A stretch of DNA of 36,059 nt from a virus (taxonomy: Duplodnaviria; Caudoviricetes): the IMG/VR virus record IMGVR_UViG_3300043174_000026, positions 1 to 36,059 of that record. One strand, written 5' to 3'. Position numbers and translations under genes: made by a program. How positions within the stretch are numbered: the first letter of the stretch is position 1; each line of letters starts with the position of its first letter. The notes under the pieces are model-generated. The model made no database searches and was not told the origin of the DNA. It was given only the letters and a program-made list of their open reading frames with translations. Shown here one piece after another: positions 1 through 36,059 of the stretch.

Positions 1-7
1 AGACACG

Positions 8-280
8 GTGGAATCTGTTGCGAAGTCGCTTCATGGACTGCCGATCACGCAGAATCAGTTTGACTCTCTCGTCAGTTTCACGTATAATGTAGGAAGTGGT
101 GGATTTCTCACGTCCACGTTGCTCAAAATGATTCGGGCAGGACAACCCGTCGTGCAAGATTACTTCACACGGTGGAGTAAGGTGCGTGACCCGAGAACGA
201 AGCAGCTTGTGGTGAGTCGCGGGCTGTATGCTCGTCGCGTTATGGAATTTCGGATGTTTACTTTGGGAGTTTACGAATGA
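8..280 (+). CDS. Phage lysozyme (GH24) C-terminal part, probably truncated by the window start
   Basis: ITQNQFDSLVSFTYNVG...GLYARR..E is the typical C-terminal half of GH24 phage lysozymes; the N-terminal catalytic E/D/T region is not in the window. Confidence 0.75.
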   Translation: MESVAKSLHGLPITQNQFDSLVSFTYNVGSGGFLTSTLLKMIRAGQPVVQDYFTRWSKVRDPRTKQLVVSRGLYARRVMEFRMFTLGVYE

Positions 281-627
281 GTGATTTGTTTGTAACATCG
301 GTGGAGCTAGGAGTTCAGAATGTGCACCTCATGTCTGGTGAGGACATCATTGGGCGAGTGTTTCTAGACCAGACGAAGCAGACGCTCCGGATCGAGAGCC
401 CTGTGATGCCCACTATCGGGCAGGACCAGCAGAACGGAAACTACCGAGTGGGATTGCTTCCGCTCCGTCCGTATCTAGGTAAGGTCAAGTCCGTGAACGT
501 TCCGCTCGCGAGCGTGGCGTATCATGTTGAGGTCGGCGACCAGATGGCGAAGCTCTACGCGCAGTTTGTGAGTGACATTGTGCTCCCGCCTACTCCGAAC
601 TTGAGCCAGATCCTCGGCAGTAAGTAA
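277..627 (+). CDS. Hypothetical protein (Sm-like small protein typical upstream of gp43 in T4-like phages)
   Basis: ATGA overlap with upstream gene, GGAG RBS, HLMSGEDIIG pattern. Confidence 0.6.
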   Translation: MSDLFVTSVELGVQNVHLMSGEDIIGRVFLDQTKQTLRIESPVMPTIGQDQQNGNYRVGLLPLRPYLGKVKSVNVPLASVAYHVEVGDQMAKLYAQFVSDIVLPPTPNLSQILGSK

Positions 628-645
628 TCGTCTGCTAATCGTCAG

Positions 646-3210
646 ATGAAGCATACTATTCGTCAGGTGAAGTATCTTAAGTCGCTTCGCCCGGACTTGC
701 TCTATACGTCCGTGGCGACCATCGGGAATCGTGTTTTTGCGCGAGCCCGGGCCAAGGACGGCGCTCCCGTCTTTGTGGAGACAGAATACACTCCCACCTA
801 CTACACTCCCGGCGACGACTCCGAAGCATATGACGCGAAGGGGTACGACGGAGTGCCCCTCTGCCCGACTGTCTGTGACTCCATCCGCGAGGGAAAGAAC
901 TTCCTAGAGACGATGGAAGAACAGGGGATGCCCGTCTACGGGAACATCCAACCGGAATACATGGTGCTGTCGGATGTCTACGGGAAAGTGGACATCGAAC
1001 CGGACATGGACAAGCTCTATGTCTGGTTCCTTGATATTGAGGTGGACAGAGATCCCGTCAAGGGATTCGCCAAGATCGAGGACCCGTTCAATCCCGTGAC
1101 TGCCATCACCATGACTTGGCAGCACATGGGAAAGACGGGGACAGTTATCTACGGAACGAAGGACTACGAACCGAAAGAGAACGAGCTATACCTCAAGTGC
1201 AAGTCCGAGGACGAACTGCTCCGGCGGTTCCTTGACGACTTCAGCGACGGATACGATTACCCAGACATCGTGACGGGGTGGAACGTCCAGTTCTACGATA
1301 TCCCGTATCTCATCAATCGGATGAAGATGATGTTCGCCGAAGAGAACTGGATGAGACTCTCTCCCTTTGAGCGCATTCAGGATCGGCGTGTCACGCTCAA
1401 CGGACGGGACCAAACGGTCATGGACGTGAAGGGTATTGCGATTCTGGATTACTACGAGTTATACCGCAAGTTCACCTACACGCAGCAGGAGTCCTACCGA
1501 CTGGACCACATCGCGCATGTAGAACTCGGGAAGCGCAAGCTCTCGTATGCGGAGTTCCGTTCCCTGTATAACCTCTACCGCCAGGACCATCAGAAGTTTA
1601 TTGAATACAACGTGCAGGACGTTCAGCTTGTCGTAGAGCTAGACGCGAAGATGCGCCTCATTGAACTGGTGTGTGCGCTCGCGTATGGTGCGAAGGCGAA
1701 CTTTGCGGACACGTTCCGACAAGTTCGTCTGTGGGATATTATGATCTACCATCGGCTCCGGGCCGAAGGCAAGCAGATTCCCCCGCGCAAGGAAGAGACG
1801 AAGACGGAGCAATACGCGGGTGCATACGTCAAGGACCCATTGGTGGGACTCCACAACTGGGTGGTGTCGTTCGACGTAGCCTCCATGTATCCTCACATCA
1901 TTCGCCAGTGGAACCTGTCCCCGGAATCCATTCGGGAACGTGGCCACGTCGGGGAATGGTCGGTAGACGACTTCCTCAACAAGAAGGTACCAACGGGGTT
2001 CCTTATGGGCTCCGAACACGCGCTTGCGGCTAACGGACTGGAGACAGACCGGGAGCAAGAGGGTTTCCTACCCAATATGCTGAAAACGCTCTACGATGAG
2101 CGTGTTCGTTTCAAGGGACTCGCCAAGAAATACAAGGGAGAGTTAGAGAAGACGACGGACCCCGTTAAGCAAGCGGAGCTTCGCAAGAAAATTTCCGCGG
2201 CGAATAACCAGCAGTTGGTTCGCAAAGTGAACCTCAACTCCGCGTATGGTGCGTTGGGTTCCGCTTACTTTCGGTTCTATGACACGGACATGGCAGAGGC
2301 GGTGACGCTCACGGGACAGTTGACTATTCGTTGGGTTGCACGGGATGTGAATGCGTTGCTCAATCGTATCTTTAAGACGAAAGAGGACTATATCATTGCG
2401 TCGGATACGGATTCTATCTATGTCCGTATGAGTGCGGTAGTCCGCGAGTGGAGTAAGACGCATCCGGACGCCAGCAAGGACGATATCGTGACGATGCTGG
2501 ACCAAATCTGCAAGAAGCGGATTGAACCCTGCATTACGGAGTCCCTGAATGAACTGGCGAGCTATTTGAATGTTGCGGTCCCGTGTCTGTCAATGGTGCG
2601 GGAAAGCATTGCGGACAAGGGAGTATGGACGGCAAAGAAGCGTTACATTCTGAACGTGTTTGATAGTGAGGGCGTCCGCTACGCGAAACCGAAGCTCAAG
2701 ATCATGGGGGTTGAAGCGATCAAGTCCAGCACACCAGCGATCTGCCGGGACATGATTACTCACGCCGTGAAGCTGTTCATGACGGGGACGCAACAGGATG
2801 TGTGGGACTACATTACAAAGGCGCGACTTGAATTTGTAGGTGCGGCTTTTGAAGACATCGCATTTCCTCGTTCCGTCAACGGACTGAAAAAGTATAGCGG
2901 ACGGGACAAGAGTGTACCAATTCATGTCAAGGGCGCGATTGCGTTCAACGAGGCGCTGGAGCGGATGGGATTGGCCAAAGAGTATGAACCTGTGCATGAG
3001 GGAGAAAAGATTCGCTTTGCGTATCTCCGCGTACCGAATCCTTTCCGTGTGCATGTGATGTCTGCTCCCGAGGGATGTCCGCCGGAGTGGAACATTGAGA
3101 AATGGCTGGATTACGATACGATGTTTGAGAAGGCACTGGTAGAACCATTGGAGGCAATTCTGTCCTGCGCGGGGTGGTCAACAGTCAAGACGGCCTCGTT
3201 GTTTGACTAA
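646..3210 (+). CDS. gp43: Family B DNA polymerase (T4 gp43-like)
   Basis: ExoI DIE, ExoII GWNVQFYD, ExoIII YNVQD, SFDVASMYP, KxxxNSAYG, SDTDS, KKRY and C-terminal clamp-binding SLFD. Confidence 0.98.
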   Translation: MKHTIRQVKYLKSLRPDLLYTSVATIGNRVFARARAKDGAPVFVETEYTPTYYTPGDDSEAYDAKGYDGVPLCPTVCDSIREGKNFLETMEEQGMPVYGNIQPEYMVLSDVYGKVDIEPDMDKLYVWFLDIEVDRDPVKGFAKIEDPFNPVTAITMTWQHMGKTGTVIYGTKDYEPKENELYLKCKSEDELLRRFLDDFSDGYDYPDIVTGWNVQFYDIPYLINRMKMMFAEENWMRLSPFERIQDRRVTLNGRDQTVMDVKGIAILDYYELYRKFTYTQQESYRLDHIAHVELGKRKLSYAEFRSLYNLYRQDHQKFIEYNVQDVQLVVELDAKMRLIELVCALAYGAKANFADTFRQVRLWDIMIYHRLRAEGKQIPPRKEETKTEQYAGAYVKDPLVGLHNWVVSFDVASMYPHIIRQWNLSPESIRERGHVGEWSVDDFLNKKVPTGFLMGSEHALAANGLETDREQEGFLPNMLKTLYDERVRFKGLAKKYKGELEKTTDPVKQAELRKKISAANNQQLVRKVNLNSAYGALGSAYFRFYDTDMAEAVTLTGQLTIRWVARDVNALLNRIFKTKEDYIIASDTDSIYVRMSAVVREWSKTHPDASKDDIVTMLDQICKKRIEPCITESLNELASYLNVAVPCLSMVRESIADKGVWTAKKRYILNVFDSEGVRYAKPKLKIMGVEAIKSSTPAICRDMITHAVKLFMTGTQQDVWDYITKARLEFVGAAFEDIAFPRSVNGLKKYSGRDKSVPIHVKGAIAFNEALERMGLAKEYEPVHEGEKIRFAYLRVPNPFRVHVMSAPEGCPPEWNIEKWLDYDTMFEKALVEPLEAILSCAGWSTVKTASLFD

Positions 3211-3218
3211 TATTATGC

Positions 3219-3247
3219 TTGCATCATAACAGGAGGTGTGTTATGAT
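3219..3247 (+). promoter_or_regulatory. sigma70-type promoter upstream of uvsX
   Basis: TTGCAT-17 nt-TATGAT followed by GGAGG RBS. Confidence 0.6.
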
Positions 3248-3264
3248 GCTGTTGGAGGTTATGA

Positions 3265-4320
3265 ATGGCAAAGGATTTTTTCAAAACGTTCGTGGACGAT
3301 CTAGGGGACCCTGATACCACGATTGCGGCAGATGGGCTCGCATCGTCGGAGTTCTCCGGATACATCGACACGGGCAGTTATGTGCTGAATGCGGCGCTGT
3401 CGGGGAGCATCTTTGGTGGATTCCCGAATAACAAGGCGGTCGTGTTCGCCGGAGACCCCGCGACGGGCAAGACGTTCTTCGCGTTGGGACTCGTCAAGCA
3501 ATGGCTTGCGCAGAACAAGGACGGGCGCGTTTTCTATTTTGACACGGAATCAGCCGTCACCAACCAGATGATGGAAGCGCGAGGGATCGACCCCAAGCGT
3601 GTAGCCAAGTCGGAGCCGGATTCGCTTGAAGGGTTCCGGAATACTGCGGTCAAGTTGCTGGACAAGTATGCGGAGATCCCAAAGGACGAGCGATTCCCGC
3701 TGTTGCTAGTGCTCGACTCCCTCTCGATGCTCCCGTCTCGTAAGGAAATGGCGGACGTTGCAGAGGAAAAGGATACGAAGGACATGACGAAGCCCGGCGT
3801 CATCAAGGGCACATTCCGTCTCATCCGTCTGAAGCTCGCCAAGGTGCAAGTCCCATTCATCGTCACCAATCACGTCTATGCACAGATTGGTGCATACATG
3901 CCGACCAAGACGATGGCGGGTGGTAGCGGAGCGCAGTATGCGTCTGATACCATCGTGATGCTTTCCAAGAAGCAAGAGAAGGTCGGGGACGACATCGTGG
4001 GCATCCTTGTCCATGTGCATGTCAAGAAGTCGCGTCTGTCCCGTGAGAACACGAAGGTAGACGTGCGTATCCTGTTCAACGGAGGTCTGGACCGTTATTA
4101 CGGACTACTGGACTTTGCTGTTGAGGCAGGACTCATCAAGAAGGTTTCCACACGTTATGAGTTACCAGACGGTAGCAAGGTCTTTGAGAAGGCGATTCTC
4201 GCCAAGCCGGAAACAGTATTCACGCGGGAGCTACTGGAACAGCTAGACGAATACATGAAGCCCAGGTTCACGTATACCGCTGGCGCCAGTGCGGACGAGG
4301 CGGTGGACAGTGAAGAGTAA
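3265..4320 (+). CDS. uvsX: RecA-like recombinase UvsX
   Basis: DTGSYVLN, Walker A GDPATGKT, FDTE, Walker B VLDSL, TNHVY, GGSG; follows gp43. Confidence 0.95.
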   Translation: MAKDFFKTFVDDLGDPDTTIAADGLASSEFSGYIDTGSYVLNAALSGSIFGGFPNNKAVVFAGDPATGKTFFALGLVKQWLAQNKDGRVFYFDTESAVTNQMMEARGIDPKRVAKSEPDSLEGFRNTAVKLLDKYAEIPKDERFPLLLVLDSLSMLPSRKEMADVAEEKDTKDMTKPGVIKGTFRLIRLKLAKVQVPFIVTNHVYAQIGAYMPTKTMAGGSGAQYASDTIVMLSKKQEKVGDDIVGILVHVHVKKSRLSRENTKVDVRILFNGGLDRYYGLLDFAVEAGLIKKVSTRYELPDGSKVFEKAILAKPETVFTRELLEQLDEYMKPRFTYTAGASADEAVDSEE

Positions 4321-4621
4321 ACCAGAACAGGCGATTCTCGGGTGTGTCATTCCCCGTATTTGGCAGCCCAATTCTACAGACACAGCGGAGCTAGGACTGG
4401 AGATTCAGGACGGTCCCTATAAGGGCGTCGTATTTGGATTCACGAAGTTCAGCATTGACGAGGAACAGGGACCAGACAACATGGTCCCGTGTCACTTTGA
4501 GACGACCATCTATTCGGCACCAGAGGGATTCAAGGCGGATGAGGCGTTTGACGTTTTCACCGCGGAAGTCCTCGTGGCGTGGTTGAGTTACATTGTAGGG
4601 GAAGCACCGAAAGGCGATTGA
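4310..4621 (+). CDS. Probable gp40-like head vertex assembly chaperone
   Basis: Lies between uvsX and helicase as gp40 does in T4; IQDGPYKGVVFGF motif; GTG start with GAGG upstream. Confidence 0.55.
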   Translation: MKSKPEQAILGCVIPRIWQPNSTDTAELGLEIQDGPYKGVVFGFTKFSIDEEQGPDNMVPCHFETTIYSAPEGFKADEAFDVFTAEVLVAWLSYIVGEAPKGD

Positions 4622-6045
4622 TGCAGCCGCTAGAACGAACCATCTTGCGGCAACTGTTTGATAAGAAGGACTTCGCGGAGCGGGTTGTTCCATACCTGAA
4701 GGAAGAGTATTTCTTCACTCCGGGGGCAGCAACCATCTACAGACTGTATCATGCGTTCTTTGAGAAGTTCCACGCGGTACCACAGTTTGCTGCTATCAAG
4801 ATTGGGCTAGATTCCGTCAAGACGCTCACGGAACGGGAGGCAAAGGAAGCACTCACGGACTTGGCGGAGGTTGAGGCGGAAGTCCCGCTGTCGCACGACC
4901 AGGACCCGTGGTTGCTGGAACAGGCCGAAGAGTTCTGTCAGGACAGGGCACTTCACGTCGGATTGCAGGAGTGCATCCGGCTGATGGACGATCCGAATAA
5001 GACACGGCACGCGATTCCGGATGTGATGAAGTCTGCGCTCGCGGTGTCGTTCGACAATCACATCGGACACGACCTCGTGAACGATGCGGATGCGCGTTAC
5101 GAGTTCTACCACAAACCAGAGACGAAGTTGCCGTTCGACCTTGAGGTGTTCAATGCCATGACTCGCGGGGGCGTGACGAAGAAGACGCTCAACGTGGTCA
5201 TGGCGGGTACGAACGTCGGGAAGTCGTTGTTCCTGGTGCACCAGGCTGCGACGTATCTTCGTTTGGGTAAAAATGTCCTGTATATCACAATGGAGATGGC
5301 GGAGGAGCGTATCGCAGAACGTGTGGACGCCAACCTCATGAATCTCCCGATTGACGATGTACATGACCTCCCACATACGGACTATATTCGTAAGATTCAT
5401 ACCATCCGGAGTATGACAACAGGACGACTCATTATCAAAGAGTATCCTACAGGGCAAGCGCATTGTGGGCACTTTCGGGCGTTGCTTCATGAGTTGAAGT
5501 TGAAGCAGAACTTCGTGCCGGATGTCATCATGATTGATTACATCACGATTTGCGCGTCGTCCCGTATCAAGATGGGTACGACTGTCAACTCGTTTTCCCT
5601 CTACAAGTTTGTGGCAGAAGAACTCCGGGGATTGGGTGTTGAGTTTGGTGTGCCGATTTGGAGCGCGGCACAGTTCAACCGCGAGGGATACTCGTCCAGC
5701 GATCCGGGTTTGGAGAACGTCGGGGAGTCGTGGGGAATCCCACAAACTGCTGATTTCATGTTCGCTTTGGTCTCTACCGAGGATTTGGCAAAGCTCGGTC
5801 AGTTAGCCGTCGTGGAGATGAAGAATAGATATGCTAAGAAGAAGACGTTTGGTCAACAGCTTGTCGGGGTTGACACTGACCGGATGAAGCTCTATGACTT
5901 GACTTCGGCACAATTAGCATCGTCAGTGAATCCACCCCCGAGCACGATGAATTCACCATCCGCGACGTTCCAGACGTTCAACAAACGGAAGAGGCGTCCC
6001 CTACAAGCTCTGAGAAAGCAGGGGGTCGCCCAAGACGACGAATAG
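4621..6045 (+). CDS. gp41: DnaB-like replicative helicase (T4 gp41)
   Basis: Walker A AGTNVGKS, ITMEM, IIKEYPT, Walker B MIDY, AAQFNR, TADFM, KNRY; TGATG overlap supports the 4621 start. Confidence 0.96.
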   Translation: MQPLERTILRQLFDKKDFAERVVPYLKEEYFFTPGAATIYRLYHAFFEKFHAVPQFAAIKIGLDSVKTLTEREAKEALTDLAEVEAEVPLSHDQDPWLLEQAEEFCQDRALHVGLQECIRLMDDPNKTRHAIPDVMKSALAVSFDNHIGHDLVNDADARYEFYHKPETKLPFDLEVFNAMTRGGVTKKTLNVVMAGTNVGKSLFLVHQAATYLRLGKNVLYITMEMAEERIAERVDANLMNLPIDDVHDLPHTDYIRKIHTIRSMTTGRLIIKEYPTGQAHCGHFRALLHELKLKQNFVPDVIMIDYITICASSRIKMGTTVNSFSLYKFVAEELRGLGVEFGVPIWSAAQFNREGYSSSDPGLENVGESWGIPQTADFMFALVSTEDLAKLGQLAVVEMKNRYAKKKTFGQQLVGVDTDRMKLYDLTSAQLASSVNPPPSTMNSPSATFQTFNKRKRRPLQALRKQGVAQDDE

Positions 6046-6053
6046 GGACCTCA

Positions 6054-6812
6054 ATGCGTATCCATAACCTCCACCGGCGTGTTATCAGGGACATGGATAT
6101 GATGCTCGAACCCGTGAATGCCATCATGCCCGCGAGAATGCCTGCGTGTTACGAGACACGCAAGATGAATCTCGGGGCTTTCGTGCGGCGGCTAAATACT
6201 GTGACGGCGCAGTTCAACGTCGTCAACGAAATTCAGGACGACATTACGATCCCGAAGGGGTCGTCGGCAGTGTCCGGAATTTGGTACCCGGAAGATTTAC
6301 TTCCCGAGAAGGACAGCGATGCGGACATTCGGATTATCTGGCATCCGCATCCAGAATCTCATCGGATCAAGATTACACCGACGATCTGGGCTCGTCGGCG
6401 CTATTACTTTTGGGAGCGAGTCGCGCACGAGTTGGTGCACCGCTATCAGGACATTGACCGGGGTCCAGACGTAATGGCCCGGACGTTTAAGGTGCGGACC
6501 GCGGACGACGAACAGGCAGCGGAGCAGAAGCAATACTTTTCGGACTATGATGAGTTGGAAGCGTATGCTCATGACGCGGCGCTGGAGTTGTTGATGTGGT
6601 GGCCGGGATTGACGTTGAAGCAAGCGATTGGACAGGCGAACCAGGTGAACGAAGACACAGCGGTGTGGACGACGTATCAGAACTACTTGTCCACGTTTGA
6701 GGTCGGACATCCGGCGCGAACGCATTTTAGACGGAAGGTCAAGCAATGGTACCACGCGATGACACAGACGGGGGACTTCTATACGAAGCTGGCGCTTCCC
6801 AAGCTGGTGTAG
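6054..6812 (+). CDS. Hypothetical protein with zincin-like HExxH motif
   Basis: AHELVHRYQ followed by a downstream ELEAYA motif. Confidence 0.6.
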   Translation: MRIHNLHRRVIRDMDMMLEPVNAIMPARMPACYETRKMNLGAFVRRLNTVTAQFNVVNEIQDDITIPKGSSAVSGIWYPEDLLPEKDSDADIRIIWHPHPESHRIKITPTIWARRRYYFWERVAHELVHRYQDIDRGPDVMARTFKVRTADDEQAAEQKQYFSDYDELEAYAHDAALELLMWWPGLTLKQAIGQANQVNEDTAVWTTYQNYLSTFEVGHPARTHFRRKVKQWYHAMTQTGDFYTKLALPKLV

Positions 6813-8044
6813 TTCGGCGATTCGCTGACTTCACGGCAGCGCCAGAGATGCTGTCGGAGGCGAAGAATACACACCTGACGCACCTTGAGGATGTGATTTT
6901 GGACGACGGTCCTTCTGGTGTTACATTTGCGTTGACTATTCTACGTGAGTTCGGACGCATTTTGAACGGCGGGACGGTCTCCCGGGCGCTCAACGTTTCA
7001 GTCAAATGGGACGGGGCGCCCGCTATTATTTTCGGGCAGGACCCTGAGGACGGTAAGTTTTTCGTCGCGACGAAGGGAGCGTTCGCCAAGACCCCCAAGC
7101 TCGCGAAGTCCCATGCGGACATCGACGGATACTGGAGTGGAGGACTCGCGGAGACAATGCACCTGGCGTTCAACACGCTTGGTGCGTCCAAGCCAAAGGG
7201 CGTGTTTCAGGGGGACGCGCTCTACACGCGGTCATCTATCGCGGTCCAGACCATTGACGGCGTTACGTATCTCACCTTTCGTCCCAACACCATCACATAC
7301 GCGGTCGACCAGAATAGCGACCTCGGTCGTCGGATTGCGGCTTCGCAGTTCGGGATTGTCGTCCACACGATGTATACCGGCCGGGGCACGCTCGCGCAAT
7401 ACAACGCGGGTCCCATCACTCCTGGTGCGTTCTCTACGATGCGTCCTGGTTCGGATGTTGTGATTCTGGACGCGAAGTTTGACGACCTCTCGGGAACGGT
7501 GACGTTTACCGCCCAGGAACAAGCGGATTTCGACCTCGCGTTCGATGAGGCGGCCGCCTGGGGTCGTCTGGACAAGCGTGTCTATGCGACCATTCTGTCA
7601 GAGCCCCTACACGCTTATCTCCAGCAGTTCATCAATGCTCAAGTTCGGCAAAATAAGTCCCTTGCTCCGGAACAGGCGGTCGCTGCGTTCCAGGTCTATC
7701 TCGCGGAGCTTGAGGACAAGGAATTGGCAATTAAGAAGTCGGACAAGGGGAAGGAAGCGACTCGGGCGAAGTTCGGGGATGTCTTAACGCAGATACGAAG
7801 CATCCGGACCGGTTTGGTGAATTGGTTCGCGCTTCACTCAGCTATCGCTCGTTGCAAAAACGTTGTTGTCCGTAAGCTCGGCCAAGCGTCCAAAGTGGCA
7901 TCGTTCGTCTCTACTCCTACGGGATATAGTGTGACGGGCCCCGAGGGATTCGTTGCGGTCGCTCACAGTGGCAAAGCAATCAAGCTCGTGGACCGACTAG
8001 AGTTCTCCCGACTGAACTTCACCGTGCCGAAGGAATGGAAATAG
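6746..8044 (+). CDS. Conserved T4-like phage protein (DUF6267-like) with ligase-like motifs; start uncertain (6746 or 6848)
   Basis: KNTHLTHLED, SVKWDGAPA, FQGD, PNTITY, PEGFV, KLVDRLEFS motifs. Confidence 0.75.
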   Translation: MVPRDDTDGGLLYEAGASQAGVVRRFADFTAAPEMLSEAKNTHLTHLEDVILDDGPSGVTFALTILREFGRILNGGTVSRALNVSVKWDGAPAIIFGQDPEDGKFFVATKGAFAKTPKLAKSHADIDGYWSGGLAETMHLAFNTLGASKPKGVFQGDALYTRSSIAVQTIDGVTYLTFRPNTITYAVDQNSDLGRRIAASQFGIVVHTMYTGRGTLAQYNAGPITPGAFSTMRPGSDVVILDAKFDDLSGTVTFTAQEQADFDLAFDEAAAWGRLDKRVYATILSEPLHAYLQQFINAQVRQNKSLAPEQAVAAFQVYLAELEDKELAIKKSDKGKEATRAKFGDVLTQIRSIRTGLVNWFALHSAIARCKNVVVRKLGQASKVASFVSTPTGYSVTGPEGFVAVAHSGKAIKLVDRLEFSRLNFTVPKEWK

Positions 8045-8045
8045 C

Positions 8046-8052
8046 CTAAATA
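8046..8052 (+). promoter_or_regulatory. Putative T4-type late promoter (CTAAATA)
   Basis: Close variant of TATAAATA placed in the short intergenic gap. Confidence 0.5.
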
Positions 8053-8067
8053 CAGGCAGGCGGGACT

Positions 8068-9246
8068 ATGGACAAAGGGATCGTTATCGCATTCGGACGT
8101 TTCAACCCGCCGACGACGGGGCACAGGCTGTTGCTAGACTTCGTGAAGAAGGAAGCAGCCAAGCGGAAAGCGGACGTATTGGTTTTTCCGTCACAGTCGC
8201 ATGATGTCGTGACACCCAGAACGCGGGTGCAACCGAAGAATCCGCTTCCGTTTGACGTGAAGGTGGACTTCTTGGAGCGTCTGTTTCCGGACGTGAACTT
8301 CAGCAGCGACACGCGGGTCAAGACGCCTGTAGATGCGTTGATGGCGTGTTCTATGGCTGGATACGACAGAGTATGGGTCGTCGTGGGAAGCGATAGAGTT
8401 GCAGACTTCATGGTACTGAGCAAGTATGTGAAGCTGAAGGGAAAGAAAGGAACGGACATCATCCTGAAAGAGTATGGGGTGATTCCAGTTCCCGGCGGCC
8501 GCGACCCGGACGCTGAAGGGGTCGCGGGAATGTCCGCAAGCAAGATGCGGGCAGCCGCTGTCGCCAATGACTTTGAGACGTTCCGGCAGGGAGTTTCCAA
8601 GCCGGCGTTAGCGAGACATTTGTTCAACACAGTGCGGGACCATATGAAGCTCACAGAATCGACGCAAACACAGAGAGCATTTTTGTTGTATGGACCCGCA
8701 ACTGCGGGACTGGCGGAAGCCGTGCAGGAACACACCACCATGCTCACGGTGACGCCACGGGACATCCTGCTCAACAGCCCTCGTTATACCAAGCTGTTGA
8801 GTTCCAAACTTCCGTTTGCGATTGACGTGCGGAACGAGTCATTTTTGACCATCCAGCGTGTCCACGGACTTTTGGAATCGGCAGAGATTGTCCCGACAGT
8901 TTATGTCTACGACAAGCATTCGCGCATCATGTCTGAGGACAGCGTGAATCAGCTAACGACGGTAGGAATGTTGAAACGCGGATTGGCGCGGGATGTGATT
9001 GAAGTCGTCACACCGGGGCGAATGATTCAGAGTATGATTGACATCATGGAGACGGATGTGAGACTCAAGCCCCCGTCCGAGGTGGATCGCCTCAAGGCGA
9101 ACCAGAAACAGCAAGAGATTATGCTCAAGTCACGCCAGGCTCAGGAACTCCTCCAAGCAAAGCAACGCGAGCTTGCGAAGCGGACCCGAGACGATATGAA
9201 CAAAATCAAGACCGGCGAAAAACCAGCAGCATCGCCTACAAGATAG
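8068..9246 (+). CDS. Cytidylyltransferase-like (HxGH) nucleotidyltransferase with C-terminal extension
   Basis: FGRFNPPTTGH, KNPL, VVGSDR, GMSASKMR motifs. Confidence 0.85.
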   Translation: MDKGIVIAFGRFNPPTTGHRLLLDFVKKEAAKRKADVLVFPSQSHDVVTPRTRVQPKNPLPFDVKVDFLERLFPDVNFSSDTRVKTPVDALMACSMAGYDRVWVVVGSDRVADFMVLSKYVKLKGKKGTDIILKEYGVIPVPGGRDPDAEGVAGMSASKMRAAAVANDFETFRQGVSKPALARHLFNTVRDHMKLTESTQTQRAFLLYGPATAGLAEAVQEHTTMLTVTPRDILLNSPRYTKLLSSKLPFAIDVRNESFLTIQRVHGLLESAEIVPTVYVYDKHSRIMSEDSVNQLTTVGMLKRGLARDVIEVVTPGRMIQSMIDIMETDVRLKPPSEVDRLKANQKQQEIMLKSRQAQELLQAKQRELAKRTRDDMNKIKTGEKPAASPTR

Positions 9247-9261
9247 GCTTAGGAGATTCAC

Positions 9262-10203
9262 ATGTCAAAGGGAAATTGGGGCGCAGATCAGACAGACGAA
9301 CGGAAACCTACTTGGCCGTGGGTCTCTGAATACGTTGGATACGCGAATTGTTTCGCGACGGGTGGGGGATGGACTGTCCGTTGGCCGTGGGGTGACGAGG
9401 TCATCGTTGCACTCAGTAACTTGACGACGAAGCTAGGAAATTCGTCAATCGGATCGTTGACATATACGCCCATTTCTGGAATGTATCTTGTCAATGCTGC
9501 ATCGCAGGCGCTACATGTGGTGGTGGGGTTCAACGAAGCGGTAACTGTGTCGGGTACCCCGACGTTGCAGCTCATTTCTGGAAATGCAAGCCACTCGAAC
9601 GTCACCGCATCTTACAACTCAGCGGCCAGCAACCTTTCAAGCGGTAAGGTGGTGTTCAGCAATCAGAGCTTCACACTCGCACAGGTGGGCTACGCAGCCA
9701 ACTCGTTGGTTGTTAACAGCACCTCTGTCGTGTCTGGTTGGGATGGCATCTCTGATGCGGGTAACGCAAATGACGTGGCGAACGGAATTCCGTCGTCATT
9801 CAGTTTGTCGATTCCGATTTACCAGGAGAAGCCAGTTCACGTTGCGACGTTGCGCGTGGGTACCGCGAACAGCTCTGTCAACGGACAGATTGGATTTGCA
9901 CTGGACTTCAACGAATTGCTGGTGCTCGGAGGCAACTCTGAGGCCATCACGTTGCGTGCTATTGCGGACGCGAATGCGACCAACGGCAACCTCGTGTGCA
10001 CCCTCAATGTGTCGGCGAGCAACTTGGCGCTTGGCAACCTCGTGTTCCAGTCAGCAGTGACCGATTTCAACAACGTGAACGCCGGCATCTACACAATCAA
10101 CACCACATCTGTGTTGACGGGATGGGACGGAATCAAGAACTCAATTGGTGGGGTTGTTGCGAACAGCATCATCGTTGCCAACACGTTCACCGTGACCGTA
10201 TAA
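9262..10203 (+). CDS. Probable virion structural protein with two internal beta-rich repeats
   Basis: S/N/A/V-rich; FNE...SNL..G..VF...N.TSV..GWDGI occurs twice; GGAG RBS. Confidence 0.6.
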   Translation: MSKGNWGADQTDERKPTWPWVSEYVGYANCFATGGGWTVRWPWGDEVIVALSNLTTKLGNSSIGSLTYTPISGMYLVNAASQALHVVVGFNEAVTVSGTPTLQLISGNASHSNVTASYNSAASNLSSGKVVFSNQSFTLAQVGYAANSLVVNSTSVVSGWDGISDAGNANDVANGIPSSFSLSIPIYQEKPVHVATLRVGTANSSVNGQIGFALDFNELLVLGGNSEAITLRAIADANATNGNLVCTLNVSASNLALGNLVFQSAVTDFNNVNAGIYTINTTSVLTGWDGIKNSIGGVVANSIIVANTFTVTV

Positions 10204-10215
10204 CGCGGAGTCGTC

Positions 10216-11391
10216 ATGGACAACTTCCTTACATTCTTGGGGGAGGCGTGGCCTCCCTCAAAGAACGGACCCCCGCAGGGAGGTAACAAGTCTCCCTTCG
10301 GGAATCGTGTTGGTCCCAAGAAACCCAAGCCATCATTCGGGGAACAGGGCACACCAGAGAAAGGCCTGACCCCATCCAAGCCTGCAGGGCCCGCAAAGCA
10401 GCCGCCGTTCGGGCCAAAGTCCCCTAAACAAGACGGTGAACAGCCGCCGTTCGGTCAACCCGAACAAGACGAGGGTGCTGGTCCGGGCGGTGCTTTTGGG
10501 CAGCAGGGTCCAATGGACGCCGAAGCGATTCGTGCTCAACAAGAGTATGAACAGCAGCAAGCGGAGATGGAAGCGGAGATTCAGCGACAGAAAGCGGAGG
10601 AAGAGGCTGCCGAACGGCAGAAGGTCAAGAACATGCGAGCGCAAGCGGACGCTGACGTGATGTCCGCATTGGAGGACAAGTATAACGACGATACTGATTA
10701 CGTCGAGTTCTATCCAGACATGCTCACGTTCACCGCTTACAATAATGAGGTAGACAAGCAGAACGAAACAGCGAAGAAGAAGCAGGGTGCTACTCCGTCC
10801 ACCCCGACGACCTCAACAACGGTGGCGTCTGGTGGGAGTGGAGCGGCTATTGGCGCACAGACATCCAGTGATGTTGAAACTGGAGACAAGGGGGAAACAC
10901 CCAAGGTTCCGGATGCCAAGAAGTCGAAAGAGGACCTCAAGCAGAAGAAGATCACCGGAACCGAATCCGATGACACTGAATCGCTATCACAGCCTCCCGT
11001 TTCCGACGAGTCGGACGAGGACGAGCTAGAGAGCGGCGAAGAGGAAACGGACGAGGAACAGGACAACCCCGTTAAGTCACCCGAAGAGGAGCAGAAAGAG
11101 GCCCAGGGGAACGCACAAATGCTGGGCCAGGGTGAGCGGAAGATTTTCAAGATCAAGCCCGCCGATCATGTTAGCGGTAGCAAGTTCGTAGGTCAGGGGG
11201 ACTTTGAGGACGAGCTAGGCGAAGAAGGTGACGAGCAAGAAGGCGATTCCGAGGAGTCTCCCTTCGGCGGGAAAGACAAGAGCAAGGGTAAACCACCATT
11301 TGGTAAGAAGGCTCCGGAGTCCGACGAGGGCGAGGACGAAGAAACACCAAAAGTGAAGAAGTTCAGCGAGTTCAAGGGAAAGAAAGAATGA
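10216..11391 (+). CDS. Low-complexity acidic/Pro-Lys-rich protein, possible internal head or scaffold protein
   Basis: Long ORF with RBS, repeated PFG motifs, E/D tracts, N-terminus MDNFLTFLGEA. Confidence 0.65.
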   Translation: MDNFLTFLGEAWPPSKNGPPQGGNKSPFGNRVGPKKPKPSFGEQGTPEKGLTPSKPAGPAKQPPFGPKSPKQDGEQPPFGQPEQDEGAGPGGAFGQQGPMDAEAIRAQQEYEQQQAEMEAEIQRQKAEEEAAERQKVKNMRAQADADVMSALEDKYNDDTDYVEFYPDMLTFTAYNNEVDKQNETAKKKQGATPSTPTTSTTVASGGSGAAIGAQTSSDVETGDKGETPKVPDAKKSKEDLKQKKITGTESDDTESLSQPPVSDESDEDELESGEEETDEEQDNPVKSPEEEQKEAQGNAQMLGQGERKIFKIKPADHVSGSKFVGQGDFEDELGEEGDEQEGDSEESPFGGKDKSKGKPPFGKKAPESDEGEDEETPKVKKFSEFKGKKE

Positions 11392-11894
11392 CGCCCAAGG
11401 TCTATTGTGATATGGACGGTGTGCTGGCGGACTTCAATGGGGGCTGGAAGGAGTTCACGGGGAAAGAGATTACCAACTGGATCGTCATTTCTGGCGACGA
11501 ATGGGGGCACCTCAAGTACCAGTGGCCAACATTTTGGATGGACCTAGAGATGTTGCCCCACGCGAGAGAGCTTTGGGGTGCCCTCGCACCCTATAGTCCG
11601 GACCTCTTGACGGCTGTTCCACCGTCGTGGAAGTCCGCAGGGATCGGGAAGTCAACGTGGGCGCGAGAGAACCTCGGGGGGAACCCCAAGGTGCTCGCGG
11701 TTCAGCGTCACGAGAAGAAGAACTACGCGAAGCAAAAGGACGGCACGCCGAACATCTTGATTGACGACTTGGGAAAGAACATCAAGGAATGGGAGGCGGC
11801 GGGCGGTGTTGGTATCCAATACATACCAAGTGGAAATGGGGTGGACAGGGTAGTCCGCACAATTGAAGCGCACATGAAGCGTTATGGAGTATAA
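11388..11894 (+). CDS. HAD-family 5'(3')-deoxyribonucleotidase-like protein
   Basis: DMDGVLADF motif I, LLTA, K, LIDD motif IV, W..AGG.GI. Confidence 0.88.
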   Translation: MTPKVYCDMDGVLADFNGGWKEFTGKEITNWIVISGDEWGHLKYQWPTFWMDLEMLPHARELWGALAPYSPDLLTAVPPSWKSAGIGKSTWARENLGGNPKVLAVQRHEKKNYAKQKDGTPNILIDDLGKNIKEWEAAGGVGIQYIPSGNGVDRVVRTIEAHMKRYGV

Positions 11895-11895
11895 G

Positions 11896-12138
11896 ATGAG
11901 TGACGAGAAGCAGGACGTGTTGAGAGTGTTCACAGAGACAGAGATTCGAGCTGCCATCGAGAATTATCGGGGGCAGGCCGCATCAGCCGCGAGACAGTTA
12001 CAGGAGTTGGAGCGTCAGGCAGAGGTCGTGCAAGCACAGCAGCACATGATCAACGGAGCGATTCTCGCGTTTGAGTCATTGTTGAGTGTGCAAGTTGCGC
12101 CTCCGGAGCCTCCAGCAGAACCACCGAGCGAGACCTAA
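11896..12138 (+). CDS. Small coiled-coil hypothetical protein
   Basis: GGAG RBS before ATG 11896; Q/A/E-rich helical sequence. Confidence 0.6.
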   Translation: MSDEKQDVLRVFTETEIRAAIENYRGQAASAARQLQELERQAEVVQAQQHMINGAILAFESLLSVQVAPPEPPAEPPSET

Positions 12139-12140
12139 AC

Positions 12141-12710
12141 ATGGCAGACAAGAAAATCACAGCATTAGGGGAGCGACTAGTTCCTATCATCGGGGACGAC
12201 CTGCTATTGTTGGTCGCGAATGTGGTGCCCGCGAGCGCCGCGGCGAACTACAAGGTGCAGGTCAAGAACTTCCTCTCCAACACACAGATTGCACTTCCGA
12301 CGGCTGAATCGTCTGCGTTCCGTTTTACTGCGAACGTTGTCGCTAACTCTGTTGCAGTGCAGGCCGCTGTTGAGGCGCGTCTGGACGCCGGGAACAACGC
12401 TGTTGGGTCTACCAATGCGTATGGGGTCATTATCAACCATACGATTGCGAACACTTCTCATGCGCGATGCACGTCTCCTGTTGCGTTCCTGGGTATCAAG
12501 GAAACGGTCGGCGCGAACGCGACTTTCACGACTGCCTACCTATTGGACATAGGACTACAGGGTACCGCGAACGTGAGCGCAAACGCATCCGCGAATGTGG
12601 ATACGATTCTATCACCTACCGCGAACGCGGCCGCGGCTACGCACACGTTGAAGATTCAAGTCAATGGGACGGACTATTGGCTGCTCGCATCGGACGTGGG
12701 GCCGGAATAA
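12141..12710 (+). CDS. Probable virion structural protein
   Basis: MADKKITAL start typical of T4-like structural proteins; C-terminal LKIQVNGTDYWL. Confidence 0.6.
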   Translation: MADKKITALGERLVPIIGDDLLLLVANVVPASAAANYKVQVKNFLSNTQIALPTAESSAFRFTANVVANSVAVQAAVEARLDAGNNAVGSTNAYGVIINHTIANTSHARCTSPVAFLGIKETVGANATFTTAYLLDIGLQGTANVSANASANVDTILSPTANAAAATHTLKIQVNGTDYWLLASDVGPE

Positions 12711-12714
12711 CTCT

Positions 12715-13113
12715 ATGCTCGCATTTGAGAATTTGACACTGAAGAATAGCTTATTGTATGCGATGAGGTGTTACGATAATCCGCAATGTTTGGATGAAGA
12801 GGAGTTCATCGAGGATTATAAGCGTCTTAAGTATGTCAAGCGTCTTTGTCGTCGGTATGTGCAGACAGGACGTATCAGTGAGCGGCTGATGTTGAATCAT
12901 TTGGTGCTCCTGAACAATGTGTTCGGGGCCCCGGCTACAGCGCGACTCCTGTTTCTCAAGTGCAATGATGAGCGGATGTATCGGGTGTTGAAAGCGGTTA
13001 TGACGTATATGGGCACGCTCCCCGACGTGGTACCAGGAATAGACGGAGCGGACATTTACACGGAACTGATTCCGTTGGACGAGAAGTTACTCGCGAAACT
13101 ACAGGCACTCTAA
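12715..13113 (+). CDS. Conserved T4-like phage hypothetical protein
   Basis: YDNPQC..EEF.ED.KR.KYVKRL, ERLMLNHLV.L.NVFG motifs; TAATG coupling to next gene. Confidence 0.75.
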   Translation: MLAFENLTLKNSLLYAMRCYDNPQCLDEEEFIEDYKRLKYVKRLCRRYVQTGRISERLMLNHLVLLNNVFGAPATARLLFLKCNDERMYRVLKAVMTYMGTLPDVVPGIDGADIYTELIPLDEKLLAKLQAL

Positions 13114-14321
13114 TGTCATACGATAAGCGATTCAAGCGATTCCAAGAGTTTGTTGAGGACGCACCCGCAATGTCTGCTGGTGCCGGTGGAGTCGCGGGAA
13201 TCGGGCAACCTCCGGGGAGCAAGTTCGGGGAGCCTCCGGGTCCCTCCCCGTTGGGCGGCGCAACAACCAAAACCAAGAAGAACAAGCGTCCCGAGGACTT
13301 GAAAGAGGACGAAGTTTCGCGCGTGCGCTACAGCCCCACCAATCGTCGTCCCGTGGGGCCGCTGGAGATTGAGTTCCAGCGCATTCGGACGAGCGGACAG
13401 AATGGCGGACTTGTTACTTACTACGTTGCCAAGACGTTTGTTCCCACCGCCGGTGGACTCACGAAGTTCGGTGTAGAGACGAAGAACAAGGCCTCAGTAG
13501 CTGATGCGTATGCGGAACTGAAAGATATGCTCGTCAACAAATACTTCGTGACGGGCACACTTCGCGTCAAGCGTTCCGCGCACGACCAGGTGCTCAACCG
13601 AGAATTGGACAGATTGAATGTCCGGACGGAGAGCATCGGGGACTGGGTCAAAGGAAAGGCGATGAGCGACCGGGACTCCCGCGCTGTCATTGCGAACGCG
13701 ACTGCTGCGTTAGATGTCTGGCCCGAGAAAGACCTCCCACAACTTCGTAGACTCCTCGCGGCCGCCAAATCGTCTGGTGGGGGAGCGGTTGTTCGCCTTC
13801 GTCAGTTCCTACGGGACCACGGAGTTGTTTACGAGTGGGATCGGGCGCCCAAGCCCGTTGAGGGTGGGGAGCAGGTGGCCGAGGCGTCGGACGCGGAGAT
13901 CGAAAAGGCAGCCAAAGAGGTTCACAACCGTTGGGTGGAGAACCAGAAGAAAGCAGGAGAGACGGAGCACAAATCTCCGGATGGGAAAGAGGACTACATG
14001 GTCCCTTACCACAAGCTCTCCGACAAGTCAAAAGAGATGGACCGGGAAGCTGTTCGCGCTACATTAGACGCACTGGGTTTGGATGAAGACCGAGAGACGT
14101 TCGCCGGCGCCCCTGTCTTTGAGGTGGACACAGACAAGTGGATGAAGTCCCGGTTCGGAAAGAATCGGTACCATCGGTATAGTAAATACGTTGGAGAGGA
14201 TGAGACGGGTGAAGAGATTCGTCAGCATGGAAGAACACAGAGAAAGTCGGATATCATCCTGAAGGACCAAGCTACAGGTGCGATGACGTGGTTTCTCCGT
14301 CGCAAGAAGGCTGGTCAGTAG
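13113..14321 (+). CDS. Multi-domain probable head/internal protein containing a RyR-repeat-like segment
   Basis: AKEVHNRW...MVPYHKLSDKSKEMDR resembles the RyR domain; C-terminal FAGAPVFEV...IILKD..TGAM block. Confidence 0.65.
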   Translation: MSYDKRFKRFQEFVEDAPAMSAGAGGVAGIGQPPGSKFGEPPGPSPLGGATTKTKKNKRPEDLKEDEVSRVRYSPTNRRPVGPLEIEFQRIRTSGQNGGLVTYYVAKTFVPTAGGLTKFGVETKNKASVADAYAELKDMLVNKYFVTGTLRVKRSAHDQVLNRELDRLNVRTESIGDWVKGKAMSDRDSRAVIANATAALDVWPEKDLPQLRRLLAAAKSSGGGAVVRLRQFLRDHGVVYEWDRAPKPVEGGEQVAEASDAEIEKAAKEVHNRWVENQKKAGETEHKSPDGKEDYMVPYHKLSDKSKEMDREAVRATLDALGLDEDRETFAGAPVFEVDTDKWMKSRFGKNRYHRYSKYVGEDETGEEIRQHGRTQRKSDIILKDQATGAMTWFLRRKKAGQ

Positions 14322-14327
14322 GACAGA

Positions 14328-14891
14328 ATGGACGCGGGTATGTGGGGAACAATTGTAGGCGGAATACTCGGTTTCATGGCGGCGGTGCTCCCAAAGCTGT
14401 TTGAAATCATCGAGGCCTACTTCACTCACAGAGCTACCCACGAGTCGCAAGCACAAGAGATTGAGGCCGCGTCTAAAGGGGTCGCTATCGCTCGGTCGGG
14501 GAACGTCAAGATTGCTGTTCCTGTTGAAGGAGAGGTTGCTGCACCTGGAATTCCTGCCGACGAGGATGAGATTTCCGATGTCGTCGCAGAGTCCGGAGAG
14601 CCTGCTATCGTTTCGCGGTCAGGATTTTTACTAGGACTGTGGGACACGTTGCGCTACACCGTGCGTCCGGTAGTGACGTATGGATTCTTCATTCTGTTTC
14701 TGGTTGTGAAAATCAAGGGGTTCTATCACGGGATTCTGGTTGATCATACACCGGTAATTCAATTGCTTCCTGTGATTTGGGACGAAGGTACGGAAAGCCT
14801 CTTTGCCGCAGTGCTTGCATTTTGGTTTGGCTCGCGAGCATTTGAGAAGAGTAAGGCGTTACTTGGAAAACAGGAACAGGTTGTCCCATGA
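14328..14891 (+). CDS. Holin-like 3-TM membrane protein
   Basis: N-terminal TM, VRPVVTY...FWFGSR..EK pattern of 3TM holin-like proteins. Confidence 0.65.
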   Translation: MDAGMWGTIVGGILGFMAAVLPKLFEIIEAYFTHRATHESQAQEIEAASKGVAIARSGNVKIAVPVEGEVAAPGIPADEDEISDVVAESGEPAIVSRSGFLLGLWDTLRYTVRPVVTYGFFILFLVVKIKGFYHGILVDHTPVIQLLPVIWDEGTESLFAAVLAFWFGSRAFEKSKALLGKQEQVVP

Positions 14892-15292
14892 CTGAACCAC
14901 GCGAATATGGAGCAATACAAAAGGACCTTGATATGGTTGTTAGTCAAGTCCAGAAGCTCACGGATGAGTATCATGCGTTGCAGTTGACCGCATCCGAAGA
15001 ACGTGCAGGTCTACGAAAGTCCGTTGAAGAAGTGCGGGCCATCGCTCAGTCCGTGTGCGTGAAGATACCCGATAACCTCGAAAAACGATTGGTCACGATT
15101 GAGCTTCAGTTACAGCGTGTCATCAAAGATACGGAAGAGGAGTTCGTCAAAAAGATGGACTTCGTGGCGCTCCAAGTAGAGCATAATCAAATCAAGCGGT
15201 TGGTATGGGGATTCATTATTATGGTCCTCACCTCCGTTATTGGCGGCCTATTAGCACTGGTGGTGCACAATGCCGCTGTCATTACCAAATAA
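14888..15292 (+). CDS. Coiled-coil protein with C-terminal TM helix
   Basis: ATGA overlap; hydrophobic LVWGFIIMVLTSVIGGLLALVV. Confidence 0.65.
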   Translation: MTEPREYGAIQKDLDMVVSQVQKLTDEYHALQLTASEERAGLRKSVEEVRAIAQSVCVKIPDNLEKRLVTIELQLQRVIKDTEEEFVKKMDFVALQVEHNQIKRLVWGFIIMVLTSVIGGLLALVVHNAAVITK

Positions 15293-15302
15293 GGGGTGTT
15301 CC

Positions 15303-15791
15303 GTGAAGCCGACTATGAAGATTCTTTACGGGGGAGCGTGGGCTACTATTGTTGCGGCCATTTTCCTCATTTCGCTCGTCACAGTTTGGTTGGTGCGTCC
15401 TTATAGAGGCCTGTATGATGTGAACGCACCGTTCAAAGTCGAGCCTGCTGTTGTGCAAGTAGGAGCGCTTCTGCATTACAACGTGCAGTATTGTGTAGAC
15501 GAAGATTTACCGCTCCCGATCAGTGTATCCCGAGAGATGGAAATGCAGAGCCCTGAGGGATACATCTTTCCTATCGCACCCCCAATCGGCTATCTCATTC
15601 AGGAACGATGTGAGAGTCGGGAGTTGACCATCGGTGTGCCTGCATTTGTGCCGTCGGGTGTGTATCACATTCACTATACCACTGCGTTGGAAGTCAATCC
15701 ATTCCGTGTCATTCGGCAGTCGTTTGTCTCTCAGGAGTTTGAGATTGTGGATGCCATTTCGGGGACGGTCGCAACCAAAACCGAGAAGTAG
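15303..15791 (+). CDS. Membrane-anchored hypothetical protein
   Basis: N-terminal TM, Cys pair, beta-rich C-terminus; start GTG 15303 or ATG 15315. Confidence 0.6.
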   Translation: MKPTMKILYGGAWATIVAAIFLISLVTVWLVRPYRGLYDVNAPFKVEPAVVQVGALLHYNVQYCVDEDLPLPISVSREMEMQSPEGYIFPIAPPIGYLIQERCESRELTIGVPAFVPSGVYHIHYTTALEVNPFRVIRQSFVSQEFEIVDAISGTVATKTEK

Positions 15792-15792
15792 C

Positions 15793-15821
15793 TTGACTTT
15801 CTCCTGTTAGACCCGTATACT
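15793..15821 (+). promoter_or_regulatory. sigma70-type promoter of primase (likely leaderless)
   Basis: TTGACT-17 nt-TATACT; ATG 7 nt after the -10 box, no RBS. Confidence 0.7.
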
Positions 15822-15828
15822 ATTTGCT

Positions 15829-16884
15829 ATGAGCTTGTGGCTTGACGAAAAATACCTGCGTTTGTTGTCCCCATCATTGGACCATTACGTCCAGAAGCAT
15901 CCGCACCTCTTCAATTTTCGCTGCCCGTTGTGCGGAGATTCCGAGCAGAATACACGCAAGGCACGCGGATACTGTTTCCCGAAAACCAACACCCTTATCT
16001 ACAAGTGCCATAATTGTGGCGTAGCACTGCCGTTCTCCGCGTTTCTCAAACGTGCCAGTCGTCGGCTGTTTGATGAATACATGCTGGAGAAGCTGAAAGA
16101 GGAACCGCGGCAGTCGGAGAAGAGTGACGAGGAATCGTTCCTAGACGCTTTCAGGGGTGCGTCGGTGATGCAGTTCCCGAGACCCGGGGGGATGCTAGAA
16201 CCTCTCTCAGAACCCGGCCTAACCCGTCCGGACCACCCTCTATATCCCGTGCTACTCTACGCACGGAAACGGATGATTCCGATAGCGCAGTTGTCGCGTC
16301 TTTGGGCAACAATCCACGCTTATACATATTTGTCTACGCTCGTCGGAGAGGACAAGGCGGCGAAGGTGAAAGACGGCGAACCATACTTGGTGTTGCCACT
16401 CTCACTGACTGCGGCACAGATGGGTTGGTATGGAGCGCAGTTCCGTTTGCTCACGCGCAAGGAATACATTACCTACAAGTGGACAGAGAGAGAACCGCTC
16501 AAAGTGTTCGGGTTAGACAAGTGGAGTCCGGCAGAGACCACCTATATGGTAGAAGGTCCGCTGGATTCTCTGTTCGTGCCAAATGCGTTAGCCGCGTGTA
16601 GCTCCGACCTGATGGGTGTCACGCACATCATGGAAGAGCGTAAAGTCATGGACCCACGGGACGCTCGCGTATTCGTGTGGGACAACGAACCTCGGAACAA
16701 AGAAGTCGCACGGCTCATGCGTCAGGCCATCTCACTACGGGAACGAATCGTCATCTGGCCCCGTGAATATCCAAATGACATCAACGATATGGTGCTAGAG
16801 GGGATTGACGTGAACGCAACAATCCAGAAGCACACGTATCAAGGTCTTCGCGCAGAGCTAGAATACCAACGCTGGAAAATCTAA
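15829..16884 (+). CDS. gp61: DNA primase (T4 gp61)
   Basis: NFRCPLCGDS...KARGY...YKCHNC zinc finger; TOPRIM VEGPLDS, WDNEPRN, DINDM. Confidence 0.96.
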   Translation: MSLWLDEKYLRLLSPSLDHYVQKHPHLFNFRCPLCGDSEQNTRKARGYCFPKTNTLIYKCHNCGVALPFSAFLKRASRRLFDEYMLEKLKEEPRQSEKSDEESFLDAFRGASVMQFPRPGGMLEPLSEPGLTRPDHPLYPVLLYARKRMIPIAQLSRLWATIHAYTYLSTLVGEDKAAKVKDGEPYLVLPLSLTAAQMGWYGAQFRLLTRKEYITYKWTEREPLKVFGLDKWSPAETTYMVEGPLDSLFVPNALAACSSDLMGVTHIMEERKVMDPRDARVFVWDNEPRNKEVARLMRQAISLRERIVIWPREYPNDINDMVLEGIDVNATIQKHTYQGLRAELEYQRWKI

Positions 16885-17387
16885 TGCTTCATAAACACCA
16901 CATTGTCCCTCGCTACGCGGGAGGCACTGATGACCCGACTAATCTTGTAGAGTTGACTGTGCCTGCTCATGCTGAGGCGGACCGGTTACTCTACGAACAG
17001 CATGGAAAGTTGCAAGATAAATTGGCGTGGTTGTTGTTATCGAGGATGACGGAAGAGGCCGAGCAGACCCGATTAGAAATACTGCGTTCGCCCGAAGTCC
17101 GCGCAAAGATGCGTTTGGCGAGGTTAGGAAAGTCGTTGTCTCCCGAAAGTCGTGCAAAAGTGTCGGCATATCAAACTGGTCGGACCCGGTCCGCCGAAAC
17201 ATGTGCAAAAATTTCTGTGGCAAAGAAAGGATGCAAAAATCCTCATCTTGGCCGAGAACGCTCTTTGGAGACCCGTGCGAAAATATCAGCATATCAAACT
17301 GGTCGGACCCGGTCCGCAGAAACCCGTGCGAAAATATCGGCGGCCAGAAAACATAAACAAGCACAGAATCAGGAAGGAAACGAATGA
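16884..17387 (+). CDS. Free-standing HNH homing endonuclease with NUMOD3-like repeats
   Basis: HKHHIVP..GG.DD..NLV.LT...H; repeated SxETRAKIS; inserted between primase and RNR with overlapping start/stop codons. Confidence 0.85.
   Translation: MLHKHHIVPRYAGGTDDPTNLVELTVPAHAEADRLLYEQHGKLQDKLAWLLLSRMTEEAEQTRLEILRSPEVRAKMRLARLGKSLSPESRAKVSAYQTGRTRSAETCAKISVAKKGCKNPHLGRERSLETRAKISAYQTGRTRSAETRAKISAARKHKQAQNQEGNE
17166..17317 (+). repeat. 29-bp exact direct repeat within the HNH gene
   Basis: GCATATCAAACTGGTCGGACCCGGTCCGC at 17166-17194 and 17289-17317. Confidence 0.9.
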
Positions 17388-19048
17388 GTCCTAATATGTC
17401 CACCGAGATGTCAGCGTTCGCTATGGATGTTATGCTGCACAAGTATAGTCATCTTAAGCGCGATGGGTCAAAGGAGTCGTGGAAGGAAATCGCACAGAGA
17501 GTTACCAAGAGTGTGATGCACTCGGTTGATGCACCAAAGTCACTTGTAGACAACATCCAGCGTCGAATTGAGGCGCGACAGTTCTTACCGGGAGGACGTT
17601 ACCTCTATGCGTCCGGACGCCCGTTTCACCAGACGCAGAATTGCTTGCTTCTCCGCGCCACAGACTCCCGCGAGGGGTGGTCGGAGTTGATGCACAACGC
17701 GAGCATGGCACTCATGACGGGCGCGGGAATCGGAGTGGACTACAGCGAGATTCGGGCTGAGGGCAAGCCAGTGCGAAAGACCGGGGGATTCGCGACGGGC
17801 CCACTGGCGCTTATGCAGATGGTCAACGAAGCAGGAAGGGGAATCATGCAGGGAGGTTCCCGACGTTCCGCGATCTGGGCAGGATTAAGTTGGCGGCACC
17901 CGGATTGTTACAAGTTCATCCAAGCGAAGAACTGGATCAAGGAAGTCCGCGACCTCAAGGAAAAGGACTTCAACTTCCCTGCCACGTTAGACGGGACCAA
18001 TATCAGCGTCCAGCTTGACGACGACTTCTTCAAGGCCTACAACGACGAGAAACACACGCAGCACACACTCGCGCACAGCATCTATTGGGCGGTGGTTGAA
18101 CGGATGCTCAAGACCGGTGAACCCGGGTTCAGCGTGGATACCGGGAAGAATAGCAAGGAAACGCTCCGGAACGCTTGCACAGAGGTGTCGAGCGCGGACG
18201 ACTCCGACATCTGTAACCTCGGGAGCATCAACTTTGCACGGATCGATTCGTTGGACGAATTCAAGGACGTGTTAGAGTGTGCGACTGCGTTCTTACTTGC
18301 GGGGACGGTCTACAGCGACGTGCCCTATGCGAAGGTAGACATGATGCGGACCAAGAATCGACGTCTGGGTCTGGGTATCATGGGCGTGCATGAGTGGTTG
18401 CTGCTTCGGGGGAAGCCTTATGGGAAGGATGACGAGCTAGGTACGTATCTGGAAGCCTACGCGGCGAGCACCGAGATTGCTCACAAGTATGCGGACGAGT
18501 GGGAGTTGAGCCGCCCCATCAAGACCCGTGCTATTGCTCCGACCGGGACGATTGGTATTATCGCGGAAACGACGACGGGAATTGAGCCCATCTTCTGCGC
18601 CGCTTACAAACGCCGTTATCTCAAGGGAAGCACTTGGAATTGGCAGTATGTGCTAGACCCGACTGCCAAGCGTCTGGTAGAGCATGGAGTGGAACCCGAC
18701 AAGATTGAGGACGCCTACGTGTTGTCCAATTCATTTGAGAACGTCGAGCGTCGGCTTGCGTTTCAGTCATGGGTGCAGGGATACGTGGACCACGGGATTT
18801 CGTCCACGATCAACCTCCCTGCATGGGGGTCCGAGAACAACAATACAGGGACGATGCAGGAGTTCGGTCAGCGTCTCATCAAACACCTTCCCAAGCTCCG
18901 GGGAATCACTACATATCCGGATGGTGCCCGTGGTGGGCAACCAATCACCGCCGTTTCTTATCGGACGGCTTCAAAGCACGTCGGGGAGATTTTCGTAGAG
19001 TCCACGGACGTATGCGACCTCACTCGCGGCGGCAGTTGCGGAGCGTAA
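17384..19048 (+). CDS. Ribonucleotide reductase, probably class II (adenosylcobalamin-dependent, NrdJ-like)
   Basis: PGGR, NC, RRSA, GEPG, NACTE, CNLGS, APTGT, C-terminal Cys pair; compact 554 aa and no NrdB-like gene adjacent. Confidence 0.88.
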   Translation: MSPNMSTEMSAFAMDVMLHKYSHLKRDGSKESWKEIAQRVTKSVMHSVDAPKSLVDNIQRRIEARQFLPGGRYLYASGRPFHQTQNCLLLRATDSREGWSELMHNASMALMTGAGIGVDYSEIRAEGKPVRKTGGFATGPLALMQMVNEAGRGIMQGGSRRSAIWAGLSWRHPDCYKFIQAKNWIKEVRDLKEKDFNFPATLDGTNISVQLDDDFFKAYNDEKHTQHTLAHSIYWAVVERMLKTGEPGFSVDTGKNSKETLRNACTEVSSADDSDICNLGSINFARIDSLDEFKDVLECATAFLLAGTVYSDVPYAKVDMMRTKNRRLGLGIMGVHEWLLLRGKPYGKDDELGTYLEAYAASTEIAHKYADEWELSRPIKTRAIAPTGTIGIIAETTTGIEPIFCAAYKRRYLKGSTWNWQYVLDPTAKRLVEHGVEPDKIEDAYVLSNSFENVERRLAFQSWVQGYVDHGISSTINLPAWGSENNNTGTMQEFGQRLIKHLPKLRGITTYPDGARGGQPITAVSYRTASKHVGEIFVESTDVCDLTRGGSCGA

Positions 19049-19049
19049 C

Positions 19050-19238
19050 ATGACCAAGAGAGTAATCGAATGCCAGGAATGTGGTAACGGCGCGACGATC
19101 TACACAACGAGCAAAGAGGACATCACGTTCTGTCCGTTCTGCGGAGAACCGATTCTCCTAGAAGCGCCTGTGCCAGAAGAGGACGACGTGGACGAGTCAC
19201 CTCTAGAGGACGAGGACGACGACTGGCGCGGCCTATAA
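19050..19238 (+). CDS. Small zinc-ribbon protein with acidic tail
   Basis: CQEC...CPFCG. Confidence 0.75.
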   Translation: MTKRVIECQECGNGATIYTTSKEDITFCPFCGEPILLEAPVPEEDDVDESPLEDEDDDWRGL

Positions 19239-19246
19239 GTAAAGGC

Positions 19247-19702
19247 ATGGATGCTGGACACTGGAACATCGATGCGGTAGGCGAGTTTGAACCGGCGGAC
19301 TATCGGGGGTTCATCTATGAGATCACCCAGAAGTCCACTGGGAAGTCCTACATTGGGAAAAAGGTGTTCCGCTTCAAGCGGAAGAAGACGCTGAAGAACA
19401 AGTCCCGCACGAAGGAATCTGATTGGCGGGATTACACTAGTTCTAGCGAACTTCTCAACGAGGCAATAGACGAATGCGGAATGGACGATTTCGAGTTCCG
19501 CATTCTCACCCTTTGCACTGGTCAGTGTATGTTGACGTATTGTGAGTTGGAACAGCAATTCGCACATGATGTTTTGCGCGCCCGGCTCCCCAACGGCGAG
19601 CGTAAGTATTTTAACAATACGATTGGGCACATGAACTATTCTGGCATAGAAAAGCAAACCCAAGAGGCTTGCCGGAAGCGTCTCGCGCAATCGACTAAAT
19701 AG
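19247..19702 (+). CDS. GIY-YIG family nuclease
   Basis: GFIYEI....GKSYIGKK, ESDWRDY.SS, F.FRIL. Confidence 0.82.
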   Translation: MDAGHWNIDAVGEFEPADYRGFIYEITQKSTGKSYIGKKVFRFKRKKTLKNKSRTKESDWRDYTSSSELLNEAIDECGMDDFEFRILTLCTGQCMLTYCELEQQFAHDVLRARLPNGERKYFNNTIGHMNYSGIEKQTQEACRKRLAQSTK

Positions 19703-19729
19703 AACATCCTCAAATGCCGTTCTTTTCTG

Positions 19730-19758
19730 TTGACGAGACGGGAAGAACGTGTCATAAT
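19730..19758 (+). promoter_or_regulatory. sigma70-type promoter upstream of second lysozyme
   Basis: TTGACG-17 nt-CATAAT. Confidence 0.6.
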
Positions 19759-19823
19759 GGGGTACAACGTAGACCCGGCGCTGCCAATCACAACGACCGG
19801 GTTTCGTATTTCTAGGAGGTTAC

Positions 19824-20513
19824 ATGCGTGGATTACTAGCGCGTGTCCTTCTGGTCGGCGTCATCGTTTGTGGACTTTCATCGGGTATCGTATTCGCGCA
19901 GGAGCAAGAACTCCTCGTGGCGCGTCCGTTGGAGATCACAGAATTTGTGATGTTGCCACCAGAAACGACAACGTGGTCGTTATCGCAGCAAACAATGTCG
20001 GAGCGGGGGATCGAAGTTCTGAAGGTTTTTGAGTCGTTCACCGCGAAGGCATATCGGGATGGTAAGGGATACTCTATCGGATACGGAATGCAGACGTGGA
20101 ACGGCCGTCGAGTAACACGACGGTACCCAGGTCGCGTCACGATGGAAGAGGCTCATGCGGAGTTTATACGGCAGTTGCCCACGTATGAGCAGATCGTGCG
20201 GGAGCTTGTGGGTATAGACGTTCCGCAGGAAGTGTTTGATGCGTTTGTTAGTATCGCGTGGAACTTGGGACGGGTGAACGATACCATTTTGAACAAGTTG
20301 GAGCAGCAAGCGGCAATGACAGTTCGGGACTTTCTCTCGACAGCACGTTACCGCGGCCGAGTGGATTGGCGATTACAGGGGCGACGGACACGGGAGTTCT
20401 TGATGGCACTGGGTAACTACGAACAGGCCATGATGCTACCAGCGTCTCGACGTGAAGTGAACTTGTCTGTGCGGGAGTTGAGCGCACATCGTTTGTTCAT
20501 CTTTGAGGAATAG
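19824..20513 (+). CDS. GH24 lysozyme with N-terminal signal peptide/anchor
   Basis: AGGAGG RBS; hydrophobic N-terminus; FE....AYRD...SIGYG, FDAFVS.AWNLG, L..RR.RE. Confidence 0.82.
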   Translation: MRGLLARVLLVGVIVCGLSSGIVFAQEQELLVARPLEITEFVMLPPETTTWSLSQQTMSERGIEVLKVFESFTAKAYRDGKGYSIGYGMQTWNGRRVTRRYPGRVTMEEAHAEFIRQLPTYEQIVRELVGIDVPQEVFDAFVSIAWNLGRVNDTILNKLEQQAAMTVRDFLSTARYRGRVDWRLQGRRTREFLMALGNYEQAMMLPASRREVNLSVRELSAHRLFIFEE

Positions 20514-20514
20514 T

Positions 20515-21126
20515 ATGGAAATCATCAAGGCTCATGCAACGTTGATATCAGAGATTCCGGAGAATGAGAACCCACTCCGGATGTTGGAGCGAATTGGTCG
20601 GCTCGCGTGGAAGTCCGAGGACAAGATGACCGAGGATTCCGCGCCCCGTTTCGTGAGAATGATTCTGGACAAGAAGCACGAGTCTGTCATTGAGCACCTC
20701 TCCGCGACGGTCAAGTTCGTGGTGGACCGCGGTGTGTCGCATGAGATTGTGCGACATCGCATCGCGTCCTACACGCAAGAGAGCACTCGGTATTGTAACT
20801 ACAAGCGCAAGGGGGTCGTGTTCATCAAGCCCCCGTTTGAGACGGAAGAGAATGAGGCGTTGTGGGTTAAGGCGATGGGTGTGGCGGAAGCTATATACCT
20901 CCAGATGATCGACAGCGGTGTCAAACCACAGATTGCTCGGTCGGTGCTCCCCAACAGCTTGAAGACGGAACTCATCATGACTGCCAATCTACGAGAGTGG
21001 CGGCATTTCTTCAGGCTCCGGACGGACCCAAGCGCACATCCTCAATTCCGAGAGGTGTCGGTCCCGTTGTTGGTAGAGTTCAAGCGCGTGTATCCAGTCA
21101 TTTTCGATGACATTAATCCCGACTAA
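20515..21126 (+). CDS. thyX: Flavin-dependent thymidylate synthase
   Basis: HESVIEH, RGVSHEIVRHRIASYTQESTRY, ARSVLP, NLREWRHF..LR. Confidence 0.96.
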   Translation: MEIIKAHATLISEIPENENPLRMLERIGRLAWKSEDKMTEDSAPRFVRMILDKKHESVIEHLSATVKFVVDRGVSHEIVRHRIASYTQESTRYCNYKRKGVVFIKPPFETEENEALWVKAMGVAEAIYLQMIDSGVKPQIARSVLPNSLKTELIMTANLREWRHFFRLRTDPSAHPQFREVSVPLLVEFKRVYPVIFDDINPD

Positions 21127-21134
21127 GAGAGTCG

Positions 21135-21142
21135 TATAAATA
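21135..21142 (+). promoter_or_regulatory. T4-type late promoter TATAAATA
   Basis: Exact consensus in an intergenic position. Confidence 0.65.
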
Positions 21143-21147
21143 CGAAC

Positions 21148-21666
21148 ATGCGAAGATACAGAACAGCCCGGTATTACGATGAGTGCGGCTGTTGCTGTGG
21201 TGGTGGCGAGGACGAAGAGATGGACGAGTTTTGGGAATTCCTAGTCGGCCTATTTCAACGCCACAAGCGACGTGCAGTTGGATTTCGTTGGACGGTTCAA
21301 ACAGACGGGGGAACGATTCAATTCACGCCCCAATCAGGAGACAAATCGATGGCATTGCTACTTATAGATACCCAGAAAGTTACCCTTAGCATTCAGCCGG
21401 TGGATGCGAAGGGATATCCCGCAAAGGTTGACGGTGTTCCCGTGTGGTCCGTGTCTGACGGCAGCGTGGCGAATCTCGTGCCGGCAGCGGACGGTCTAAG
21501 CTGTGAGGTGCTCGCGGGATTCCCGGGTACAGCACAGGTTGTGGTTGAGGCTGATGCGGATCTTGGAGCGGGCGTAACGCCGTTGTCCGGGACGCTAGAC
21601 CTCATCGTTGAGGCAGGAGCAGCGGTAAGCCTCGTGGTGACCGCGGGCGTTCCTTCCGAGCAGTAA
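21148..21666 (+). CDS. Ig-like domain protein; alternative start at 21349
   Basis: W.VSD.SVA.L beta-rich domain; strong AGGAG RBS at 21336-21340 before internal ATG 21349. Confidence 0.6.
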   Translation: MRRYRTARYYDECGCCCGGGEDEEMDEFWEFLVGLFQRHKRRAVGFRWTVQTDGGTIQFTPQSGDKSMALLLIDTQKVTLSIQPVDAKGYPAKVDGVPVWSVSDGSVANLVPAADGLSCEVLAGFPGTAQVVVEADADLGAGVTPLSGTLDLIVEAGAAVSLVVTAGVPSEQ

Positions 21667-21676
21667 TCACCCAGGA

Positions 21677-21709
21677 AGACGGGAGTGGCCTTGTAAACCA
21701 CTCCCGTCT
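21677..21709. terminator. Perfect 12-bp hairpin (terminator or processing site)
   Basis: AGACGGGAGTGG / CCACTCCCGTCT, 9-nt loop; no U-tract. Confidence 0.45.
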
Positions 21710-21715
21710 ACCATT

Positions 21716-22399
21716 ATGAAAAAGCTGATTCTCGCGTTGCTGTTCTGTCTCACTGTTGTTGCTTCCGCGACAACACAGACGTTCTACAATCCGACGACGT
21801 TAGCGTTTGAGCATGATGATTACGATATCACGGATCATTATGTCGCGGAATTCTGGATTGCCCCCGCAACTGGGCAGCCGCTCGTAACGCGAGTGGTCGC
21901 GCAGGACGTTCCAAAGTCCAAGGTCACTATCGGGTCTCCGGGCCCTCCTGTGGTCTACAACCTGTTGTTCAAGGACATTCCCGTGTTCCTACCATTTGGT
22001 AAGAGCTACGTGTTGCGTCTCATCGCGTGCGGCACAACCGAGTGTGGTGAATCGAGCGAAGTGACTCCGGAGCAGGTGCGGTATACATACTGTAAGGCGA
22101 CACCAACGTCAGTGCGTCCTTTGACGATTGTGCAGGGCACGCAGGCGAACGGGTCACCAAGTGGTTATGTTCCGGTGGTGCTCACGATAGATTCTGTGCG
22201 TCCCGTGACATCGATTTCAGTTTCGTTAGTTGGCTCCGGGCAACCGGCATTCTACTTTACAGGCGACGATATGCGAAATACCATTACGCTCTCATTAGGA
22301 CCACTGCCCCGTGCGGGACGATACCTGATGAATATCTCCGCCGCGGACGAAGCAGGATGTTCAGCCTCCCAAGCGTCAGTGTTCCTCACTGTCCGCTAA
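21716..22399 (+). CDS. Secreted beta-rich hypothetical protein
   Basis: MKKLILALLFCLTVVASA signal peptide. Confidence 0.7.
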   Translation: MKKLILALLFCLTVVASATTQTFYNPTTLAFEHDDYDITDHYVAEFWIAPATGQPLVTRVVAQDVPKSKVTIGSPGPPVVYNLLFKDIPVFLPFGKSYVLRLIACGTTECGESSEVTPEQVRYTYCKATPTSVRPLTIVQGTQANGSPSGYVPVVLTIDSVRPVTSISVSLVGSGQPAFYFTGDDMRNTITLSLGPLPRAGRYLMNISAADEAGCSASQASVFLTVR

Positions 22400-22438
22400 A
22401 TACCGGCAAGTCATCCGGCAAAGTTTCTAAAATAGTGC

Positions 22439-22467
22439 TTGACACGGCAGAATTGCTGTGTTATACT
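22439..22467 (+). promoter_or_regulatory. Strong sigma70-type promoter at start of tRNA island
   Basis: TTGACA-17 nt-TATACT with A-rich upstream sequence. Confidence 0.85.
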
Positions 22468-22508
22468 GTATTTCGTTGAGTCGCTGAACGTGTTCAGTGC
22501 AAAGTTTT

Positions 22509-22582
22509 GGGCGCGTCATATAATGGGATTATGCTACGTTTGCACCGTAGTCATGCGGGTTCAATTCCTGTCGCGTCCACCA
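22509..22582 (+). tRNA. tRNA-Ala(TGC)
   Basis: GGGCGCG/CGCGTCC acceptor with G3:U70, CTACG-TTTGCAC-CGTAG, ends ACCA. Confidence 0.93.
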
Positions 22583-22586
22583 AGAT

Positions 22587-22711
22587 GGGGGTAATGTGGG
22601 TTCGATTCCCACCGGGTTAGGATTGATAATCCTGCTTGATTGATGCCCAAGTTGGTGTAACGGAGCCGCGGCTCCTAGACAAGTGCCGTCGTCTAACGGC
22701 AGGACGCCCCC
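22587..22711 (+). ncRNA. Circularly permuted tRNA-like RNA (T arm before D arm)
   Basis: GGGGG/CCCCC closing stem; T arm GTGGG-TTCGATT-CCCAC at 22596-22612; D arm GTCT-AACGGC-AGGAC at 22691-22705. Confidence 0.6.
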
Positions 22712-22716
22712 GAGTT

Positions 22717-23283
22717 ATGAGCAACATCTTTATCGTCAGTGATACTCACTTCGGACAGGAAAGCATCCTGCGTTTCCTGACTCCTACGGGAGAACGAATG
22801 CGTCCGATGTGGGAGACCGCGGATGAGATGGATGAAGCGCTGGTTGAGAATTGGAACAAGGTCGTTCGTCCGCAGGATAAGGTTTACCATTTGGGCGACG
22901 TGTCCATGAAGCGTCACAAGATTGAGGTCGTGGGACGTTGCAACGGACACAAGCGACTGGTGCGAGGGAATCACGACATCTTTCCGATGAAGTATTACCT
23001 CCCGTTCTTTGACGAGATTTATGGAACGCGGGTCTTTGACGACATGATTCTGTCGCACTTTCCGATTGTGCTGGACAGCATCAAGGACCGTTGGACATGC
23101 GTTCACGGACACGTTCATAACAACGTGCGCCCGGGGCACCTGGGACCGAAGTATCTGAACGTTAGCATTGAAGTGACGGAGTGGCGACCGCTTGCTATCG
23201 AGGAAGTTCGGCAGCGGATTCGCGCGGCGCGGGAGGCGGCGGAGCGAATTCAAGAGGCGTTAGATCACGGGGTCATCCTGTAG
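22717..23283 (+). CDS. Calcineurin-like metallophosphoesterase
   Basis: SDTHF, HLGD, RGNHD, SH.P, HGHVH. Confidence 0.92.
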   Translation: MSNIFIVSDTHFGQESILRFLTPTGERMRPMWETADEMDEALVENWNKVVRPQDKVYHLGDVSMKRHKIEVVGRCNGHKRLVRGNHDIFPMKYYLPFFDEIYGTRVFDDMILSHFPIVLDSIKDRWTCVHGHVHNNVRPGHLGPKYLNVSIEVTEWRPLAIEEVRQRIRAAREAAERIQEALDHGVIL

Positions 23284-23305
23284 CTCCGCCGCCTCGGAGG
23301 ATATC

Positions 23306-23605
23306 ATGGGAGAGAAGCGTTTTTCGGATTTTGAGTGGGAGCGTGTTGACTGGGCCAATGGAAAGCACGGCTGGGTCAAGCTGGATAACGGCTGGGTCGT
23401 GTCCGTGGTGTGTCACAAGTATTCGTATGGGGGTCCGCAGGGTCTCTACGAGGTGGCAGCACTATGGGACGATGAGCTAGTTCAGTTGTCCGACGAAGCA
23501 GACCAGGTCAAGGGCTGGCTGGACGAGCAAGGGGTTCAGGAGTTCGTGAACAAGGTTGCTGCACTGAAGCCTGGTAAGGTTCAGTTCAAGAGTATCATGA
23601 AGTAG
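23306..23605 (+). CDS. Hypothetical phage protein
   Basis: GGAGG RBS; SYGG..GLYEVA motif. Confidence 0.7.
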   Translation: MGEKRFSDFEWERVDWANGKHGWVKLDNGWVVSVVCHKYSYGGPQGLYEVAALWDDELVQLSDEADQVKGWLDEQGVQEFVNKVAALKPGKVQFKSIMK

Positions 23606-23686
23606 AGTTTGGGGCGTAATCTCCCGGCGCGTTGGCGCCAGTGAAAGCGAGTGGAGTCCTCTTTGATGGGGTTGCCCCGACGATTT

Positions 23687-23762
23687 GTCCCTGTCGTTCA
23701 ACGGAATAGGATACGACGCTACGAACGTCATGATAGAGGTTCAATTCCTCTCGGGGACACCA
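23687..23762 (+). tRNA. tRNA-Arg(ACG)
   Basis: GTCCCTG/CGGGGAC, anticodon loop CTACGAA, ACCA. Confidence 0.92.
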
Positions 23763-23763
23763 T

Positions 23764-23841
23764 CGGACGATAGCTCATCATTAGTAGAGCAGTCGGTTGA
23801 TAACCGACAGGTGGAAGGGGCAGGGCCTTCTCGTCCGACCA
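23764..23841 (+). tRNA. tRNA-Ile(GAT), non-canonical T loop
   Basis: CGGACGA/TCGTCCG, GTCGG-TTGATAA-CCGAC, T loop GGCAGGG, ACCA. Confidence 0.85.
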
Positions 23842-23848
23842 GTTATGT

Positions 23849-23923
23849 TCAAGGATAGCTTAACGGTAGAGCGCGAAGCTGTTAACTTCGGAGATCGTGG
23901 TTCGAATCCACGTCCTTGAGCCA
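23849..23923 (+). tRNA. tRNA-Asn(GTT)
   Basis: TCAAGGA/TCCTTGA, CGAAG-CTGTTAA-CTTCG, GCCA. Confidence 0.94.
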
Positions 23924-23928
23924 AATTC

Positions 23929-24003
23929 GCCGTTGTAGCTCAACAGTAGAGCGGCAGGTTGAAGCCCTGCGCGTAGGTGGTGCGACTCCATCCAGCGGCA
24001 CCA
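23929..24003 (+). tRNA. tRNA-Phe(GAA)
   Basis: GCCGTTG/CAGCGGC, GCAGG-TTGAAGC-CCTGC, ACCA. Confidence 0.9.
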
Positions 24004-24072
24004 ATCGGTCAGGGACAGCGTAAAAGTGCGCTGGCGTGAACTGCCATGGTCCCGAGTCGGCGCACAAATCAC

Positions 24073-24101
24073 TTGACAAATACAATGTCCTGTGAGATAC
24101 T
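24073..24101 (+). promoter_or_regulatory. sigma70-type promoter
   Basis: TTGACA-17 nt-GATACT. Confidence 0.65.
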
Positions 24102-24143
24102 AGCCACAATCAAACGCGCCCAGAGCGCACACGGAGAGACATC

Positions 24144-24524
24144 ATGAGATACACAGCAGGCGATGGCGTCACATACGCAGTCACGTTTGTTCATTCAGCA
24201 CACGACATCAAGCACACGCTTCCGGGCGCCCCGGGCGGTCTTCGGCAGATCGTTGACGGGCTCGCCAAGAGCCTTCGCCGGCGCGTGACGCTGTGTGAGA
24301 TCGCGCGGTTGGACCAGACCGAGACACTGGACCCGTTGACCACGGACTTCATTCCGACATTCACGACAGTCCCGCTGTCCTACGGGTTCTCGGTCTGCCA
24401 TTACTTTGACCAGTTCGTCAAGGCGCAGGGTCGTGCGCGAGCGTTCGAGCGAGCCCTGCGAGCGTCAAAGTTGGACAACTTCATTCGGGCAGAGCTTGAC
24501 AGCGCCTTGCGTTTGGGTGTCTAA
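24144..24524 (+). CDS. Hypothetical protein
   Basis: GGAG RBS; C...D.F.K..GR..A..RAL motif. Confidence 0.65.
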   Translation: MRYTAGDGVTYAVTFVHSAHDIKHTLPGAPGGLRQIVDGLAKSLRRRVTLCEIARLDQTETLDPLTTDFIPTFTTVPLSYGFSVCHYFDQFVKAQGRARAFERALRASKLDNFIRAELDSALRLGV

Positions 24525-24530
24525 CACATC

Positions 24531-24690
24531 GCCCGGTTGACCCGGGCAACAAGATGCGTGAGCCAGGTAGAGGGGGTTCGTTGGTACCGGCGGGGATAAA
24601 CCTCCGAAACGCATCGTCATTACCGCACCTGGTCCGAATCATAACGGCGTAGTCGACGCAACATGAGGCACCCCGGAGAGACGGGGACTT
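24531..24690 (+). ncRNA. Unassigned structured RNA with pseudoknot
   Basis: Non-coding gap with stems GATGCGT/ACGCATC, CCAGGT/ACCTGG, GCCCGG/CCGGGC, CCCCG/CGGGG. Confidence 0.45.
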
Positions 24691-24698
24691 TGAAATCT

Positions 24699-24790
24699 GG
24701 AAGGTCAATCCGACGGCCGGCGACGGAACTTGTCTTGAAAACAAGCGAGCCTAAACAGCCTTGGGAGTTCGATCCTCTCACCTTCCGCCA
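24699..24790 (+). tRNA. tRNA-Ser(TGA)
   Basis: GGAAGGT/ACCTTCC, CTTGT-CTTGAAA-ACAAG, long variable arm, GCCA. Confidence 0.9.
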
Positions 24791-24799
24791 AGATGTTTT

Positions 24800-24877
24800 C
24801 GGCCCGTGGCGGAATCTGGCATACGCGCAAGCCCGAGGAGCTTGTTTCTGTGGGTTCGACTCCCACCGGGCCGACCA
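24800..24877 (+). tRNA. tRNA-Leu(GAG), short variable arm
   Basis: CGGCCCG/CGGGCCG, CAAGC-CCGAGGA-GCTTG, ACCA. Confidence 0.88.
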
Positions 24878-24884
24878 GAAACAG

Positions 24885-25031
24885 TGGGGGACGTAGAATT
24901 ACGCAGAGAATGCCGGATGCTCAGAATGCTTTGTGAGAGGCGCCCCGGAAATCACGCTGCGGACAGCTTGGGACGCGGTTTTCTACTGTCAGCTAATCCG
25001 TGACGCACGGGAACACCCCAAAGCGTCCCAA
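24885..25031 (+). ncRNA. Unassigned structured RNA with pseudoknot
   Basis: TGGGG/CCCCA, CGCAG/CTGCG, GACAG/CTGTC, CCGTG/CACGG, loop TTGGGACGC pairing with GCGTCCCAA. Confidence 0.45.
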
Positions 25032-25045
25032 CTCTAAATGCGGAT

Positions 25046-25462
25046 ATGATGCTACAACGATTTGCTCAATTCGTATCAGAGGATTACGTTCCCGAGGAAT
25101 ATGTCATGAAGCCGGTCCCCGCCAAGGCCGCGTCGGACTTGCTCATGAAGTATCATTACTTGGGACGTTTGCCGCGAGCAACGGTGGTCGTTTGCGCCGT
25201 GTTTGACGGAGACAATCCTGAGCCCGTGGCAGCGGTGTTCTTTGGACATCCAGCGACCAAGTGGTCGGTGCCCGTGCTGGAACTGACGCGACACGGTTCA
25301 TCGTCCGCGAATGTGGTCAAGAGAGCGAATCCTGACCTTGAGATCGAAAAGCACGTCGCTGAAGGGAAGTATCTCTACTGGCGTGCATTGGATGGGAGAG
25401 CGGAGAAAGACGCCAAGACCGTTGGGCTGGAAAAGAACCCATACCCCAAACCCGGTCAGTAA
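25046..25462 (+). CDS. Mom-like (GNAT-related DNA modification) protein, apparently with internal in-frame deletion
   Basis: L.KYHYLGR.P, FG.PA, LELTR N-terminal motifs and K..Y...L ... PYPK C-terminus, but central catalytic region missing. Confidence 0.55.
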   Translation: MMLQRFAQFVSEDYVPEEYVMKPVPAKAASDLLMKYHYLGRLPRATVVVCAVFDGDNPEPVAAVFFGHPATKWSVPVLELTRHGSSSANVVKRANPDLEIEKHVAEGKYLYWRALDGRAEKDAKTVGLEKNPYPKPGQ

Positions 25463-25469
25463 GCATTAT

Positions 25470-25546
25470 GGTGGTTGGAGACAGATAGCGAGTCGACAGG
25501 CTGTGAACCTGTTCACTAGCGGGAGCGTTACCCGTCAGCCACCCCA
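25470..25546 (+). tRNA. tRNA-His(GTG)
   Basis: G-1 plus GTGGTTG/CAGCCAC, C73, ACAGG-CTGTGAA-CCTGT, CCA. Confidence 0.87.
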
Positions 25547-25562
25547 CAAAACGTGTAGAGCA

Positions 25563-25601
25563 ATTATTATGGACGCTAACGGGGTTAACGTCTATAATAA
25601 T
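25563..25601. repeat. 13-bp inverted repeat between tRNA-His and tRNA-Ser
   Basis: ATTATTATGGACG / CGTCTATAATAAT (one G-U pair). Confidence 0.7.
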
Positions 25602-25610
25602 AGACATTAC

Positions 25611-25702
25611 GGAAGCATGACAGAGCCAGGTAATGTGCCTGTTTGCTAAACAGAGACCATCCTGAAAGGGATGCGGACGTTCAAATCGTCCTGCTTCCGC
25701 CA
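25611..25702 (+). tRNA. tRNA-Ser(GCT)
   Basis: GGAAGCA/TGCTTCC, anticodon loop TTGCTAA, long variable arm CATCC-TGAAAG-GGATG, GCCA. Confidence 0.9.
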
Positions 25703-25722
25703 TTTGAAAGAAGGGTAGTTGT

Positions 25723-26139
25723 ATGTCGCAGTGGGGTATGGGAGTGATGATCAACATGTTGTGTGGTGAAGACCGCGGCACGAAACTGCTCGACGAGGCC
25801 GTTAACGGCAAGAAGAAGATCGCCGCGCTGTCACTTGACGCGGACGAGGGGCTTCGCGTGGAGTTCAAGGACGGGACCAAGTTCCGCATTTGGGACAATG
25901 GTCAGTCCTGTTGCGAGCGCCGCTACATGACGACAGATGACGACCTGAAGCATTATGTCGGGAGCACGATTCGCGACGTGGAGCTTGCGGATGCTCCGGG
26001 TAATGAAGATGAGTATGGTGAGTGCCACGAGGTTCAGTTCCTTCGCATCAAGACGACGAAGGGGACGCTGGTGTTGGAGTCGCACAACGAGCACAACGGC
26101 TACTATGGCGGATTCTACATCGTCATCACGGCCGAGTAA
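25723..26139 (+). CDS. Conserved phage hypothetical protein
   Basis: QSCCE...F..I.T.KG.....HNGYYGG motif. Confidence 0.72.
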   Translation: MSQWGMGVMINMLCGEDRGTKLLDEAVNGKKKIAALSLDADEGLRVEFKDGTKFRIWDNGQSCCERRYMTTDDDLKHYVGSTIRDVELADAPGNEDEYGECHEVQFLRIKTTKGTLVLESHNEHNGYYGGFYIVITAE

Positions 26140-26146
26140 GAGCCGC

Positions 26147-26307
26147 GCCGGGTACGCTCCCGGCTAGTCAGGGGAGGGTGAACCCCCGATGATTGAAGCC
26201 CCGTAGCGGATGGGGCAAACAAACGCCCGATGGTAAGGTTTACCCGTGTGGGAGCCACGTTAGGAGGCAACGGGGGAGCGATTCGAAGCGCGTCGATCCC
26301 GACCTCC
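26147..26307 (+). ncRNA. Unassigned multi-hairpin structured RNA
   Basis: GCCGGG/CCCGGC, TAGTCA/TGATTG, GCCCCGT/ATGGGGC, GGTAA/TTACC, GGAGG/CCTCC, long-range CGCTCCC/GGGAGCG. Confidence 0.42.
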
Positions 26308-26320
26308 ACTTCCATCATAT

Positions 26321-26395
26321 CGGGGCGTAGCGTAGAGGTCACGCGCTCGGTTCGGGACCGAGATCACGCAGGTTCGAGTCCTGCCGCCCCGACCA
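26321..26395 (+). tRNA. tRNA-Pro(CGG)
   Basis: CGGGGCG/CGCCCCG, CTCGG-TTCGGGA-CCGAG, ACCA. Confidence 0.92.
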
Positions 26396-26409
26396 CTTTG
26401 GAGAAGACG

Positions 26410-27000
26410 ATGGGCGACAGCGAATTTCGAGAGTTCAACAAAATCCCGCGATTGAACCGGGATTGTATCATCACCGAGAAGATCGACGGCACGAACGCCC
26501 AGATTTTCATTGACGAGACGGGCCTCGTGCTTCGTGCGGGGAGTCGTTCCCGCTGGATCACACCAACGGAAGACAACCACGGATTTGCGAAGTGGGTCGA
26601 GGAGCACCGGGAGGAGTTACTCAAGCTCGGACCGGGACGACATTTCGGAGAGTGGTGGGGTTTTGGCATCAACCGGGGCTATGGTCTCACCAAGGGTGAC
26701 AAGCGGTTCTCCTTGTTTAATACGTCACGGTGGAAGACGATCTGCTCGGATGCCGAGGGACTAACTCCCCTGCCTGGATGCTGTGGAGTTGTGCCGATTC
26801 TCTATTCAGGACCGTTCACGACGAACGCGGTAGAGAATGCTGTCGCGGAACTCCGCGCAACAGGAAGTGTTGCGGCACCCGGATTCATGAAGCCAGAGGG
26901 TGTGGTGGTTTACCATGTCCACGGCAACTGTATGTTCAAGGTGACGCTGGAAAACGATGAGATTCCGAAGTCCGTGCTTGACAAGCAGCGGAAAGTGTGA
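26410..27000 (+). CDS. ATP-dependent RNA ligase (Rnl2-like adenylyltransferase domain)
   Basis: Motif I EKIDGTN, GSRSR, GEWWG, F.LF, motif IV PEGVV, motif V FK; GGAG RBS before ATG 26410. Confidence 0.88.
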   Translation: MGDSEFREFNKIPRLNRDCIITEKIDGTNAQIFIDETGLVLRAGSRSRWITPTEDNHGFAKWVEEHREELLKLGPGRHFGEWWGFGINRGYGLTKGDKRFSLFNTSRWKTICSDAEGLTPLPGCCGVVPILYSGPFTTNAVENAVAELRATGSVAAPGFMKPEGVVVYHVHGNCMFKVTLENDEIPKSVLDKQRKV

Positions 27001-27006
27001 GATACT
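26978..27006 (+). promoter_or_regulatory. sigma70-type promoter
   Basis: TTGACA-17 nt-GATACT just before tRNA-Pro. Confidence 0.65.
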
Positions 27007-27018
27007 GTTAATGTTCGT

Positions 27019-27096
27019 CGGGGAATAGCCTAGCCTGGCCAAGGCGCTTGCTTTGGGAGCAAGAGACCGGGGGTTCGAATCCCTCTTCCCCGACCA
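27019..27096 (+). tRNA. tRNA-Pro(TGG)
   Basis: CGGGGAA/TTCCCCG, CTTGC-TTTGGGA-GCAAG, ACCA. Confidence 0.93.
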
Positions 27097-27111
27097 TCCT
27101 TTGGGGTATTT

Positions 27112-27330
27112 ATGAAGTTGAAAGTGAGAAAGCAAGTGAGCGAATCGTCAAGTGCGAAGAGCGGTGGCATCGGATTCACGGGATTGTTGACGATTTTGTT
27201 CATCGGTCTCAAGCTGACTGGCTACATCGACTGGAGTTGGTGGTGGGTGCTGTCCCCGATCTGGATTAGCTTCCTGCTCGCTTTCGTCATCACCTTGGTC
27301 GCGGTGATCGTTCTTGCGTTGGAGAAGTAA
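27112..27330 (+). CDS. Small two-TM membrane protein
   Basis: GIGF.GLLTI.FI.LKL.G.IDWSWWWVLSPIWI, a widespread phage small membrane protein pattern. Confidence 0.8.
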   Translation: MKLKVRKQVSESSSAKSGGIGFTGLLTILFIGLKLTGYIDWSWWWVLSPIWISFLLAFVITLVAVIVLALEK

Positions 27331-27331
27331 C

Positions 27332-27619
27332 ATGCAGGAACAAGACGACAAACTCGTCTATGAGATTGTAGATAGCGAACGTCCGGAGAACAACGTCATC
27401 GTTGACCCGAATGCGGGCCCGGTTCCGGAGACCCCGGAGCAGATCGCAGCACGTCGGGAAGAGATGTACCAGCGAGCGGCCCATGCGGCTCGGATTCTCC
27501 TGGCCGAGAAGATCAACAAGCGTCGGGAGAAGGAAAATCTTCGGGCGCTCAAGGGACGAGTTGCCAAGCGTCGAAAGAGGGAAAAGCTAGCCAAGGCGTC
27601 CCGTAAGCGGAACCGGTGA
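27332..27619 (+). CDS. Hypothetical protein with basic C-terminus
   Basis: GGAG RBS; KRRKREKLAKASRKRNR tail. Confidence 0.65.
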   Translation: MQEQDDKLVYEIVDSERPENNVIVDPNAGPVPETPEQIAARREEMYQRAAHAARILLAEKINKRREKENLRALKGRVAKRRKREKLAKASRKRNR

Positions 27620-27661
27620 ACTTCGCGCATATATACCTATTGCGCGGCAGGCGATGCGAGT

Positions 27662-27739
27662 GCCCGGGTGACGGAATTTGGCATACGTGCGTGGCTTAGA
27701 ACCACGATTTTGCAGGTTCGACTCCTGTCCCGGGCACCA
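27662..27739 (+). tRNA. tRNA-Leu(TAG), short variable arm
   Basis: GCCCGGG/CCCGGGC, CGTGG-CTTAGAA-CCACG, ACCA. Confidence 0.9.
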
Positions 27740-27748
27740 ACTTTTTAC

Positions 27749-27777
27749 TTGACAGCGCGTGTGAAAAGAGTTATATT
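27749..27777 (+). promoter_or_regulatory. sigma70-type promoter upstream of the large structured RNA
   Basis: TTGACA-17 nt-TATATT. Confidence 0.75.
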
Positions 27778-27792
27778 GAATACTCAATCGCA

Positions 27793-27805
27793 CGCTCTTT
27801 GACAA
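27793..27805 (+). promoter_or_regulatory. boxA-like antitermination motif
   Basis: CGCTCTTTGACAA resembles rRNA/lambda boxA (YGCTCTTTAACA). Confidence 0.55.
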
Positions 27806-28134
27806 CTGAATAACAGGACCCTGGCAGAAAACCTCGTTCTACGGGGGTAATGCACTCACACAAAGGGGTGTGTGGGGTACATATGGGGGTGCCGAGGATA
27901 GCGTATCTGGAGGCTGTGACAGCGCAACCCTGACAAGTCACAGACGAGCGGATGGCTAGCTGGTAGCTATACTTTTAATAGCCTATCAGTAGACGGTAGG
28001 TCTGGGAGCTAATCTCCCCGTTCGTGTTGAAGTGCTGATTGCAACAGCATGGAGCGACGTTGCGTAATAATCTAGAGCACTCATGAAAGTTTCGGGATTG
28101 ATGTAGTTCCGAGGGTCCTGTTATTCAGTTGTCA
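27800..28134 (+). ncRNA. Large multi-stem structured RNA enclosed by a perfect 23-bp terminal stem
   Basis: TGACAACTGAATAACAGGACCCT (27800-27822) is the exact reverse complement of 28112-28134; no ORF of 60 aa or more inside; many internal stems. Confidence 0.7.
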
Positions 28135-28147
28135 CGCGGGGGAAAGC

Positions 28148-28825
28148 ATGACAAATAGAACAGACATCACGTTCATTCTGGATCGTAGCGGAAGCATGTG
28201 TTCCATGGCGAACGATGTGGTAGGTGGTTGGAAGTCGTTCATCGAGAAGCAGAAGACCGAGGTCGGCGAGTGCGTGTTGTCACTCGTTCAGTTTGACGAC
28301 CAGTATGAGACACCGTTCACCGCGGTACCGATCCAGAACGTGAGTCCGTCGCTTCACTTTGTGCCACGAGGTTCAACTGCGTTGCGTGACGCGATTGGGC
28401 GCACAATCAATGCCGTCGGAGCGCGTCTTCGGTCGCTTCCGGGGTCGGAGCGTCCTAACAAGGTCGCCATTGTAGTGATGACAGATGGAGAAGAGAACGC
28501 ATCGCGCGAGTTCTCACAGGCGCAGCTCAAGAGCATGGTGGAACACCAGACAAACAAATACGGCTGGGACTTCTTGTTCTTGGGAGCGAACATCGATTCG
28601 TTTGATGTGGGAACGTCCTACGGTGTGCAGCCGCGTTGGATTACCAACTACTCATACACGAGCGAGGGTATGAAGGCGGGACTGAATACGGTATCGTGCT
28701 ACACGTCCGTGCTGCGCACCGGCGGAACGTTGACCGGCACACTCGCGCAGGCGCAGGCAGTCAACGAGGCTGCCGAGAACGAGAACATCAACCGGAATCT
28801 CAACACGACTTCGGGAGCCGTATAA
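28148..28825 (+). CDS. von Willebrand factor A (MIDAS) domain protein
   Basis: ILDRSGSM, VQFD, PRGSTALRDAIG, MTDGEENAS.E, W.F.FLGAN. Confidence 0.92.
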   Translation: MTNRTDITFILDRSGSMCSMANDVVGGWKSFIEKQKTEVGECVLSLVQFDDQYETPFTAVPIQNVSPSLHFVPRGSTALRDAIGRTINAVGARLRSLPGSERPNKVAIVVMTDGEENASREFSQAQLKSMVEHQTNKYGWDFLFLGANIDSFDVGTSYGVQPRWITNYSYTSEGMKAGLNTVSCYTSVLRTGGTLTGTLAQAQAVNEAAENENINRNLNTTSGAV

Positions 28826-28828
28826 ATA
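28821..28828 (+). promoter_or_regulatory. T4-type late promoter TATAAATA upstream of the CAT-anticodon tRNAs
   Basis: Exact consensus overlapping the vWA stop codon. Confidence 0.55.
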
Positions 28829-28845
28829 CAGCACTGAAATTTTGT

Positions 28846-28920
28846 TGCTGGTTGGCCGAGCGATAAGGCAACGTCCTCATAAGGCGTCCTAGATGGGTTT
28901 GACTCCCATACCAGCGACCA
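28846..28920 (+). tRNA. tRNA-Met or Ile2 (CAT)
   Basis: TGCTGGT/ACCAGCG, ACGTC-CTCATAA-GGCGT, ACCA. Confidence 0.85.
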
Positions 28921-28925
28921 CGAAT

Positions 28926-29001
28926 CGCGGGAAGGTGAACGAGTGGACACGCTTGGCTCATAACCAAGACATGGCAGGCGCGACTCCTGCTCCCGCAACC
29001 A
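28926..29001 (+). tRNA. Initiator-like tRNA-fMet(CAT)
   Basis: CGCGGGA/TCCCGCA with C1:A72 mismatch, CTTGG-CTCATAA-CCAAG, ACCA. Confidence 0.85.
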
Positions 29002-29003
29002 AC

Positions 29004-29029
29004 TTGCCAGACACGCGCGTGTCTGGCAA
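29004..29029. repeat. Perfect 26-bp palindrome
   Basis: TTGCCAGACACGCGCGTGTCTGGCAA. Confidence 0.9.
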
Positions 29030-29128
29030 CACCACGAATATTCTCCACCTCTAACGGTGGCCGTGAACGTCACAGCGTTCTAGACACCCTGTGAATATCG
29101 GTATCTTCAAGTGGGGATATTCGTTTCC

Positions 29129-29206
29129 GGGCTTCTGAAGGGAACTGGCATACCTCGTTCGCTTAAAACGAATGGCATGTGGGTTCGACTCCCACGGAGC
29201 CCACCA
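29129..29206 (+). tRNA. tRNA-Leu(TAA), short variable arm
   Basis: GGGCTTC/GGAGCCC, GTTCG-CTTAAAA-CGAAT, ACCA. Confidence 0.88.
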
Positions 29207-29230
29207 TTCACTCTAATCAAAAGGAACCCA

Positions 29231-29320
29231 ATGTTTTTGGCACTCGCAATCGGTACGACGTTCGTTATCGGTACGGCTCTTGTCGTTTATTACAACCACA
29301 ACACTTACTCACGCGCCTAA
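29231..29320 (+). CDS. 29-aa membrane peptide
   Basis: AAGGA RBS; MFLALAIGTTFVIGTALVVYY. Confidence 0.5.
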   Translation: MFLALAIGTTFVIGTALVVYYNHNTYSRA

Positions 29321-29367
29321 CGAAACAGATACATACTCTTGAACCCGTTTTCATGAGGTGAAAGAGT

Positions 29368-30288
29368 ATGGCAATCCCTGTTCTCGTAGAATTCTTCAAT
29401 CGGCCGTGGACGAAAATCATTTCGTCTTACCTTCTTGTTTTGTTGATGGGAATCGGACTCGGGGTGTGGGGCACCAACAAGTGGCAGGAGCCTCCCAAGC
29501 CCGAAGTCCGAATCGTGGAGAACGTCAAGTATGTGGACGTTCCTGTTGAGAAGATCGTCACAAAGACAGTCACCAAGTATGTCCGCGACACAAAGGAAGT
29601 TACTCGCCTCTTGAATGAGGCTGCCGCGGCGGAACTCCGCATCGCAACACTGACGGAAACGATTGCGATGCTCAAGACCACGACTGTCGCGCCCCCGGAA
29701 GTCAAGACCGTATTTGTGACGACTCCTGGTGCTCCGGAGGCGCATTTCAAGGACTGGCGCCTGACGTTTGACGCGACAGCATCACAGACAACGTATCAAC
29801 TAGATCAGAAATTCGAAGCGATTGCTGCTATCGGAAAGGACAAGGACGGAAAGCCCGTCGTTAAGACCCGACTTTTTGAGATTGGTCCAGGTGAGACGCG
29901 CACGGAGATGTCGGACGCCAGCACGATTGTCGTGAGTGCGACTCCGAATCCGAAAAAATGGCGATTGTCGGGGAGTATTCAGGCGGGATTCGGAGGGTCC
30001 TACGATACAGGGGCAAAGAAGGGCGTCTCTGGTGGTGTGGTGGGACTCCAGTGGCTCAAACGAGGAACGAGTAAGGCTGCTGAGGACAACACGTTGTCAT
30101 TGCTGACTCCTGTGGCATTCATTTCTCCCGGAGTGATTGAGCCAGGATTGCTCCCTGCCTCGATAAACTTGGGAAGAATCCCGAAGCAGCCATTCAAGGA
30201 CCTGTGGGCGTCTCCGTTGATAGCATTCGGCAAAGCACCAAACGTCTCACCGACACGATTCGGTTTTGTCTTGACAGCGACGTTCTAA
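29368..30288 (+). CDS. Membrane-anchored coiled-coil protein (spanin-like or secreted)
   Basis: GAGGT RBS; N-terminal TM, VEKIVTKTVTKYV and helical stretch; ends GFVLTATF like an outer-membrane beta signal. Confidence 0.6.
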   Translation: MAIPVLVEFFNRPWTKIISSYLLVLLMGIGLGVWGTNKWQEPPKPEVRIVENVKYVDVPVEKIVTKTVTKYVRDTKEVTRLLNEAAAAELRIATLTETIAMLKTTTVAPPEVKTVFVTTPGAPEAHFKDWRLTFDATASQTTYQLDQKFEAIAAIGKDKDGKPVVKTRLFEIGPGETRTEMSDASTIVVSATPNPKKWRLSGSIQAGFGGSYDTGAKKGVSGGVVGLQWLKRGTSKAAEDNTLSLLTPVAFISPGVIEPGLLPASINLGRIPKQPFKDLWASPLIAFGKAPNVSPTRFGFVLTATF

Positions 30289-30299
30289 CGTGCTATACT
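30271..30299 (+). promoter_or_regulatory. sigma70-type promoter (likely leaderless mRNA)
   Basis: TTGACA-17 nt-TATACT, ATG 7 nt downstream. Confidence 0.75.
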
Positions 30300-30306
30300 G
30301 TTTGCC

Positions 30307-30705
30307 ATGAAGATCGGATTCACGGGAACGCAACAGGGAATGACGGAGCGACAGACAGAAAAGCTCGCGGACATCCTTTGGCAGAATCGTGATAAGGTCA
30401 CGGAGTTCCATCATGGGGATTGCATGGGCGCGGATTCCGAGGCGCATGAGGTCGCGGAAGCGGCGTTTGGTGCCAAGAAAATCTGGGTCCATCCGCCCGA
30501 TGACGCAAAGAAGCGGGCGTTTCGGGTGTCTTCACACGTAGCGCGTCCTCGCCCGTATCTGGAACGGAATCGGGCTATCGTGGATGCGTCCGACATGGTG
30601 ATTGCTGCTCCCAAGTCAATGACGGAAGAACTCCGGTCGGGAACTTGGGCAACTGTGCGCTACGCTCGTAAGACGGGTAAGCGTGTTTTGATTCTGGAGC
30701 CGTAG
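30307..30705 (+). CDS. SLOG (DprA/LOG-like Rossmann) family protein
   Basis: IGFTGT, HHGDC.GAD, RNR.IVD..D..IA.P, SGTWATVRYA. Confidence 0.8.
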   Translation: MKIGFTGTQQGMTERQTEKLADILWQNRDKVTEFHHGDCMGADSEAHEVAEAAFGAKKIWVHPPDDAKKRAFRVSSHVARPRPYLERNRAIVDASDMVIAAPKSMTEELRSGTWATVRYARKTGKRVLILEP

Positions 30706-30897
30706 ATGAGTGAACCAACGTTGATCGTGACGGGAATTAGTGGGGCGACGAAGATCGTCACCAAGCTGTATGGTCCGGTGTCCCCGGAACGTGCGGCACG
30801 CGCCAAGGCAGAAGCACAGCATCGCGCCGAGCAATTGAATCCGGACAAGATTCAGAAGCTCCGTGAGCGTGTGTTCTACGTGGAAGAGGACGAGTAA
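30706..30897 (+). CDS. Hypothetical protein
   Basis: Abuts upstream stop codon; GGAG RBS. Confidence 0.55.
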   Translation: MSEPTLIVTGISGATKIVTKLYGPVSPERAARAKAEAQHRAEQLNPDKIQKLRERVFYVEEDE

Positions 30898-30903
30898 GAT
30901 TTC

Positions 30904-30981
30904 CGGAGCGTGGCGGAACCTGGCATACGCAGCAGTCTCAAACACTGCCTTTTGAGGGTTCGACTCCCTCCGCTCCGACCA
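30904..30981 (+). tRNA. tRNA-Leu(CAA), short variable arm
   Basis: CGGAGCG/CGCTCCG, GCAGT-CTCAAAC-ACTGC, ACCA. Confidence 0.9.
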
Positions 30982-30995
30982 TCATCGAGGAAACC

Positions 30996-31532
30996 ATGCG
31001 CCGACTATTTTCGCTTGTAGTAATGTGCTTGTTCTGTGCGTCTCTCGCGAGCGCGGACCCAATCATCCTGACGTTCAATGCGTCGAATCCCTCGACTGGG
31101 CTGGAGGTCACATATCTCACGTTGACCTATACGGAGACAGAGGGAGGCGTATGGGTTTCAGGGCAGTTCGGTTTTAATCCCGATGATGCGACTGGCGATG
31201 AGTGGGCGGGGTGGACGTTTGATGGCGCGGGATTCCGGGGATTCGATCCGAGTCTGACATGGATCGGAAACGATGTATTCATGCCGAAGTATTCGTTTGC
31301 GAGTCTCGCGGGTCTGTGGGTGGATGCCCGTTGGTCGGGCCCGTGTCCGTTGTGTCCGCCACCCGGTCCTGTTATTGAGGAGCCCGAGGAGACACCATGT
31401 GAGATCGTGATTTCGCAGCAGTTTCCTCCGACACCCGTGCCTGAGCCTAGTGGAATATTGCTCATGGCAACGGGGTTGGGAGCGTTGGGACTCTTTAGGA
31501 GATTCGCCCGTGAGTCTAGAAAAAGCGATTGA
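30996..31532 (+). CDS. PEP-CTERM sorting-signal surface protein
   Basis: Signal peptide ending ASA-D; C-terminal PVPEPSGILLMATGLGALGLFRR. Confidence 0.85.
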   Translation: MRRLFSLVVMCLFCASLASADPIILTFNASNPSTGLEVTYLTLTYTETEGGVWVSGQFGFNPDDATGDEWAGWTFDGAGFRGFDPSLTWIGNDVFMPKYSFASLAGLWVDARWSGPCPLCPPPGPVIEEPEETPCEIVISQQFPPTPVPEPSGILLMATGLGALGLFRRFARESRKSD

Positions 31533-31872
31533 GCACGGGAAGGAACATCGAAAGCCTTGGCGGCGTAGCGCACGTTTTGACCCTGCGTGTCGTCCTCACG
31601 GCGGATGCGGATACTGTGAGGGAAATCGCATGGTCCAGGTTCGCAAGATCCGGGAACGGGCCGCGGACGACTTGAAGAACGACAACCCAAAGCTTCCCCC
31701 GCAATTTGATGGGGAGTTACAGGTAGACGTTGCCAGTCGCGTTCACATGACGGACCAGGAGTATGATGACTTCCTGACCTATAAGTATGGTGACGACCCG
31801 GAGTGTGATGACTTCCGGCCCTATACGTATGGTGAGGATTGGCTTTATGGATATGAACCGGACTACGACTGA
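31510..31872 (+). CDS. Conserved phage protein with Cys/His cluster and acidic tandem repeat
   Basis: AGGAG RBS before GTG 31510; KAIEHGKEHRKP...D..CR.HGGC.YC..NR. Confidence 0.72.
   Translation: MSLEKAIEHGKEHRKPWRRSARFDPACRPHGGCGYCEGNRMVQVRKIRERAADDLKNDNPKLPPQFDGELQVDVASRVHMTDQEYDDFLTYKYGDDPECDDFRPYTYGEDWLYGYEPDYD
31759..31839 (+). repeat. Imperfect 42-nt tandem repeat
   Basis: GAGTATGATGACTTCCTGACCTATAAGTATGGTGAC vs GAGTGTGATGACTTCCGGCCCTATACGTATGGTGAG. Confidence 0.75.
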
Positions 31873-32390
31873 TGGCTCGCAAACGCATTCGCTGTTTTGC
31901 TGATTTCCCGTTCGCACAGTATCCGGATGCTCGGGTGCCGTGGGATGATGTGTATCTCCGTTGGAAGGGTAAGCCCGGGCGCACTGTCTATCGTGCTGCG
32001 CCGTGTCTGGAGTGTGACGCGGAACTGAAGGTTGAACTCAAGATCCATGAGGATATCCGGAATCGTGAGGATACGGACGAGGTGAACGTGCTGGACTCTC
32101 TCCGCCCAGCGCGAACGACGACGAAGGAAGAACGCCAATCTTGGTACCGTGACGAGGACGCAACGTATCAGCGGGTCCTCAAAGACCTTGAGACAGTGAA
32201 CTACGCGGAATCTGGTGAGGGCGCTGGGCTGTGCCTCTACACCAAGGCAGCGGGCATCAACAAGCACGAAGCGGAACGGATGCTTGCGTGGTGGCTAAAT
32301 AAGACACACGGCATTCGGAATCCGAAGTTCGTGTGGAACCGCCCCAAGATTATCGTGACGCCGATGGGATTCGGGGAGTATCCGGAATAA
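31872..32390 (+). CDS. Hypothetical protein
   Basis: TGATG coupling; 172 aa. Confidence 0.65.
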   Translation: MARKRIRCFADFPFAQYPDARVPWDDVYLRWKGKPGRTVYRAAPCLECDAELKVELKIHEDIRNREDTDEVNVLDSLRPARTTTKEERQSWYRDEDATYQRVLKDLETVNYAESGEGAGLCLYTKAAGINKHEAERMLAWWLNKTHGIRNPKFVWNRPKIIVTPMGFGEYPE

Positions 32391-32476
32391 TTCTGCGTAG
32401 AATAGGGACTTTAATCTACGCATCTCGGACTCGAAAATGACAGTTTCCTGCTACAATACTAGTAGGAGGTTACATC

Positions 32477-32680
32477 ATGGACGAACAGAAATTCGCAACG
32501 CTTAACAACTGGCAGATCACTTGGATGCTCATCAAAGCCCCGATCATGGGCGCGCTCTTTGTGATGTTCTTGCCCGTTATCGGATTCGTGATATTCGGAA
32601 AGTTCGGAGTAGACAAGGCAGTGGAAGTCATGAGGAAGAGATTCAAACACGGCGATAAGCACACTGCTGGCGTGGTCTAA
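32477..32680 (+). CDS. Small membrane protein
   Basis: AGGAGG RBS; APIMGALFVMFLPVIGF; stop lies inside tRNA-Arg. Confidence 0.65.
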   Translation: MDEQKFATLNNWQITWMLIKAPIMGALFVMFLPVIGFVIFGKFGVDKAVEVMRKRFKHGDKHTAGVV

Positions 32681-32742
32681 CGGACAAAGGCTCCCGGTTT
32701 CTACCCGGGTAGATGTGGGTTCAACTCCTGCCGCCAGCACCA
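32666..32742 (+). tRNA. tRNA-Arg(TCT)
   Basis: GCTGGCG/CGCCAGC, CCCGG-TTTCTAC-CCGGG, ACCA. Confidence 0.9.
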
Positions 32743-32744
32743 AC

Positions 32745-32820
32745 GGGTGCGAAGCTCATATGGATGAGCAGGCGGCTTTTAACCGTCAGGTAGGGAGTTC
32801 GAACCTCCCCGCACCCACCA
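32745..32820 (+). tRNA. tRNA-Lys(TTT)
   Basis: GGGTGCG/CGCACCC, GGCGG-CTTTTAA-CCGTC, ACCA. Confidence 0.92.
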
Positions 32821-32827
32821 TTACACT

Positions 32828-33253
32828 ATGAAGATTCCACTTGCGGTCTCCGAAGCGATGTTTCACCATGCGAATGTCAACCGGGATGATCTCCATCTTG
32901 CGTTGCGGCACATGGCACCATATTTCTTGAAGGGGGAATTCCGGAAAGCGTGGAGTGACGGAAATCCGACACGCTACTTTGACTATGTGGTGACGGAGTG
33001 GTTGGCGCATTTCCGAGCGCCAGCGGGTTCGTTCGCGTTCAGAGTTGCTGTTCCGGGACAGGACGCGAAACACTACTTCATGCGTTGGCCGGACGGGACG
33101 ATTGTGGACTTGACTGCCGAGCAGTTTTCCGAGTGGGAGTTGGTAGACTATGCGGAGTCTAAGAAAGCAAGTATGCCAGGCACTCCGACGAATCGAGCGA
33201 AAGTCCTAGACACGCTCTTACTCGCGCAACAGGGACTCCGAAGTTTGCCGTAA
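32828..33253 (+). CDS. Hypothetical protein
   Basis: HYF....G.IVDLTAEQF motif; 141 aa. Confidence 0.65.
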   Translation: MKIPLAVSEAMFHHANVNRDDLHLALRHMAPYFLKGEFRKAWSDGNPTRYFDYVVTEWLAHFRAPAGSFAFRVAVPGQDAKHYFMRWPDGTIVDLTAEQFSEWELVDYAESKKASMPGTPTNRAKVLDTLLLAQQGLRSLP

Positions 33254-33260
33254 ATAGTGC

Positions 33261-33289
33261 TTGACAAGCGGCATGGCATGTGTGATAAT
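33261..33289 (+). promoter_or_regulatory. sigma70-type promoter
   Basis: AAATAGTGC-TTGACA-17 nt-GATAAT; same upstream context as the 22439 promoter. Confidence 0.75.
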
Positions 33290-33313
33290 GGTTCTACGAT
33301 TTTGGGAGACACG

Positions 33314-33517
33314 ATGACTGAAACGAATGAAACGGTAACAACGGAACAGGGCACGGGCACGAAGTTCAAGGAAATGGGACTGTCAGAGTGTGCCAAGTTC
33401 GATATGAAGAACCGTGTGCGAGAGCACCTCACGGGCTGGGGACTCATCTGCAAGACGCGGTTTGAGAAGCACCAGTCTAAGCGGGGCGAGCGTCGTCGCG
33501 CACGGAAGGGCCGGTAA
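33314..33517 (+). CDS. Small basic hypothetical protein
   Basis: GGGAG RBS before ATG 33314. Confidence 0.6.
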   Translation: MTETNETVTTEQGTGTKFKEMGLSECAKFDMKNRVREHLTGWGLICKTRFEKHQSKRGERRRARKGR

Positions 33518-33518
33518 T

Positions 33519-33592
33519 GCGGCTGTAGCACAATGGTAGTGCAAGGCGTTGCCAACGCTTAGATGCGGGTTCGATCCCCGCCAGCCGCTCCA
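33519..33592 (+). tRNA. tRNA-Gly(GCC)
   Basis: GCGGCTG/CAGCCGC, AGGCG-TTGCCAA-CGCTT, TCCA. Confidence 0.94.
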
Positions 33593-33593
33593 C

Positions 33594-33668
33594 GCACCGT
33601 TGGCGGAGTAGTTTACGCACTTGCCTGCAAAGCAAGGTACGCTGGTGTGATTCCAGCACGGTGCTCCA
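33594..33668 (+). tRNA. tRNA-Cys(GCA)
   Basis: GCACCGT/ACGGTGC, CTTGC-CTGCAAA-GCAAG, TCCA. Confidence 0.87.
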
Positions 33669-33671
33669 TGT

Positions 33672-33746
33672 GCTACCAAAGCATAGATAGCGATGCGCCC
33701 GCCTCGTAAGCGGGAGAGGGTGCTGCAAGTTCACCTGGTAGCTCCA
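33672..33746 (+). tRNA. tRNA-Thr(CGT), atypical T arm
   Basis: GCTACCA/TGGTAGC, CCCGC-CTCGTAA-GCGGG, TCCA. Confidence 0.8.
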
Positions 33747-33748
33747 GT

Positions 33749-33822
33749 GCGGACATCGTATAATGGTATTACCTGAGCCTTCCAAGCTCATGATGCGGGT
33801 TCGATTCCCGCTGTCCGCTCCA
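33749..33822 (+). tRNA. tRNA-Gly(TCC)
   Basis: GCGGACA/TGTCCGC, TGAGC-CTTCCAA-GCTCA, TCCA. Confidence 0.95.
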
Positions 33823-33856
33823 ATATGCTGTTGTGTTGTGCGAATGGTAGGGTATC

Positions 33857-34069
33857 GTGTCGCGAATTCAGGTAGAGTTGTTCTGTGAGGACACGGGCGC
33901 GACGTTGATTTGTTGGGTTGACCGCGATGCCCGTCTTAAAGGGCCAGGAATTCGCTTGACATTGAAGGAGTTTCCTGATATACTATGAGCTTTGGTCAAC
34001 ATTTATCGTGAGGTCGCAATAGACCCTGCGATGTTGCACCGAACGTGGAAAGTAGGTGGGTTGTCGTAA
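33857..34069 (+). pseudogene. 70-codon frame interrupted by one in-frame TGA (33986-33988)
   Basis: MSRIQVELFCEDTGATLICWVD...EFPDIL*ALVNIY...LHRTWKVGGLS; final TAA overlaps next ATG (TAATG). Confidence 0.5.
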
Positions 34070-34491
34070 TGCAGACGTTTCTCCCCGTGGTGATCGACAA
34101 ACTCCCGATGTTGTCTTGCGCGTCGTCCGCTAAAGTGCTGGACCGGCAACGACTCGGGAAGCAGCGCGTGGAAGCGTGGCAGATTTATCGGACTCTGATG
34201 GGCGAGTCTAGCGGATGGCGCAACCATCCTGCCGTTCGAATGTGGCGGGGGTATGAGTTGGCGCTATCCGTCTACGGGCGGATCATGTGCGTGGAGTGGG
34301 CTGCGCGTGGGTACGTGGACAACCTATTCTCTCGCTTCCCGCAGACGTGGTCAGAGAAGTTTCCGGATTGGATGTGGGACCCAGCGTTTAGCGCGTCTCA
34401 CCGTGCCAATCTGTTGCGAAAAAAACCGGAGTGGTACGGACAGTTCGGATGGATTGAGGACCCGTCGCTCCCTTACGTTTGGCCGGTGTAA
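34069..34491 (+). CDS. Pyrimidine-dimer DNA glycosylase / endonuclease V-like protein
   Basis: MQTFLP, LD..RLGKQRVE..QI, GW.NHPAV.MW.GY, SHR.NLLRK.P.WY, Y.WP. Confidence 0.88.
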   Translation: MQTFLPVVIDKLPMLSCASSAKVLDRQRLGKQRVEAWQIYRTLMGESSGWRNHPAVRMWRGYELALSVYGRIMCVEWAARGYVDNLFSRFPQTWSEKFPDWMWDPAFSASHRANLLRKKPEWYGQFGWIEDPSLPYVWPV

Positions 34492-34556
34492 CTCAACGGC
34501 AGAGTTCCTGTTTTGTAAGCAGGGAGTTGGAGGTTCGAATCCTCTCGCCGGCTCCA
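34482..34556 (+). tRNA. tRNA-Thr(TGT)
   Basis: GCCGGTG/CGCCGGC, CCTGT-TTTGTAA-GCAGG, TCCA. Confidence 0.93.
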
Positions 34557-34569
34557 GTTGAAGGTGGTT

Positions 34570-34668
34570 ATGGAGACGTATCATATCGTTGCGGCCGCAC
34601 TTATTGGTATCGTTGTGCTCGCTGTTGTGGGATTGTTCTTGTGGGCGGACCACAGAAAGCCGCGTTAG
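34570..34668 (+). CDS. 32-aa single-TM peptide
   Basis: AAGGTGG RBS; METYHIVAAALIGIVVLAVVGLFLWADHRKPR; stop inside tRNA-Thr. Confidence 0.55.
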   Translation: METYHIVAAALIGIVVLAVVGLFLWADHRKPR

Positions 34669-34732
34669 TTCAATAGTAGAATACGTGCTTGGTAAGCATG
34701 TGACGCAGGAGCGTAACCCGCACGCGGCTCCA
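34659..34732 (+). tRNA. tRNA-Thr(GGT)
   Basis: GCCGCGT/ACGCGGC, CGTGC-TTGGTAA-GCATG, TCCA. Confidence 0.85.
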
Positions 34733-34905
34733 ATGTTCACAAAAACCCTTATGTTTACGATGTTGTGAACGTTCACGTATGAACAAGTTTACACAGCCTT
34801 AAATATACAAAGGGAGGTCGTGAACATATGAGACGATACGAAGTTAGGGTGCTTGTGTTTGCGGAGATGGAGCGCAGAGCGGAGTTCTTGAAGGTGGAGT
34901 AATGT

Positions 34906-34996
34906 GGCGTGGTAAGCGTAGTGGCGAACGCAGCGGGCTGTAAACCCGTGACCCATTGGGTGAACACCGGAGGTTCGACTCCTCCTCACGCCACCA
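34906..34996 (+). tRNA. tRNA-Tyr(GTA)
   Basis: GGCGTGG/TCACGCC, GCGGG-CTGTAAA-CCCGT, long variable arm, ACCA. Confidence 0.92.
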
Positions 34997-34999
34997 CAT

Positions 35000-35074
35000 A
35001 CTCGGGTAGCTCAACGGTAGAGCCGCGGTCCTACACACCGAAGGTTGGGGGTTCGATTCCCTCTCCGAGTACCA
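35000..35074 (+). tRNA. tRNA-Val(TAC)
   Basis: ACTCGGG/TCCGAGT, anticodon loop CCTACAC, ACCA. Confidence 0.9.
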
Positions 35075-35078
35075 GTTT

Positions 35079-35153
35079 GGGAGTGTCGTATAGTGGCTAT
35101 TACCTTCGTCTCCAAAACGAATGACGTGGGTTCGATTCCTACCACTCCTGCCA
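35079..35153 (+). tRNA. tRNA-Trp(CCA)
   Basis: GGGAGTG/CACTCCT, TTCGT-CTCCAAA-ACGAA, GCCA. Confidence 0.92.
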
Positions 35154-35521
35154 GCGTTCTCATCGGACCCAGACGACGAGAACATGATTGCGGACTCTGG
35201 GCACTGAGCGTGTTCCTGTCTAAGCCGTATGAGGAAGTTTACCTCGCGGCGTCGAAAGAGGACAAGGACGTAGGGGCAAACGGACTGTGGATGACACAGA
35301 TTGTCCGGATCGCCAAGCGGCTTGGAGCGAAGTTGAAAGAGCGTCGTCGGTTCAATCGCTATACGACGACGGGAATCTTGGGGATGTATCTAGGGGGCAT
35401 CGGTCACGTCAACGTGCTGAAACAGGGTCAGGTCATTGACACCGACTTGACTGTCACGGATGTAGACGAATACATCCGGACACGGAAGGCGAAGATCACG
35501 TCCGTATTGGTCATACAGTGA
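35126..35521 (+). CDS. Papain-like/C39-type peptidase domain protein, start uncertain
   Basis: DCGLWAL...GH..VL..G.VID; nearest in-frame start upstream of the Cys motif is a GTG inside tRNA-Trp. Confidence 0.5.
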   Translation: MGSIPTTPASVLIGPRRREHDCGLWALSVFLSKPYEEVYLAASKEDKDVGANGLWMTQIVRIAKRLGAKLKERRRFNRYTTTGILGMYLGGIGHVNVLKQGQVIDTDLTVTDVDEYIRTRKAKITSVLVIQ

Positions 35522-35593
35522 TGAGGGCAAACTAGCAGAGCCACCGGCCTGTCACGCCGGAAATAGCGGGGGCAGCACCCGTCGTCACTGCCA
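35517..35593 (+). tRNA. tRNA-Asp(GTC), non-canonical T loop
   Basis: AGTGATG/CGTCACT, CCGGC-CTGTCAC-GCCGG, T loop GGCAGCA, GCCA. Confidence 0.85.
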
Positions 35594-35608
35594 TCTTTGG
35601 AGTTCGTT

Positions 35609-36010
35609 ATGACACCGCAGGAAGCAAAGCAACACAAGCACACCGGAGACGGATGGGACCGCGAGTTGGTCAAGCCATTTCTAGAGGTGTGTGGACTTGA
35701 ACCGAGCATTGACATCCATCAGATCAAAGAGAAGTTCGGGACGCTCCGGATTTACCTCACGGGCCCCGAGTGGGCGCAGACGTTGGTGGATGTCTTTGAG
35801 GTCGCGTCGGAATCGTGTTGTGAGGAATGTGGGTTTTGGAACAATCAGTGGTCGGGGGCCAGCCAGCATTACGTGAAGGTCTGGACAAACGCACTACCGA
35901 ACGGGTTTTGGGTCAAAACACTATGTCAGGACTGCCGGGATAAGCGCCAGGCGGAGCATGACGCGGACGTAGCAAAACGTTCTTTGAAATCGAGCGGGGA
36001 TGTGGTGTAG
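35609..36010 (+). CDS. Conserved phage protein with QIKEKFGxLR motif and zinc finger
   Basis: GDGW, QIKEKFGTLRIY, CEECG...W.KTLC..C; GGAG RBS. Confidence 0.78.
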   Translation: MTPQEAKQHKHTGDGWDRELVKPFLEVCGLEPSIDIHQIKEKFGTLRIYLTGPEWAQTLVDVFEVASESCCEECGFWNNQWSGASQHYVKVWTNALPNGFWVKTLCQDCRDKRQAEHDADVAKRSLKSSGDVV

Positions 36011-36059
36011 CAGCATCTGCACAACTGCCTTTGAAGCAGTAGGTCTTGGGTCGGCACCA
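35996..36059 (+). tRNA. tRNA-Gln(TTG), truncated at window end
   Basis: ACTGC-CTTTGAA-GCAGT anticodon arm after a D-arm-like segment; 3' acceptor strand not in window. Confidence 0.7.

What the first reader, a model, noticed from the sequence alone, without database searches (positions are those of the whole stretch)
27749..28134. Large unclassified structured RNA built like an rRNA precursor (own promoter, boxA-like motif, 23-bp terminal stem)
Seen: promoter TTGACA-17-TATATT (27749-27777), boxA-like CGCTCTTTGACAA (27793-27805), and a perfect 23-bp inverted repeat (27800-27822 / 28112-28134) enclosing about 290 nt with no long ORF. Internal stems include CTGTGAC/GTCACAG, ACGAGCGG/CCGTTCGT, CTGGTAG/CTATCAG, AGAC/GTCT, GGAG/CTCC and TGCTG/CAGCA, plus a possible pseudoknot GCGCAAC/GTTGCGT. 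Established: boxA with long flanking stems is how bacterial rRNAs are antiterminated (NusB/NusE) and excised by RNase III, and large ornate RNAs such as GOLLD and ROOL occur in phage tRNA clusters. Inference: a stable, processed phage ncRNA that I cannot assign to a known family, possibly partnered with the vWA protein encoded immediately downstream.
Basis: partly seen in the sequence, partly recalled or inferred. Interest (0 to 1): 0.85.

Follow-up and report, generated by a model that had tools for sequence, protein, structure and literature searches.

The report
Phage RNA predicted to self-assemble
Among its tRNA genes a T4-like phage keeps a 335-base stretch that is predicted to make a folded RNA of no catalogued family; its ends match the stalk that flanks bacterial ribosomal RNA, and a palindromic loop likely lets copies pair into a particle, as the larger cage-forming phage RNAs do.

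Summary
The promoter, boxA and perfect 23-bp terminal stem are at the stated coordinates; Rfam has no match. Only two diverged homologs were found, both syntenic in related T4-like phages (78% and about 88% identical). Covariation supports a conserved RNA fold: 11 compensatory pair changes against the first; against the second, 4 compensatory and 0 broken pairs in helices chosen without it (simulation P about 3e-4).

The terminal stem matches the boxA leader-trailer helix of bacterial pre-rRNA. ROOL RNAs fetched as controls also have long terminal helices.

New here: apical loop 28039-28044 is a palindrome in all three copies (UUGCAA, UUGCAA, UAGCUA). The double change lies too close for hairpin pairing, the published signature of symmetric kissing loops in GOLLD and OLE. 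It is one event (chance 0.07-0.11).

Best reading: a stalk-processed phage RNA that likely oligomerises; ROOL/GOLLD-like in behaviour but not a member. The proposed pseudoknot fails, a vWA partnership is unsupported, and expression is untested. The scan noted what looks like this family once before, in another genome (e1-5975585).

The parts
27662..27739 (+). tRNA-Leu(TAG) just upstream; context of a 23-25 gene tRNA array
   Evidence: ARAGORN 23 genes, Rfam 22; same tRNA upstream in G026, with a tRNA-Glu in between
27749..27777 (+). sigma-70-type promoter TTGACA-17-TATATT; start site inferred near 27782-27786
   Evidence: G026 has TTGACA-17-TATACT at the same place
27794..27812 (+). extended boxA, overlapping the 5' arm of the terminal helix
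   Evidence: exact 19-mer in bacterial rRNA leaders and spacers; only such site in the window; 5' half degenerate in G026
27800..27822 (+). P1 5' arm (23 bp), pre-rRNA-like leader-trailer stalk
   Evidence: one compensatory change C-G to U-A in G026; no change in X3
27824..27853 (+). P1b/P2 hairpin with A-rich internal loop
   Evidence: in both minimum-energy folds; A-U to U-G in G026; G27845A in X3 breaks or slips one P2 pair
27856..27875 (+). P3 hairpin; loop AAGGGG (27863-27868) kept in all three copies
   Evidence: helix kept through a 1-nt register slip in G026 and X3
27887..27892 (+). P4 5' strand; long-range helix with 28077-28082 closing the inner domain
   Evidence: 2 compensatory changes, the same in G026 and X3
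27914..27943 (+). P6 hairpin; loop holds invariant AACCCUGA (possible partner of the P3 loop) and GCGC/GAUC
   Evidence: 2 compensatory changes in G026; the loop-loop pairing is a complementarity only, without covariation
27946..28003 (+). P7 arm; apical CUGGUA/UAUCAG helix with a variable loop; lower part unresolved
   Evidence: indels in both homologs fall in the loop
28004..28018 (+). P8 hairpin
   Evidence: 3 compensatory changes in G026
28032..28050 (+). P10 hairpin (carried on P9, 28019-28029/28055-28064, provisional)
   Evidence: X3: 2 compensatory and 2 one-sided compatible changes; G026 has a different, longer stem under the same loop; low probability in the window's own ensemble (0.02)
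28039..28044 (+). palindromic apical hexamer; predicted symmetric kissing loop
   Evidence: UUGCAA in the window and G026; T28040A plus A28043T in X3 keep the palindrome; chance 0.07-0.11 given two changes
28077..28082 (+). P4 3' strand
28093..28111 (+). P11 hairpin, invariant loop GAUGU, directly abutting P1
   Evidence: U-A to C-G in G026
28112..28134 (+). P1 3' arm (trailer); no intrinsic terminator follows
28148..28825 (+). stand-alone vWA-domain gene downstream; neighbour, not shown to be part of the system
   Evidence: PHROG 7371; Pfam VWA in the G026 copy; weak integrin I-domain matches

Best explanation
The stretch 27800-28134 is a conserved, covarying 335-base element in a phage tRNA array that is predicted to be a stable non-coding RNA, likely transcribed from its own promoter, likely released by host cleavage of a terminal helix that matches the bacterial pre-rRNA stalk, and likely joining into dimers or larger particles through a palindromic kissing loop. 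Steps: (1) host sigma-70 polymerase starts about 15 nt upstream of the stem (site shown, use inferred). (2) boxA would recruit the rRNA antitermination/folding complex where it is intact (inferred; degenerate in one homolog). (3) The 23-bp helix forms when the 3' arm emerges, and RNase III would cut it, since no terminator follows (helix shown by sequence and one covarying pair; cleavage inferred). (4) The core folds into two multiway junctions (seven helices supported by compensatory changes or a conserved slip; the inner junction unresolved). (5) Loop 28039-28044 would pair with the same loop of another copy (inferred from one covarying event and one conservation). (6) I commit to an RNA-only scaffold or sponge acting within the phage's tRNA-supply module, for example sheltering tRNAs or absorbing RNA-directed host defences (analogy to hypotheses for ROOL/GOLLD only). 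Odds: real structured RNA 0.93; processed at the stalk 0.7; self-associating 0.55; the tRNA-module role 0.25.
For: Conservation above neighbours: 78.4% over 356 nt to G026, against 65-75% for most matched protein-gene segments and 73% for the vWA gene. 11 compensatory changes window vs G026 in P1, P1b, P4, P6, P7b, P8 and P11. Out-of-sample: of 35 substitutions in X3 (read by eye), 4 are compensatory doubles and 0 break a pair within 62 pairs chosen without X3; simulation P(>=4 doubles) 1.4-3.2e-4. G-C/G-U exchanges on this strand point to RNA. boxA is genuine: 3 of 120 loci have it 68-74 nt before 16S and 11 within 600 nt after 16S; it falls inside the predicted leader-trailer duplex in 10 of 12 operons with a whole 16S. 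RNase III accommodates about 22 bp (PMC6212723, passages). Palindrome kept in 3 of 3 copies; covariation at near-adjacent loop positions between palindromes is how Kretsch et al. support symmetric kissing loops in OLE and GOLLD (10.1101/2024.12.08.627333, passages). ROOL loci also have long terminal helices (5 of 5; boxA-like arm in 1 of 5 by script).
Against: Only three distinct sequences, all close kin, so no R-scape-grade statistics. The palindrome rests on a single double change (chance 0.07-0.11 given two changes), and about 4-5 palindromic hexamers are expected by chance in a sequence this long. Another shared palindrome, CATATG at 27880, is broken in X3 (T27882C). The second candidate (GCGC/GAUC) is equally explained by an internal helix in G026. 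P10 is not in the window's minimum-energy fold (pair probability 0.02). The interior alone folds only modestly better than shuffles. The two inner-junction models swap rank between homologs: model A -53.1 vs B -64.7 kcal/mol in the window, -70.4 vs -63.1 in G026. boxA is degenerate in G026. P2 (one pair broken or slipped in X3) and P3 (register slip) were left out of the 62-pair test.
Confidence: 0.52

Rival explanations
1. A stable monomeric phage RNA (like T4 RNAC/RNAD or raiA) that binds a host or phage protein; the palindrome is coincidence.
For: All covariation and stalk evidence fits equally. Long invariant single-stranded blocks (27827-27843, 27893-27910, 28085-28098) suggest a conserved binding surface. 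T4 RNAC and RNAD are expressed RNAs of unknown function (PMC9697503, passages).
Against: Does not explain why the hexamer survives wholesale replacement of its stem in G026 and changes only symmetrically in X3.
Confidence: 0.27
2. The P10 loop is an anticodon mimic (tRNA-Ala) and the RNA is a decoy for host anticodon nucleases or other tRNA-reading defences.
For: The window's 7-nt loop on a 5-6 bp stem reads U-UGC-A like an Ala anticodon loop; X3 gives AGC, also Ala; the RNA sits in a tRNA array with an RNA ligase 1 kb upstream and RtcB in G026.
Against: X3 puts U at the position equivalent to 37, which is a purine in tRNAs (own knowledge); the G026 loop is 8 nt or bulged; no tRNA body found.
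Confidence: 0.08
3. A cis-acting 5' leader or an RNP partner of the downstream vWA gene.
For: Same strand, no terminator, ribosome-binding site 3 nt after P1; vWA lies downstream in 3 of 3 copies.
Against: The neighbours (tRNA-Leu, tRNA-Met, upstream ORF) are equally syntenic. G026 has a 122-nt structured spacer between them. 0 of 12 other vWA relatives have the RNA. No TROVE domain in 5 records. G026 encodes an AAA_5 ATPase, the usual kind of vWA partner (partnership from own knowledge).
Confidence: 0.08
4. A mobile or DNA-level element (MITE, retron ncRNA, cruciform) rather than a functional RNA.
For: Perfect 23-bp terminal inverted repeat and no ORF.
Against: Single copy at an orthologous site, no target-site duplication. 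No RVT_1 in 5 records (incomplete genomes). The repeat is a boxA stalk. The interior covaries with G-U tolerance.
Confidence: 0.03

Closest known systems
ROOL RNA (Rfam RF03087; PMC5737381; cryo-EM nanocage, 10.1101/2024.12.08.627333)
   Same: Phage/prophage ncRNA near tRNA islands; long terminal helix (5 of 5 fetched loci, one with a boxA-like arm); top junction with a first hairpin bearing a purine-rich internal loop and a small hairpin abutting the terminal helix (by eye); symmetric kissing loops; no known protein partner.
   Different: About 335 vs about 580 nt; no match to the model; no supported pseudoknot; three known copies rather than several phyla; oligomer not shown.
GOLLD RNA (Rfam RF02032)
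   Same: Phage tRNA-island context; loop L21a covaries between palindromes.
   Different: Often over 800 nt; no model match; the one GOLLD locus read lacks a boxA-like arm.
OLE RNA and ARRPOF RNA homodimers
   Same: Dimers through kissing loops; OLE L9.3 switches between palindromes; ARRPOF is 255 nt, a similar size (PMC12990946, passages).
   Different: No Rfam match; these are not phage tRNA-array RNAs; OLE has dedicated protein partners.
Bacterial pre-rRNA boxA and leader-trailer helix (PMC10250234, PMC5725501)
   Same: Identical extended boxA; in the operons read, boxA itself forms the stalk, and one trailer is nearly the same as the phage 3' arm (L293).
   Different: The enclosed RNA is 289 nt with no rRNA similarity; boxA is partly lost in one homolog.
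Phage T4 RNAC and RNAD
   Same: Stable RNAs of unknown function in a T4-type phage (PMC9697503); location in the tRNA cluster is recalled and from earlier scan notes.
   Different: Much shorter and tRNA-processed (own knowledge); sequence comparison not run.

Membership tests
ROOL RNA | match to covariance model RF03087 | tested here: not met
   no hit at E<=10; 0 of 2 records; the same model finds 5 of 151 Lactobacillales genomes
ROOL RNA | about 580 nt, six multistem junctions, three pseudoknots | tested here: not met
   335 nt, two junctions, proposed pseudoknot broken; definition from PMC5737381
ROOL RNA | phage/prophage location near tRNAs, long terminal helix | tested here: met
ROOL RNA | RNA-only homo-oligomer through intermolecular kissing loops | not testable with these tools
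   indirect sign only: palindromic loop covariation
GOLLD RNA | match to RF02032 (conserved 3' domain) | tested here: not met
   G026 no match while G077 scores 263 bits
OLE, raiA, ARRPOF, manA, 6S, SRP, RNase P, group I/II introns, riboswitches | match to their Rfam models | tested here: not met
   only tRNA hits and one sub-threshold plastid match on the tRNA in 27600-28300 at E<=10; none at gathering scores
tmRNA | tRNA-like domain with CCA end and tag ORF | tested here: not met
   ARAGORN lists no tmRNA; no conserved ORF
retron ncRNA | terminal inverted repeats | tested here: met
retron ncRNA | adjacent reverse transcriptase | tested here: not met
   0 of 5 records with PF00078; the neighbours are tRNA-Leu and vWA; records are 10-75% complete
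Y RNA / Ro60 system | TROVE-domain Ro60 ortholog nearby | tested here: not met
   0 of 5 records; the downstream protein is vWA alone
MITE | target-site duplication and dispersed copies | tested here: not met
   flanks differ, one copy per genome, same site in homologs
pre-rRNA-type boxA stalk | boxA sequence shortly after a promoter | tested here: inconclusive
   exact bacterial boxA in the window; 5' half lost in G026; 4-nt deletion at 27794 in X3
pre-rRNA-type boxA stalk | leader-trailer helix of about 22 bp or more that includes boxA | tested here: met
   23 bp in the window, 22-26 bp in G026; same arrangement in rRNA operons
pre-rRNA-type boxA stalk | NusB/NusE binding and RNase III cleavage | not testable with these tools
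   needs experiment

The most novel reading that the evidence does not exclude
A third, independently evolved family of self-assembling phage RNA particles, about half the length of ROOL, made through the host's ribosomal-RNA production line (boxA, leader-trailer stalk, RNase III); borrowing the rRNA stalk would be a shared biogenesis route of phage ornate RNAs, ROOL included.
Probability: 0.25. Interest if true: 0.85.

Novelty: new variant of a known kind. Interest (0 to 1): 0.62.

Why it matters
Kretsch et al. leave open whether cage formation is common among large natural RNAs, and no function is known for ROOL or GOLLD. A 335-nt, unrelated RNA from the same genomic niche with a predicted symmetric kissing loop is a small, cheap test case: three natural variants supply the controls, including a natural palindrome swap. 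The stalk shows a phage non-coding RNA using the host's pre-rRNA signal, and the ROOL controls hint that this may be more general.

Tried and rejected
Homolog searches without new members. Viral pattern scans: 110 hits, arm only; 11 hits; 3; 2; 63; each returned only G026 as a true homolog, except which returned none. Metagenome scan: 0 of 22 hits real. GTDB two-anchor pattern: 0. INPHARED phages: 2 records, 25-nt boxA match only. Plasmids: none. DNA-polymerase, vWA and one boxA-stem record: 1 of 26 real. 80 RNA-ligase loci: only G026; L377 is a near-identical strain that ends before the RNA. 50 of those whole records by BLAST: one 24-nt match, not followed. Covariance model R1 (5' domain, two sequences, weak): only its 2 training copies in 100 sources, 1.53 Mb; 1 of 32 records, G026; 1 of 151 genomes of the phylum of an Acidobacteriota genome at E 0.003, rejected because it looks protein-coding and lacks the stem and 3' half. 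Each collection scan used exact patterns, so distant members can be missed. Expression: no RNA holder listed; this says nothing either way. Literature: six full-text searches found no description of this RNA; four short motifs were absent from 8 supplementary files of PMC8040213, two further files not searched; bioRxiv supplements were not seen. Rejected readings: RNase P, tmRNA, group I intron (no model match, not inside a gene); packaging RNA (G026 has T4-type small and large terminase); hairpin P5 (invariant, no support; an alternative pairing of 27896-27899 with 28070-28073 appears). No complex or structure prediction was run.

Full report
Context. The window is part of a T4-like phage: family B DNA polymerase, UvsX, helicase, primase and ribonucleotide reductase, with the closest cultured polymerases at about 43% in cyanophages. 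The finding lies in a tRNA array (23 genes by ARAGORN), between tRNA-Leu(TAG) at 27662-27739 and a vWA gene at 28148. The host is unknown.

Observation. The promoter, the boxA-like motif and the perfect 23-bp inverted repeat around 289 nt are as described. Rfam gives nothing for the element at gathering scores or at E<=10. The strong folding score (z -5.24) comes mostly from the terminal stem; the interior alone scores -1.65. No terminator-like site follows the stem.

Homologs. Searching with the vWA protein gave 13 loci, one of which (L111, record G026, a 136-kb T4-like phage) carries the element at the same place, 78% identical over 356 nt. A third copy lies on one contig of public run X3 (wastewater metagenome), spanning the whole element with 35 substitutions and 6 gap letters. 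Runs X1 and X2 hold near-identical strains with one change, C27842T, which turns a G-C into G-U; X1 may be the window's source. All other searches failed (see Tried and rejected). Among matches to G026 over 150 nt in 19-36 kb, the element is the most conserved.

Structure. Against G026 there are 11 double compensatory changes: P1 1, P1b 1, P4 2, P6 2, P7b 1, P8 3, P11 1. These helices were picked with both sequences in view, so that count is partly circular. X3 is the independent test. In 62 pairs chosen without it (P1, P1b, P4, P6, apical P7, P8, P10, P11) it shows 4 compensatory doubles, 1 compatible single change and no broken pair, counted by eye. Random placement of 35 substitutions gives 4 or more doubles with P 1.4-3.2e-4. 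P2 and P3 were left out: G27845A breaks or slips one P2 pair, and P3 is kept through a one-base slip that preserves its AAGGGG loop. The remaining changes fall in loops, linkers or provisional helices. ACGAGCGG/CCGTTCGT is mixed: X3 has one compensatory change in it (C27945T with G28024A) and breaks its end pair, and G026 can form it only with a bulge. It competes with P7a plus P9, and the energy ranking flips between homologs. The inner junction is therefore unresolved.

The stalk. The 19-mer at 27794-27812 occurs in about 650 GTDB stretches. Of 120 loci, 3 have it 68-74 nt before 16S rRNA behind a promoter and 11 within 600 nt after 16S; 22 of the 80 fully fetched loci have an rRNA landmark nearby (one confirmed by Rfam). 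Of 12 operons with a whole 16S, 11 have a leader boxA and in 10 it lies within the predicted leader-trailer duplex by a loose criterion (8 clearly paired by eye). So P1 matches the bacterial pre-rRNA stalk in sequence and arrangement. boxA recruits the rRNA antitermination complex and such helices are RNase III substrates (PMC10250234 and PMC5725501, passages; about 22 bp needed, PMC6212723, passages). It is the only boxA-like site in the window, and in G026 the only ones are the two arms. In G026 the 5' half of boxA is gone while the 3' arm still carries its complement, so the helix rather than NusB binding is what is conserved (inference). The device is not unique to this RNA: 11 of 78 distinct viral contexts of the arm 15-mer are preceded by TCTT, L138 closes a 90-codon ORF in such a stem, and 5 of 5 ROOL loci have long terminal helices, 1 with a boxA-like arm by script and another partly by eye; 3 of the 5 are close relatives.

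The palindromic loop. The apical loop of P10 holds UUGCAA at 28039-28044. G026 keeps this hexamer on an unalignable, longer stem. X3 changes two loop positions, 28040 and 28043, giving UAGCUA, again a palindrome. Only two bases separate those positions, so they cannot pair within one hairpin. Kretsch et al. use the same reasoning for OLE L9.3 and GOLLD L21a, where cryo-EM shows symmetric kissing loops (10.1101/2024.12.08.627333, passages and Discussion). The weight is limited: one event, with chance 0.07-0.11 given two changes and 0.014-0.018 overall. A second shared palindrome (27880-27885) is broken in X3, and a third candidate (27922-27925) has an intramolecular explanation in G026. An anticodon-mimic reading of the loop fits less well.

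vWA. The gene follows the RNA in 3 of 3 copies, but so does the rest of the local order. G026 has a 122-nt spacer between them, 0 of 12 other vWA relatives carry the RNA, and no TROVE or reverse-transcriptase domain was found in 5 incomplete records. A partnership is not supported.

Mechanism. Shown: sequence, context, conservation, covarying helices, identity of the stalk with pre-rRNA signals. Inferred: transcription, Nus recruitment, RNase III release, self-association. Assumed by analogy: a scaffold or sponge role in the tRNA-supply module, where an RNA ligase (window) and RtcB (G026) also lie. Overall confidence 0.52.

Comparison and novelty. It behaves like ROOL and GOLLD in context, terminal helix and predicted kissing loop, but fails their models, length and topology (PMC5737381, passages). 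ARRPOF shows that a 255-nt RNA can dimerise this way (PMC12990946, passages). I file it as a new family within a known kind. Helix names P1-P11 are mine. Interest 0.62.

Noticed in passing
L460-L464 (ROOL loci): All five ROOL RNAs have long terminal helices right behind promoter-like sequence; the L460 and L461 arms resemble the rRNA boxA stalk. I did not see this remarked in the passages read.
   Followed up: partly
L111 4874-4995: A 122-nt structured spacer in G026 between the RNA and the vWA gene (z -2.6), with an 11-bp closing stem and two interleaved complementary pairs that could form a pseudoknot; no Rfam hit; absent from the window.
   Followed up: partly
L138 3001-3340 (minus strand): An unrelated AT-rich phage encloses a 90-codon ORF in a boxA terminal stem, like an RNase III-processed mRNA.
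   Followed up: partly
L257, L279, L280, L259 and similar: The same boxA forms the 5' arm of long stems in Firmicutes loci outside rRNA operons; many Acidobacteriota loci carry it away from rRNA too. Targets unknown.
   Followed up: no
window 21135-21142 and 28821-28828: Two T4 late-promoter octamers TATAAATA (0.11 expected); seven further sigma-70-type promoters with TTGACA or a near match punctuate the tRNA array.
   Followed up: no
window 23605-23685, 24003-24068, 24525-24665, 26140-26320: Other non-coding gaps in the tRNA array with closing stems or tRNA-like ends; folding no better than shuffles (z -0.2 to -1.0; the last folded only to 26280).
   Followed up: partly
window 28926-28998 and 33672-33743: Two tRNA matches found by Rfam but not by ARAGORN, possibly atypical tRNAs.
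   Followed up: no
window 26410-27000; L373 11937-13112: An RNA ligase (PF09414) inside the tRNA array and RtcB in G026 suggest tRNA repair against host anticodon nucleases.
   Followed up: no
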